Below are positions 1-64,000 of a stretch of 64,000 nucleotides of DNA, piece after piece. Numbering within the stretch: position 1 is the first letter of the stretch; each line of letters starts with the position of its first letter. The DNA is from Rebecca billardiae RCC1528 (Eukaryota > Protista > Haptophyta): assembly GCA_965240325.2 (NCBI GenBank), contig OZ251241.1, forward strand, positions 1,364,001 through 1,428,000. Reading direction: 5' to 3'. The notes below the pieces were generated by a model. That model did not search any database, was not told where the DNA came from, and worked only from the letters and a program-made list of their open reading frames with translations. Made by a program: the position numbers and the translations under genes.

Positions 1-95
1 CGCGGTATAGCGCGCTGCCTCGGCACCATGCTGCACCGCCCACCACCGCGCGCTCTGACATGCGCCAACACACTCGCGTGGCCCGCCCTGCACAG

Positions 96-2568
96 AATGG
101 AAACGAGGACACGCGCCGGCGGCTTGCCGTGTACTGCTTGAAGGACGCATACCTGCCGCAGCGCCTCATCGACAAGCTCATGCTACTGATCAACAGCATT
201 GAGATGGCCCGCGTGACTGGCGTGCGCTTGCTCGACCTGACGCAGCGCGGGCAGCAGATCAAGGTGCTGACGCAGCTCTACCGCAAATCGCGCACGGTGA
301 ACCTCGTCATCCCGGTTAAGCCGCAGAACGAAAAGGGCGGCGACGCCGGCAACAACGTCAACTTCGAGGGCGCGACAGTCATCGAGCCGATCAAGGGCTA
401 CTACGACGTGCCCATCGCCACGCTCGATTTCGCCTCGCTGTACCCATCGATCATGATGGCGCACAACCTCTGCTACTCCACGCTGGTGCGACGCGAGGAC
501 ATGTCGACGCTCGACCCGTCCAAGGTGCGCCGCTCGCCGACAGGCGACTGCTTCGTCACGTCGGACGCGAAGAAGGGCCTCCTCCCCGAGATCCTCGAGG
601 AGCTGCTCTCGGCGCGCAAGCGTGCAAAGGCGGAGATGAAGAAGGAGAGCGATCCGTTGCGCTACGCGGTGCTTGACGGTCGCCAGCTCGCGTTGAAGAT
701 CTCCGCAAACTCCGTGTACGGCTTCACCGGCGCAGTCGTCGGCCAGCTGCCGTGCATCGCGATCTCGTCCACGGTGACGGCGTACGGGCGCGAGATGATC
801 GAGCAAACGAAGGCGGAGGTCGAGAAGACGTATACGACCGCGAACGGCTACGAGCACAACGCGCAGGTGATCTACGGCGACACGGACTCGGTGATGATCA
901 AGTTCGGGACGTCGGACCTCGCAGAGGCGATGCGATTAGGCGAGGAGGCTGCGGGCAAAGTGACGAACGTCTTCATCAAGCCGATCAAGCTCGAGTTCGA
1001 GAAGGTGCATGCCGTCACGCGGTGTGCGTTCCCAGTGGTACGCTCGCTCATGGGAAAACACGTGCCCCACCCTCGCACCCGCCCGCTCTCACCTGCGGCA
1101 GTGCTACCACCCGTACCTGCTGATGAACAAGAAGCGGTACGCAGGGCTGCTCTGGACGAACACGATCAAGCACGACAAGATGGACTGCAAGGTAGGCTGC
1201 GACAGCGCGGGGTGCGCTCGCCACAGCCCACATCCCCACCTCTCCGAACCTTTTCGAGGTCCATGGGCAGCCGCGCCAGCAAAGTCAAGCGTGATCGGCG
1301 TTGCTTGCATCGAGATGTCACCGTTAAGCGTGCAAGTCCCCGCGCGGCGCGTTACGTGCGCAGGGCATCGAGACAGTGCGTCGTGACAACTGCGCGCTCG
1401 CCAAGGACGTCATCGACACATGCCTGCGGCTCATTCTCATCGAGCAGGTGATTCCTGAGCGATGCGCCGTGCGCGGTTTGCTGGCGTACGTACCGTACCG
1501 TACTGGCCCCACCAAAAAAAAGCGTTCATGTACGCGTCCTCCACCCCGCATGCGCACGCACCCATTACCCCAGGACGTGTCCGGTGCAGTGACGTACGTG
1601 AAGGGCGTCATCGCCGACTTGCTCATGAACCGGATCGACATCTCGAAGCTCGTCATCTCGAAAGCGCTGACGCGCTCCGCCGACAACTTCGACAACAAGC
1701 AGGCACACGTCGAGCTCGCTGCGCGCATCGCCAAGCGTGATCCCGGAATGGCCCCCAACATCGGCGATCGCATTCCCTATGTCATCATCAAGGGGCACAA
1801 GAGCCTCAAGGCGTACGAGAAGTCGGAAGACCCGATCTACGTGCTCGAGAACAACATCCCCATCGACACGCAACACTACCTCGACCACCAGCTCGCGGAA
1901 CCTCTCAAGCGGTGCGCAGAAGATGCGCCGCGCCGCGAGAACCGTCGTGGAGGAGGAGGCCAGCCTCTTTCCTCCATTGGCTGCCGCGCACGGAGGAAAG
2001 AACCCCCCCTGACAAGTGGACTCGCGACCCCGCCCTTCTCGTGACCGCCAGGCTGTTCGAGCCCATCATGGAGCACCCGGAGAGGACGCTGCTCGAGGGC
2101 GAGCACACGCGATCGATTGCCAAGCCCACGCCGTCGACAGGCGGGCTGATGAAGTTCGCGCAGGTCACGTTGCAGTGCCTCAAGTGCAAGGCGAAGCTCC
2201 CGCCCAACTCGGCCTCTCGTGCGCTGTGTGCCGCGTGTAGTGACAATGTGCGTGTGCGGCATGTCCACTGGCCCCTTGTGCGCGTCCTGGCGCACTGATG
2301 GGGAGCTGACAAGCCTGTGCGCCGTGCGCGCATGATTCGCTGAACCCAGGAGGCCGAGGTCTACGCGCAGAAGCTGGCAGACCTGAACATGTGCGAGCGC
2401 AGCTTCAATTCGCTCTGGACGCAGTGCCAGCGCTGCCAGGGCGACATGCACAAGGATGTGCTCTGCACCGCACGCGATTGCCCCATCTACTACCGGCGCA
2501 AGAAGGTGCAGAAGGACATGACCGATGCGTACGTCGTGGTCGACCGCTTTGAGCTTCCAAACTGGTAA
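96..2568 (+). CDS. POLD1: DNA polymerase delta catalytic subunit (5'-partial, spliced)
   Basis: Family-B motifs [22 protein letters not shown] and YGDTDSVM; also [14 protein letters not shown] and the C-terminal CysA (CLKC..CAAC) and CysB (CQRC..C..DC) motifs. Exons 96-1004, 1102-1191, 1364-1447, 1574-1911, 2052-2247, 2350-2568 join in frame through GT-AG introns; TAA at 2566-2568. Confidence 0.97.
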
Positions 2569-3672
2569 CGCTCGCTGCTCGATCGCTGTGTCCTCCGCCG
2601 TCCAGCGCCGGCCTGGCTGTGAGCGGGACTAGCAGGGTGGTCGTCTAGGTTACCTAACCCTTACCCAGCGGACGGCTGCAGTGATGCCGTGGCGCGCTGA
2701 TTCGGGCGCGGCTCAGCCAATCTTAGATCTGATTCGTGACGCAGAGGCGCTGTCATTGATGCTGATCATAGAAAGCTCTCTGCTAACTAGCTAGGAAAGC
2801 CAGCTCTCCCCGAGCCTCGAATCTCACGCTGGATTGAGGGACACGCAACGGTGCATGTTGTCTGGCCACGCGCGCGTGCGGACAGACCGCTGGTTTTTTG
2901 CGATCCGCGGCTCAGATTGACCGACGCCGGAAGATCGCGACGCTTCGACCATAAAGACTGGCCGCTTCGGCGGCTCTCTCATAGCGTGTTCCTGACTGCG
3001 CCAGGTCCGAGTGGTCGCCTACCGTGAAATCGACGCAAAACAATATTTTCGCGCTTTTGCGGAAACGCGGGGCCGCCGGCGCCGGCGGCCTGCCCGTCAG
3101 GCTGGCGTGCGCCGCTGGCGAAACGCACTGGGGGCTGACCACTCGGACCTTCGGCCGTCAGGCAGGAGGTCGTGCACCGCCCGCGCGCCGTGGCCTCGCA
3201 CGGCGCGGAGAGGCCGATCCAGGGGGCGACAGCCGCTTGGGCGCGGTCGACCTTGACGCCCTCGAGCGTCCACAGCGCCGAACGACCCTGCACGGCTCAC
3301 CTCGCCGCGCGCGAGCGCGTTCAAAACGGCCTCCATCGAGGCTCTCTGCCGCGGCCAGTCTTTATTGCCACCCGTGGGCCGCAGATGCGTGACAGCGTTC
3401 GACTCTAATGCACGGTAGCGGGAAACGCTTTTCTAGTTTCCCATGCGCCCAGCTCTCGCTTCGCCCACCGCCTCTGTCGAAGGGCCGCGTGATGGCCAGT
3501 GCCGGAGACTGAAGACGGAAGGGAGGGGGGGGCGAGCGAAAGGTTTGCCCTGCGACAATGCAGTCGGACGCATGCTCCCCACACGCCGAATTTATACTCC
3601 GCCTCGCCCGTCGCCCGCGGAATCCGATCGAGGGCGTCTCCCGTGGTTTCCAGAGAAGGAGTGGAGCACCTC

Positions 3673-5284
3673 TCACCGCTTCGTCTGCGTCGGGCGCTTC
3701 AGCATTGGAAAGGTGAGCGGCAGCCGAATCTGTGCGTAGCGCGCGCCTGCCGCCTGGGTGCCCGGCGGCGCGTGCGCAGGGCAGGCGCTGCCCACGTGGC
3801 AGCCGAGCTCACGCGTGTAAGTCGTGACCCGCGACTTGTCGATGCCAAGCAGACTGCTCGCGAGGTCGATGCGCATCGCGTTGCGACTCAGCCGCACGCA
3901 CAGCACGATCGCGTGGCACATCAGGCGGTGCGTGCCAGCGGCCGAGCGATGCTGCATGGGTTTCCCGGAGTCGTCCAGGCTGGCGTCGGTGAAGCGCGTG
4001 ACCAGGAAGCGCCACACGCGAGATGGGATCCCGGCGCGAGCGGCCAAGGGGTGCGCGGCTGCGTCGCCAGCTCGTTCGGCTGCAGCGAGGGTGTGGCCTT
4101 TTGGCGCTCGGTCGCGCAGCACACTCGGCAACGCTTTGAAGGCCAGGAGATGTCGCAGAAAGAGGAGGGCCCGCAGTTCCGCGTTCTGGCGCACGGTGGT
4201 CGCCTCCGCGCGATGCGCGCTACCGCCGCCGAGCTCGTCTCGCAGGCGGCGCAAGGCATCCAGCTCGATCCGCTTGTCTGCCGCTGCGCGCGTGACGCCC
4301 TCGAGGGCGCCAACCAGCTTCTCAAGGGAGGCGTCGTCCGGGGCCTCCGCGATGGCCTCGCGCAGCGCCTCGTGTGGCAAGTCGGGCCAGACCTCAGCTG
4401 GCACGACGCTCTCGAGCGGGTAGGCGTCGAGCGGCTCGGTCGCAGCCAGGTCGTAGCGCGGGACGTGCGCTCGGGTCGAGGCCTCTGTCGCCTCGCGCGC
4501 GGCTGCGGCCTCCTCCAGCGCGCGAGCAGCGTGTCCACCGGCAGATACGAGCTCGCGCTCGAGCACCTGGCGGCCGGCCATGTTGGTCTCGTCGACCACG
4601 CGCAGCGCGGCAGCCTTCTGCTTCTTGCGCGCTTTCTTCGAGCCGAACTCGTCCACGAGCTCACGCTTGCGCAGGGTGGCGGCGGCGGCGGCATCCGGTG
4701 GCGCGTCGTCCTCAGCCGCGGCAGCGGGCTTTGGGTGCTGCTGCAGCCCGCAGCGCCACCCCGCGTGCGCAAGGTGCAGTGTGTTGGTGGCGCGATCGAA
4801 CGCTCCGACGAGAAGCCTGGCGGCCGGCCGGGGGCAGCGGCACGACGCAGGGCGGGGAGGGAGCGCACGGCGTGAGGGGGCGGCTTTCGATGCGCATAGC
4901 CGCGGCTGGCAGCAATGGCTGGACGCGGGGGCCCTGGACGCTGGCAGGCTTGGCTGGCTCACTTGGTTGGGCCTGCATTCGATGCGCGCACGAGTCCACC
5001 GCTGAAGCGCACGCGGGCGGTCTCGCCCACGAGTGCGCCCGCCGGCGAGTCGTCATCGCCTGGCCGGAGGTCAAAGCGGATCTCGTGGGGCGGGACGCGG
5101 CCCGACAGGAACTCGGCTGCGAGGGCACGAGGTGCACGAACGCAGCGATGCGTGAGCACGAATGCACGCGAGCGAGAGTGCGCGCGCAGTCACGGCGCAC
5201 GAGGCGAGTGCGGCGCCGAGCCGACGTACCTGCTACGACGTCGGTTGCGTCCGTGACGCGCACGCTGAACGAGTCCGCCGCCAT
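3673..5284 (-). CDS. RPA49: RNA polymerase I subunit A49/PAF53-like protein (spliced)
   Basis: Exons 5284-5230, 5116-4963, 4816-3673. Motifs KLLVGAFD, ELVDEFGSKKARK, VPRYD..AT....AYPLE and C-terminal AQIRLPLTFP resemble A49-family proteins. Confidence 0.75.
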
Positions 5285-5543
5285 CACGAGCGGCCACGCT
5301 GCGACGGCGTGGGTTAGCGCAGCGCAAACAGGCTGGCCGTGGTCTCGTCGTCGTACCACGAGATCGACACCGCCGTGGCCAGCGCAAAGTCCGGGATGAC
5401 TGCGTACAACCGGTCAACCGCCATCGTGCGGATCGCCGCGACTCGCGTGACGCGATCAACGCAATCATCAATCACGGGCGCCGGCCGACCTCGCATCGTC
5501 CTCCGAGCTTGCGTCGTCTAGGCGGGATTTGGACTCGTGGCCG

Positions 5544-6260
5544 ATGGTGGCACCGCAGCTGGCACTTCTTGGACTGCTAGCGTTCCACGCACCTGCCCAC
5601 CGGCATCTCGCACGTCGGGCTCTCCGGCACAGCGCTTTGACGCTGAGCTTGCCGGACGATGGGATTGAGGTCACACTGCCGAAGCCCTTGGGGCTGGTCC
5701 TGGAGGAATCAGAAGACGAGACAGCCGGCCTGATCGTCGCGGATGTCGTCGACGGTGGTTCGGCAAGCTCTAGGATCGAGATCCTGGCGGGCATGCGGCT
5801 TCTGGCCGTGAACGGTGCCGAGTACTCGCTGCTGGAGCCAGCCATGGACGCAATCATTGCGGCGGAGGGTGACGTCACGCTCACATTCGCACCGTTCACC
5901 GCTCCGAAGGCGGAGCCGCCACCGCCGCCGCCACCACCGCCGCCGCCGCCATCTGGGCCGGCCACCGTCGTCGTGCGGCAGGAGGGCAAGGAGGATGCTC
6001 AGCTGACGTGCAAGCCGGGCTCCATCCTGCGCTCTGAGCTCGTGGCCAACAAATTCGAGGTGTACAAGGGCCTGAGCAAGCTCACGAACTGCGGCGGCGT
6101 GGGCCAGTGCGGGACGTGCATTGTGGACGTGCTCGAGGGTAAGTGCTCTGCGCGCACGCCCGTCGAAGAGGCCAAGCTCAAGGGCAAGAAGCCCGAGCGC
6201 AGGCTGGCTTGTCAGGTGCTGGTTGAGGGAGATGCTGTCGTCCAGTTGACGCCACCTTGA
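5544..6260 (+). CDS. Plastid-targeted PDZ-domain + 2Fe-2S ferredoxin protein
   Basis: Signal peptide ending LLAF, PDZ-like LPKPLGLVLEE...GMRLLAVNG, poly-Pro linker, ferredoxin motif CGGVGQCGTC...RLACQ. Confidence 0.85.
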   Translation: MVAPQLALLGLLAFHAPAHRHLARRALRHSALTLSLPDDGIEVTLPKPLGLVLEESEDETAGLIVADVVDGGSASSRIEILAGMRLLAVNGAEYSLLEPAMDAIIAAEGDVTLTFAPFTAPKAEPPPPPPPPPPPPSGPATVVVRQEGKEDAQLTCKPGSILRSELVANKFEVYKGLSKLTNCGGVGQCGTCIVDVLEGKCSARTPVEEAKLKGKKPERRLACQVLVEGDAVVQLTPP

Positions 6261-6805
6261 TTGATGACGCGACAGCAATGCTCGCATGATGATGACATCG
6301 GATCTGACGAATTGATCGGCGGTGCGGCGGCGACGACGACGACAATAATATATGAGTGCTGGTGATGACTGCTACGGCGGCGTGATGCGCGGCTGCTCTG
6401 CATCACGCCGCCATCATCAGCAGTAGCAGTAGTCATTTCTACTAAGCAGCATGGTGCGCACCCGACTCCCGAGCAGCGCCGCCGGCACTTAGGCCGCATC
6501 TGCCGACAGCAAGTGCCACGAGTGATGAGTAGATCAGAATGCCGCGCTGCTGTGTTCATATCGGGCGGCGCGCGGTTTGGCATACGACTGCTGTTAGTTG
6601 GGCCCTGGGCCATGGCATGGGCGGGGACGGTGAGGTGATTAGGGATGAATGTGATGCGATGACGATTGATGATGGTTATGGGTGGGGCGGGGCCAGGCGC
6701 CCAGGGTCATGCTTGTGGCTGTGTAGACGATGGGACGAGGAGGTGCACCCCAGCAGCACCCCGGCAGCCCAGCACGTGTCGACGTTGATGATCGCGGCTG
6801 CGCAC

Positions 6806-9493
6806 TCACGGGTTGTCGATCGTCCCGCCAGCAGCACCAGCGCCGGCTGACGAGGGCGCCGACGAGGATGCCTGCTCGAACTTCTTCTTCCAGTGCGCGG
6901 CTGCGTTCCGCATCTTTGTCAAGCGCTCCTCGGACTCCGCGAGCTGCGTCCTCAGCTGCTGCAGCTGCTCATTCGTCGACTCGAGCTGCGCGCGTACCTC
7001 GTCGCCAGGCGCAGCGGCAGCAGGCGCGCCAGGAGCGGCCGCACCGCCGCCCTCCGTCTTGAGCTGGTCGTGCTTCTTCTTCCAGTGCGCAGCTGCATCG
7101 CGCATCTTCGCCGCCCGATCCGTGGCGGCTGCGAGCTCCTGCTCCAGGGAGGCCACGCGCCCGGCATCCGCGTCGGGGCCGGCATTCTGCTGTCCCGCAG
7201 CGGCGAGCTGTGCGCGCGCCTCCTCCAGCGAGCTCTCGGCCGAGGCTGCTTGCGCCTGCGCTGCCTGCAGCTTTGCCTCGAGCTCGGCACGCCCAGCTGC
7301 CGCCTGGCCCGCCACACTCGACGCCTTCTCGGCCGCCTCCGCCCGCCCCAGCGCCGTCTTGAGCTTCGACTCGAGCTCAGCGCGGCCGGCGGTGGCGGCG
7401 GTCTCAGCTGCCGTGGCGCGCTGCTCGGCCGCGCTGGCCGCCTGCTGCGCCGTCTTGAGCTTTGCCTCGAGCTCGGCACGGCCTGCCGCGGCCTTCTCAG
7501 CCGCCGCCGTCTCGGCCGCGCCCGAGGCCTTCTCGGCCGCCGCAACCTTCGCTTGCGCCGCTTTGACCGTCGTCTCGAGCTCGGCGCGGCTGCCAGCGGC
7601 GGCGGCCTCGGCCGCAGCGGCGCGCTGCTCGGCCGCGCTTGCCGCCTGCTGCGCCGTCTTGAGCTTCGCCTCGAGCTCGGCATGGCTTACCGCCGCCTTC
7701 TCGGCCACGCCCGAAGCCTTCTCCGCCGCCTCCGCCTTTGCCACCGCCGCCTTGAGCTTCGCCTCGAGCTCAGCGCGGCCAGCGGCGGCTGCCGCGGCGC
7801 TTTTCTCGGCCGCAGCGGCGCGCTGCTCGGCTGCGCTCGCGGCCTGCTGCGCCGCCTGCAGCTTCGTCTCGAGCTCGGCACGCCCAGCTGCCGCCTGGCC
7901 CGCCACACTCGACGCCTTCTCGGCCGCCTCCGCCCGCCCCAGCGCCGTCTTGAGCTTCGACTCGAGCTCAGCGCGGCCGGCGGTGGCGGCGGTCTCAGCT
8001 GCCGTGGCTCGCTGCTCGGCCGCGCTGGCCGCCTGCTGCGCCGTCTTGAGCTTCGCCTCGAGCTCGGCACGGCCTGTCGCGGCCTTCTCAGCCGCCGCCT
8101 TTTGGGCGGTGCCCGCGGCCTTCTCAGCCGCCTCCGCCCGCCCCACCGCCGCCTTGAGCTTCGCCTCCAGCTCGGCGCGGGCAGCCCCGGCACTGGCAGC
8201 GCTGCTCTCGGCCGCAGCGACTTGCGCCTCCGCCACGCTCGCCGCCTGCTGCGCCGCTTGCAGCTTGGTCTCGAGGTCGGCATGGCCTGACGCCGCCTTG
8301 CTGGCTGCGCTCGACGTCTTCTCCGCCGCCTCGGCCCGCGCCAGTGCCGCCTTGAGCTTCGTCTCCAGCTCGGCATGGCCGGAGGCCGCACCCTTCACCG
8401 CGGTCTCGGCCGCAGCGGCGCGCTGCTCGGCCGCGCTCGCCGCCTGCTGCGCCGTCTTGAGCTTCGCCTCGAGCTCGGCTCGGCCTGCCGCCGATTTCTC
8501 GGCCGCCGCCTTATCGGCCGAACCCGCCGCCCTCTCCGCCGCGTCGGCCTTTGCCACCGCCGCCTTGAGCTTCGCCTCGAGCTCGGCGCGGCCAGTGGTG
8601 GCCTTCTCAGCGGCCGCAGCGGCCGCGCTTGTCGCCTTCTCCGCAGCGTCCGCCCGCGCCTGCGCGGCCTTCAGCTTGGTCTCGAGCTCGTTGCGGTCCG
8701 CGGTCGCCTTGTCGGCCGCACTCGACATCTTTCCCGCCGCATCCACCTTTGCGAGCGCCGCCTTGAGCTCGGCGCGACTGGCGGCGGCAGCGCTCTCGGC
8801 GGCAGCCGTCGCGGCCGCGGCCGCCTCGCGCGCCTGCTTGAGCTCGGCGCGCGCGGCCGCGCCGTCGTCAGCGCTCGAGCCGCCCGCGGCAGCGGCCGCG
8901 TTGGCAGTGGCCGCCGGAGCGGACACCGTCTCCTGCTTGGCGGCCTTGGCCTCCGCCTCCGCTTTGGCCGCGCGCGCCTCGGCTCGGCCGAGCGCGTGCC
9001 GCAGCTTGTCCACCTCCTGCTGCTCCGGCGTACCGGAGTGCGACGCGCGCTTGGGCCTGGCGCCGGCGGCGGGCGGGCCGAGACCTGCCTCGACAAGCCT
9101 GCTCTCCGCCGCGTCGGCGCGCTTCTCCATCTTCTCGAGCTTGGCGAAGAGCGAGCTGTTCACGCGCTCTGCCGCCTCGAGCTGCTTCTTGATCGTGTTC
9201 AGCTCCTCGTTGGCCTTGAGGCGGGCGATGCGCGCGGAGGCGCGCTTCTTCCCGGCGTCGTCGGGCTCAGCGTCGATCGGATCCAGGCCATCGAGCGTCC
9301 GCCGCCGCTTGGGGCGCGGCCTGCGTTGGGGCGGCGATGGGGCGGGCGTGCGGCGCGCGCACAATGTGAGGGCACGCCGATCGCGCGCGTGGCAGCCGTG
9401 CGTGCACCGCGGCGCGCGGCTGACGCGCGCGCACGCAGGCGTCGGCGGCTGGTCATCCTTGGTCAGGTCCTCCACGTGGGCATCCTGCGCCAT
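6806..9493 (-). CDS. Ala-rich coiled-coil repeat protein
   Basis: ATG at 9493 and an in-frame 114-nt intron at 9434-9321 (GTGCGC...CAG). Many copies of a 28/35-aa unit (GRAELEAKLK...), a basic NLS-like PKRRRT, and a twice-repeated KMRxAAAHWKKK near the C-terminus. Confidence 0.75.
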   Translation of the reverse strand: MAQDAHVEDLTKDDQPPTPACARVSRAPRCTHGCHARDRRALTLCARRTPAPSPPQRRPRPKRRRTLDGLDPIDAEPDDAGKKRASARIARLKANEELNTIKKQLEAAERVNSSLFAKLEKMEKRADAAESRLVEAGLGPPAAGARPKRASHSGTPEQQEVDKLRHALGRAEARAAKAEAEAKAAKQETVSAPAATANAAAAAGGSSADDGAAARAELKQAREAAAAATAAAESAAAASRAELKAALAKVDAAGKMSSAADKATADRNELETKLKAAQARADAAEKATSAAAAAAEKATTGRAELEAKLKAAVAKADAAERAAGSADKAAAEKSAAGRAELEAKLKTAQQAASAAEQRAAAAETAVKGAASGHAELETKLKAALARAEAAEKTSSAASKAASGHADLETKLQAAQQAASVAEAQVAAAESSAASAGAARAELEAKLKAAVGRAEAAEKAAGTAQKAAAEKAATGRAELEAKLKTAQQAASAAEQRATAAETAATAGRAELESKLKTALGRAEAAEKASSVAGQAAAGRAELETKLQAAQQAASAAEQRAAAAEKSAAAAAAGRAELEAKLKAAVAKAEAAEKASGVAEKAAVSHAELEAKLKTAQQAASAAEQRAAAAEAAAAGSRAELETTVKAAQAKVAAAEKASGAAETAAAEKAAAGRAELEAKLKTAQQAASAAEQRATAAETAATAGRAELESKLKTALGRAEAAEKASSVAGQAAAGRAELEAKLQAAQAQAASAESSLEEARAQLAAAGQQNAGPDADAGRVASLEQELAAATDRAAKMRDAAAHWKKKHDQLKTEGGGAAAPGAPAAAAPGDEVRAQLESTNEQLQQLRTQLAESEERLTKMRNAAAHWKKKFEQASSSAPSSAGAGAAGGTIDNP
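7277..8099. repeat. Near-identical ~230-bp intragenic duplication (7277-7508 vs 7868-8099)
   Basis: Direct comparison shows about 3 mismatches; the 591-nt offset is in frame. Confidence 0.9.
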
Positions 9494-9853
9494 TTCTGAT
9501 TGCGCTGGCGGGGCGTGGACGGCGGCTGGCAGGTGCTGACCACCAGCAGCCTCTTCGCTGATGCGAATCGTCGTCGCCACATGCAGATTGCGGATTGCCG
9601 GCGGTGCGAGTGGTGGTCGTTTGCGAAACGTCCGCGCCGGCTCTCGCCACCACCGGAAGGACCCAGACCTCACACCAGGTACAGAAGCAGTCTTAGCCAG
9701 CAGCAGGCTAGCAGCCGTCATGTGACCACTGACCAAGGCCATCGTCATCAAACGATGACTACATCAGTACAGACTAGCAGTAGTATCGTACACTAGCAGT
9801 AGTAGTGAATACTCTGGCCGCCGCGCGTGCCCTGGTGCTGACGGCAGGCGGGC

Positions 9854-12800
9854 TCACGCGTAGTGATCTTCCCTGTCAGCCGCGGCGGTCGCCGCCGCCG
9901 CGGCAGCATCGCTCTCCATCGACGCGAAGTTGAGGAAGTGCGATGGGCGGTGGATCTGGTGGTAGAACTCCTGCGCTCGCGCGGCGCGGGCGGCGGCGCG
10001 CGGCGCGCGCGCGTGAGCACGGCGCGGCGCGCGCGGGGCGCGGCCGTGCGCGCGCGGCCCTCCGCACCTTTGGGTTTGCCAGCTTGAGCTCGTACTTCAT
10101 GCTCGCCGAGTGCCGCACGCCCATGAAGTTGTAGTTCCACGCGTCGTTGTCGGGCACCATGAAGAAGCCGAGGAAGCGGTCCGAGAGCAGCAGCTGCACC
10201 TTGTCGTAGTGCGTGGGCAGGTAGCCGTGCGGGTTCGCCGCGCTGTCGCGGTTCTGCCGCCCCCACTCGTACCCGGACGGCGTGAGCTTGTACGCGGCCA
10301 GGCTGACCGAGCCCGGCGTGAACGACGTGGTGATCACGATGGTGCGCTCGCCGTCCCACGAGCGGTTGTCCGCCATGATGCGCGCGTGCATGCTCACGTC
10401 GGTGGGCGAGAGCTGCGGCAGCTCGTTGGGCTGCGTGTGCAGCCAGCCGAGCGGCTCCATGCCCTGCGCACGCCGACGGGGGCGCGGCGCGGCGCGGCGC
10501 GGCGCGGGGCGAGCGTGCGGCCGTGAGCGGCGCGCGCGGCGGGTGGCGCCACGGCCTGCGGCGTCAGCGGCGCCGGCGGCGCCGGCGCTGGTGCTGCGCG
10601 GCGCGCGCGCGCACCTTGAGGTACTCGTGCTCGGGCAGCGCGTTCGGCACGTGCACCTGCTGGTGCGTGCCCCACTGCGGCACGAGCACGATGCCGCGCA
10701 CCTCCTTCACCTGCGGGTTGTCTGGCGGCGACACGCCGTACATGTAGCCCATCACCTGCGTGCGCAGGTCGGCGATGCACACGAACTTCTTGAGCACGTT
10801 CTTGGGCAGCACGTACGTGTACCCGCTCTCGATGCAGTCCTCGGACGAGACGTAGATGTTCGCGGTGCGCAGGTGCAGGTTGGACGCGGAGATGGCGCGC
10901 ACGCGCCAGTCCGTCTTGGACGAGTACGCCTGCTGCTCGTACTGCGACGTCGTCGTCACCACCAGCTCCTGGAAGCGGCGCGCGCGCGGTGCGCGCGGCG
11001 TGCGGCGCGTGCGCGGATCAGTGCAGCGCGTCGCGCCACGCCGCGCGCCGCGCAGCACCAGCACCAGCACCGCGCGGCGCGGCGGCGCGCGTGCGCGTGC
11101 GCGTGCTTCTGCGCGCTGCGTGCGCGCACCTCGCCGTGCACGTTGGTCGTCTTGGTGGTGGTGGCGTTGAGCTGGCTCGCCTGCTTGGACTGCTCCTCGA
11201 TCTCGGCGATCTCCTGGCGCTGCTGCGACGGCGGCGCGATCTCCATGCCGAGGATGATGTCGCGGATCTCCGACTGCGTGAGCGAGGCGACGTTGACGTT
11301 GTTCTTCTTGCCGTAGTCGGAGAGGATCAGGTCCTTGAGCGCGACCTCGAGCGTGATCCACTCGTCGTCGGAGAGCGAGGGCCAGATGTGGTGCGGCTGC
11401 GTGACGGTGTCCTTGTCCGGCTTCATCAGCACCTTGGTCCGCTCGTTGTCCACGTGCAGCGCGCGCAGGATCAGGATCAGCCTCGAGAAGGCCGTGTACG
11501 ACGAGATGGAGCGCAGCCAGTCGTCGTAGATGTTGAAGAGCACCATCTGCGGCTGCGTCGCCTTCAGGATCAGGTCGCCGAACTTCTCGATCTTGAGGCA
11601 CGCCTGGAAGGGGAGCTGCAGCTCGGAGCCCTTGATCACGATGTTCGGGAAGTCGAGCAGGTGCACCTCGAGCGGGTCGAGCATGCCCTTGCGCGTCGTG
11701 ATGATCTGCTTTGGCTGCTCCTCGATCGGCAGCGAGCGGATGAGCGCGGCCACCTCCTCGGCCGTCTTCCACTTGGCGAGCTGGCCGAGCCGCTTCTGCC
11801 CCGCCCACACCGACGTGTGGATGATCTTGAGGAAGAGCTGGCCCGTGCGCGGGTTGAAGATGAAGATCGCGCCGTTGATCGGCTTCGTCGTCAGGTTGCC
11901 TGCGGGCGCGCGGCGCGGCGCGCGAGCGCGTGCGCGCGCGGCGGCGCGGCGGTCGGTCGGTCGGGCGCGCGGGCGCGCGGGCGGCGGCAGGCGTCGCGCG
12001 CGCGCGCGCGCGAGGGCCGGGCGCGCCGCGCGGCGCGCCCGCGGCCACGGCCGCGCGCACCCTCGAACGTCTTGTGGATCGTCACGCGGTACACGTTCGT
12101 GTCGTCGACGAACCAGATGATCTGGTTTGAGAAGAGCTCGCCGTAGTTTTGCGACGAGAGGTACGGCTCTGTCGGCTCGGACGAGTAGAGCTGCAGCCCC
12201 TTGCGGATGCGCTCGCGCAGCACGTACAGCGCGGGGTTGGCCTTCATGATCTTGGCGAGCGCCTGCGTCGCGAGCGTCTTCATCCCGGGCACCCAGTGCC
12301 CGTACGCCGTGTGCAGGTTGTACGCGAGGTCGAGGCCGACCATCATGCCGGTGGGCGCCGGGTAGATGGACATGTTGTCGGTCGTGTAGTCGAGGAACTT
12401 GGCGCGCGTGTACCGCTCGATGTCGTGCGAGTCGTAGTCGCCCCAGCGGAGCTGCACGTCGATCCAGTACTTGTTCGTCATCGCGCCGTCGAACAGGTCC
12501 TTCTGCTCCGCGAGCAGCGACGGCTTGGACACCTGCCACTTGTACGCGGCGAAGAGCAGCACGTCCGCGCACGACGAGTTCATCTTGTACGACTTGCGCG
12601 GGTGGATCGTCTCCTTCTGCACGGTCTCGATCTCGAGCGCGTCGAGCTCGGCGTCGAAGACCTGGCAGAGGTCCATCACGATCGACTCGTGCACCTTCTG
12701 CCACAGGTGCGCGCGGAAGATCTGGATCAGCGAGATCTTGAGCGTGGGGATCTTGCCGTGCATGAAGATGCCCGTCAGGTCGAGCTGCACCTGGAAGCCG

Positions 12801-12893
12801 ACGTACACGTTCGCGCGGTTGATCGTCGGCGACCACCACAGCGTGAAGCGGCGGTTGGGGATCTGGTTGAGGCCGGAGCGCTGCGCGTTGGTC

Positions 12894-12925
<32 letters not shown>

Positions 12926-15900
12926 CGACGCCTTCTCCCAGAACAGCCCCTCCCACGTGGGGAAGTAGGTGCCCTTGAAGAGCGTGTGCTCGAGGATGCC
13001 CTCGACGCCGCCGAGCGACTGGATCATGTCGGTGCGGTAGTTGTTCAGGTTCCACAGCTTGCCGTCGTGGCGCTGGTGCGTCCACCAGAACGTGTTCGAG
13101 CGCATCAGCTGGTACTGCTTGAAGTCCTGCCGGATGCGCCAGCCCTTGTCGTACGCGAGCGTGTGCCGGTCCTTCTGGAAGAGCGTGTTGATGCGCGGGA
13201 TGCCGCGGTCCCACGAGTCCTCGAGGTCCTCGAGCGTGAGCCGCCGGTTCTGCGCGTTGGCCTCCTGCTTCTTGAGCGCGTACTCCGCCCACACGCGCTG
13301 CGAGTCGATGAACTCCGACTCCCACGGCTGGATGTACCGGTACAGGTTGGGGATGAGCTGGTCCTCCTCGTGCGACATGCCCGAGCGGAAGTGCGTGATG
13401 CCCGCGTCCGTCTGCTTCGAGAAGCGCAGGTCGGACTGCGGGATGAGCACGTGGCCCATCGAGAGCATGCCCAGCCCGCCGATCTCCTTCGGCGTGTAGA
13501 ACACCACCGGCGGGAAGCGCGACGGCATCTTCGAGTTGAGCCCGATCTTGATCCGCGTCTGGATCTTGTTCTCGCACTTGACGAGCATGTCGAGCAGCTC
13601 CTGCGTGTGCACGGTCGCCTCGCGGAAGTACGTCATCAGCCCGATGAGCGCGGTGTTCCACTTGTTCGCGATCTTGGTGAAGGTGGTCGAGCCCGACGCC
13701 ATCAGCACCTGCCGCACCCGGTTCTCGAACTGGCGCAGCGCCGTGTCGTCCACGCGCAGGAAGGCCTGCGCCGTGCGCTCCTTGGTCGCGTCGTTCTGCA
13801 GCGACCACACGCCGTCGCGCGACGCAAACTCCTCGTTGTGCGCGCGCACCTTGGGCAGGATGCGGCACTCGAAGCCGCACATGTTGAAGAGGAGGTTGGG
13901 GTTGTCCTTCGAGTACACCGAGACGAACGACTCGTCCCACTCCACCGTCGTCACCGAGCGCGGCAGCCGGTTCTGGATGTCCCAGAAGACGGCGCGGCCG
14001 AGGTTGACGTCGTGCTTCATCAGCCGCATGCGCGCGTCGCGCGGCCAGCACTTGCGGTTGTTGTACCCGACCATGTTCTCGTTGTTCGGGTCGGGGTGCT
14101 CGGTGAGGTAGCGCTGGATCAGGTCCTTCGCCTCGTCCGCGCTGAAGCGGAACACGATGTGCAGCTTGTTGATGTACCGCGTGTACAGCCGGATCGGGTG
14201 GCGCGTCTCGGTCGCGACGTCGGCGAACGAGAGGTAGTCGTTCGGCACGGCGGCGGTGCCGGCGAGCTCGGACGCGCGCGTGAGGCCGAGCGTGAGCAGG
14301 TCGAGCACGAGGCCGTAGTACTGGACGATGAAGGACGCGAACTGCAGCCCGCGCACGAGGCCGTACGAGTTGGTGTGGTTCATGTCCTTGAACGTGATCG
14401 TGACGTTGTTCTTGGCGGTCATGTAGTCGGCGATGTTGTGGTCGACGATCAGCCGGAGCAGCCGGTTGAGCAGCGTCAGGTCGATCTTCTCGAACATCTT
14501 CTCGAACTGCGACTCGACCATGACGACGCACTCGCCGCCCGACGTGTCCCACACGTCGGTCAGGTTGTTCAGCCCGAGCGCCCACTTGTACACGAGCAGC
14601 GGCGGCGGCTCGGTGTCGGCGGGCTTGATCCAGTTGGGCAGCAGCCGCCGCTTGTCCGCCTCGTACCACAGGTACTGGTCGAGGTACGAGTCGGTGATCT
14701 TCTCGAGGGGCTCGATGTCGTAGATCGGGACGAGGTGCGAGTACAGGTCCATGAACTCGATCCCCACCTCCTTGAACGCGCGCTGCGTGAGCAGGTGCCG
14801 CTTGATCCGGTTGAGCGCCTCGTGCGGGTTGTCGTACGCCTGCTCGATCAGGCCGAGCTCCTCGCGCTGCGTCTGGTTGAGCCGCGCCTGGATCGAGTAG
14901 TTCTCCTTGAGCCGCTCGAGGGCGAGGATGAGCAGCTTCGTGTCGTGCTTGTACGAGAGCGGCGGGAACGGGATCGGCGAGAACTTGCGCGACTCGAGCC
15001 AGTGCACCGCCGTCGTGTAGATCGCGACCGCCTCCTCCGCGCTCACGTACGGCCCGTCCTTGAGGTAGTTGTGCTGCCGCTCCTGCTCCGCCTTGAGCCA
15101 CAGCCGCGTCAGCCGGCCGAGGTTCTTCTTGGTGACGGTCTTGTCCACGGTCGCGCCGCGCCGGATGCGCTCGCGGTTGTAGTGCGCCACGTTCGTCCAC
15201 CAGTCCGCCTTCGACTTGACGTACCGCAGGATCATGTTCTCGACGGGCGCGGGCATGCCCGGCACCTTCCACGGGATGTTGGCCTTCCAGCAGCGCCACG
15301 CCTCTGAGAGGTGCTGCAGGATCGTGCGCGACTTGTTCGCCTTCACGCCCTCGGGCATCATGTCGAGGATGTCGTGGATCACCGCGGCGCGCAGCTCGAG
15401 GTCGAAGTGCGACTCGACGCGCTGCTTCGTCACCGACTTGGCCACGCCCTTGGACGAGCGCCCCTCGAACTGGCGCGCGAGCAGGTTGCCGAGCCAGCGT
15501 TCGAGCAGCGGCACGATGCCGCGCAAGAAGAAGAGCCACACGCGCCAGCCCGGCGCCCAGAAGCCGCAGCCGGGGCCCTTGCCCACCGGGCCCGAGTTGA
15601 AGCGGTAGTAGATGAGGTGCTTCAGGTCCTTGCACATCCGGATCTGGCGCATCAGCCGGTACTTGTACCGGTACATGCCCGTGAGCTGGCCGACGTGCGC
15701 GAAGATGTACTGCAGCCCGTCCGCGAGCTGGTACGCGTCCACGTTGCCCAGCCGGTACTGCACGTGCGAGTCGACGATCAGCTTCGTCAGCCGCAGGATC
15801 TCGCGGCACAGGTGGAAGGCGTTGCCGAAGCGCGACTTCTTCCGCTCCTTCGTCGTGAGCGTCTTCACCGGCTTCAGGTTGAAGTTGTAGTCGAGGTGCA

Positions 15901-17515
15901 GGTAGTTGACGTTCTTGCGGTGGATGAGCAGGTTGAGCATGTTGTACCCCTGCCGGCACACCTGCAGCCCCGCCTCCACCCAGTCGATCTGCGTCGACTG
16001 GAAGAACTTGGTCGAGCGCAGCGTGCGGAAGAGGTCCTTCTTGTTGAGCGACTTGGACGGCCGCTGGTGCAGCTGGTTGAGCACGTAGCACTTGAGCAGC
16101 TTCTGGTACGAGACGCGCACCTTGACCGGGTGGTGCGGCGGGCAGTGCTCCTGGAACCACGCGTTCACCAGCGGCACGTCCATCGCGCGCCGCGTCGCGC
16201 CCGAGCGCAGGTTGAAGGGCTTGGGCGCCCAGTACAGCGCGATCGCGCCCGCGGTCAGCTCGTTGTACAGCGGCATCTCCTCCAGCAACGGCGACGCGCC
16301 CTCCGGCAGCACCACGTCGAAGCCGTCGCCAAAGTCGTCGCCGACGCCCGTCCACGGCTCGTCGTCGTCGTCGCCCGCGCCCGCGCCCGCGCCCGCGCCG
16401 CCGCGGCCGCGGCCGCGGCCGTGGTCGCCGCCGTCGACGTCCATCGGCGCCGCGTCGCGCGAGGCCGCCGGGATCGGGTTGATGATCGGGTCGTAGTAGA
16501 ACGCGGGCAGGTCGGGGTCGTCCGACTTGACGAAGCAGCACGTCGGGTAGTGGTAGTGCGGGATGTGCACGTCGCGCGGGCGCGAGTTGTACAGGTACGG
16601 GAAGGCGATGCGGTACTCGGTGCGGAGCGGCTGCCGGATGATGATCTTGTTGATGTCGTTGAACTCGTTCCAGTCGTCGTCGTCCGCGTCGAGGTCGCGG
16701 TGGAGCGGCTCGAACTTGGGCCCGCCGGGGATCGCCATGTTCAGCGCCTTCGCCGTGAAGAACGACTTCATGTCGAACATGTAGAAGTAGTTGGCGTCGG
16801 TCAGGTCGGAGAGCAGCTGGCTCGCGAGCCGGTGCAGCGCGCTCATCGTCGGCAGCGGCAGCTGCCACCAGCGGTACGACGGGCCGTTGACGAAGCGCGT
16901 GTACTGCAGCGGCTTGTGGTCGTAGAACCAGTCGAGCACCGCCTCGTCCTCCTCCTCGTCGAGGTCGATCGCGATCGCCTCGAGCGGCTCGACGTCGAGC
17001 ACGTTGTCGCCGTAGTCGAGCGGCGGCTCCTCGTCGTCAAACGGCGGGAAGCGCATGCGCTTGAAGTGGCGGCGGTCGCGCTTCTCGCGGCGCATCATGA
17101 TCCACATCGTGCCCCACTGCGCGATGTACACCGGCTCGATCACCTTGGGCACCTCGTTCACGAACGTGATCGCGCCGGTGATGTGGTAGAGCACATCGAC
17201 CATCCGCACCTGCTCCCACGGCATCGGCATGTTCTCGAGCAGCTTGAAGATGGCGTGCGGGATGTACTTGAGCGCGCCGAGGTAGACGCGCTTGTCGTGC
17301 CGGAACTTCTTCGACGACATGTCGCCGTGGTCCTTGATGATCTTGCGCAGGTGCTCCGCGGGCATGTCCTCCTTCTGGTGCTCGCTGTACCCAAACTTGC
17401 GCTTCTCCGAGTAGCGCTTGGCGTTGAGCTGCACCCAGCGGCGCGCCTTGGCCTCGAGGTCCTCGGCCGACGGCCCCGCGCCGTGCGGTGCCGAGACCGA
17501 GGCGGCGGGCGCCAT
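9854..17515 (-). CDS. PRP8: Pre-mRNA-processing-splicing factor 8 (U5 snRNP)
   Basis: Near-invariant PRP8 sequence ([32 protein letters not shown]). Exons 17515-12061, 11899-11130, 10968-10615, 10463-10068, 9970-9854. Confidence 0.99.
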
Positions 17516-17724
17516 CGTCGCGGTCGGGCCGGGGGCGGTGAACTGCGGCGGTCGACGACGGCGCGGCGCGTCACGGAGCTCTCGCGATCACGATGGAAGC
17601 CCCTGGCGGGGGCGCACTCCTTTGCGTGGCGAGCTTGGGTCTCGGCTGCGCTCGAGAGGTCCGGGAACGCGCCCATCTGCACCGGACTCGCGTCACGTGG
17701 TGGCTCGCGTGGGCTCGCCTTGCC
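17516..17724. promoter_or_regulatory. Putative bidirectional promoter shared by PRP8 and RPS18
   Basis: Only 209 bp separate the divergent start codons. Confidence 0.6.
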
Positions 17725-18367
17725 ATGGTGCGCCACGGCGCCGGCGCCGCGTCGCCCGCCTGGCGGGCTGGGGTCGGGTGTTGGCCGTGCGAGCCTGCGC
17801 ACCGCACGAGCACCATGCCAGCGTGGCTCAGCGACGCCACCCCGCGCACGCGCACGCGCGCCCACCCGCGCCCGCCCGCCGCGCCCGCCTGCCGCTGCGC
17901 AGTCGTCGCTCGTCGTATCGGGCGCTGACTTCCAGCACATCCTGCGTGTGCTGAACACGAACATCGATGGCCGGCAGAAGGTCATGTTCGCGCTGACGCG
18001 CATCCGCGGCGTGGGCCGCCGCTTCGCGAACGTCGTGCTGAAGAAGGCGGAGGTCAGCCTCGAGAAGCGGGCAGGCGAGCTCTCGGCTGAGGAGGTCGAG
18101 CGGGTTGTGACCATCATCCAGAACCCGCGGCAGTTCAAGATTCCGGACTGGTTCCTCAACCGGAAGAAGGACAACAAGGACGGCAAGTTCTCGCAGGTGT
18201 GCGCGAACAACCTTGACCTCAAGCTCCGCGAGGATCTCGAGCGCCTCAAGAAGATCCGGGCGCACCGCGGCCTGCGCCACTACTGGGGCCTGCGCGTGCG
18301 CGGTCAGCACACCAAGACGACCGGCCGCAAAGGACGGACGGTCGGCGTGTCGAAGAAGAAGGGCTAA
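17725..18367 (+). CDS. RPS18: 40S ribosomal protein S18 (uS13)
   Basis: [14 protein letters not shown]...[24 protein letters not shown]. First coding exon is the ATG alone (17725-17727), intron 17728-17902, exon 17903-18367. Confidence 0.96.
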
Positions 18368-19372
18368 GCGGCACGTGGACGGCGGCGGGCGTGCCGTGTG
18401 CGCACGCCGCCACGCTGTGGTGGCTGCAGGCGGTCGTCATGTGGCGCGGCCAGCTGCCTGCGGTCGTAGGCTCTGGCGGAGCTGTTCCGGGACGCATGTC
18501 CGTGGCGCGCTGCGGCGGGAGCGCGGCGGAGCTCGCTGGGCACGTGCATCGTGTCGTGCGCGGAAGCGTCGCCTGACGGGCGCGCGATTGCGCTGGGCGC
18601 TGCCCTGCGAGTCCGTGGCGACGGCATCGTGCTCGGTGTGATCCTCCAAGGCGGGCTGCTTCAGCTAACGGCAGCTTGCTCCGCGCAGTTACGAACTCTG
18701 ATTCTGAAGCACGCTGCGCGGCTGGAACGAGAATGCATGATGATTATCACTGGCGTCGGAGCCTGTGATAGTCTCGATATGCGTCATATACGTCTCTGCT
18801 CGTCAAGTCGTGTCACTCAATCTGACGGCTGAGGCGATTACTCTGTTTCACTCTGTACTCCCATTATATTCATTATTTATTCTAATTACTAGTATCATCA
18901 TAATCTACTGCTACTGGCATTATAACTCTGACCAGCCTAGCCTCCAGTCGGCGGCGCCCGCCACACGCGCAATGACGCGCATCGCCATCGGAATTCGGAT
19001 CGGGCTCGGGGCCTTGCCCTTGGCTCGGGCCTCGATTGGCGTCGCGCACCGCGGCCCGAGGTCCGACGTGCCGCGGGCAGCCGTCGTTCCGCGCCCGCAT
19101 GCTCCGCAGCCGCGATCGCGCGCCCGGCCGGCAGTGCCGGGGCAGCCTGCGGTGCAAGACGGGGGAAGACGCTGCGCGCCGTGCGCGCCAACCGGTCGGC
19201 TTGGCCGGGGTCGGAAACGGACGGAAAGAACAACATGGGCCCGCGCCGCCGCGCGACTGAGTGCAGGCATCACGCGCCCATCGGCGGTGATCGCACACGA
19301 GTCGCACGCGCGGAGCAGCAGCTTGCGTCTTGGTCCAGCTCACGGCGAGCCGGGCCGTTGGGCCGGCGGCGG

Positions 19373-21044
19373 CTACGCCCCGGCCGGTGGCCGTCCGGCC
19401 TGGAGCCGCTCGACGGCGATGCCGATGAGGTGCTCGCACGCCTTGATGAGGGACGAGCAGTCCGTCTCGGTGATGCCGCGGAAGAGCTTGATCGCCTCCT
19501 GCGGGGGTCGGGGGATGAGCGCATCGGGGCGTGCGGGGAGGGGGGGGCGGGGCGGTGAGGGCGGGCGCCGCGCGCCGCGCCGCGCCGCGCCGGGCGTCGC
19601 CGCGCCGTCGCACATTGAGCGCGACGAGCGCGTCCTCGTCCGCGCCGCCGAGCAGCATGACCTCGCCGCACGCCTTGTACAGCACAGAGATGGTGTCTGC
19701 CTCCTTGGCCGCGAGCCCGAGCGCGCGCACGCGCTCGCCCGCGGCCCTGACGAGCGGCACGTACGGCGAGTAGGCCGCCTTGACGTCCACCTGGTTGAAG
19801 GCCGGGCCGTGCTTGAGCAGCGTGTCGTGCGTCGTCTTCACCTCCTCGACCAGCTCCCACACCGTGCGCGCGTGGAACGCGTCCTTGCGCACCTCGATGC
19901 CGAGCGCGCGCTTGAGGTGCTTCACCGCGTCGCCGTGCTCGCGCTGCGCGACGCGCACCTTGCCGAGCGCGCCGAGCGCGCCGGCGAGGAGCGGCGAGTC
20001 CTCGCCGACGGTGCGCTCGAACACCGCGACCGCCTCGCGCATGTGCTTCTCCGCCTCGCCCAGCTCGCCGAGGTGCTCGTGCGCGTGCCCGAGCGACATG
20101 TGCGCCTTGGCGACGAGCGAGGTCTCGACGTACGCGCCCGAGAGCCAGCACGCGTCCGTGTACAGCTCGAGCGCCTTCTCGAGGACGGGGAGCGCCTCGC
20201 GCGTGCGGCCGAGGCGGTCGCGGAGCAGCCCGAGGCCGAGGTACACGCCGCCCGAGTTCTTCGAGTGCACGCGCCCCGGCGGCAGCAGCTGCGTGGCGGT
20301 GGTGAAGTACTTCTCCGCCTCCTCGTACCGGCCGAGCGAGGAGCACACGTGCCCGATGTTCTCGCACAGCGGCGCGCTCGCGCCGAGGAGCTTCTCCTGC
20401 TCCTTGAAGAGCTCGAGCGCGTCCTTGAACTTGTACTGCTTGAACGCGCAGAACGCGCGCGACTGGATCGCCTTGAGCCACCACTTGCCCCGCACCTTGC
20501 GGCACACCTCAAAGTACTCGGCGAAGAGCTCGTCCATCCGGTTCAGGTGGTACTGCGCGACGTGCGCGTCGAGCAGCAGGAAGAGGACGCGCAGCGTGCG
20601 CTCGTCCTCCGGGCCGAACTTGGAGCGCGCGCGCTTGAGGCGCGTCTCCAGCTCCGCCGTCCGGTCCGCGAGCTCCTCGGGGTCCGACGGGCAGTCCTCG
20701 TCGCTCGCGCCGTGCCGGCCCTCGCCCGTCCAGTCCTGCCGCATGTCGTCGTCGCTGTCGTCAAAGTCGCTGCCGGCGTTGGCATCCTCGGCAGCACCGG
20801 CGGCGGCGCGGCGGCCGTGGAGTCCATCGCCATTCGCACCGTCCGCGGCCGCCGCGTGGACCCCTTGCGACGACCCACCGCCGGCGTCGCCGTCGGGGAT
20901 CGTGCTGAGATCAATCGTGGTGAACAGGTACGCGCGCGGCTTGCCGCTCGCGTCGACGAGGTCCTGCGCGGGGCTCACGTCCGCGCCCCGGCGGAAGAGG
21001 TCCTCGAGCGTCCATGTGCCTATCTTGCTCGCGATGTCGGTCAT
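19373..21044 (-). CDS. Tetratricopeptide-repeat protein (kinesin-light-chain/nephrocystin-3-like TPR array)
   Basis: Repeated TPR consensus (NIGHVCSSLGRYEEAEKYF, LGLLRDRLGRTREALPVLEKAL, LGHAHEHLGELGEAEKHMREA). Intron 19613-19499. Confidence 0.85.
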
Positions 21045-21343
21045 GTGCCGCTCGCCCCGAGCCGCACGCTTTCGCTTGCGACGTGCTCAGGTCGAATAAT
21101 GGCGTGGCCCGGCGAGCCGTGCTCTCCGCCGCTACACCGGCGACCTTCCGACCGACGGCGACGATGACGAAGCACCAGCCGCCCGCGGTTACTTACCCAC
21201 GGATGTGTACGAGACTACGAGTGTGATTTCGAACGATGTTGACGTTTCTCCGGCTGAGCTGGTAGTAGTAGGATTTAGTAGTACCGTAGGAATTGCTTTC
21301 GCTCCTGAAGACCTGAACTGCCTCAATCGTTCGTCGCCGCAGC

Positions 21344-22652
21344 ATGGCGGAGCGCGAGTCGGCGGCGACGGCAGGGCGCAAACGGGTGCTCATCGTGAAC
21401 ACGGGCGGGACGATGGGGATGAAGCCCACGCCCGAGGGCCTCGCACCCGCCGCCGGCTACCTCCAGGAGCGCATCTGCGTGATGGAGGAGTTCGGGCTGG
21501 CCGACATGCCGGTGTGCGACGTGCTCGACTTTGACCCGCTGCTCGACAGCGCCGACTTCTCGCCGGCCGAGTGGGTGGCTATCGCCGAGGTGATCGAGCG
21601 CGAGGTGCACTCGGCGTACGACGGATTCGTTGTCGTGATGGGCACGGACACGCTCGGTGCGGCCGCGACCGAGCCGCCGCCTGCGCCGTCGCGCGGCGCG
21701 CCGGGCGCGCGCGCCGCCGACACCCCCTGTGCTTCCCCGCCGCGCGCTGGCGCGTGGCGCAGCGTACTGCGCGTCGGCGCTGTCATTTATGCTGGAGAAC
21801 CTGCCCAAGCCCGTCGTGGTAACCGGCTCGCAGATCCCCCTCGCCGAGGCCTTCTCGGACGCGCGGCGCAACCTGGTCGTCGCGACGCAGTTTGCGGCGT
21901 GCCTGGGCGCGGGCCCGTTCCACAACGAGGTGCTCGTCTTCTTCGGCGAGACGCTGCTGCGCGGGTGCCGCGCGACGAAGCAGTCGGCGCTCGACCTGCG
22001 CGCGTTCGCCTCGCCCAACTACCCGCCCCTCGCCACGCTCGGCGTCACCATCGCGCTGCGGCTCGACCTCGCGCGCCCGCCCGCGCTCGGCCGGATGCGC
22101 GTGCACAAGCGGATGGACACGCGCGTCCTCGTCGTGCGGCTCGTGCCCGGCTTCGACGACGGCGCGCTGGAGCGGCTGGTGAAGGACGGGGACGCCGGGC
22201 TGCGCGCGCTCGTGCTCGAGTTCTACGGCGTGGGCTCCGCGCCGACGCGCCGCGCCGGGCTCGTGCGCTGCCTGCGGCTGTGCCAGCAGGCGCGCATCCT
22301 CGTCGTCGCGACGACACAGTGCGCAAAGGGCGCGGTCGTGCTCGGGCAGTACGCGGTGGGCGCGGAGCTCGTGCGCGCGGGCGCGCTCTCCGCGGGGGAC
22401 ATGACCACCGAGGCCGTGGCCACCAAGCTCGCGTACCTCTTCGGCCGCACGGACGACCCGGTGCGCGTGGCTGAGCTGCTGACGATCAACCTCCGCGGCG
22501 AGCTGACCGAGGTGCCGGCGCGCGGCGCGCACGCGGCGATGGCGGGCGACCCGTTCGGCGCGTCGCGCTCGCACGTCGGCTCGTTCGACGCGCGCATGCT
22601 CCCCGTCAGCCACGCCGCCGCCGCAGCGAGCGCGCCCCGCTCGCGCCTGTAG
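21344..22652 (+). CDS. Type I (cytosolic) L-asparaginase
   Basis: NTGGTMGM, LLDS, MGTDTLAY, KPVVVTGSQIP, FASPNYPPLA, DMTTEAVATKLAYL. Exons 21344-21656 and 21763-22652. Confidence 0.93.
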
Positions 22653-23060
22653 CAGCCGGCGGCCGCGACACTCTTGGAGGCTTCCGCCCGCCATGGATCA
22701 CCACTGTAAAGACGCGGAAGCCGCGCCCAAAATTCGTATCGAATTTTGGGGAGGCGCGCCGGTCATTCATCCTACTATCATATCAGCCCATGAATCATGT
22801 ACGTACGAGATGAATATGCGGGTAGGCGATGAATATGATCGAACCCGCACGAAATCTCGCGACGAGATGCCTCCATTCGTCAATATCACCTCTCAACGCC
22901 TCGCGCGGCCCCATCATTCTTTGGGGTGCCGAGAGCTCTCCAGCAGAGCAGCTCCTATCTCCTGCGCGAGGGGTGGCCACCACAGCAGGGCGGTGGCACT
23001 GGCAGTGCGCCCCGCTTGGTGTGCGCCGCCGCGCGCTGGTCCGCGGCGCCGAGCGCGGCC

Positions 23061-25101
23061 ATGATGGACCTCGAGGTGTACCGCATGGTGCTCGAGTGGA
23101 AGCTGCAGCGCAAGCTCTCCCTCGTCAAGCAGTACGGCTACGACGAGGCGGAGACGGCTTTGCGGCAGGACATGGCCGCCCTCAAGGTCGTGTGGTACAA
23201 CAACTTCCTGCAGGACTGGTGGAGGTGCGCGGCGCGCGCCGCGCGCGCGCACACACACACAGCCCGGCCGCGCGCCCGTCGCCGACCCTGCCCGCTCGCG
23301 CCCTCCGCTCGGCGGCCGGGCGCGCGCGCGCCAGCTTCCTGCGCAACACGCACCCGGTGCTCGCGACGTGCCTGTCGCACCGGCTGCACGTGGTCTCGAA
23401 GACGAAGCGCGCGTTCGTGTACTACATGCTCACCTGCGTGCACGTCACCTTCTCCGTGATGAACGCGGAGGCGGAGACCTGCTCCGAGCCGGGCAACTTT
23501 GAGTGCGACCCGACGGGCCTTACGGTCGAGCGCTGGTGCTGCACGGTCGAGACGCTCGGGCTGATCGCGCTGTACGAGACGTTCCAGCAGATCGGGCTGT
23601 CCGCGATCATCGCGCTCTCCACCATCGTCTTCGGCCAGGTGTGGTTCCTCATCGCCGCGTGCGGCTGCTGCCAGCACCGGCCGCCGGTCGAGCGCGCGCG
23701 CTGGGAGAAGGTGGCGCTGGGCACCCTCGTTGTTTTCGGCAGCATCTGCACGGTGTTCCTCGCGTTCGGGATCGTGTACGTGGTGTCGTTCCCGCAGATC
23801 CGGCTGCCGATGGTGCGCTCCTTCGGCATGATGAAGTCCTTCTCCTTCATCGGCTCCTTCCTCTTCCAGTCGCTCATCTTCTTCCGGCTGTGGCACGCGC
23901 AGGCGCGCGACCCGTTCAAGTACGTGGACAAGTACCACCTGCTGTACACCGACTACCTCGACTTCAGGATGGCGACGGCGCGGCCGGAGCTGCGCTTCCG
24001 CCCGGCGAACTCGGTGTTCTTCCCCTCCGTCCCGCAGCCGGCGCACGCCGCCGCGTGGCCCATCACCCCCGGCCGGAGCAGCTCGCGCAGCGCGCGCTGG
24101 CTCGCGCAGCGCACGCCCGGCGGCGCGGCTCGGCCGCAGCCGGTGCCGCGCGGCGGCGCGGCGTACGCGGCGGAGGCGAAGCGCAACGCCGACGAGATGT
24201 GCGCGCGCGCGCGCGAGGTGCCGCCGCCGCCGCCGCGCGCGCGCGCACGCGCGCACGCCCGCCACTCACCGCCGCTGCCGCCCCCCGCCCTGCGCTGCCC
24301 TCGGCGCGGTGCCGCCCTGGCCGCCTGCGTGGGCGCAGGTCGACAGACTCGTCCTCGCTGCCGTCGCCCTCGGCGGCGGCGCGGCCGCACGACGGCGCGC
24401 CGGCGAGCGCGCCGCTCGGCCGCGGGTCGCGGCGCAGCAGGGCCGAGCCGGACACGCCGTACGTCCCGCCGCCGCGCCGCCCCGCGCCCACGCACGGCCA
24501 GGTCGTCGCGCACGCGCGCGAGGCCGCCGAGCACCGCGCGCACGCAGAGTTCAGACGGCGCTCGCTCGAGGACGAGCTGAGGCACGCGGAGGAGCAGCTG
24601 CTGCGGATCAGCAGCACGCGCGCGGCGGACCCGAGCCTCGCGACGCCGTCGGCGCGGCGCGCCGAGGCCGGCGCCGCCGGCTTCGACGCGCTCGTGTGCG
24701 GCGCCGACGGCGGGTGCGGCGGTGGTGGGAGGAGCAGGACGGGCGGCGCGGGCGGCGGGCGCGGCGCGGGCGCGGCGCCGGGCGCACGCACGCACGTGCG
24801 CGAGGGCGCGGCGCGCATGCTGCCGCGATTAAAGCGGCGCGCGGAGGAGCGGCACCGACGCGCACTCGGTGCGGCCGGCGGCGCCTCGCACGACCCCGAG
24901 GCCGGCGGGTACGGCGGCGGCGGTGGCGCAGGCGGCGGCGGTGCCGACCCGGGCGCTGAGGCAGCAGCCGAGGCAGCAGCACCGCGCGATCGGCCTCCGC
25001 CCCAGCCGCCGCACGCCGCCAGCGGCAGCGCGGAGGAGATGCGCTGGCTGCGCGACTTCGAGGTGGAGGGCGATGGTGACGGCCACGCGCTGCACGCCTA
25101 A
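23061..25101 (+). CDS. Unknown multi-pass membrane protein with disordered C-terminus
   Basis: Exons 23061-23224, 23335-24198, 24339-25101 splice in frame with strong GC3 codon bias; about 4 hydrophobic segments and a Cys-rich loop. Confidence 0.75.
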
Positions 25102-25931
25102 CCCGCCGCGCGTCGTCGGCGCAGGTGGCGCGCACGAGCTGCCACGCAAGCCGGCGGCGCTGCGGGGCCGCCGCGGGCGCACGGCGGACCGCGCAGGCAC
25201 GGCGGACCGCGCAGGTCAACGGTCGAACGGACGAGTCGAGACAGCCAGCTAATTAATAACTTAATCATATAAGCCCAGCAGGTACTCTGCTGTAACTCTG
25301 CATGCCGATCGTCTCACTGCATATGTTAGCAGTCACTACTCGATTCCGCGGGCAGAGACGGTGCAGCCGAGTGCTGCCGCAGTGACACCCGGGAGTCCCG
25401 GGACTACGTCACTTGTCACTGTCAGCTGAGCCTGATGCCTACTACAGCTGACTGACAGTGACAGGCGGCCACTCCGGGGGCTCAAACTGACGCCGTGACG
25501 GACGCGACGATCGAGTCGTCGTCGGAGTGATGACTACGGCGGGCCAGGGCGCCCGTATTGTCAGGCCCGCCCCGGGGGCCCGCGGCCGCGCCGGAGCCCG
25601 GAGCCCCAGCGCCGCAGCGCGGCCGGCCGGGCCGGCTGCGGCCGCCCGGATCGATGAACTGCGGCCTACGCGGACGTACGCGGTGGCTGACGCCGACTAT
25701 AAGTAGAGTTATTAGCTAGTTACTCGCCGCCAGCGCCGAGAGTCTAACCTGCTGCGGACGGCGGCACACGCGAATCACGCGTATACACTTAATACAGATT
25801 ACATTGTCCGGTACTGGCACTACTGGCGCAACCTGCGGTGCTCACTGACTTTGTTAAATCGACCGATATTGCCTGCGCAAGCTGCAAATAATAAGGTCGA
25901 GCCTGGGGCGGGCGGAGTATCGCCGGCCGAG

Positions 25932-27173
25932 CTAAGCGAGCTGCTGAGCTGCCCATGTGGCAGCCGGGCCCGGGAGCCTGCGCCGCTCCAGTGCCAGCTG
26001 CAGGCAGTCCATCCGAGAGTGCAGCAACGGCCGAGCGTGCGCAGCCACAGCAGCGTAGGCCAGCGCCACGAGCCCGATTCCGCCGAGGAACGCGGCCGCC
26101 GCGTTCGGTCTGGTCGAATGCGCCGCCACGCGCCCGTCGGCGAGGGGACGCCAGGTGCCCGCCGACGCCGCGCCCTCAGCTGTCGCTGCGGCCACGCTCG
26201 TCGCCGCGGCCGAGCTCGCGCTGGACTCACACCGTGGGCGTTGCCCCTTGAGGAGGCGGAGGTACACGGAGAGGACGTGGAACTCGAGCATGCAGGCGAG
26301 GCACGTGCCCGTGTTCATCTGCTCGGTGTAGTTGCAGTGCACGCACGGTGGCGGCGGCGGAGCCTCGGGCCAGGTGCACCCGGCGCCGACGAGGCCGCCC
26401 GGCTGCTGCTCTGCAGCGCGCTGCACCGGGTCGTTGCCGTCTGCGAGGGAGAAGGCGGAGCCGGGCGCGATGGCGGCGGTGCGCGCCGCGAGGCGGAAGG
26501 GGTACGCGGTCGGCGGCTGCGCAAGCGCAACGACGGGAGCCGGCCGCGCGGTGCCGCCCTGCTCGCGAGCCTGCAGCGCCGCGCCCACGAGCACAGCGAG
26601 CGCCGCGCCGAGGCTGTGGCCGGTGATCAGCAGCTCGAGCGGCGGTGGGTAGCGCGCGCGCACGGCGGTCGCGAAGCGCACGGCTGCGCTGTAGTAGTCG
26701 ATCGTTGCGTCCGAAAATTGCGCGCAGAACGGTGGCATCTCCGCGCGGCTCGCGAGCTGCGTGAGCCGCGCGTCCGCACATGCGTCAGCCATGCCTGAGA
26801 CCTCGCTCGTGTTGAGGTCGGTGCCTCGGAAGGCGAGGAGGACCCGCCCGCCCTCCGCGTCGACGAAGACGAGCGCACGCATGCCCCCGCCTGGCGGGTC
26901 GTGCGTGAGCTCCGATTTGGCAAAGCCAGGCACGGTCCGGTTCGCGTCCCACGGGTGGAAGTAAGACGAGCCAATGGTCGCCGTGTACGTCAGCGTGATG
27001 GCCTTCGCCAGCGGCTCCATGAACGCGTCGAACGCCTCCGAGTCCCACGCATGCGGAAGGGCCGAGATGTTCCAACCGCTGAAGTTGAAGTTCGGCGACG
27101 TGCTGCCGTTGGGCGAGGCGTCGGCGCAAAGAACGAGCAAGGCGGCCGCGAGCGCCCAGCGGCCGGCCGCCAT
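25932..27173 (-). CDS. Secreted/membrane-anchored class 3 lipase (alpha/beta hydrolase)
   Basis: N-terminal signal peptide, LAFRGT, nucleophile elbow ITGHSLGAALA, NDPV, a catalytic-His candidate (EFH), C-terminal TM helix. Confidence 0.9.
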   Translation of the reverse strand: MAAGRWALAAALLVLCADASPNGSTSPNFNFSGWNISALPHAWDSEAFDAFMEPLAKAITLTYTATIGSSYFHPWDANRTVPGFAKSELTHDPPGGGMRALVFVDAEGGRVLLAFRGTDLNTSEVSGMADACADARLTQLASRAEMPPFCAQFSDATIDYYSAAVRFATAVRARYPPPLELLITGHSLGAALAVLVGAALQAREQGGTARPAPVVALAQPPTAYPFRLAARTAAIAPGSAFSLADGNDPVQRAAEQQPGGLVGAGCTWPEAPPPPPCVHCNYTEQMNTGTCLACMLEFHVLSVYLRLLKGQRPRCESSASSAAATSVAAATAEGAASAGTWRPLADGRVAAHSTRPNAAAAFLGGIGLVALAYAAVAAHARPLLHSRMDCLQLALERRRLPGPAATWAAQQLA

Positions 27174-27539
27174 CGCGATTCAGCGGCCAGGAAGGCCTGG
27201 GTAAGGACATAAGCCACATGCACGCGGCGCTGCTGGTGTGCCGCACTCCTTGTGTTCGCCGTCACGGCGACGCGGCCACTGAGACGGAGCGAGCCGCGCT
27301 ACTGCCCGAACGCGGACAGCGCCCCGCCCAACTCCGGTGACGTGCTGCGTGCGCACCTGGCCGCGCTATCACGATGCGCGACGATGGGCCCTTGGTGCGA
27401 GCGAAATCGCAAGGTGTCGGATGTGGTGCCTCGTGACCTCGCGTCCGAGGAAGGCTGGAGCGGGCCGCAGCTGCCCGTGCGCGAGGCGTGTGACTGGCCC
27501 CAACCGCGCACATGCGCGCGGCCACGTCGCGGGGGAATC

Positions 27540-28556
27540 AGCGATATCCCCATCCTTGTGGCACCGAGGGCCAGTCTCATCCTGTACACAGTCTTCAAGG
27601 CGGGCTCGACGGCGGTAGCTACATGGTGGAAGCGCTGTTTTGGCCACAGCAAGTCCCGTACTGAGTCGAAGGTACATCGCCATGACGCGGTACCCACCCA
27701 CACGAGCCATGAGTGCGCTGGGCGAGGCGCTCAAGTGGACGACGCAAGGCCAAGCCGTGGAGCTGCACAGTGGCAAAGCTTACCTGCCGAGTGGCCATAA
27801 GCTCATGGCCCGCCTCTCGAAGAGGACTCGCGCCACGCTCGATGCCCCTCACGAGGGCGGCGTCGGCACGTGGCCACTCGCGCCGTTTGAGATGATCTGG
27901 GAGCGCTTCCAGCGAGCTCAAGACGGCTGGCAGCTTGCTGGGCTCGGCCCGGAGCGCGCGCACCAGATCGCGTGGGTACGTGCGCGTTGCCGCCTACACG
28001 CCGGCGTGCCCGGCGCGGCCGAAGAGCTGCTCGAGTTCAACCACAGCGAGGCGTAGCGGCTGCGCGCGTTCCTGCACAGCGTGCGGTGCACACTGCCTTT
28101 CTCGACGGCGCGGCACACGCCCGCGCGCCAGGTAGGAAGGGTCGCAACCATTCCGACCTGGCGCGCGGGCCGGCCACGTCCTGGCGCGTGACACCGCGCG
28201 CACAGCACATGGTGCACGCCCAGCGGCTCGGCGAGGAGCTCAATGCGTCGCTGCACGCCGCGGGCCTCTCCGCCGTTGTCGAGCGGTGCGGGCTGCCCGG
28301 TGCGGCTAACGTGGCGCACAACAGCGGTGCCAAGCGTCTCCACTCGAGCGGCGTGCTCGATGGCTCCTGCGCGACGAGCCGGAGCTGATGCAGATGCTGT
28401 GCCGTGCGTACTTCCAGGACTTCGTGTGCGGCGGGTACGAGCTGCCGCCTGCATGCAACGACACGCTGTACCCCGACTGGCGGTGCCCGGTGGCTTCAGC
28501 CCGGTCCGCGGCCAGCACGGCACTACTCAGAGCAGCGCATCACCTGAGCTGCGGCC
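27540..28556 (+). pseudogene. Disrupted sulfotransferase family 2-like gene
   Basis: 5'-PSB-like FKAGST, 3'-PB-like TRYPPTRAMSA and C-terminal LCRAYFQDFVCGGYELP lie in different frames; in-frame TAG at 28054-28056; no spliceable introns of normal size restore the frame. Confidence 0.65.
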
Positions 28557-28564
28557 AATTATTA

Positions 28565-30258
28565 AATGACCGCGTTCCGCGGTCCTTTTCCGTAGAACGA
28601 ACGTAGTTCAGGGCCCGCGGTGGCGGTGCACCCTCCATCGCAGTCGTCTATTGACAGACCCGGAGTTGCATGCCCGTACAACTAGACTCCAGCGGCGCGC
28701 CGCCGCCCGCCGCGCCCGGGGCGCGGGCCCATCGGCGCACTTCGCAGCCGCCGGCGCGGCGCCGATTGTGTACAGGCGGATGCGACGAGGCGTGATCGAC
28801 GCATGAGCGCGACTCCACGTGCACGCCAGGCCACGCGAAGCTGACAGCCAGGGAGCACGGTGCGGGGCCGCGGATTCGTTCGGGCCGCTGCTGCTGACTG
28901 ACCGCTGTCCCGCCGCGGGTCACCGCGCACCGGCCGAGCGCCAGGATAGTTAGATGATTTGCACTGGTCCGAGTAGGGTTCGACCAGCGCCTGCGCGACG
29001 GCCGACAGGCGGGCGCGAGGCGTGATCGACGCATGAGCGCAACTCGACGTGCACGCCAGGCCACGCGGAGCTGACAGCCCGAGGGAGCACGGTGCCGAGG
29101 TCGGAGGTGCGACTGGGCACCAGTCACGGATCGTTTGCGCACGCCGCGCGTGCACGGGCTGACACACCTCGATCAGGCTCGGCACGCGTTGCAGAGGCAC
29201 AGCCAGCTCTGGGGACGTCACGCACCACCGTCGCCCGCGCAGCTCGTCCTCCTCGTAGAGTACCGTTCAGTTCCGAGGCGTAGCCCTCGCTCAGAGTCGA
29301 CCGTCGACGATGGACTCGGATCGTCGGCGCTCCCCGGAAAGGCATGGCAAGGGCGGCGCGTGGTGAAGTCGAAGACTCAGAGATCGATCAGTCCGGCATC
29401 AGGCGCCGCTGCCCCCGAGCTTGCGAGAGCCCGAATACAGGGCGGCTGCCGCGGCGCGGCCGGGGCGCCCCGGCGCCGACCGGCGCGCGGCCGCGCGCAG
29501 GCATCCGGCGCCGACCGGCGCGCGGCCGCGCGGCAGGCATCGACACGGGGCGGCGGGGGCGCGCGGAGTGAGCGGGGGCACGAACGCGATGTCGACGGCA
29601 GTCGGGACCCGCCGCAGCCGCGCGCTCCAGGCGCAACTCGCCGCGCGCACGTGCCCATCGCCGTCCTCACCCGTCGCGGTCGCTCGTGCGGCTCGCCCCC
29701 TCTCGCGGAGCCAGTGAGTCTCGCCGCAGCCGCGGCAACCAAGGTTTGGCTTTGCTGGGCAGCCGGCTCCACTCGTGTCAGATAGTATTGAGATTCGCCG
29801 AGGTTGGCCCATCGGCTACTGACCCTTGCCTCGTCGGCTCCTGATACAGACACGGCGCGATTGAATAGTTGATTCAACTGATTCAAGGGACGTACATGGT
29901 CACATCGGTTCGCGGCAATCTCCATCTAGATACGTCATCGCTCCTTGGACCTTGCTGCAATATCATTGGCCGGAAAAATCGCTTGTAACGGTTCGTTACG
30001 TTAGGGATCCTAAAGGGCGTGAAGTTTTTTGGACGGGCGTCACTCCACGCTTTACTATGAACTTGCCGTGGGCGCGACCTTTTTCGGCCGTGATGCATGT
30101 TAGAGAGGGTCTCAAAATTCGAAATGACTCGGTCTCCTCCAGCCATGAAAATCGTCCCCCGTCCCTTTTTTCTTGATCAAAGATCTTTTTGAAACGTTGT
30201 TCGGGCCCGCTGGTGCGGGCTCCACGCTGCGCGCTCCGCCCTGCACCGCGGGCCATAA
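28565..30258 (-). mobile_element. Non-autonomous Helentron/Helitron2-like element, copy 1 (~1.7 kb)
   Basis: Terminal hairpin GACCGCG-TTC-CGCGGTC at 28568-28584; subterminal IR GGCCCGCGGTG at 28612-28622 pairs with CACCGCGGGCC at 30244-30254; extra internal IR at 30204-30215; both ends shared with copy 2. Confidence 0.75.
28786..29094. repeat. ~78-bp direct repeat inside element copy 1 (28786-28863 vs 29016-29094)
   Basis: Shared GAGGCGTGATCGACGCATGAGCGC...GGGAGCACGGTGC. Confidence 0.85.
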
Positions 30259-30264
30259 ATTATT

Positions 30265-30313
30265 AATATATATGTGGGGTTATTGGCACAATAACTGATT
30301 GTCTAAGAGGACG
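30265..30313. repeat. AT-rich ~50-bp sequence repeated, split by element copy 2, at ~32951-32984 + 34293-34316
   Basis: TATATATGTGGGGTTATTGGCACAATAA-CTGATTGTCTAAGAGGACG matches the joined flanks of element copy 2. Confidence 0.85.
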
Positions 30314-32984
30314 GTGGGAGCGCAATGCGCCGTATGGTATCAACACCTGCCTGCCAATCGGCCCGAGGCAGGCGGCCGAGCGCAAGTCCGGCTGCCATCT
30401 TGGCCACCCTCTTCTCGTGCCAAGAGGGTCTTTCGAGCCTGCTCTGTGCTCGCGCACAACGGCCCAGAACTAGCTAACTCGTTGTGCTGCTCCTGAGCTT
30501 TGAGCGGGTTGGCATGGTGGCTCTGGACAGCCAATTGCCATTGCCGTAGGTGGGTCCCTGGCGATTTTCCAGCGGTCTTTTAAACATTTACCGGGTTTTC
30601 TGGCCTGATTTCTTTTCGCGCGGGGCGCGGCTCGGGAAAATCGCCGGGCCGCCGGCCGAGGTCGATCTGAACGCTCCCGACGATGTCGGAGCGCCTCTCC
30701 AGCGCGACCGAGCCGCCGTGTGTCGGGTAGACCACAGCCAACACCTATCGCGCGCTCCAGCGCTTTGCGCGTGCTCACGGATGGGATCCGTGGTCACACA
30801 TTCCCCGCCTGGCACGTGCCCGCATGTTTGACTCTCGCCCGGCTAGACGCGTACAGACAACTTGAATCGATCGGCGGGTGTTCGAGCCGTGCCTTCGAGC
30901 AGGGCCACTTTTCGCTACAGGTGGGTCAGGTGACGGGAGGCATGGGCCACCATCAGGCATGGGCATGCTCTTGACGTCCCCGCCGTCTTGAGCAGCTCTA
31001 CACACCGTGAAGGTGACATTTGGGCTGTGCGCAAGCTGCTCGTGAGAACGCACGACAGCCAGCCCCGGGCTCTCGGGGAGCCATGTAAGCGATTGGCGAC
31101 TTCCGAGAGGGCGTGTTTGGTGGGGGTTGGTACCAATCATCGACCAGCAGGCCTAGGATGGGTGCACTGAGGACTTGGGATGCTGAGAAGCCGCCGCGAT
31201 GTGCGGCGAGCACGCCGACTTGCCATCCGTGTGCACGATCCAGCGCCAGGAAGATCAGCAGGGCCTTTGACAGCGGCAGCAGGCGCTCAGCGATCCTTCC
31301 CTATGCCGAGTGTGGGCATAGTATGCGGTGCTCGAGGGTGGTCGCAGGATATGGGTCCATTCTTGACAGAACGCGGTCGCGTTGACAGGCGCGGGTGCCA
31401 CCCCACGCTGTTGCTCCTGCCATTGGGTGGTCCCACTCGTTCCGCTTGTGGTCTGCGAGGACTCGTGCTCAGCAACTCTACGGCTAGGCGTAGTAGACCC
31501 CTCAGACGCATGTCTGATGATTGCCCGGCACGTTCTCGTCGTCACGTTGGGTGTACTTGAGCGAGCGGAAGCCGCAACGTGATGGCTAGGCCAGCAGCTC
31601 AACCATCTGACGTCTCGCCGGCCAACCGTGGCTGAGTGCTCTCAGCCTAGCAGCAGCGTCGGTGAACCTATCGTATTGCTGCCTTGCGAGAAGATGGTAG
31701 GAGGCATCGTCGGCGGCATGGGCTGCAGCTGCGGTAGTCATGGACTGGTGGCGGCCTCACGCGGGCGGGCATACGACGACCGGCGACACGCGGAGTACGA
31801 GCACGGAAGCCGCCGAACGCGGCAAGCTCCGGCGGTGGCGTTGGCTGATAGTCCAGCCTCGACGGCGGAGGGCTCCCGTGTGACGACGGCGGCATGCTCG
31901 GTGGCGGGCGATGGTGTGTGCCTCGGCACGCAGCCCGCCACAAACACTGCCACTCGCAGGCAGTCCGGTTGCGGCCCGGGGCCGGGTTGCCTGTGTCCGC
32001 GTCGCTCGGCGCCTATTCGATGACCCAACAAACGTACCCACATATCGGAACTAATTTGAATATATAGTGAACCGCATCCACGGTCAATATAAAGTGGGTA
32101 ATACTCATACTGTATACGGGTAAGTGGCTATATATGAAGTGGGTAATATGCTCGATCTTGCTGTAGTTTGTTGGAGGTATCAGCGCACAGCATAGAGCCC
32201 CACTCTTTGCTTCATAAAATGGTTCGGTCGGGTGTCAACGGTTGTCAATAAGTTATTCCGATCGCATGTCGCCATCTAGCCACCATAACCATGAAGTAAC
32301 GCTTCGCAAAATCTCTATGTGACACTACTGGCGCGGCGCGCGCGCGCTCGGCCGCGCGACGGCACGCGGAGTAGGTTTTGAGGTCGAAACTTTTGCTCCG
32401 CCCCGATGGGACGCATTTATAGCGTCGATTCTGGGTGAGAGACAAAATCTAGGACGTCATTCTGAGTGCGCCAGAATATCGCCCCAGTTGGGAGGGACCC
32501 ACCTACAATTGGTGGCCTGGATTCTTTCATCTGGCGCCGAGCCGACCGACGCGGCCCTGTGTCTCTCTCGCTCACGCAGCGGACGACGCCCTTCGTTTCG
32601 GAAGCGCCCACTGTCCTGATGGCTGCAGCTGTTCTGGGCCTGCATCTTTCAGGGCGCCCGCCTCTGCACGATGGTGCCTCGTGCCTCGCTCTCGTGCGGC
32701 TTGGCGGCTCTCGAGCTGCATCTTCCAAGCTGTCTCACACCGCGCGTCTGTCGGCGTCGAGCGGCCAGTCCTGCCGCGCGCTCGGCCTGAGCGGCTGCCG
32801 CTCGCACTTTGTTTCCGAGGAACAAAAAAAATCCCTTATTCAATGTATAGAGTCTGGTATCTCGCAGCGTGGCTCCGCCCTGCCCGGCGTGTGCCTCGCC
32901 TCCTCGCTGCATCTGGATGGCGCAGGCGCTTCGAGGACGGCTAGACATATATATATATGTGGGGTTATATATTGGTACAATAAT

Positions 32985-34292
32985 AATGACCGCGTTCCGC
33001 GGTCCTTTTCTGCATAGAATCAACGCAGTTGGGGGCCCGCGGTGGCCGTGCAATCGCGGCTCTCCGCCGTAGTGATGATGGCAGTTCGCCAGTTGAAGTC
33101 GGTTCTGAGATGACTGAAGCTATATTAGTCCGACCGTCGCCCTGCCTGCGCGACCGCGAGACTCATTCACACTTCACACAATCACAGCAGCGGACCTGAG
33201 ACCGCACCCGGCACCGGTCGTCAAATCGGACGTCCGTCTGACAACTAGCTGCCAAATGTCCAACTGGCTGATCAGCTCGGATCCGACCCGTCCGCGATCG
33301 TGCCATCGGCATCGGAATTACTACTAGTAGCTGCCAAACTGTGTCCAACTCTGGCTGATCAGCTCGGATCCGACCCGTCCGCGATCGTGCCGAGTGAGTC
33401 GTGCCGCGGAGCTCGGAGTACTGAAGGAGTCGGGTGTGACAGCAGGGTGCTTTAGCGCTGCGGCCCGTGCCAGCCAACGACCAGACGTACTCTGGCCACT
33501 TGACCCGTTGCACGGGTGAGTGACCGTACGCCCTGCCTAGTGCCTACCGCGCGCGCCGCGCGACCGCGGCGACTCGGGGTGATGGAGAGCGGATGGCGAC
33601 AGCAGCAGCAGTCCTCATGAAGACGATGAAACTGGCGGCACGGGTGCACGAGGTGGCAGGCGAAAGCGCGCCGACGAGACCGCATTTGACACACCTGAGC
33701 CGCACGCGCGTGCCGTCGCCCGGAGCGGCGAGCGCTGCAAACGCGCAACCGTACCGCGCGCGCCACGACGGCGCGGCACTAGCTGATGCAGGCCGTACTG
33801 CCGGCACTGCTTCTGCGATCATGCGCCACGGTCGCAGCTGACTGCGTGAGCAGCAAGCGGGAGGCGGGTCCGGAGGCACGTGCAGGCGCCGTCCCGCATA
33901 TCTGCCATCGCCCATCGTGCCGGGGCACGTCACCTCCGACGATCCGGATGTGGCCCAGTCCGGACGTCACGCGATCCGGGAAGACGAGTACGATTCGCTC
34001 GTAACGAACCGTTACACTAATGTCACGTCCAGCTGACGTCCAGATCGCACTTTACTTAAGGGAATCAGCTGGTCGCGGTTTTTTTTTGGCCTGATAGACC
34101 TCTCAATGCGATCTCAAAAACTCGATCGAAACTCGGTCTCCGCCAGCCCTAAAAATCGCCCCCCGTCCCTTTTTTTCCGCCGCCCCCCGTCCCTTTTTTC
34201 TTGCTGATCAAATAAGATCTTTTTGAAACGTGGTTCGGGCCCGCTGGTGCGGGCTCCACGCTGCGCGCTCCGCCCTGCACCGCGGGCCATAA
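32985..34292 (-). mobile_element. Non-autonomous Helentron/Helitron2-like element, copy 2 (~1.3 kb)
   Basis: Identical hairpin at 32988-33004, subterminal IR pair 33034-33044 / 34278-34288, and a ~180-bp end shared with copy 1; the interior is different. Confidence 0.75.
33244..33391. repeat. ~60-bp tandem duplication inside element copy 2
   Basis: TAGCTGCCAAA...GGCTGATCAGCTCGGATCCGACCCGTCCGCGATCGTGCC occurs twice. Confidence 0.85.
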
Positions 34293-34353
34293 CTGATATG
34301 ATTGTCTAAGAGGACGACAAGGACGATGGCTCCGGCGCCACGAGTCACTAGCC

Positions 34354-36328
34354 TCACGAGGCAGAGCCAGCAGCCCAAGGCTTGCACGCTGCTGGCTGCC
34401 ACGGCCATCGGCTGCTGCCCGTGACGCGCGCGCGACTTGCTGACGAGCCGCCGCCGGTTGCCTTCCCCGTGGCCGTGCCCGTGGCTGCCGGTGACACTGG
34501 CGCCGCTGCCGGTGCTGCTGGCAGCGCTTCGCCGTCGTCGTCGGCGGCGGGCGCGACGGTCGGCGCGGCGGCGGCCTCCCGCGCCGCCGCCTCATCCTCC
34601 GCCTTGGCCAGCGCGGGCCGGGCGGGCGACGCAGCCGCCGCCTTCACGCGGGGCACGCCAGCGCCTGCCGCCGCGTGAGCCCCCACGGCGAGCCTCGGCG
34701 CGCTCTCCCCCGCCGCGCCGCGCGCCGCTGGCCGCGCCCCGCCGTGCGCCGCCGCCACGACAGCGTCCGCGTCCGCGCTCAGACCGGCCGCGGCCGCCTG
34801 CAGCGCGCTGAAGCGCGCGCGCGTGTGCTCGCGCTCCGCGTCCGCGGAGCGCGCGTCGGCGACGGCGCGCGCCGTGCGCAGCTCGGCGCGCAGCGCGCGC
34901 TCGTGCTCGAACCTCTGCGCGCTCTCGTCTCGGAGCTGCTCCACCTCCAGCGTGCGCGAGCGCAGCAGCTCGATCAGCGACTGCAATTGCGCGCGCGCGC
35001 CGCCCGCGCCCGCGCCCGCCCCCCACGCTGCGCCGCCGGCCGCGGCGCCGTCGGCGGTGGGGGTGAAGGCGCCGTCCGAGGTGGCGGCGGCGGCGGCGTG
35101 CGGCGTGGCCCGCGCGCGCGGGGGCGAGGCCGAGCCGCCGCCGCGCGCGGCCGGCCCCGCGCCGCCGCCGCCGCCGCCGCCGCCCTCCTCGCCCTCGCCG
35201 CCGGCGCGCGCGCTCGCGGCCGCGCCGCCGCCGGCGCGTCCGCGCGCGTAGGGCGCATAGGCCGCGCGCGCGCTGAGCACGCTCACCTGGCGCATGGCGG
35301 CGGCCTCGTCGTGGGCGCGCGCGGCGTCGGCGCGCGCGGCGTCGGCGTCCGCGCGCGCCGCCTCCACCTCCGCCATCAGCGCGCGCCGCGCCGCCTCCGC
35401 CGCCTCGAGCTCGGCCGCGTGCGCCGCGCGCTCGCGCGCCGCGCCCTCGGCCGCCTCGGCCGCGGCCGCGCGCGCCGCGCCGAGCTCCGCGCCGTGTGCC
35501 GCCTCGCGCAGGCGCGCGAGCTCGGCGGCCTCGGCGCGCGCGGCGCGCTCGGCGGCGTCGCGGCCGCGCGCCGCGTCCGCCGCCTCGTCCGCGCGCCGCG
35601 CGTGCGCGTCACGCGCCGCGAGCAGCGCCGCCTCGCGCTCGGCCGCGGCCGCGGCCTCGCGCGCCGCCGCGTCCGCGCGCCGCGCGCCGTCCGCCGCCGC
35701 CTCCTCCGCGCGCGCGCGCAGCTCGGCGACGGCCACCTTGAGCGCGGCGGCGTCGGCGCGCGCGGCGGCCTCGGCCTCGGCCGCGGCGATCGCGTCGGCG
35801 CGCGCCGCGCGCACCGCCCCCGCCATCCCCTCGCCGTCCGCCCGCGCCTCGTCGCGCGCGCGCGCCGCCTCGGCGCGCGCGGCCGCGCGCGCGTCGGCGA
35901 GCGCGGCGCCCGCCTCGGCCGCCTGGCGCGTGAGCTCGGCGTTGGCGGCGCGCAGCCGCGCGGCCTCGGCCTCGGCGTCTGCGGCGCGCGCGGCGGCGGC
36001 GCGCGCGCCCGCGGCCGCGGCGGAGGCGATCTCCACGCCCGCGTCGTCGATGCTCGCGCGCGCCGCGTCGTGCGCCCCCGCCATCTCGAGCGCGCGCGCC
36101 TCGGCCGACGCGGCGCGCGCGTCGGCCGCGGCCGCCTCGCGCCGCGCGGCCGCGAGCGTGCTCTCGAGCCGCCCGACCTCGGCGCCGCGCTCGCGCACGA
36201 GCGCGCGGAGCAGCGCGGCCTCGCCCGCGGAGCGCTCCGCGGCGGCGGCGGCCGCGCCCTCCTCCGCGCCGCCGCCGCCGCCGCCCGCGCGCGACGGCTC
36301 GGTCTGCGTGGCGGCGCTCGAGGCGGCG

Positions 36329-36367
<39 letters not shown>

Positions 36368-38370
36368 TGCGGCGCGCTCGCGAGCGCGGCGGCGAACGCG
36401 CGCTCCGCCGCGGCGGTGCGCGCACGCGCGGTGGCGGCCTCGGCGCGCTGCTCCTCCGCCTCGGCGGTCGCGAGCTCCGCCTCGCGCAGCGCCGCATCCG
36501 CCTCCGCCGCCGTCCGCGCCACCGCCTCCGCCGCCGCCGCCTCGCGCGCCGACGCCTCGCGCAGCGCGGCGCGCAACGCGTGCGCGTCCGCGTCCGCGGC
36601 GGCGCGCGCGCGCCGCTCGACGTCGAGTGCGGCGGAGAGGGCGTGGGCGTCGTGCGTGGCGGCCTCGCGCGCGGAGTCGAGGGCGCGGTGCGCCTCGCGC
36701 CGCGTCTCCTCGCGCGCCGCCTCCGCCGCGCGCCGCGTCTCCTCCGACACCGCGCGCGCCGCCGCCTCCGCCACCGCCGTCGCCGCGGCCGCGCGCTCGT
36801 CAGCGCTCGCGCGCGCCTCGCTCACAGCCGCAGCGAGCTGGGCGTGCATGTCGGCGGCGAGGGCGGCGCGCACGGCGTGGAGCTCCTCGTCGACGCGCGC
36901 GGCGACGGTGGCGTCCGCCTCGGCGAGCGCCGCGTGCGCGCGCGCCTCCGCCGCGCCCACCCGCCCCTCCGCCTCCGCCTCCGCCTCGGCGCGCGCGCGC
37001 GCCGCGCCCTCGGCCGCCGCCGCCTCGGCGAGGCCGCGGCCGTCCGCGCGCGCGGCCTCGAGCGCGTGCGCGTGCTCGTGGCGCATGCGCTCGAGGGCGC
37101 GGGCGTGCGCCTCGAGCGGGATCGCGCCGTCCACCTCCACCGCCGCCGGCGTCCCCGGCTGCCGCGCCGCGCGCTCCGCCGCGTCCGCGCGCGCCTCGGC
37201 CGCGGCGACGCGCTCCGCCGCGGCCGGCTCGGCGCGCGCGGTCGCGCGCGCCGCCGCCTCGGCCGCCGCCTCCTCGGCGAGGCCGCGGCCGTCCTCGCGC
37301 GCGGCCTCGAGCGCGTGCGCGTACTCGCCCTGCGCGCGCTCGAGCGCGAGCGCGTGCGCCTCGAGTGGGATCGCCGCATCCGTCCGCATCGACGGCGCGG
37401 CGCCCAGCCCGCGGGCCGGCGGCGCGCCGCCGCCGCCGCCGCCGCCGCGCGCGCCAAGCCGGCCGCCGCGCGCGGCGAGGCGCTCCTCGGCGGAGGCCTC
37501 GGCGGCGGCGGCGGCGTGCGCGGCGGCGTCGCGCGCGTCCGCGTCCGCCGCGGCGGCGCGCCACTCCGCCGCGCGCGCCCGCCGGTCCGCCTCCGCCTCG
37601 GCGGCGGCCACCAATCTTTCCGCCTCCGCCTCCGCCTCCGCCGCGCGCCGCTCGGCGTCCGAGCGCGCCGCCGCGGCCTCCGCCTGCGCGGCGGCGGCGC
37701 GGCGCTCGGCGGCGTCCGTCTCGGCCATCACCGCCTCGAGCTGTGCCTCCACCTGCGCCGCGCGCGCCTCCGCCTCCGCCGCGCGCGCCTCCGCCTCCTC
37801 CAAACGGGCGCCGTCGCTCGCGCCGCGCCCGCCGAGCGCGCGCGCGTGCTCGTCCGCCTGCGCGGCGAGCTCGGCGTGCGTGGCGTCGAGCGCGTGACGC
37901 AGCTCGTCAATCTCGCGCCGCTGCGCCTGCAGCTCACCCTCCACCGCCGCCGTCGTCGCGCTCGCCGCCTCGGCCGCGGCGGCGGTCGCGAGCGTGTCCG
38001 AGTTGGCCGCCTCGTCCTCGAGCTGCGCGCGCGCGCTGGAGAGCTCGTGGCGCAGGCGGGCGATCTCCTCGTCCTTTGCGCCGAGCTGGTGCTCGGCCCA
38101 GCTCACCATGTCCACGAACGCGCGCTTGCCCCCCGAGCCCGGCGTCGAGCCGCCGAGCGTGGACGCGAGCGCGCGCGCGTGCGCCGCGTCTCTGCTCGAG
38201 CCCGCGCTCACGCCGGAGGAGGCGCTGGCGCCGTCGTCCTCGCGCGCGGCGCCGCGGGGGGCCCAGTCCTCGTCGTGCTCGTCGGGGTACGCCTCGCCGC
38301 CGCGCGGCGACGACGCCCGCCGCAGCCGCGCGGCGCTGTTGCGCAGCTGTGCCGCGACGGCGGCCGACAT
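34354..38370 (-). CDS. Large Ala/Glu/Arg-rich coiled-coil protein
   Basis: Single ~1340-aa ORF with heptad-like EAARAEA composition and a duplicated DxAIPLEAHAxALER...DGRGLAE block; no recognisable catalytic motif. Confidence 0.7.
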
Positions 38371-38841
38371 GACGGCGACGACCGCGGGCACGCTTCTCAC
38401 GTCCACAGTTCGCGTCCGCCAGGCCCCAGCGCCCGTTTCGCGGCCTTGTTACCATACGCTGGACGCATGGCGGACGCAATGGTTTTTTTTTAGCCGACGA
38501 GTAGTATTTTCTTTATTATTAATAACGATATTAATTTCGTCTAATGCTAAGAACAAAGTTTTCCGCGCGCCCGTCCGGGCGCGCGAGGCTGCGACGACAG
38601 ACTCTGACGCGGCCTGGGTCGTCGGGGGCGGGCTCAGCGCCCGGCCCGCGACGACACGCACACGCTCGCGACCCACTCTCGGCTGCCCGGCGACTTCCTC
38701 ATCCCGCTCCTCGCCGCCCGCGCCCGACAGCTTTGCGCGCGCCGCCGCGCCGCCCCCCCTTCACCGCGCGCCCGTGCGCAGACTCGGGGGGCGGGCGGCG
38801 CCGCGCGCGTGGCCCGGAGGTGTCCCCTGCCCGCGCGAGGC

Positions 38842-41516
38842 CTAGTCGACCTCCTCCATCTTGGAGCCCTCGGCGCCGTCGCCGTCCTCCTCCAGCGGCG
38901 GCAGGTCCTCGAGCGCGTCGCCCTCGTCCTCCTCCTCCTCGATCGACAGCCCCAGCTTGATCATGCGGTGGATGCGCGACGCAAACGTGGCTGGCTCCTC
39001 AAGCGTGAACCCCGAGGTGAGCAGCGACGTCTCGAAGAGGAGGTGGACGAGGTCCTTGACCGTCTTGTCGCCCTTGTCCGCGGCGGCCTTCGCCTTCAGC
39101 TCCTTCATGATCGAGTGCTTCGGGTTGATCTCCATCGTCTTCTTGCTCGACATGTAGGAGCTCATGCTGTTGTCGCGCAGCGCCTGCGCGCGCATGATGC
39201 GCTCCATGTTGGCGCTCCAGCCGTACTCGCCCGTCACCAGGCAGCACGGCGACTCGGTCACGCGCTCGGAGACAACCGCCTGCGCGGAGGGGAGGCGGGG
39301 CATGCGCGGCCGAGCGGGGCCGACGGGGTCAGTCGGTGACGCGCCCGAGCGATCGCGATCGCGCGCGCGCGGACGCGGGGCGCGCGCGCGCGCGCGCCAC
39401 GCCGCGCGCCGCGCGCCGCGCCGCGCGCCGCGCGCGCGCGCGGCACGCACCTTCTCGACCTTGTCGCCGAGGATCTCCTTCATGAGCGTGCAGAGCGGCT
39501 CGAAGTCCGCCTTGAGCTCCTCGAACGCCTTCTTCTCCTCCTCCGTCTCGTCGAACTTGAGCCCCTCCTTGGTGACGGACACGAGCTTCTTGCCGTCGTA
39601 CTCCTTGAGCTGCTGCACCGCGTACTCGTCGATCGGGTCCACCATGAAGAGCACCTCGTAGTTGCGCTTCTTGCAGCGCTCGATGAAGGGGGAGGTCTCG
39701 ACGGCCTTCTTCGACTCGCCCGTGATGTAGTAGATGTCCTTCTGCGACTCGGGCATCCGCGAGATGTAGTCCTTGAGCGACGTCATCTCCTCGCCCGACT
39801 TGGTCGAGTGGTAGCGCAGCAGCTCGGCCAGCTTGGCGCGGTTCGCCGAGTCCTCGTGGATGCCGAGCTTGATGTTCTTGGAGAACTGCTCGTAGAACTT
39901 GGTGAAGTCGTCGGCGTTCTCCTGGATCTCGCCGAACAGCTCGATGCACTTCTTCACGATGTTCTTCTTGATCACCTTGAGGATCTTGTTCTGCTGCAGC
40001 GTCTCGCGCGAGATGTTGAGCGGCAGGTCCTCGCTGTCCACCACGCCCTTCACGAACGTGAGCCACTCGGGGATCAGGTCCTCGCAGTTGTCCATGATGA
40101 AGACGCGCCGCACGTACAGCTTGATGTGCCCGTGGTTCTTCTTCTTCGGCTCGTACAGGTCGAACGGCGCGCGCTTCGGCACGAAGAGGATCGAGGTGAA
40201 CTCGAGCTGGCCCTCGACGGAGAAGTGCTTGACCGCGAGGTGATCCTCCCAGTCGTTGGACAGCGCCTTGTAGAAGGCGCCGTACTCCTCGCGCGTGATG
40301 TCCTCGGGCTTGCGCGTCCAGATGGGCTTCTGCTTGTTCATCACCGCCCACTCGTGCGTCACCTCCTTCACCGTCTTCTTCTTCTTCTCCTTCTCGCCCT
40401 TGTCCTCCTCGACCTCCTCGATCTTGGGCTCGTCGTCGTCCTCGCCCTCGCCCTTCTTGTCCTCCGCCTCCTCGTCCTCGTCGTCGTCGTCGTCGATCTC
40501 CTTGTCGACGGTCTTCTCGGTCCACAGCGAGATCGGGTAGTTGATGAACTCCGAGTGCTTCTTCACCAGGTCCTTGAGCCGCCGCTCCTCCAGGTACTCG
40601 AGCTGGTCCTCCTTGAGGAAGCACTGGATCTTGGTGCCGCGCCCGAGCGGCTCGCCCGCGCCGTCCTTGCGCACGGTGAACGAGCCGCCGGCGGAGGACT
40701 CCCAGATGTACTGCTCGTCGTCGTTGTTCTTCGACGTCACCACCACGCGGTCCGCCACGAGGTACGCCGAGTAGAACCCCACGCCGAACTGGCCGATCAT
40801 GTTGATGTCGGCGCCCGCGCTCATCGCCTCCATGAACGCCTTCGTGCCCGACTGCGCGATCGTGCCGAGGTTGGCGATCAGGTCGGTCTTGGTCATGCCG
40901 ATGCCCGAGTCGATGATCGTCAGCGTGTTGTTCGACTTGTCCGGCACCAGCCGGATGTACAGCTCCGGGTTCGTGTCCAGCACCTCGCGGTCGGTGAGCG
41001 ACTTGTGCCGAATCTTGTCGAGCGCGTCCGATGAGTTGGAGATGAGCTCGCGCAGGAAGATCTCCTTGTTGGAGTAGAACGTGTTGATGATGAGCGACAT
41101 CAGCTGGTTGATCTCAGCCTGGAAGGCGAAAGTCTCGGCCTGCGCGCGGACGAGCGCGCGCGGGCGGGCGCGCCGAGCACGGGAGGCGGCCATGCGCGCG
41201 GGCGCGTGAGCATGCGCGCACGAGGCGGCGGTGCAGGCGCGCGCGCGGGGCGGGCGCTCGGGGAGGAAGGCGTGCGCGTCGCGCCCCCCGCGCCACGCGA
41301 GCGGCCCGGGGCCGCCGCGCGCGCCGCGGTGGGCGCGCGCGCTCGCTGGCTCGCGCGCGCGCCGCGCCCCGCCGCGCGCGCCGCACGCGCGCGCCGCGCG
41401 GCCCGGTCGGGCCGCGCGCCGCGCGCGGCGTCGTTCACGGCGTGGCGCACGCCCTCCCCGCACGCCGCGCGCCGCTCGCCCCGCGTGCCCCCCGCGCGCA
41501 CCTCCTGCTCAGCCAT
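38842..41516 (-). CDS. HSP90: Cytosolic heat shock protein 90
   Basis: [45 protein letters not shown]-terminal MEEVD. Exons 41516-41502, 41139-39451, 39279-38842. Confidence 0.99.
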
Positions 41517-43004
41517 GGTTGTGCGCGCTGTGTTGTGGCGGTTGGTGCTCGGTGTTCGCGAGGTCGCTGCAAGTGGCGCGGACGTGAGCGTCTTGCCTCT
41601 TCCAGACGCCCGCCTTGGCGCGTCTGGGCACGTCGTTCCGGTGAGGGCGTTGAACCGGCCGTTGCAACTGCGCCCGTTTGCCGGACGGACTGGCGCGTGT
41701 CTCGACTCCCGCGCGTCTGGATTCGCGCGCTCGACTTTCAGACTGGGCTTTTCGGACTGCTGTGCATCTCTCCGCGCGGCGCCGCCCAGGACTGGCACGG
41801 GGCCAGCCCAAGTGTGGTTGGCGGCCGGCCACTGACGGGGAGCGAGCGAGAAAGGTGGGGACGCCACGCCGTGTGCAGCAGGGCTGGGCGCCACGCGCGC
41901 AGTCCGGTGCGTGCGCCCTCGGCGCCACCGCCGCCGCGACCGCGTCGCCGGCGCGCACGCGCGCCCGCTGCCCGCCGCAGGCGCAGCCAGCCAGTGAACC
42001 CCTCGGCCGGCGGCGTGCAGGCCGCACGACTGATGCCGGTGCACCGCAAGGGTGGCCGCGCACTACCTCGGCGGCCGGCCCAGAGCACGGCGGCAGCTGA
42101 GGACGCGCATATCCTCGCCGCGCGCGCCAGGCAGGCCGAGCCACCCACCGCCGGCCGGCATGGCCCGCGCCGCGCTCGCTGGGCTTCAGCCTCGGGCCTT
42201 GGTGGCGCCGTGCGCCGTGTGGCAGCGCGCGCGCGCTTGTGCAGCCATGCGCCTGAGGCCTGGCCCTCCTCACGGTCTGTGCGGGGTATGGCCCCGGGGA
42301 GCTGTGGAGACACGGCTGCGCGCGTGCGGCGCCACCCGCCACCCCGACGGCTCCGTGGGTTGGCGGGTGGCTGCCCTGAGCCCTCCGAGCCTCCGGCGTG
42401 CTGCCACTGCGCGCGCAGGGCGACCCCCACTGCCGCGGGCACTACGCCGCGATCTGAGGCGGGCGTGGGTGACGGCTGCAGCCACCCATGTCGCCCACGC
42501 GCTTCCCCAGGCTGGCGCGAGTGTAGATTCGCACGCTGCGCGCTACGCTCCCGCGCCAGCCGGCGGCGCAGAGTGACCGAAGAGCGCCGCGCGCCCCGCG
42601 CTGCATGCCGCGTGCGGCCGCGGGGCTCGCCAACGCCAGGCTGCTTGCGCCGGCCCTCGGCGCTAGCATCTAGGTGGGTGGGAGCAGTCTGCCGGCGCGA
42701 AGCGCGGGCTGCCGGTGCGGAGTCGGTCGACGTGGCTGTCGCGCGCTCGCGGGCGGCGCCCCGGCCGACCGGGACCGGGGCACGCCGCACGCCCGCACCT
42801 TGCTCGCACCGCGCCAAAAAGCCACAGGTTGCGCGCGGCTTTTCGGGCACGATGGCCCTCGGCTCGGCCCCGGACCAAGACTGGCCCGGCCGGACAGCGC
42901 TTTTCGCGCCCGCCGGCTCGCGTTCGCGCGCTCGCGAGAGGGGCCGCGCTCACGTGCACGGAGCACCGGCAGCACTCACTCGCCGAGTGTCGAGCCGCGC
43001 GCAG

Positions 43005-46000
43005 ATGGCGTCGCACTCGCCCTCGATCTCATCCGACGTGGTGCCCTCGTCCGTGCCGGCCCCCGCGCCGCCGAACAACACGGCCGACTTCGAGCCCTCG
43101 CCCGCGCCCGTCGGCGAGAGCTCGGCGCGCGGCGGCGACGACGCGTCGGGCTCGCGCGGCCCGACGCCGGCGTCGCGCTCGCGCACGCCCGGCCGGCGCA
43201 CGCCCGGTGGGAGCCACGCGTCGCTCACGCCGCGCTCCGATGCCGTCTCCTCGCCCCTCGACTTCGGCTCCGAGCGCCCGCCCGTGAGCGGCTCGCCCGC
43301 GCGCGGCACGCCGTCGCGCACGACGCGCTCGGGGCTTGGCACCAACACGTCCGAGCCCGACCGCGAGCAGACGGTGATCTGGGGCACGACGATCAACGTG
43401 TCGCAGTACATTGACGACTTCAAGAGTGCGCGCCGCGCGCGCGCCGCGCCGTGCGCGCGCGCGCGCGCGCGCGCGACCGCGCGCGCGCGCGCATGCATGC
43501 GCGTGTGTGCGCGCGCGCGCGCGCGTGCGCGGGAGCATCGCCCGCCGCGGGCCGTCGCGCGCGTGCACGGCCGCGCCTGGCCGTGCGTGGCCATCCGCTT
43601 CGGCCTTTCCGGCCGGCGCTCCTTCCCGTGCTCACCCGCCGCGCCCACGCTCTCCGCGCGCGCGCGCGCGCGTCGCGCCGCGCCGCGCCGCGCCCGCGCT
43701 CGTCGTCCGCGCGCGCGCAGCGTTCCTCACGACGTTCTCGGCGGAGGGCGGCGCGGAGGCGGGCGCGGAGGAGGGCTCGCTGTACGAGCGGTACCTGCAG
43801 CGCATCCTCCACGCGGACGAGGGCTCGCTCAACCTCGACTGCGCCCACGTGCGCGCGCACTCTGCGCCGCTGTACCGCCAGCTCGTGCAGTACCCGCAGG
43901 AGGTGGTGCCTCTGATGGACATTGCGCTCGCGGACGTGCTGGCGCAGGTGGCGGAGCGGACGGGGGTGGAGCCGAGCCGGCGCGTGCTCGTGCGGCCGTA
44001 CAACCTCGAGGCCAAGACGCCGATGCGCGCCCTCGACCCGTGCCACATCGACACGCTCGTCGCGGTGCACGGCATGGTGACTCGCACCTCGTCGATCGTG
44101 CCCGACCTGAAGCACGCGTGGTACGAGTGCGCGCTGTGCGGCGCGGGCGTGACGGTGGTGATCGACCACGGGCAGATCAACGAGCCGCGCGGGTGCGCGT
44201 CGTGCAGCGCGACGGCGTGCATGCAGATCGTGCACAACCGCTGCACCTTCGCCGACAAGCAGGTGGTCCGGCTGCAGGAGGCGCCGGACAACATCCCCGA
44301 GGGGGAGACGCCGCAGACCATCACCGCGCTGTGCTGGGACGATCTGGTCGACGTCGCCAAGCCGGGCGACCGCGTGGTGCTCACCGGCGTGTTCCGCGCG
44401 CAGCCGATCCGCGTGAACCCGCGGCAGCGCACGCTCAAGGCCGTGTACCGCACCTACTTCGACCTGATGCACGTGTGCAAGCTCGAGGCCGGCCGGCTGC
44501 GCGCGGAGGACGCGACGGCGGCGCCGCTCTCCGAGTGGCACACGCCGTTCGACGAGACGGGCGCGGACGAGGAGGGCGCGCGCGCCGCGCGGAAGGAGGC
44601 GGCGGAGGCGATCGCGGGGCGGGGCGACGTGTACGACGCGCTCGCGCGCGCGCTCGCGCCCTCGATCTGGGAGCTCGACGACGTCAAGAAGGGCGTCCTC
44701 TGCCAGCTCTTCGCCGGCTCCGCAAAGTCGCTCGACGCGCAGTCGGCCGGCGGCGCGCGCTTCCGCGGCGACCTGAACGTTCTGCTGGTGGGCGACCCGG
44801 GCACGTCCAAGTCGCAGCTGCTGCAGTACGTGCACAAGGCGGCGCCGCGCGGGATCTACACGTCGGGCAAGGGCTCCTCCGCCGTCGGCCTCACCGCGTA
44901 CGTCACGCGCGACCAGGAGACCGGCGGGTTTGTCCTCGAGTCGGGCGCGCTCGTGCTCTCAGACCGCGGCGTGTGCTGCATCGACGAGTTTGACAAGATG
45001 AGCGACGGCGCGCGCTCGGTGCTGCACGAGGTGATGGAGCAGCAGACGGTGTCGATCGCGAAGGCGGGGATCATCTGCTCGCTCAACGCGCGCACCTCCG
45101 TCCTCGCCTCCGCCAACCCGCGCGAGTCCCGCTACAACCCGTCCCTCTCCGTCATCGACAACATCGACCTGTCGCCCTCGCTTCTCTCGAGGTTCGATCT
45201 GATCTACCTGCTGCTCGACAAGCCGGACGAGCGGACCGACCGCCAGCTGGCGCGCCACCTGGTCGCGCTGTACGGCCCCGCGACGCGCGGCGGCGCGGGC
45301 GCGTCGGACCCCGCCTCGCTCGGCGTCGAGGGCACCCCGATCGACCAGCGCGCCCTCACGGACTACATCTCGTACGCGCGGCAGCACTGCCACCCGCGCG
45401 TCACCGACGACGCGGCGGAGCGCCTTGTGGCCGAGTACGTCGAGATGCGCCGCGTGGGCGCGTCGCGCAAGACCATCTCGGCGACGCCGCGCCAGCTCGA
45501 GTCGCTGATCCGCCTGGTGCGCGCGCGCGCGCGCGCGCGCGGCCGGCGGCACCATCCGCGCCGCCGCGCCTCGCACCTCGCGCGCGCCCCGCCCCCCGCG
45601 GCAGCGCGGCGGCGGTGCCCCCGCGGCAGCGCGCGGGGGCTCACGCGGCGCGCGGGCGCCGCGCGCGCGGCGCGCTCGCAGGCGGAGGCGCACGCGCGGC
45701 TGCACCTGCGCGAGGACGTGGGCGAGGACGACGTGGGCGAGGCGGTGCGCCTCATGCGCGTCGCCACGCAGCAGGCCGCCACCGACCCGCACACCGGCAC
45801 CATCGACATGGACCTCATCGCCACTGGCCGCTCCGCCGCGGTGCGCGCCAGCGCGCGCCCGCGCGCGCGCGCGATCGCGCGCTCGCGCGCTCGCGGCGGC
45901 GGCGGCGGCGGCTCCGCGTAGCGTGCCTCGCGCGTGGCGTGCGCACACTGCCCACACACGCGCGTACCACGCGCGCACCCCCCGCCGCCCCGCCGCCCCG

Positions 46001-46220
46001 CCCGCAGGCGCGCGGCGCCCTGGAGCAGCTCGCGTCCGCGCTGCTCGAGCAGCTGCGCTCCACGCCCAACGGCTCGGCCTCGCTCTCCGCGCTGCAGCAG
46101 GCGATCGCGGACGCGACGTCGATCGACGCGTCCGCGCCGCAGCTGCGCGAGGCGCTGGACCAGCTCAAGGCCGAGCACGCCGTCATTGAGCGCGGCGCCA
46201 CCATCTCCCTCGTCGGCTGA
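43005..46220 (+). CDS. MCM4: DNA replication licensing factor MCM4
   Basis: S/T-P-rich N-tail, VIWGT, Zn finger CALC..CASC, GDPGTSKSQ, IDEFDKM, SRFD. Exons 43005-43425, 43721-45516, 45682-45840, 46008-46220. Start is tentative because the ATG is preceded by CAG. Confidence 0.95.
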
Positions 46221-47041
46221 GCGCGCGGCGACACGCGGTGGGCGCCGGCCGCGACGGCCGCTGGGGCGCGCGCGCGCCGCGAGACATCAGCACGCGGCGC
46301 GTGCCACACCTGCCTGGGCCCGGCTTGCCCAGGGCGCGGCCGCGACGCCAGGCCGGCCCACCGGCTGCACCATCATCGTCATCATCACCATCCCACACAT
46401 GACACGCACGAGTGGCGACGGCCACCGCCGAGCCACCTCGCCAGCTGCCTTTTGGCATGACGGAGCAGAGTCGCCGCTGCACTGTGACTGTGTCTGTCGG
46501 CACATCAACTGACACGCAACTTTGCAGCGCGGCGGCCGCTCCGCGCGGTGCGCGCGCACGGCAGTCGCTCACCACGACAGTAGGCACTTTGACGCCGGCA
46601 TCGTCTCTCATCCACCGGTGGCTCTCTTCTCCCCACGCGTGTGGCAGCACGCCACCGGTCCAGCCGCGTCCGCGCCACCCAGCGAGGAGAAAGTTGGCGC
46701 GAGTCTTTTTCGGCGTCGTCATCTTTTTCTGCACTAGAAAAAGCTCTCAACGAGATTGATACCAGATCTCTCGGTTCCCTCGACGTGATTGGTGAACCCG
46801 TCTTTCCGAGTTGCAACGTCATATGACCACGCGGCGAGCACGTGGCAAAGCCTGATGAAGCTCTAAAACCCGGTAAAACGCGGGGAAGCGATTCGCTGAT
46901 CACACGTGTGCAGCCGTCACAGACGGCTTCAACCCCGTGCAGTCCGCCGAAACTCCGAGTCTGGACCGGTAGAGTCGGTTTGAGACCGCGCGTCCCCGTC
47001 GCCGCCGCCGTCCGATCAGACCCGCGCGCGTTGCACGCAGC

Positions 47042-48463
47042 ATGCTGGGCCTGCGCCACGCGCTGTTGTGGGTGGCGGCGCTGCTGCTCGCGCCGCCGAC
47101 GGCGGGTTCGCACCAGCTCGCGAGGCGGGCGCTCGCGCCGCACCGCGCGCTCGCGCCGCACCGCGTCGCGCCGGCGCGCGCGCGCGTGTCGTCGGTCGCG
47201 GCCGTGACCAAGCCGGACCAGCTCGAGGACGAGTACGACGAGTACGCGCTGGAGGAGTCGGACGACCTCGACCTGCCGCCGTGCTGGGTCGGCCCCGCCG
47301 AGGACCTCAGCCTCCACGAGGGCGAGCACTGCGACGGCCTGCGCAAGTTCGAGCAGCCCGCGCGGTACATCGCGCGCGCGCGCGTGATGCTGTACATCGC
47401 CGGCTGGTACGCGCTGAGCGTCGGGTACCAGGTGACGAACAAGAAGGTGCTCAAGGTGCTCGCGCTGCCGTGGAGCCTCTCCGCCGCCGTCGTCGCCTTC
47501 GGCTGCCTCCCCGTCCTCTTCGCCTGGGCCACCGGCCTGCGCGACCGCCCGAGGGGCATGGGCGCGAAGGAGTGGCTGGGCCTGCTGCCGCTCGGCCTCT
47601 TCCACGGCACCGGGCTGCTGTCGGGCACGATCGGCAACGCGGCGGGCTCGGTGGCGTTCGCGCAGGTCGTCAAGGCCGGCGGCCCCGTCTGGACCGTCCT
47701 CCTCTCCGCCCTCCTCGTCGGCGAGCGCGCGTCGCACCGTGTGTGCCTCGCGCTCGTGCCGATCGTCGCGGGCGTCGGCGTCGCCACCATGTCCGAGCTC
47801 TCGTTCAAGTGGGTGGCGCTGCTGGGCGCGGCGATCTCGGACGTGTCGTACGTGCTGCGCAACGTGCTCACCAAGGCGTCGATGAAGAAGCGCGAGGCGC
47901 AGGGCGCCGAGGCCGCCACGCTCTCCAAGACGTCGCTCACGGGCGCGCTCACCGTGACCGCGACCGCGTGCCTGGTGCCCATGGCGCTGCTCGCAGAGTG
48001 GCGCACGGCGCCCGCGGCGTGGGCGGCGGCGACGGCGGCGATGCCGGCGGGCGTGCTCGCGGGCAAGATCGCGATGACCGGCGTCTACTTCTGGGGCTAC
48101 TCCGAGTTCGCCATGCTCGCGCTGAGCAACCTCACCCCCGTGACGCACGCCATCACCAACACGCTGCGGCGCGTCGTGCTGCTCGTGGTCGCGGCGTTCG
48201 TCTTTGCGACGCCGATGACGACGATGGGCAAGATCGGCTCGGGGATGGCGATCGGCGGCTCGTACCTGTACTCGCTGGCGAAGAACGCGGACAAGGCGCA
48301 GGCCGCGCGCGAGGCGGAGGAGGCCGCCGCCGCCGCCGCCGCCGCGCCGCCCGAGCCGACGATCGTCGCGCCACCCGCCATCGACGCGCTGCCGCTGCAG
48401 GCGGCTGCGGCCGACGGCTCGACCAACTCGACGCGCGCGCTCGCCAGCCCGGCGGAGAACTGA
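47042..48463 (+). CDS. Triose-phosphate/phosphate translocator (TPT) family transporter, likely plastid-targeted
   Basis: Signal peptide plus transit-like leader; WYALSVGYQVTNKKVL, VAFAQVVKAGGP, RNVLTK, PVTHAITNTLRRV. Confidence 0.9.
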   Translation: MLGLRHALLWVAALLLAPPTAGSHQLARRALAPHRALAPHRVAPARARVSSVAAVTKPDQLEDEYDEYALEESDDLDLPPCWVGPAEDLSLHEGEHCDGLRKFEQPARYIARARVMLYIAGWYALSVGYQVTNKKVLKVLALPWSLSAAVVAFGCLPVLFAWATGLRDRPRGMGAKEWLGLLPLGLFHGTGLLSGTIGNAAGSVAFAQVVKAGGPVWTVLLSALLVGERASHRVCLALVPIVAGVGVATMSELSFKWVALLGAAISDVSYVLRNVLTKASMKKREAQGAEAATLSKTSLTGALTVTATACLVPMALLAEWRTAPAAWAAATAAMPAGVLAGKIAMTGVYFWGYSEFAMLALSNLTPVTHAITNTLRRVVLLVVAAFVFATPMTTMGKIGSGMAIGGSYLYSLAKNADKAQAAREAEEAAAAAAAAPPEPTIVAPPAIDALPLQAAAADGSTNSTRALASPAEN

Positions 48464-48748
48464 GCGGCCGCTCGGTCGGCAGCGTCGGCGGGAGGGCGCG
48501 CCGGCGTGGCGAATGGGCCGCCCCCGCCCCGGCCCTTCGAGCCCGAGGCCCAGCCAGCGGCAGAGGCCGCAGACAGTCGAGCTGGCCCTCGTCCCGGGCG
48601 GTCCCGTCTCCCCGGACTCCCTGACCGCTGACCGCTGACGCCGCCGCCCAGATGTCCGATCGATCCGCAGCTCCGGCGGCGGCGCCGCCGCGAAGCTCAT
48701 CTAGTTATTCGTCGCGTTCTAGTATACCATCATGGTCCGTCCATCATC

Positions 48749-48846
48749 AGTATATAGTTAATATATATAATTAATTTTATTAATATACATATATATACAT
48801 ATATATTAATATATCGTTTATAATATATATATATATATATATCAAT
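48749..48846. repeat. (TA)n-rich island between convergent genes
   Basis: ~95 bp almost entirely A/T in an otherwise very GC-rich background. Confidence 0.9.
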
Positions 48847-49184
48847 AAGTTGCCGCCCGGGCGCCGCCCGCGCGCTGCCAGACATGCAGCATCGCGCGCG
48901 GCGGTGTGACTGCTAGTGCTAGTCTGCTCACTAGTCGTCTGACTACTGACTACGTACCGTAACGTCGTCTTATATATTGTTCATCGGGACTGGGCGGAGT
49001 TCGGCTGGACTGCCTCATCATCAGCATATATATATTCGTCATCATCATGCGCTGGATATCATATCATCGATCACCGCCGCCGCCCGCCGTCACCGCGGAG
49101 GCTCCGTGCCTGCGGCCCGGCGGTCTGGTGCCTCGTCCGGCGTCCCGGATCTCCTCGCATCGCGTCGGCCCGATGTTGGCATCG

Positions 49185-50774
49185 TCACGTCGCCGCCTTC
49201 GGGGCCCCGCTCCCCGGCCTGCGCGGCGACGGCGGCAGAGTCTGGCCCCCGGCTGACGCGGCGCCGACGTGCAGCGGCGCGTTGAGCGCGAGGGTGGCGT
49301 CGATCACTTGCTTGGAGCGGCCGCTCGACGCGAGCACGACCGCGAGGGTGCCGCAGATGAGCAGCGCGGCGCCCGCGGCGCCGAGCGGCGTGGGCGCCCC
49401 GTCCACCCCCGCCGCGATCCCCTCGAGCGTCGCGACGATCGGCTGCGTGAGTATCACCACCGAGATGGTGAGCGGGTGCAAGTACTTGAGCGCGACCACG
49501 TACCCCAGAGCGCCCACGCCGTCGCACACCGTCGCCACCCACAGCAGCACGGGGAGGCGGTCGGGCTCGGGGCGGAGCCAGCCGAAGACGCCGAAGCGCG
49601 AGGCGTCGAGCGGGGTGCGCGCCGCCGCGCCCTCCGCGCCCTCCGCGCCGCCGCCCAGCCCCGACGCCATCGCCTGCGTGAGCGGCGCGCAGAGCAGCAC
49701 CGCCAGACACGCGGCGTCCACCAGCCAGAACTGGACGAGGGGCGGCAGCAGCGGGCGGAGCCGCTTGCAGCAGAGCATGTACGCCACGCCGCCGAGCGAG
49801 CCGAGGAAGGCGATCAGGTCGCCGACCCACGGCGCGAAGGGCACCGCCGCCGCCGCGCCCGCCGCGCCCGCCGCGGACGGGCGCGGCGCGGAGAAGGCGA
49901 CGAGGACGGCGCCCGCGACCGCCACAAGCGCGCCGCCCACCTCCGCGGGCGCGGTCGGCCGGCCGCGCACCAGGCGGAGGGCGAGGAGGAGGATGGGCGT
50001 GCAGTTGTTGAAGAGGATGGCGTCGGCGGGGCCGGTGCCCTGCAGCGCGATGCAGAACGTGATCGACTGGAACAGCGTCGCGGCGCACGTGCCCAGCAGC
50101 AGCGCGAGCGTGCGCACGCGCGCGAGCGTGCCGCGCAGCCGCGCGCTCGCGCACAGCTGCCACGCTGCGACGGGGCCAAAGAGTGACACAAAAGCCGAGT
50201 AGCGCCAGATCAGCAGGAGCGCGCCGTCGACGCCGCGGCCGGTCGCGCGGAACGCGTCGCCCGTCGAAGAGCACGCGAGCAGCGCGACGAAGAGCACGAG
50301 CCAGCCCACCACGGGCACGTGCCGCGTCACAGTGACGGACAGCTGCACTGCCGCCGCGTGCGGCGGCGCGGACGCGTGCGGTTGCGCGGGCGGCGCGGCG
50401 GGTGCGGCCGGCTGCGCGCCCGCGGCGGCGAGGTGCGGGGGCGGCGCGCCGGGCTTGCGCGGCGCGGGCTCGGCGGGTGCGCCCTTCGACGCGGGGCCCA
50501 CGAGCCCGGCCTCCAGCGCCGACTCGCGCCCGGCGCCGAGCAGAGGCTCCGCCGCGGCCGCGACCGCAGCCGAGGGCGCGCGCCCGCCGCCGGGCCGCCT
50601 GCCGCCAGCCATCAGCGCCCACACACCACCGCCGCCGCCGGCGGCGCCGGCGGCACGGCGGGCGGCGGATGTCGGGGCGGGCGCGTCGGCGGCGACGCCC
50701 CGCGCCGCGATGCTCACGTGGTCGATCCCCGACGGCAGCGGCGGCAGGCACAACTCCCACAGTGGCGCCACCTC

Positions 50775-50823
<49 letters not shown>

Positions 50824-51225
50824 AATGGGCCGATGGATCGGCGCGCGCCGCGCGCGCGGCCCTCCGAGCCTGCGCTGCTGTAGCTCGTCGCTGTGGCGGG
50901 CTTCTCCTCGGAGGGGCGCTCCGCGCGGAAGGGCGCGCCGAGGCCTCCGGGCTCCACGCGCGCGCCCGCACCCGCCGCCGCCGCGCCGGGCGTGCGGCGC
51001 GGCTCGTGAGCGGAGCACGCGCGCGGCCGCGCGCCGAGAGGCGACTCCGCTGCGGCGGCCACGGCCGCGCCCTGCGGCGGCGGGGTGGGCGCCGCGGCGC
51101 GGTCCGGCGTGGCTCGGCGGCCGGCGAGTCGCGCAGGCGCCTCCTTGCTCAGCGCGGACGCGTTGAACAGCGTCACCACGCGCGTGGGGTGGTGATGGTG
51201 CGGTTGGCTCGGCGCGCTGCTCGCA

Positions 51226-51265
<40 letters not shown>

Positions 51266-52853
51266 GTGCCTCCTCCGCATCGTCGGTTACGCTCTCGTAA
51301 CCGTCGTCGAGCTCGAGGAGGTAGGCGACGGCGTGGGGTGAGGAGGCGGGCGGGGGCTGCGCGCTGAGCGCGACGAGCGCCGCGCGCTCCTCGCGCGCCG
51401 CCGCGCCGCCCTCGCCGCCGAGCAGCCGCGCCGAGTGCACGGGCGCGCCTGGCCCCGACGACGCCGCGGCCGCCGCGGCCGCGCCCGTGCCGGGTGGCAG
51501 GGCGCCAAGCGCCTCGAGAGCGTCGGTGAGGAGCGGCGTCGGGCGGGCGGGGGTGGCCTCGTCGTCGGAGGACGCGTCTTCCACCGCGAGCAGCGTGCCG
51601 GGCACCCACTCCACCGCCTCGCCGTCCACGCCGCCCGCGCACGCCGCAGCGCGCCCGCCGGCGCCGCCGCCGATCGCGCCGCCCTCGGCCGCGGACGGCG
51701 GCCGCGCGCCCGCCGAGCCGGCGGCGGCCGGGTCGTAGTCGAGCCTGAGGACGAGCGACGCGTCGGCCGGCGAGGTGGGCTCGTCGGCCTCGGCCCCGGA
51801 CGGCTCCTCGCCCGCCACCGCGCGGCTCCGCGCGAGCTGCGCCTCCGTCTCCACCGCGCACCACAGCTGTCCCGCCGCGCGCGTCGCCCATAGCTGGCCG
51901 CGCGCCGCCAGCGTTGCGTTCGCGTCCGCCAGCGACGAGTAGCCGCTGGTGCTGCGCGCCGCGGCGTCAGCGAGCGCGTCGAAGAGGCGCGTGTCGTACA
52001 GGAAGAGCCCAGCCTCGAGCGCCAGCCCGGGGCCCGCGAGCTGCCGCCCGATCTCGCGCACGAGCAGGTCGCCACGCACGGGCGTGCACAGGTCGCCGCC
52101 ACCGGTGCCGCCCTGCGGCGCGGCCGCGGCCGCCGCAGCCGCCGGCGCGGACGCGCCGTCGGCGGCGTCGACCGGCTCGCAGCGCGCGAAGACGGCCGTG
52201 GGCGGGAGCGCGTCCGCGCTCGACACGGGGAGCTCCGTCTCGATCAGCACGCGCCCCACCGCGTGCCCCGGCAGCCCGCTGTCCGCCAGACGGCGCACGA
52301 GCGCAGACTCGAACGCGTGGTCTGCGGCGCACAGCAGGAACGGCTCGCCCGGCTCGAAGCAGCCGGCGGCACGCGCGAGCGAGGCGGCGTGGCCCGCGAC
52401 GAACGAAGGGCCCAGGTCGAGCACCTCCACGCCCATCGCCTCCGCCTCCGGCGCCGCCAGCACCGCGTCGACCACGTCCTGCTCGGCCGGACCGCCGACG
52501 ACGAGCACGAGCCTCGAGATGCCTGCCGCCGCGAGCTGGCGCATGAGGAGCACGAGGAGCGGCTGCCCGCCCACGCGGAGGAGCTCCTTGTGCACCGGCG
52601 CGCCCGTCGTCGACGGGCGCGAGACGGTCGAGACGAGCGCCTGCCGCACGCGCGCGGCGCCGGGCGGCGGTGCCGGCGCGACCGGGAACGGCCCGCCCTC
52701 GCGCGCGCGGCTGCCTGCGGCCGAGGCGCCCGCGCCCACGCGGTGCGCGTACACCGCGTCGCCCTCGCGCGCGAGCGAGTCGACCAGGTCGTCCTCCGAG
52801 CACTCGAGCAGCGACGCGATGGCCGGCAGGTCGATGGACCACACGCGCGCCAT
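49185..52853 (-). CDS. Fusion of a GT-A nucleotidyltransferase-like domain and an EamA/DMT transporter
   Basis: N-terminal HKELLRVGGQPLL...GISRLVLVVG, FLLCAADHAF, EAGLF, WCAVET; long low-complexity linker; C-terminal ~10 TM helices with EamA-like PADAILFNNCTPI, GDLIAFLGS and LTQPIVATL. Confidence 0.8.
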
Positions 52854-53449
52854 GGCGGAGGAGGCGGACGACGACGGAAGTTCGATTCACGACGGATGCA
52901 AAGGGTCCAGCGTGCAAAAGTACGGCATCGGAGGGAGATTCGTCATCTTCTTGCTGCCTGATATCATGGCGGAGCGGAGCCCGGCGGCGGAGGGCGTGCG
53001 TGCGTCCACCCGCCCGGTAAGCCCAAGGCCGAAGCCGGTTGATGCAATTGACAATTGTGAATGTAACTACGGGTACGAGTCCGGACGCCACCGTCTGAGA
53101 CACTGAGCGGGGACTACTAGCTCCCCAGCTCGCCTTCCGGCGGACGAACACGATCCAGCGCCGTCGATCTCCGAGACGACCGACGGCGCGACTTCCGGGA
53201 TCACGGGCAGCGACCGCGCGGCTCACCGCGTAGACGTGACGGGAGGACCGGATCACGACCTGTTGAGACTGCGTTGGCGGCCGCCTTCGCGCACGGTGCG
53301 GGTGCGGTGGACGAGATCGCCACCGAGTGTGGCAAGCGGCAAGCACCGGGGACTCAGGATGGCGCGGCGACGCATGTCCACCCAGATTATTGTTATGTGC
53401 TCGTGGGGCCATGCGAGGCCCAGCCCATGCCACTGAGGCTGGCCCCACC

Positions 53450-53965
53450 CTACGGCGTCTCGCGGAGGTGGCAGCCGTTGTCGATCTTGCCGTACTCCGC
53501 GATGTCGACGTGCTGCATCTGCTGACCGAGGGCGCACGGGAAGCAGCACCACATGCAGAGGCACGACACGCAGCCGGACTCGCCCGTCTTGTACTTGTCG
53601 CTGATGCGGATGCGGAGCACGACCGCAAACACGAACACGGCGATCGCGACGATGAAGCCGATGACGTTGAGGATGGCACCGAAGCCCCCCAGCGCCGGCG
53701 AGATGAACTGGAGGAGGACGAAGAAGAGCCAGATGGCGAAGGTGGCGTACAGGACGTGCTTGTAGTTGAAGAGGCCGGAGCGGCCGGCGGAGCGCGCGAG
53801 GCCGACGCAATTGCAGCAGCACGAGAAGCAGAAGATCGCAGGGATCTCGCACCAGCAGCTGCAGAGGTCGACCAGCCAGCCTTCGCGTTTGCCCCCCTGC
53901 TGCACCTCGCCAGGCGGGACCGCCACGGCCTGGACGACCTGTGGCTGCTGCTGCTCAGCGGACAT
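53450..53965 (-). CDS. PLAC8/PCR-family Cys-rich membrane protein
   Basis: WLVDLCSC, CFSCCCNC, RIRISDKYK, CLCMWCCFPCALGQ. Confidence 0.9.
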   Translation of the reverse strand: MSAEQQQPQVVQAVAVPPGEVQQGGKREGWLVDLCSCWCEIPAIFCFSCCCNCVGLARSAGRSGLFNYKHVLYATFAIWLFFVLLQFISPALGGFGAILNVIGFIVAIAVFVFAVVLRIRISDKYKTGESGCVSCLCMWCCFPCALGQQMQHVDIAEYGKIDNGCHLRETP

Positions 53966-54128
53966 CCTGACGGGGAAGCGTTGAGGATGTCGTCGGTCGC
54001 GCGCCGCCGGTGGAGGGCGGCGGAGCCCGCTTTTCCGAACACTATCATAACTCAGCGGTGAGTACTTTCCCGGCTAAACGGTGGTCGGTGGCTTCTATAA
54101 CGCGCTATTATTAATAGCCGCGGGTATT

Positions 54129-55520
54129 TCATCGGAACAAAGCGTGTGCGCCATCGGCATCGCCGCCTTCCTCATCCTGCCCGTCGAGCAGCTGCCGCGC
54201 GGCCACGACGGAGCGCTTGAGCAGGGAGGCGGCGATGCCTGTCCGGCTGGCGGCGTCCGCGAGTGCGGCGGCGTCGTCGATCACCAGCGTCGCGAGGGCC
54301 TTCACTGTCGTGACGCCCGCCGCCTCCAGCTGCTGCCGCCGCTTGGGGCCGACGCCAGGCACCGACGACACCGGCGCCTCCGCGCCGGTGCGCGCCTCGC
54401 GCTCGGCGCCGCCGGCGGGCGCCGCGGGCACGGCCGCCGCCGCGCCGGTCTCGGCGAGCCATCGCTCGATGCAGCGCGCGCGCACCCACGCCTCGAGCGA
54501 CGCGCGCTGCAGCACGAGCTCCAAGCTCTCCTCCTCGCCAGCGCTGCCAACGCTGCCGCCGCCGCCGCCGCGGCCGGCGAGGGACCCGCCGCCGCCGCCG
54601 CCGCCATCCTCGCCGTCTGCCGGTCCGGCTTGCCTCGTGGCACCGCGCGCTGCGGGCAAGCGCTCGCGCGTGCACGCGATCGGCGTGCCCCCGCCCCCCG
54701 GCTGCGTGAGCGCTCGCTCCACCGCGTCGCACGCCGCCTCGGCCGCGGCGGCCGCGCCGAAGCACACGCGCACCGCGCGCCGCGGCGTCTCGCTCTCGGT
54801 CGGGCCCGCCTCGAGCTGCGCGGCCACGAGCGCGTCGAGCGCGGCGTCGACCTCGGCGAGCGCGAGCTGCGGGGAGGCGCCCGCGAGCATCAGCCGCGAG
54901 TCCGCCTCGTCCCACAGCGCAGGGCGCACGCGCTCGAGCCACAGCGCGCCGAGGCCGCCTGCGTCGCCGTCGCCGTCGCCGCCGCCAGTGGCCAGCAGGC
55001 CAGCGCCGCGCGCGACGCAGATCGCGGAGAACGCCTCGCACGCGGCTTGCGCGCCGATCGGTACGCCCGCCTCGTACGTGTCGAGTACGAGCTGCTCGAG
55101 TGCGCCCGTGCTCTCCGCGCGCGCGAGCGCGCTGATCGCGAGCTCGTGGCAGCGCGCATCGACGCGGACGCCGCGCGCCGCCATGTCGTCGAGCAGCAAG
55201 CGCGCCCACTCCGCCTCGCCGCCGAGCGCGGCGCACCGCGCGATCGCGTCTCTGTAGCAGCGCTCGTCCGCCTCCATGCCGCTCGACCAGATCAGCTCGA
55301 TGATCTCGGCGACCTCCTCGCCAGAGGCGCAGCGCGGGATACGCAACGCCAGCCGCTCGCGCTCGCCGCCAAAGCCGTCGTCCTTGGCGGCGGCGCGGGG
55401 CGGCAGCGAGGGGCGGGCGCGGGCGATGGCCGAAGCCCACGCGAGCGGGCTCGCCGAGGGCCGCGCGGCGGGCACCGCGAGCGCGCCGCATGCGAGCAGC
55501 GCGTGCAACGCCGCGCGCAT
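54129..55520 (-). CDS. Organelle-targeted PPR-like protein with degenerate SMR-like region and C-terminal helix-hairpin-helix
   Basis: Signal peptide MRAALHALLACGALA; PPR-like GMEADERCYRDAIARCA..ARLLLDDMAARGVRVDARCHELAISALAR; C-terminal VSSVPGVGPKRRQQLEAAGVTTVKALA. Confidence 0.7.
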   Translation of the reverse strand: MRAALHALLACGALAVPAARPSASPLAWASAIARARPSLPPRAAAKDDGFGGERERLALRIPRCASGEEVAEIIELIWSSGMEADERCYRDAIARCAALGGEAEWARLLLDDMAARGVRVDARCHELAISALARAESTGALEQLVLDTYEAGVPIGAQAACEAFSAICVARGAGLLATGGGDGDGDAGGLGALWLERVRPALWDEADSRLMLAGASPQLALAEVDAALDALVAAQLEAGPTESETPRRAVRVCFGAAAAAEAACDAVERALTQPGGGGTPIACTRERLPAARGATRQAGPADGEDGGGGGGGSLAGRGGGGGSVGSAGEEESLELVLQRASLEAWVRARCIERWLAETGAAAAVPAAPAGGAEREARTGAEAPVSSVPGVGPKRRQQLEAAGVTTVKALATLVIDDAAALADAASRTGIAASLLKRSVVAARQLLDGQDEEGGDADGAHALFR

Positions 55521-55635
55521 GACGTGCCAGCGCCCGAGCGATGATGACATGCGCGCCGACCGAGACCACCCAGTCGGGCCAGTCCGGGCGGGCGAGCCGC
55601 GGGCGAGCTCGCACATTAACGGTTCGTTGTCAGCC

Positions 55636-56961
55636 ATGGCGACGGAGGCCCTGCGCGCGCGGCTGCACGACGTGGCGGCAACGCGGCTGCAGTCGGTGCA
55701 GCGCGGGCGCCAGGTGCGCGCCACGCTCGGGCGCGAGCCCGCATCCCCGCGCTCGTCACGCCTGTGCGCGAGCGTGTACAGCGCGCTCTGGTCGGCGCAG
55801 GCGCGCGTGCGGCTGGCGGGCACAACGTTCGTCTTCCGAGACGGCCAGCTCGCCGGCTGGTGGCTCGCGCCGGCGGATGGCTCAGAGAGGCGGCTCCTGC
55901 GCAAGAGGCCCGCCGCGCTCCACGCCGCATCGCTCGCCACGGTCGTCGCCGAGCTCGAGCCGCCTCGGCACGGCGGGCCGGCGCGGCGCGGGCAGCTCGC
56001 GGCGGTGTGGGTGCCTGCGGATGCGCCCACCGACCCTGTCGGCATCCCGGCGGGCACGGGCGCGGTGCGCGCGCTGCTCCAGGCGGTGCACGAGCGCTTG
56101 CTCGACGGCGTGCTCGTGCGCACGCCCAGCGCTGCGCCCGCGCCGCGCCTCGTGCGCGTGCGCTACACGCCACACGTGCAGCTGTGCAAGGCGTGCGAGC
56201 CGATCGCGCCGCCTCCCGCCTCTCTGCCGCGCGCTGGCGGGCTGGCGTCGGCGCCGCCGCCGCCGCCGCCGCCGCGCGGCGGGCGTCTCTCGCCCGAGCT
56301 CGAGCGCGCCGCCGCCGCGCTCGTCCTCGTCGACATCGTCGCGCCGCTCCACGCGCAGCTGCGCGCGGGCGTGCGCGTGTGGGCGCTCGATGTCTGGTTG
56401 GCGCTGGCGGACGGCGCCGAGGGCGGGGGCGGCCGGCTGCGGCTCGCGTGGGCGGCGGGGCTGCGGCTGAGCGAGGGCGCGCGCGCGAAGCCCGTCGTCG
56501 ACCGCTGGATCTCGCCGCCGCGCGCGCTGCCCGCAGCAGCCGCGGACGCGCCGCGCTCTTCCGCGCGCGCCGCTGCGCCACCGAGCGCCGCCGCCGACGC
56601 GAGGGCGGCACTGTCGGCTGCAGAGGCGCTGCGCTCGCGCGGCGCAGCGCCTGTGCGTGATGGCGTGCTCGGCGGCGCGGTGGCGGCCGACCCAGCCGCG
56701 CGCAGCTCGGCGGCGGGCGACCCGGCAGCGCAGGAGATGGCACGGAGGCACGGGACGCGGGTCGCGCAGCGTTTGGCGCCCTCGCGCGCTGTCGCTGAGG
56801 CGGAGGCGGCGCGGCTTCGGAAGGCGGCGGCGGCGGCAGTGGCGGCGCAGTCGGACTCTGAGCCTCGCGGTGCTGGGGAGCTTGCGGCCGGTGCCTCCGA
56901 GTCCAGCAGGCCCTGCTGCGTGGGCGCAGCATCGACACCAGAAGTGCCCCGTGATCGATGA
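55636..56961 (+). CDS. Hypothetical protein with N-terminal IQ-like motif
   Basis: ATG in GCCATGG context; AATRLQSVQRGRQVR fits the IQ consensus; coding-like codon bias. Confidence 0.6.
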   Translation: MATEALRARLHDVAATRLQSVQRGRQVRATLGREPASPRSSRLCASVYSALWSAQARVRLAGTTFVFRDGQLAGWWLAPADGSERRLLRKRPAALHAASLATVVAELEPPRHGGPARRGQLAAVWVPADAPTDPVGIPAGTGAVRALLQAVHERLLDGVLVRTPSAAPAPRLVRVRYTPHVQLCKACEPIAPPPASLPRAGGLASAPPPPPPPRGGRLSPELERAAAALVLVDIVAPLHAQLRAGVRVWALDVWLALADGAEGGGGRLRLAWAAGLRLSEGARAKPVVDRWISPPRALPAAAADAPRSSARAAAPPSAAADARAALSAAEALRSRGAAPVRDGVLGGAVAADPAARSSAAGDPAAQEMARRHGTRVAQRLAPSRAVAEAEAARLRKAAAAAVAAQSDSEPRGAGELAAGASESSRPCCVGAASTPEVPRDR

Positions 56962-57348
56962 TGCCTTGGCGTCCGTGGTACACTGTGGGCCCGTGGCCGT
57001 GCGGCAGCCGTCATCGGCGGAGGCAGCACTGTGCCTAGATGATGGCTCAGAGACAGTAGCAGTTGTTCAGCAGTACTGAGTACACGAACTCAGTGAGTGA
57101 CTGAGTACGGCACTGCGCTCACTCGGCTGTAGTAGCAGTACATCAGTAACAGTAGTAGTTAGATCAGAGTCATTCAGAGTTGAAACGGTAGTTGCAGCGC
57201 GCCATCGTGCCCAGGACCGCCGCCCAAAGTGAAAGTCCTGTGCTCGCACAAGGCAGCCCTCGGCTGGCGGCTGCTCCCTTTTGCCGGGCCGGAGCGGACC
57301 GACGGGGGGAGACCGCCGCGACACGGGGGGCAGCGGTCGCGCGCACAG

Positions 57349-59883
57349 ATGCGCACGTTCGAGCTCGCCGACTCGAACGTGAACGAGACGCTCGGCGTCT
57401 CGCTCTGCCTCGGCTTCTCCTTCTTCGCCGGCGTCTTCCAGGGCTTTTTCGGCTGCCTGCTCGCGTGGATCGCGGCGCGCAAGCCGGTGGACGGCGGCCG
57501 CGAGCCCGCGTGGCTGCGCCACCTGAACATCGCGGGCGTGGTGGGCTCGGCGACGCTGCCCGGCGTCCTCTCCATCGCCGCGCTCGCCTTCGGCGCCATC
57601 TCGACCGTCGTCGTCGTGCGCTCCGCGTCGATCCTGATCTTCAACGTGCTCTTCACGCGCGTCTTCCGGCTCGGCCACATCAAGCAGCTCGACGCGATCG
57701 GCACGCTGCTGTGCGTGCTCGGGATCGTCGCGCTGTTCAAGGTCGCGCCGACCGACTCCTCCGTCACCGACTCCGACTTCATCACGCTCCTCTCCACGCC
57801 CGTCTCGATCGGTTGGACGGTCGTGCTCGGCGCGTCGTGCGTCGCGTGCATGGCGGCGGTGCTCGTGCTCGAGCGGCGGCGGCGGCGCGGCGGCGGCGGC
57901 GCGGCCGACGGCGGCGGCTCGGGCTCGGGCGGCGCGCCCTCCGTCTCCTCCAGCCGCCGCGACAAGCGCTCCGCCGCGGGCGCGCGCCGGCAGCCGTTCG
58001 CGCGCGCGGCGCTCGTGAGCATCGTCGTCGCGTGCTCGTCCGCGTGCATGGACCTGAGCGCGAAGGGGTACACGGGCTCGATGGCGAACCGCGCGTCGAA
58101 CTTCCTCGCCTCGCCCACCTTCTGGGCCTGCCTCCTCGCCTTCGTCGCCTCCGCCATCGTGATGCGCGGCTCGTACGTGTACGGGTGCAAGGCGTGCAAC
58201 GTGCTCGTGTTCATCCCGCTCAACACGCTGCTCTCGATCGGCGTGTCGGCGGCGACGGGGTTCTGCGTGATGGAGGAGTGGCGCACGATCTCGGAGTGGG
58301 ACACCTTCGTCACCTCGTACCTCGTCATCTTCCTCGGCATCAACCTCCTCTGCTCCAAGGAGGCGCGGGACCAAGTCTCGTCGGTGGGCTCGGAGCGCGC
58401 GTCCGCGACGCTGCTCGAGGTGCAGCAGCTGTGCACGGACATGTACACGACGTCGGACAAGGCGATGGCGATCACCAAGTTCGAGCAGCTCGTGCAGAAG
58501 GCGTGCCAGCTCGGCGAGGTGCGCGGCGGCCCCCGCCGCCGCCCCGGAGCGCGCGCGCGCGCGATGCGTTCGGGCGGGCGCGCGGCCGAGCGAGGGCGGC
58601 CGGCGGCCGCGCATGCGCGCCGCCCCCCTTACTGGGCGCGGGTGGGCCGCGTGCGCGCAGGTGGAGAGTAACGAGCTGGTAGCGCTCGTCGTCGCGCTGC
58701 TCAACGAGCTGCCCGAGCTGCCAAAGTCGCTCATCGGCGACTGGTGCGCGCGCGAGCGTAGCCGCGCGCGCGCCGCTCGCCGCGCCCGCTCCCGCGCGCT
58801 GCGCACTCGCGCGTCGTCCGGCGCACGGCACCGGCACCGGGGCCCGTCGGGCGTCGCTGAGTCCGGGCGTCGCGCCGGCCTGCGCGCGCCGGCGCTCCCC
58901 GCAGGCTGCAGCTCGCGTACCCGACCATCTTCCGTTACGTCCAGGACACGAGCTCGACGCCCGGCCCGCAGCGGCACTCGCGCAACCGGCTGGCGTCGCC
59001 GCTGCCGCAGCAGTTCAATCGCTTCCTGCCGCTCGGCGTGCGGCGGTACGGTTACAGGGCGATGCTCACGCCGTACTGGGGGGACGGCGGCTCGCTCCCG
59101 CCCAGCCGCAACCCCAGCGCGAACACCGGCTCGGCGATGGCCGACCCGAACGAGGTGGAGCTCGGCCGCGCAGACTCGGGCGGCGCGCTCGGCGGCGGCG
59201 GCGGCGCGTGCTCCGGCTATTCGCCCGAGATCATTCGAATAGGCTGGGGCGACGAGGACGGGCGCGCGGGCCCCGCCGACGGCCCACGCGCCGCCGACGC
59301 CGACGACGGCGCGCACGCGGCGGAGCGCAACTGGCCACCGCCCTCTTCGCCCGCAGCGCCGCGCGAGGGCGCGGACGCGGGTGCCGACTCCACTGCCGCC
59401 GCCGCGTCGGCCGAGCGGCACACGCCTGGGGGCGGAGTGGCGTGCACGCCGCCGCACCCGTCGTCGCTCGCGACGGCGCCGAGCAGCCCGCGCTGTGCGT
59501 CCAACGGGGGTGCCGCCGAGTCCGATGCTGTGCCGGCGGCCGAGCCCTCGCCCGCCCTCGGCGGCAGCTGCGCCGACGCAGCCGGCGCCGGCGGCGCGCC
59601 ACTCAACGGCGCGAGGCACACGCTGCCGCTGAGCCCACGGGCGCGCGGCGCTGGCGGGGGCGGCGCGGGTGGCGGCGCGAGCGAGGACGAGGAGAGAGCC
59701 GCGGGCGCCGGCGCGCGAGCGGGCGCCGCGGTAGAGCGCGGCGCGCTCTGCGCCGCCGCCGATGGTGCTGCGCACGCTTCGGCCCACTGCCCGGCGGTCG
59801 GCGCGGGCGGCGGCGTCGCAGTGGGCAGACGATGCAGGGCCGCATCCGCCGGCTCCGGGCACCGAGACAGAGACTCGTACTAG
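57349..59883 (+). CDS. NIPA/DMT-like multi-pass transporter with long C-terminal tail
   Basis: About 9 TM helices, ALAFGAISTVVVV, LVFIPL..., FCVMEEW. Exons 57349-58518, 58661-58743, 58905-59883 join in frame. Confidence 0.75.
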
Positions 59884-60233
59884 GAGTAGGACGAGTGCCG
59901 CGTGGGCTCCGACTGACCCTCGCCCTCATAAGGCCAGGATCGTCATCATCGTCGGCATCGATCGTAGTCACTGACACATAGTGCAAGTCATGCGTGCGCA
60001 TCAGTGTCGTAGCCTGTGAACGGTGTTAGCTGCGATGCTTGTCATGCTTGCGTGCTGACAATGTGAATGACGACAGTCGTGACAATGTCAGCAGCAGTGA
60101 CAAGCCTTGTGAATTGTCCGCCATCATCACGCGTCATCATCAGGCTCGTGCCAACCGCCTTTCCATCCGGCCGGGGCTGGCCGACGGCGAGTCACGCCGC
60201 CGAGGCGCCGACGGGGGCGAGCAGGGCGCGACG

Positions 60234-62333
60234 ATGCGCCAGCGCGCGTGGCGGGTGGCGGCGCTGGCACCACTCCTCGCGGCCGAGCTCCTCGCCGCGC
60301 CCGCGGCCGCGGCGCGCATCCCGCCGCGGCCGGCGGGCGCGCGCGGACACTTTTTGCGCGTCGTGAGCATTAATGATGTGTACAAGCTGGCCAACTACCC
60401 GCACGTGCGCGGCTGCATCGACGCGCTGAAGGGTGCGGCGCCGAGGCTCGGCTGCACCGTCGTCTCGTGCATCAACGGCGACTTCCTCTCGCCGTGCATC
60501 CACTCCGCGCTCGACGGCGGCCGGACGATGATGGAGGCTCTGAACGCCGCGGGCATCGAGTACGCGTGCCTGGGCAACCACGAGTTCGACCTGGGCACGG
60601 CGTGCCTCGCGGCGAAGCTGCCGATCTTCGCAGGCACGGTGATCAACTCCAACGTGCACGAGCCGCTGCTCGCGCACCTGCCCAGGTGGCGCGCGCTCTC
60701 GGTCGGAGCGCGCACGGTCGCGCTTGGCGGCTTTGTCACGGGCGACCCTGCCATCTACTCGGCGGCGAACCGGCCGGCGGTCGGGCCGATCCCCGAGGCG
60801 GTGGAGCAGGTGTGGGAGCAGGCGACGGCGTCCCTCGGCCGCGCGCCCGACCTGCTGCTGCCCATGACCCACCAGCCGCTGTCCGACGACCGCGCGCTCG
60901 CCGAGTGGCTCTTGGCCCACGCGGAGCTGAGCGGCCGCGCGCCCGTGCTGCTCGGCGGCCACGAGCACGAGAAGCACATCGTGGCCGTGCCGCCGGCGGG
61001 GTCGGCGGGTGCGAGCGGCGCCGACGGGCTGGCGGGCCCGATGGCTCGAGGGCCCGACGGCGTGCCGCACCCGCCGCACGTGACCATCGTGAAGATGGGC
61101 GCGGACGCGAGCGAGCTGGGCATCGTAGACGTGTGGTGGCCTGAAGATGGGGCGGAGGAGGAGGCGGCGGCGGCCGGCGGTGGTCGTGGCGTGGCGGTGG
61201 CGCGGGCGGGCGGCGGTGCCGGTGTGCCCGTGGCGCCGCGCGGGGCGGCGCGGGCGCGCGTGCATGACGTGCCCGCGGCGGCGTGGGAGGCGGAGGCGGC
61301 GGCGGCGCTCTTCGCCGCGCGCAAACAAGAGCGGCTCGCGGCGCTGATGCGCGCGCCCCTCGCGACGCTGCCAGACACAGACACGCCCGCCGACAGCGGC
61401 GACGAGGAGTACGCCGTGCGCGGCGACAACGGCGGCGGCGCTGGTCGGAGCGCGTGCCTCACGACGCGGCACGTGCGCCGCGCGCCGTCGGCCGTCGCGA
61501 GCTTCCTCGCCACGCTCGTGCGCCGCGGGCTGCGCGCCGAGCGCGTCGAGCTGTGCCTGCTACACGCCGGCTGCGTGCGCGGCGGCGCCGAGTACGCGCC
61601 GGGCGCGCCGTTCACGATCGGCGACCTGCACCGCGAGCTCACCTTCCCGACCGAGATGGCGATCGTGCGGCTGCCGGGGTCGGTGCTCGCGGACGCGGTG
61701 CGGTGGTCGCGCGCCCTCGGCCGGCGCGAAGTTTCCGAGAGATTTCTCGACGGCGGCGGGCGCGAGCTCGTCGCGGAGAGCGCGGCCTTCCTGCACGCGG
61801 ACGAGCGCGCGTGCATCGATCCGCGCACCGCCGAGCTGCGCGCGGTGGGCGGCGTGCCGCTCGAGGCAGAGCGCGAGTACACCGTGGCGCTGCCGCAGCC
61901 GCTACTCCTCGGGATGGACGACCTCCGCCCGCTGTGCGAGCACGTGCGGCGTGCGCGCGTGCCCGTGCCCGCCGCCGACGTGTGCGCGCCCGCCAAGAAC
62001 GTCGTCATCACCCACTGCATGCGCGCCGCGTGGCGCCGGCTCGTCGGGTACGGCCGCGTCTGGACGGACCCCGAGGCCGAGGCCGCAACCGAGGCCGCGG
62101 CCGAGATCGCGATCTCGCCCGCCGAGATCGAGCGCGGGATCGAGCGCGTGTTCGCGCAGATGGACGCCGACGGCAACGGCGACGTCGACCTCGCCGAGCT
62201 CTCCGGGCACTACGCGCGCGTGACGGGCGACGAGGCGCCGCCGCAGGCGCTGATGACGGAGATGCTGCGCGCGCTCGACGCGGACGGCGACGGCCGCGTG
62301 AGCCGCGCCGAGCTCAAGGCGATCGCCTTGTGA
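60234..62333 (+). CDS. 5'-nucleotidase/apyrase family metallophosphoesterase with two C-terminal EF-hands
   Basis: Signal peptide; NDVY, GDFLSP, LGNHEFD, MTH, LGGHEH; 5'-nucleotidase C-terminal HAGCVRG...LTFP; EF loops DADGNGDVDLAE and DADGDGRVSRAE. Confidence 0.88.
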   Translation: MRQRAWRVAALAPLLAAELLAAPAAAARIPPRPAGARGHFLRVVSINDVYKLANYPHVRGCIDALKGAAPRLGCTVVSCINGDFLSPCIHSALDGGRTMMEALNAAGIEYACLGNHEFDLGTACLAAKLPIFAGTVINSNVHEPLLAHLPRWRALSVGARTVALGGFVTGDPAIYSAANRPAVGPIPEAVEQVWEQATASLGRAPDLLLPMTHQPLSDDRALAEWLLAHAELSGRAPVLLGGHEHEKHIVAVPPAGSAGASGADGLAGPMARGPDGVPHPPHVTIVKMGADASELGIVDVWWPEDGAEEEAAAAGGGRGVAVARAGGGAGVPVAPRGAARARVHDVPAAAWEAEAAAALFAARKQERLAALMRAPLATLPDTDTPADSGDEEYAVRGDNGGGAGRSACLTTRHVRRAPSAVASFLATLVRRGLRAERVELCLLHAGCVRGGAEYAPGAPFTIGDLHRELTFPTEMAIVRLPGSVLADAVRWSRALGRREVSERFLDGGGRELVAESAAFLHADERACIDPRTAELRAVGGVPLEAEREYTVALPQPLLLGMDDLRPLCEHVRRARVPVPAADVCAPAKNVVITHCMRAAWRRLVGYGRVWTDPEAEAATEAAAEIAISPAEIERGIERVFAQMDADGNGDVDLAELSGHYARVTGDEAPPQALMTEMLRALDADGDGRVSRAELKAIAL

Positions 62334-62436
62334 CGAGCTGCCCCGCGCGCGGCGGTGGCAGAGCCTCATCGAATCAGACTCAAGACTCGTCATGACGACA
62401 TGCACTATGCAGACACTGTCGACAGCATTAGTGAGC

Positions 62437-62498
62437 ATAAATATATATATATATATATAATTAAGTTATATATATATATTGGATGATATATATATGAT
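62437..62498. repeat. (TA)n-rich island between convergent genes
   Basis: Near-pure A/T tract. Confidence 0.9.
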
Positions 62499-62701
62499 GT
62501 AGTACGTACGACGACGCGCGATATGATCGCGCGCGCGTCAGATTCATGAGACGCGACTACGCGCAGCACTCGACGGCACTGCTGCGCCGTCGACGCCGGG
62601 CCGCTGCGACCGTCCTCGCTGCACCGGCCTCCGAGCCGGCCTCCGTCTGTCACTCGTCAGAGTCGCGCGCGCGCTGATCGGAGCACCGACGAGTCCGAAG
62701 A

Positions 62702-64000
62702 TTACGATGCGGAAGATGCTGCTGCCGATGACGGTCGTCGGCCGGCGCGCCGCCACTCCGCGGCGGCGGCGGCCTTCTCCGTGACGTACTCGACAAGCAT
62801 GAAGGTGTGCATCCCCACTCTCGGCAGCGCAACTGTCGGCTCGTTCGCCACGGGCGCAAACTGCCCAAAGGTGACGTACGGCGTGCGCGGCGATGCGGCG
62901 ATGCGGAACGGCTGGCACGAGGACGAGAGAGTCCAGAAGTAGCGCGCGCCCACGACCGCCGATGCGTCGAACGTGTCCAGGTGCGCGCCCATGCGCTCTC
63001 GCACCCAGCTGCACACCGTCACGCCCGGCAGCGCCCGCGCGCGCTCGAGCGCGCGCTCCAGCGCTGGCTGGTTAAGCCCTGGGCGGACTGCATAGATGGC
63101 CGAGTCGTCAAAGCCGAGCTGTGCCGCCGTGGCGTTCACAAACCACGTCGCGCTGTGGGCCCACGCCTCGTGCAAATGGTTCCACTGCGCGGGGTTGGGT
63201 CGCGCCGCGGGCGGGGTTGTCGGATCGCACGTTGGGGGCACCGCCCGGCCAATCGGCGATCGAGCGCGGCCGCGCGTGCGCGCGCACAGCAGGGTCGCAC
63301 GGGCATCGCTCAAGGGAGGCTCCGGCGCGCACCGTCCACACGACGCGCGCGTCCACCCTGGGGAAGAGCTCCTGCTGGACCGTGTGCGTCGCCCGGTCGC
63401 CGGGCACGATGTACGCGTTGAAGTGGGGGAGCTCTGCCTTGCGCCGGGCGCCCTCCGAGTATGACCACATCAGGAACTGCCGCACCGGCAGCAGCGCAGG
63501 CCGCTGCATGGCGGTCGCCCAGGTGACGGCCGCGACCGCCCACGCGTTGAGCGGCGGGCTGCCGAGCGGGCGGATGTCGTTCACCAGCTGGGCGTGCTGC
63601 AGCGGCAGCTCGAGGAACCGCGCAAAGCCCTTGGGGTACCGGTACACGAGGCAGCCGATGCCGCCGCCCGCCTGCGTGCACTGCATGTCGCCGCCGAGCG
63701 CCATCTGGATGCCGCCGCGGCTGTGTGGGAGCGTCGAGCCGGTGGCGCCACCGAACAGGATCGAGTGGTGGATGTGGTACGGCGGCGAGCCGAGCAGCCG
63801 CCAGCTGCCCTCCTCTGCGATGCCCAGGAAGATCCCGCGTACCGGGATGCGCTCGCCCGCGCGCATGCCCGGCGGCATGATCGGGCTCGAGTAGTCAACC
63901 CAGTCGAAGCCGCCGACGCTCGAGTGCGGGCCGACGCGCACGAGGAGCGTGGTGAGCTCCGCGCCCTGGAGCACGCACTGCTGGTACGTGACCGCGCGCG
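62702..64000 (-). CDS. 5'-partial His-rich protein, possibly copper type II monooxygenase-like fold
   Basis: Exons ...-63333 and 63184-62702 joined by a GTGCGC...CAG intron; motifs YHIHHS, WNHLH and GMHTFM. Confidence 0.6.

What the first reader, a model, noticed from the sequence alone, without database searches (positions are those of the whole stretch)
49185..52853. Degenerate nucleotidyltransferase fused to an EamA/DMT permease: candidate transceptor or LicB/LicC-like channelling unit
Seen: one uninterrupted 1222-aa ORF joins a GT-A NTP-transferase-like domain to a ~10-TM DMT domain through a ~400-aa disordered linker. The canonical LAAGxGxR nucleotide-binding loop reads LVSTVSRPST, while the downstream K-x-L, xAD and terminal W-x-x-V-E/D-T elements persist. 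Established: in bacterial lic operons an EamA-type choline permease (LicB) and a cytidylyltransferase (LicC) act in one pathway. Inference: a eukaryotic single-chain version for uptake and activation of choline, phosphonate or inositol-type solutes, or a pseudo-enzyme sensor gating the transporter.
Basis: partly seen in the sequence, partly recalled or inferred. Interest (0 to 1): 0.7.

Follow-up and report, generated by a model that had tools for sequence, protein, structure and literature searches.

The report
Nucleotidyltransferase-like domain fused to DMT transporter
This GC-rich alga has a real single gene that joins a cytidylyltransferase-type domain with an unusual glycine-free phosphate loop to a 10-helix EamA/DMT membrane transporter; the gene belongs to a conserved, unstudied protist family also found in oomycetes, and its chemistry is still untested.

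Summary
The minus-strand ORF 49185-52853 (1222 aa) is coding throughout: third-position GC is 0.88-1.00 in its frame. Both ends coincide with the termini of homologues.

- **N-terminal domain (aa 66-345):** a GT-A nucleotidyltransferase fold. Pfam NTP_transf_3 scores 35 bits (cut-off 27). The family profile matches CTP:inositol-1-phosphate cytidylyltransferase at E 3e-16. Fold Z is 24.5 to IPCT and to PntC.
- **C-terminal domain (aa 838-1178):** a 10-helix EamA/DMT domain. A homologue's model matches YddG at Z 26 and LicB at Z 24.4.
- **Family:** an exhaustive search found 577 relatives. At least 52 of the 157 proteins fetched carry both domains in this order, including Plasmopara halstedii gene models.
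- **Loop:** the "degenerate" loop is a family signature, (S/T)-x-A-(S/A)-R-P-(S/G). The catalytic-type Lys, the Asp-His pair and the E-T acid are kept in 32-34 of 35 members. A few paralogues have lost them together. The window protein departs at only 2 of 25 signature sites.

My reading is a working cytosolic nucleotide-binding, probably catalytic, module coupled to the transporter. A non-catalytic sensor remains a serious rival. No RNA run could be listed, and six literature searches found no paper on the fusion. First readers of this scan noted four more such fusions elsewhere in this genome; I did not check them.

The parts
49185..52853 (-). Whole gene: uninterrupted 1222-aa ORF, ATG at 52853, TGA at 49185-49187
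   Evidence: ORF. (GC3 0.88-1.00 in frame throughout, flanks drop to GC 0.3-0.65). (both termini align with homologues).
52749..52847 (-). Family-specific N-terminal motif (aa 3-35), consensus D-L-x-x-L-A-x-L-x-G-C-S-x-x-E-L; two short helices in the model
   Evidence: Alignment A2; model helices 9-15 and 20-29. Function unknown.
51819..52658 (-). GT-A nucleotidyltransferase-fold domain (aa 66-345), IPCT/PntC/LicC type
   Evidence: Pfam NTP_transf_3 35.2 bits against a cut-off of 27. Family profile against PDB: 2xme E 3.3e-16 over the whole domain. Foldseek top hit 4jd0. VIA Z 24.5 to 4jd0 and to 6pd1.
52581..52637 (-). Remodelled PPi loop (aa 73-91). S78-R79-P80-S81-T82 stands in place of G-x-G-(T/S)-R, then five residues, then H88-K89 in place of P-K
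   Evidence: Family counts: R79 in 30/35, P80 in 26/35, K89 in 32/35. The position of the canonical Arg (aa 82) is not conserved.
52068..52172 (-). Variable Ala/Gly-rich insertion within the domain (aa 228-262)
   Evidence: pLDDT below 50 at 237-258. Several homologues have insertions at the same site. GC3 stays at 0.94.
52317..52322 (-). D178-H179, aligned with the G-D(H) Mg-binding Asp of IPCT
   Evidence: D in 33/35, H in 32/35.
51837..51863 (-). W331 ... E335-T336 ... Q339, aligned with W-x-D-V-D-T of IPCT
   Evidence: W 35/35, E 34/35, T 32/35, Q 33/35.
50364..51818 (-). Linker (aa 346-830): Ala/Gly/Pro-rich, fast-evolving, with a few conserved short motifs
   Evidence: Composition. No Pfam family. 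Only the juxtamembrane motif aligns with P0003. Conserved columns listed.
51227..51265 (-). Perfect trinucleotide repeat (13 copies) encoding a poly-Gly run
50777..50822 (-). Perfect trinucleotide repeat (15.3 copies) encoding a poly-Gly run
50706..50765 (-). Conserved juxtamembrane motif (aa 697-716), P-L-W ... L-P-S-G-I-x-x-V-S-I. The matching stretch is a beta strand in the homologue's model
   Evidence: Strands 422-430 and 435-442 of the P0010 model.
49320..50342 (-). 10-helix EamA/DMT transporter domain (aa 838-1178)
   Evidence: Hydropathy. Alignment A3 with invariant W-R and several Gly and Pro. EamA in 27/29 relatives. Homologue model against YddG: Z 26.0, 283 of 287 residues aligned.
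49284..49313 (-). Conserved C-terminal tail motif (aa 1181-1190), x-x-V-I-D-A-T-x-A; a beta strand in the homologue's model
   Evidence: alignment; strand 748-752 of P0010.

Best explanation
One apparently intron-free gene encodes a polytopic membrane protein. Its N-terminus, the nucleotidyltransferase-fold domain and the linker lie on the cytosolic side, ahead of a 10-helix EamA/DMT transporter. This orientation is inferred. The soluble domain is of the IPCT/PntC/LicC type, enzymes that join CMP from CTP to a small phosphorylated or phosphonate head group. It keeps the Lys that handles the alpha-phosphate and the two acidic metal-binding positions. Its pyrophosphate loop is rebuilt without glycines, around a conserved Arg-Pro. 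I read it as a working nucleotide-binding, probably catalytic, module tethered to the cytosolic mouth of the transporter, so that making or binding a nucleotide-activated head group is coupled to moving that compound or its precursor across the membrane. My preferred direction is synthesis in the cytosol followed by export into a secretory compartment or out of the cell, as nucleotide-sugar transporters do. Shown: gene integrity, both folds, conservation of the architecture, and the pattern of site conservation. Inferred: topology, catalysis, substrate class, direction and coupling. My confidence in the anatomy is about 0.9, in a functional nucleotide-binding site about 0.65, and in catalysis plus coupled transport about 0.45.
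For: Coding and boundaries. Conserved architecture: 36 of the 150 best cluster representatives carry both domains by single-sequence search, and 52 of 157 do by family profiles; these include Plasmopara halstedii XP_024580147.1 and IMG entries named as DMT permease plus NDP-sugar pyrophosphorylase. N domain. Site conservation: K89 in 32/35, D178 in 33/35, H179 in 32/35, E205 in 32/35, G282 and W331 in 35/35, E335 in 34/35, R79 in 30/35. The window protein departs at only 2 of 25 signature sites. P0003, P0004 and P0124 have lost 12-14 of them together, which marks these sites as one functional unit. P0003 and P0004 sit inside the window's own clade. The N domain is as conserved as the transporter: 26-42% against 23-45% identity to the window. 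Published mutagenesis shows that the Lys is essential and that the loop defines the PPi site (PMC6697681). R16, K26 and D112 are reported as critical in IMPCT (PMC12275187). Topology: loops 2, 4, 6 and 8 hold 11 Lys/Arg, against 3 in the short odd-numbered loops (my count on the sequence). In the homologue's model the C-terminal strand lies with the linker strands.
Against: Both glycines of G-x-G are replaced, the second by Pro, in essentially the whole family. The position of the canonical Arg is not conserved. Substituting that Arg cut PntC activity below 10% (PMC6697681), so NTP binding and PPi release may not work in the usual way. Non-catalytic relatives with the same fold exist and appear among the matches: eIF2B epsilon and gamma, and the GMPPA/GMPPB entries. 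Some paralogues keep the transporter with a wrecked site, so the site is not always needed. There is no expression, activity, transport or localisation data. pTM was 0.62 for the full-length homologue, and I could not inspect the domain interface.
Confidence: 0.5

Rival explanations
1. Pseudo-enzyme sensor. The nucleotidyltransferase-fold domain no longer catalyses anything. It binds a nucleotide or nucleotide-activated metabolite and gates or tunes the fused DMT transporter, much as GMPPA senses GDP-mannose or as the eIF2B epsilon and gamma subunits use the same fold without catalysis.
For: Family-wide loss of both loop glycines and of the canonical Arg position. eIF2B subunits and the GMPPA/GMPPB complex are among the profile and fold matches. 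Some paralogues carry a further degraded site on an intact transporter. A long flexible tether suits a regulatory module.
Against: The catalytic-type Lys, the Asp-His pair and the E-T acid are kept in 32-34 of 35 members, and a new Arg-Pro is fixed in the loop. A binding-only module usually tolerates more drift at such positions, although these residues would also serve to bind NDP-X with Mg.
Confidence: 0.3
2. Uptake-and-activate unit, the first reader's LicB/LicC reading. The DMT half imports a head-group precursor and the fused domain cytidylylates it at once. Without a kinase this works only for a substrate that arrives already as a phosphate or phosphonate, such as 2-aminoethylphosphonate or phosphocholine.
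For: PntC (Z 24.5) and LicC (Z 21.1) are strong fold matches for the window's own domain. LicB matches the homologue's transporter half at Z 24.4. PntC acts directly on a phosphonate, with no kinase (PMC6697681). IMG names one member 'choline kinase/DMT-like permease', which is an automatic label only.
Against: No kinase domain is present in the protein. LicB is statistically tied with YddG, PfCRT and TPT, and no sequence-level match to LicB exists. The LicC profile match is short and weak (E 5e-4). Nothing here shows the direction of transport.
Confidence: 0.15
3. Annotation artefact. Two neighbouring genes, or a gene plus non-coding DNA, are read through because stop codons are rare in DNA of 80% GC.
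For: Long ORFs occur in several frames here. Codon periodicity is weakest at aa 570-760. No RNA run could be listed. An in-frame Met lies at aa 748.
Against: The same two domains in the same order occur in at least 52 other proteins, including gene models from oomycete genomes. Homology continues upstream of Met748, from aa 692. GC3 stays highest in this frame throughout. Intergenic DNA here has GC 0.3-0.65, unlike the linker at 0.8-0.88.
Confidence: 0.03

Closest known systems
IPCT-DIPPS bifunctional protein of Archaeoglobus fulgidus (PDB 4mnd) and stand-alone IPCT (2xme, 4jd0)
   Same: It is the best sequence-profile match (E 3e-16 over the whole domain) and the best fold match for the N domain. 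Both share the D-H and I-G-(K/R) motifs. In nature IPCT is likewise fused N-terminally to a membrane domain.
   Different: The membrane partner there is a CDP-alcohol phosphotransferase enzyme (PF01066), not a DMT transporter. IPCT has the canonical G-x-G-T-R loop. It is archaeal or bacterial, not eukaryotic.
LicB (choline permease, 7b0k) plus LicC (CTP:phosphocholine cytidylyltransferase, 1jyk) of the bacterial lic operon
   Same: One pathway pairs an EamA-type DMT with a GT-A cytidylyltransferase. Both folds are matched: Z 24.4 on the homologue's model and Z 21.1 on the window's own domain.
   Different: They are separate proteins and need the kinase LicA between them. There is no sequence-level match to LicB. 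LicC ranks below IPCT and PntC. The loop is canonical in LicC.
PntC phosphonate cytidylyltransferase, including the PntC-AEPT fusion (6pd1)
   Same: Fold match Z 24.5, tied for best. It acts on a small zwitterionic head group without a kinase, and it occurs fused to partner domains (PMC6697681).
   Different: Its partners are soluble aminotransferases. It has the canonical G-x-G-(T/S)-R loop with an essential Arg15. It is bacterial.
YddG and other EamA-family DMT transporters; nucleotide-sugar transporters (Vrg4, CMP-sialic acid transporter) as more distant DMTs
   Same: A 10-helix DMT fold: Z 26.0 to YddG, 22.1 to Vrg4 and 21.3 to the CMP-sialic acid transporter (6oh4) on the homologue's model. 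Pfam EamA matches 27 of 29 relatives.
   Different: None of them carries a nucleotidyltransferase domain or the juxtamembrane beta motifs. The window's own EamA score is below the Pfam cut-off.
Non-catalytic nucleotidyltransferase-fold subunits (eIF2B epsilon/gamma, GMPPA)
   Same: They share the fold and appear among the matches. From my own knowledge, not tested here, eIF2B epsilon also lacks the glycine loop.
   Different: This family keeps the Lys and the acidic metal positions under strong conservation. These matches score lower than IPCT. Those proteins are soluble complexes.

Membership tests
GT-A small-molecule nucleotidyltransferases (Pfam NTP_transf_3; IPCT/PntC/LicC type) | Profile match above the curated threshold | tested here: met
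   35.2 bits against a cut-off of 27 for aa 88-194. 34 of 35 family members match. Family profile against 2xme: E 3.3e-16.
GT-A small-molecule nucleotidyltransferases (Pfam NTP_transf_3; IPCT/PntC/LicC type) | GT-A Rossmann-like fold superposable on solved members | tested here: met
   Model pLDDT 80, pTM 0.77. 4jd0: Z 24.5, rmsd 2.6, 231 residues aligned. 6pd1: Z 24.5. Foldseek E 3e-12.
GT-A small-molecule nucleotidyltransferases (Pfam NTP_transf_3; IPCT/PntC/LicC type) | Signature G-x-G-(T/S)-R-x(4-8)-P-K (PMC6697681) | tested here: not met
   The window reads S-R-P-S-T, then five residues, then H-K. Both Gly and the Arg are absent; the T/S position, the spacing and the Lys are present. The whole family shares the change.
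GT-A small-molecule nucleotidyltransferases (Pfam NTP_transf_3; IPCT/PntC/LicC type) | Catalytic Lys and metal-binding acidic residues | tested here: met
   K89, D178 and E335 align with the P-K Lys, the G-D Asp and the D-V-D-T Asp of IPCT. They are kept in 32-34 of 35 members. This rests on alignment only.
GT-A small-molecule nucleotidyltransferases (Pfam NTP_transf_3; IPCT/PntC/LicC type) | Nucleotidyl transfer activity | not testable with these tools
   Needs a biochemical assay.
Drug/metabolite transporter superfamily, EamA family | Pfam EamA match (two repeats) | tested here: inconclusive
   The window's own score is 17-18 bits, below the 28.2 cut-off, with two stretches. 27 of 29 aligned relatives match, best E 3.7e-16.
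Drug/metabolite transporter superfamily, EamA family | Ten transmembrane helices (5+5) with the DMT fold | tested here: met
   About ten hydrophobic segments at aa 845-1178. The model of homologue P0010 (29% identical in this domain) has ten helices and matches YddG 5i20 at Z 26.0 with 283 of 287 residues aligned. The window's own transporter half was not folded.
LicB/LicC choline uptake-and-activation system | Specific relationship to LicB and LicC rather than to DMTs and nucleotidyltransferases in general | tested here: inconclusive
   LicB at Z 24.4 is tied with YddG at 26.0 and PfCRT at 24.5. No sequence match exists at E up to 1. LicC at Z 21.1 ranks below IPCT and PntC at 24.5.
LicB/LicC choline uptake-and-activation system | Kinase step (LicA) between import and cytidylylation | tested here: not met
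   Neither Pfam nor NCBIfam finds a kinase domain anywhere in the 1222 aa. A separate gene elsewhere was not searched for.
IPCT-DIPPS bifunctional enzymes | CDP-alcohol phosphotransferase membrane domain (PF01066) | tested here: not met
   No PF01066 hit. The membrane half is EamA/DMT.
Catalytically dead nucleotidyltransferase-fold pseudo-enzymes | Loss of catalytic residues beyond the loop | tested here: not met
   Lys, Asp-His and the acidic E-T are retained in the window protein and in most of the family. Only P0003, P0004 and P0124 show a joint loss.

The most novel reading that the evidence does not exclude
A protist-wide class of 'self-feeding' transporters. A cytidylyltransferase with a glycine-free, Arg-Pro pyrophosphate loop makes a CMP/CDP-activated head group (for example an aminoethylphosphonate, inositol-phosphate or choline-phosphate derivative) at the cytosolic mouth of its own fused DMT carrier. 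The carrier delivers that head group into the secretory lumen to decorate lipids or glycans. Site-dead paralogues serve as regulatory partners.
Probability: 0.2. Interest if true: 0.75.

Novelty: new variant of a known kind. Interest (0 to 1): 0.52.

Why it matters
Both domains are textbook folds. A nucleotidyltransferase covalently tethered to a DMT carrier has not been described in any paper I could find, yet it is conserved in oomycetes and in a GC-rich alga that earlier scan notes call haptophyte-like, and it appears to be multi-copy in this genome. If the soluble domain is active, it shows that this enzyme class can work without the glycine loop held to define its PPi site. It would also point to a direct route for supplying activated head groups across a membrane. 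If the domain is inactive, this is a clear case of a metabolite-sensing pseudo-enzyme built into a transporter. Either outcome can be tested directly with the isolated 350-residue domain. The oomycete members give a genetically tractable entry point.

Tried and rejected
- **Word-index searches:** the full protein and the N domain found nothing, probably because low-complexity words filled the candidate lists. The C domain found only one 5'-truncated fragment, P0001. The exhaustive search was therefore needed.
- **Exact-sequence look-up:** the ORF is not in the collection.
- **Metagenome locus scan:** 142 pattern hits, none confirmed.
- **Genome-contig scan with alignment A2:** Whether bacteria or archaea have the fusion was therefore not tested.
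- **RNA runs:** none could be listed, so read laying was not used and the one-transcript question stays open.
- **ESM Atlas:** the search by features gave no usable hit. The search by shape found no cluster of 50 or more members with the same fusion, only single-domain clusters and IPCT-DIPPS.
- **C-domain profile against PDB sequences:** no real match.
- **PscRXLR1/Psc_781.4 paper on an oomycete EamA transporter (PMC3320632):** this concerns a 332-aa DMT without a nucleotidyltransferase domain, so it is not this family.
- **P. infestans transporter survey (PMC5176271):** it does not mention the fusion.
- **The IPCT structure paper:** not held by DOI.
- **Residue numbering:** I could not reconcile the published D112 numbering of IMPCT with the chain index in the HMMER alignment. 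I therefore rely on the aligned G-D motif, not on the number.
- **Hidden in-frame intron in the aa 228-262 insertion:** rejected, because GC3 stays at 0.94 and homologues have insertions at the same loop.
Full report
**1. The observation**

The minus strand carries an ATG-to-TGA ORF of 1222 aa at 49185..52853. The region has GC 0.70-0.84, and several other frames also hold long ORFs. One is a 933-aa Arg-rich ORF at 49090..51891. ORF length is therefore no evidence of a gene.

Three things show that this frame is coding.
- Third-position GC is 0.88-1.00 in this frame over the entire ORF and is never exceeded by the other two frames. Composition collapses to GC 0.3-0.65 immediately outside both ends.
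- The first residues and the C-terminal tail align with the termini of homologues, so the ATG at 52853 and the stop are the conserved boundaries.
- Both halves are recognisable domains (sections 2 and 3).

Periodicity is weakest at aa 570-760. There the protein is Ala/Gly/Pro-rich, which raises GC at codon positions 1 and 2.

**2. The N-terminal half**

Pfam NTP_transf_3 matches aa 88-194 at 35.2 bits (cut-off 27). NTP_transferase scores just below its cut-off. The best NCBIfam hit, which is weak, is the bifunctional inositol-1-phosphate cytidylyltransferase/DIPP synthase.

A profile of 35 family N domains (alignment A2) matches CTP:inositol-1-phosphate cytidylyltransferase over the whole domain: 2xme at E 3.3e-16 and 4mnd at E 2.8e-15. 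Next come 4jd0 and GMPPB. Further down are GlmU, UGPases, eIF2B epsilon/gamma, IspD and LicC. In total, 34 of 35 members match NTP_transf_3.

The AlphaFold model of the window's own aa 1-350 has pLDDT 80 and pTM 0.77.
- Foldseek ranks T. maritima IPCT (4jd0) first.
- VIA-align gives Z 24.5 to 4jd0 (rmsd 2.6, 231 residues aligned) and Z 24.5 to the phosphonate cytidylyltransferase PntC (6pd1).
- It gives Z 23.3 and 23.0 to A. fulgidus IPCT and Z 21.1 to LicC.

The nearest relatives are the small-headgroup cytidylyltransferases.

**3. The C-terminal half**

About ten hydrophobic helices lie between aa 845 and 1178. The window's own EamA score is below the Pfam cut-off (17-18 bits against 28.2). 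Even so, 27 of 29 aligned relatives match EamA, with a best E of 3.7e-16.

I folded a compact homologue, P0010 (756 aa, 29% identical to the window in this domain), with a full-length family alignment. The model has pLDDT 80.7 and pTM 0.62 and shows ten helices. That part matches:
- YddG 5i20 at Z 26.0 (283 of 287 residues aligned);
- PfCRT at 24.5;
- LicB at 24.4;
- the triose-phosphate translocator at 23.4;
- the GDP-mannose transporter Vrg4 at 22.1.

The DMT fold is therefore established for the family. No sequence-level match to any solved DMT exists, so no particular substrate class can be read from it.

**4. The fusion is conserved**

Word-index searches failed, but the exhaustive phmmer search found 577 proteins at E up to 1e-3 and 269 at E up to 1e-10.
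- Of the best 150 cluster representatives, 36 carry both domains in the same order by single-sequence search.
- With family profiles the count is 52 of 157.

Named members are Plasmopara halstedii XP_024580147.1, called 'drug metabolite transporter superfamily' or 'putative mobA-like NTP transferase', and IMG entries named 'DMT-like permease/NDP-sugar pyrophosphorylase', 'dTDP-glucose pyrophosphorylase/DMT-like permease' and 'choline kinase/DMT-like permease'. These names are automatic.

A 5'-truncated 1671-nt contig (P0001/L001) is homologous from window aa 692 onwards. That is upstream of the only plausible internal start, Met748. A maximum-likelihood tree places the window protein in a 100/99-supported clade with P0002, P0007, P0003 and P0004. 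Other well-supported clades include the one holding the Plasmopara sequence.

Another 35 DMT relatives have N-terminal extensions of 250 aa or more that fail the N-domain profile; the 10 of these that I scanned have no Pfam domain in the extension. The ESM Atlas holds no large cluster with this architecture. First readers of this scan noted four more such fusions elsewhere in this genome. I did not check them.

**5. The 'degenerate' loop**

The published consensus is G-x-G-(T/S)-R-x(4-8)-P-K. Its first five residues define the PPi site through backbone amides and the Arg. The Lys handles the alpha-phosphate. Substituting Arg15 or Lys25 with alanine cut PntC activity below 10% (PMC6697681). R16, K26 and D112 are reported as critical in IMPCT (PMC12275187).

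The window reads S78-R79-P80-S81-T82, then five residues, then H88-K89. The spacing fixes the register. In that register:
- both glycines are gone, replaced by Ser and Pro;
- the Arg position is Thr;
- the Lys is kept.

This is not decay of one gene. It is the family consensus, (S/T)-x-A-(S/A)-R-P-(S/G), with R79 in 30/35 members, P80 in 26/35 and K89 in 32/35. The canonical Arg position varies freely.

Downstream positions are strongly conserved:
- D178 in 33/35 and H179 in 32/35;
- E205 in 32/35;
- A281 in 33/35 and G282 in 35/35;
- W331 in 35/35;
- E335 in 34/35, T336 in 32/35 and Q339 in 33/35.

D178 aligns with the G-D(H) Asp of IPCT, and E335-T336 aligns with its D-T.

The window protein departs from the family at 2 of 25 signature sites (V77, H88). 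P0003, P0004 and P0124 have lost 12-14 of them together: the R-P loop, K to R, D-H to E-R, H-A to Y-T, and E-A to L-T. P0003 and P0004 sit inside the window's own clade. Joint loss in a few paralogues against joint retention elsewhere marks these residues as one functional site. That site is intact in the window protein. 'Degenerate' is therefore an overstatement; 'remodelled PPi loop on an otherwise intact site' fits better.

**6. Linker and topology**

The linker spans aa 346-830. It is 25% Ala, 17.5% Gly and 12% Pro. It holds two perfect trinucleotide repeats that encode poly-Gly. It aligns with the closest full-length relatives only at the motif W ... L-P-S-G-I-D-x-V-x-I (aa 699-715).

Across the family a few short motifs recur: an invariant Pro, usually followed by Trp-x-Val, just after the N domain; P-L-L; L-A-x-P; and L-P-S-(D/G)-I-x-x-V. 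In the P0010 model these stretches, together with the conserved C-terminal x-I-D-A-T-x-A tail, are beta strands (309-316, 377-383, 393-399, 422-430, 435-442 and 748-752). This suggests a small juxtamembrane module built from both termini. I could not inspect coordinates or PAE, so that remains a suggestion.

There is no hydrophobic N-terminal signal. Lys/Arg counts favour the even-numbered loops: 11 against 3 in the short odd-numbered loops (my count on the sequence). The soluble domain, the linker and the C-tail should therefore be cytosolic. This is inferred.

**7. Mechanism**

My best reading is a functional cytosolic nucleotide-binding, probably catalytic, module of the cytidylyltransferase type tethered to a DMT carrier. 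It would couple the formation or binding of a nucleotide-activated small head group to membrane transport. My preferred direction is cytosolic synthesis followed by export, following the logic of nucleotide-sugar transporters, which belong to the same superfamily.

The main rival is a non-catalytic sensor that gates the carrier. The loss of the glycines and of the canonical Arg supports it, as does the existence of site-dead paralogues. The retention of the Lys and the acidic positions weakens it only partly, since those residues would also bind NDP-X with Mg.

Without a kinase domain, it works only for substrates that arrive as phosphates or phosphonates. Nothing ties the transporter specifically to LicB.

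The artefact reading, two genes read through, is very unlikely given the conserved architecture.

**8. Novelty**

Six full-text searches found no paper on the fusion. The two candidate papers I opened concern other proteins. Public databases already hold members under automatic names that mention both domains, so the architecture is not unseen, only unstudied.

I class it as a new variant of a known kind: known folds, an unstudied enzyme-carrier fusion, and a family-specific glycine-free PPi loop.

**9. Limits**

- No RNA evidence was available.
- Prokaryotes were not searched.
- The organism was not identified. Earlier notes of this scan call it haptophyte-like, and I did not test that.
- Substrate, direction, catalysis and localisation are untested.

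Noticed in passing
window 47042-48463 (+): The convergent neighbour is a triose-phosphate/phosphate translocator-family DMT (Pfam TPT 229 bits, 473 aa). A second DMT carrier therefore sits about 720 bp from the 3' end of the fusion gene.
   Followed up: partly
window 53450-53965 (-): The upstream neighbour encodes a 171-aa Cys-rich PLAC8-family protein (41.8 bits, cut-off 34.4).
   Followed up: partly
window 54129-56123 (-): A 664-aa ORF has only a weak helix-hairpin-helix (HHH_5) hit near its C-terminus, 23 bits and below the cut-off. It is otherwise unassigned.
   Followed up: no
window 48500-49180: The spacer between the two convergent genes drops to GC 0.32-0.55, against 0.75-0.85 in coding DNA. 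This sharp contrast is a useful marker of gene boundaries in this genome.
   Followed up: no
window 49090-51891 (-), another frame: A 933-aa Arg-rich ORF overlaps the real gene out of frame. It is an example of the spurious long ORFs that this GC content produces.
   Followed up: yes
P0003, P0004, P0007, P0124 (relatives; L003 for P0003): Some family members keep an intact DMT half but have lost the conserved pocket residues of the soluble domain. P0003, P0004 and P0124 depart at 12-14 of 25 sites. P0007 lacks the W ... E-T motif. They may be regulatory or partner paralogues.
   Followed up: partly
P0023, P0024, P0029, P0036, P0048, P0049, P0063, P0066, P0069, P0093 and 25 more: These DMT relatives of the same subfamily have N-terminal extensions of 250-590 aa that fail the N-domain profile. 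The 10 that I scanned also match no Pfam family there.
   Followed up: partly
L002 1-5149: The contig of the closest relative, P0002 (43% identity), packs four called genes into 5.1 kb, with gaps of about 85 and 145 bp, at GC 0.63-0.71. That genome is unusually compact and its source is unidentified.
   Followed up: no
window 50777-50822 and 51227-51265: Two perfect trinucleotide microsatellites (15.3 and 13 copies) inside the coding linker encode poly-Gly runs. They are likely to vary in length between strains.
   Followed up: no
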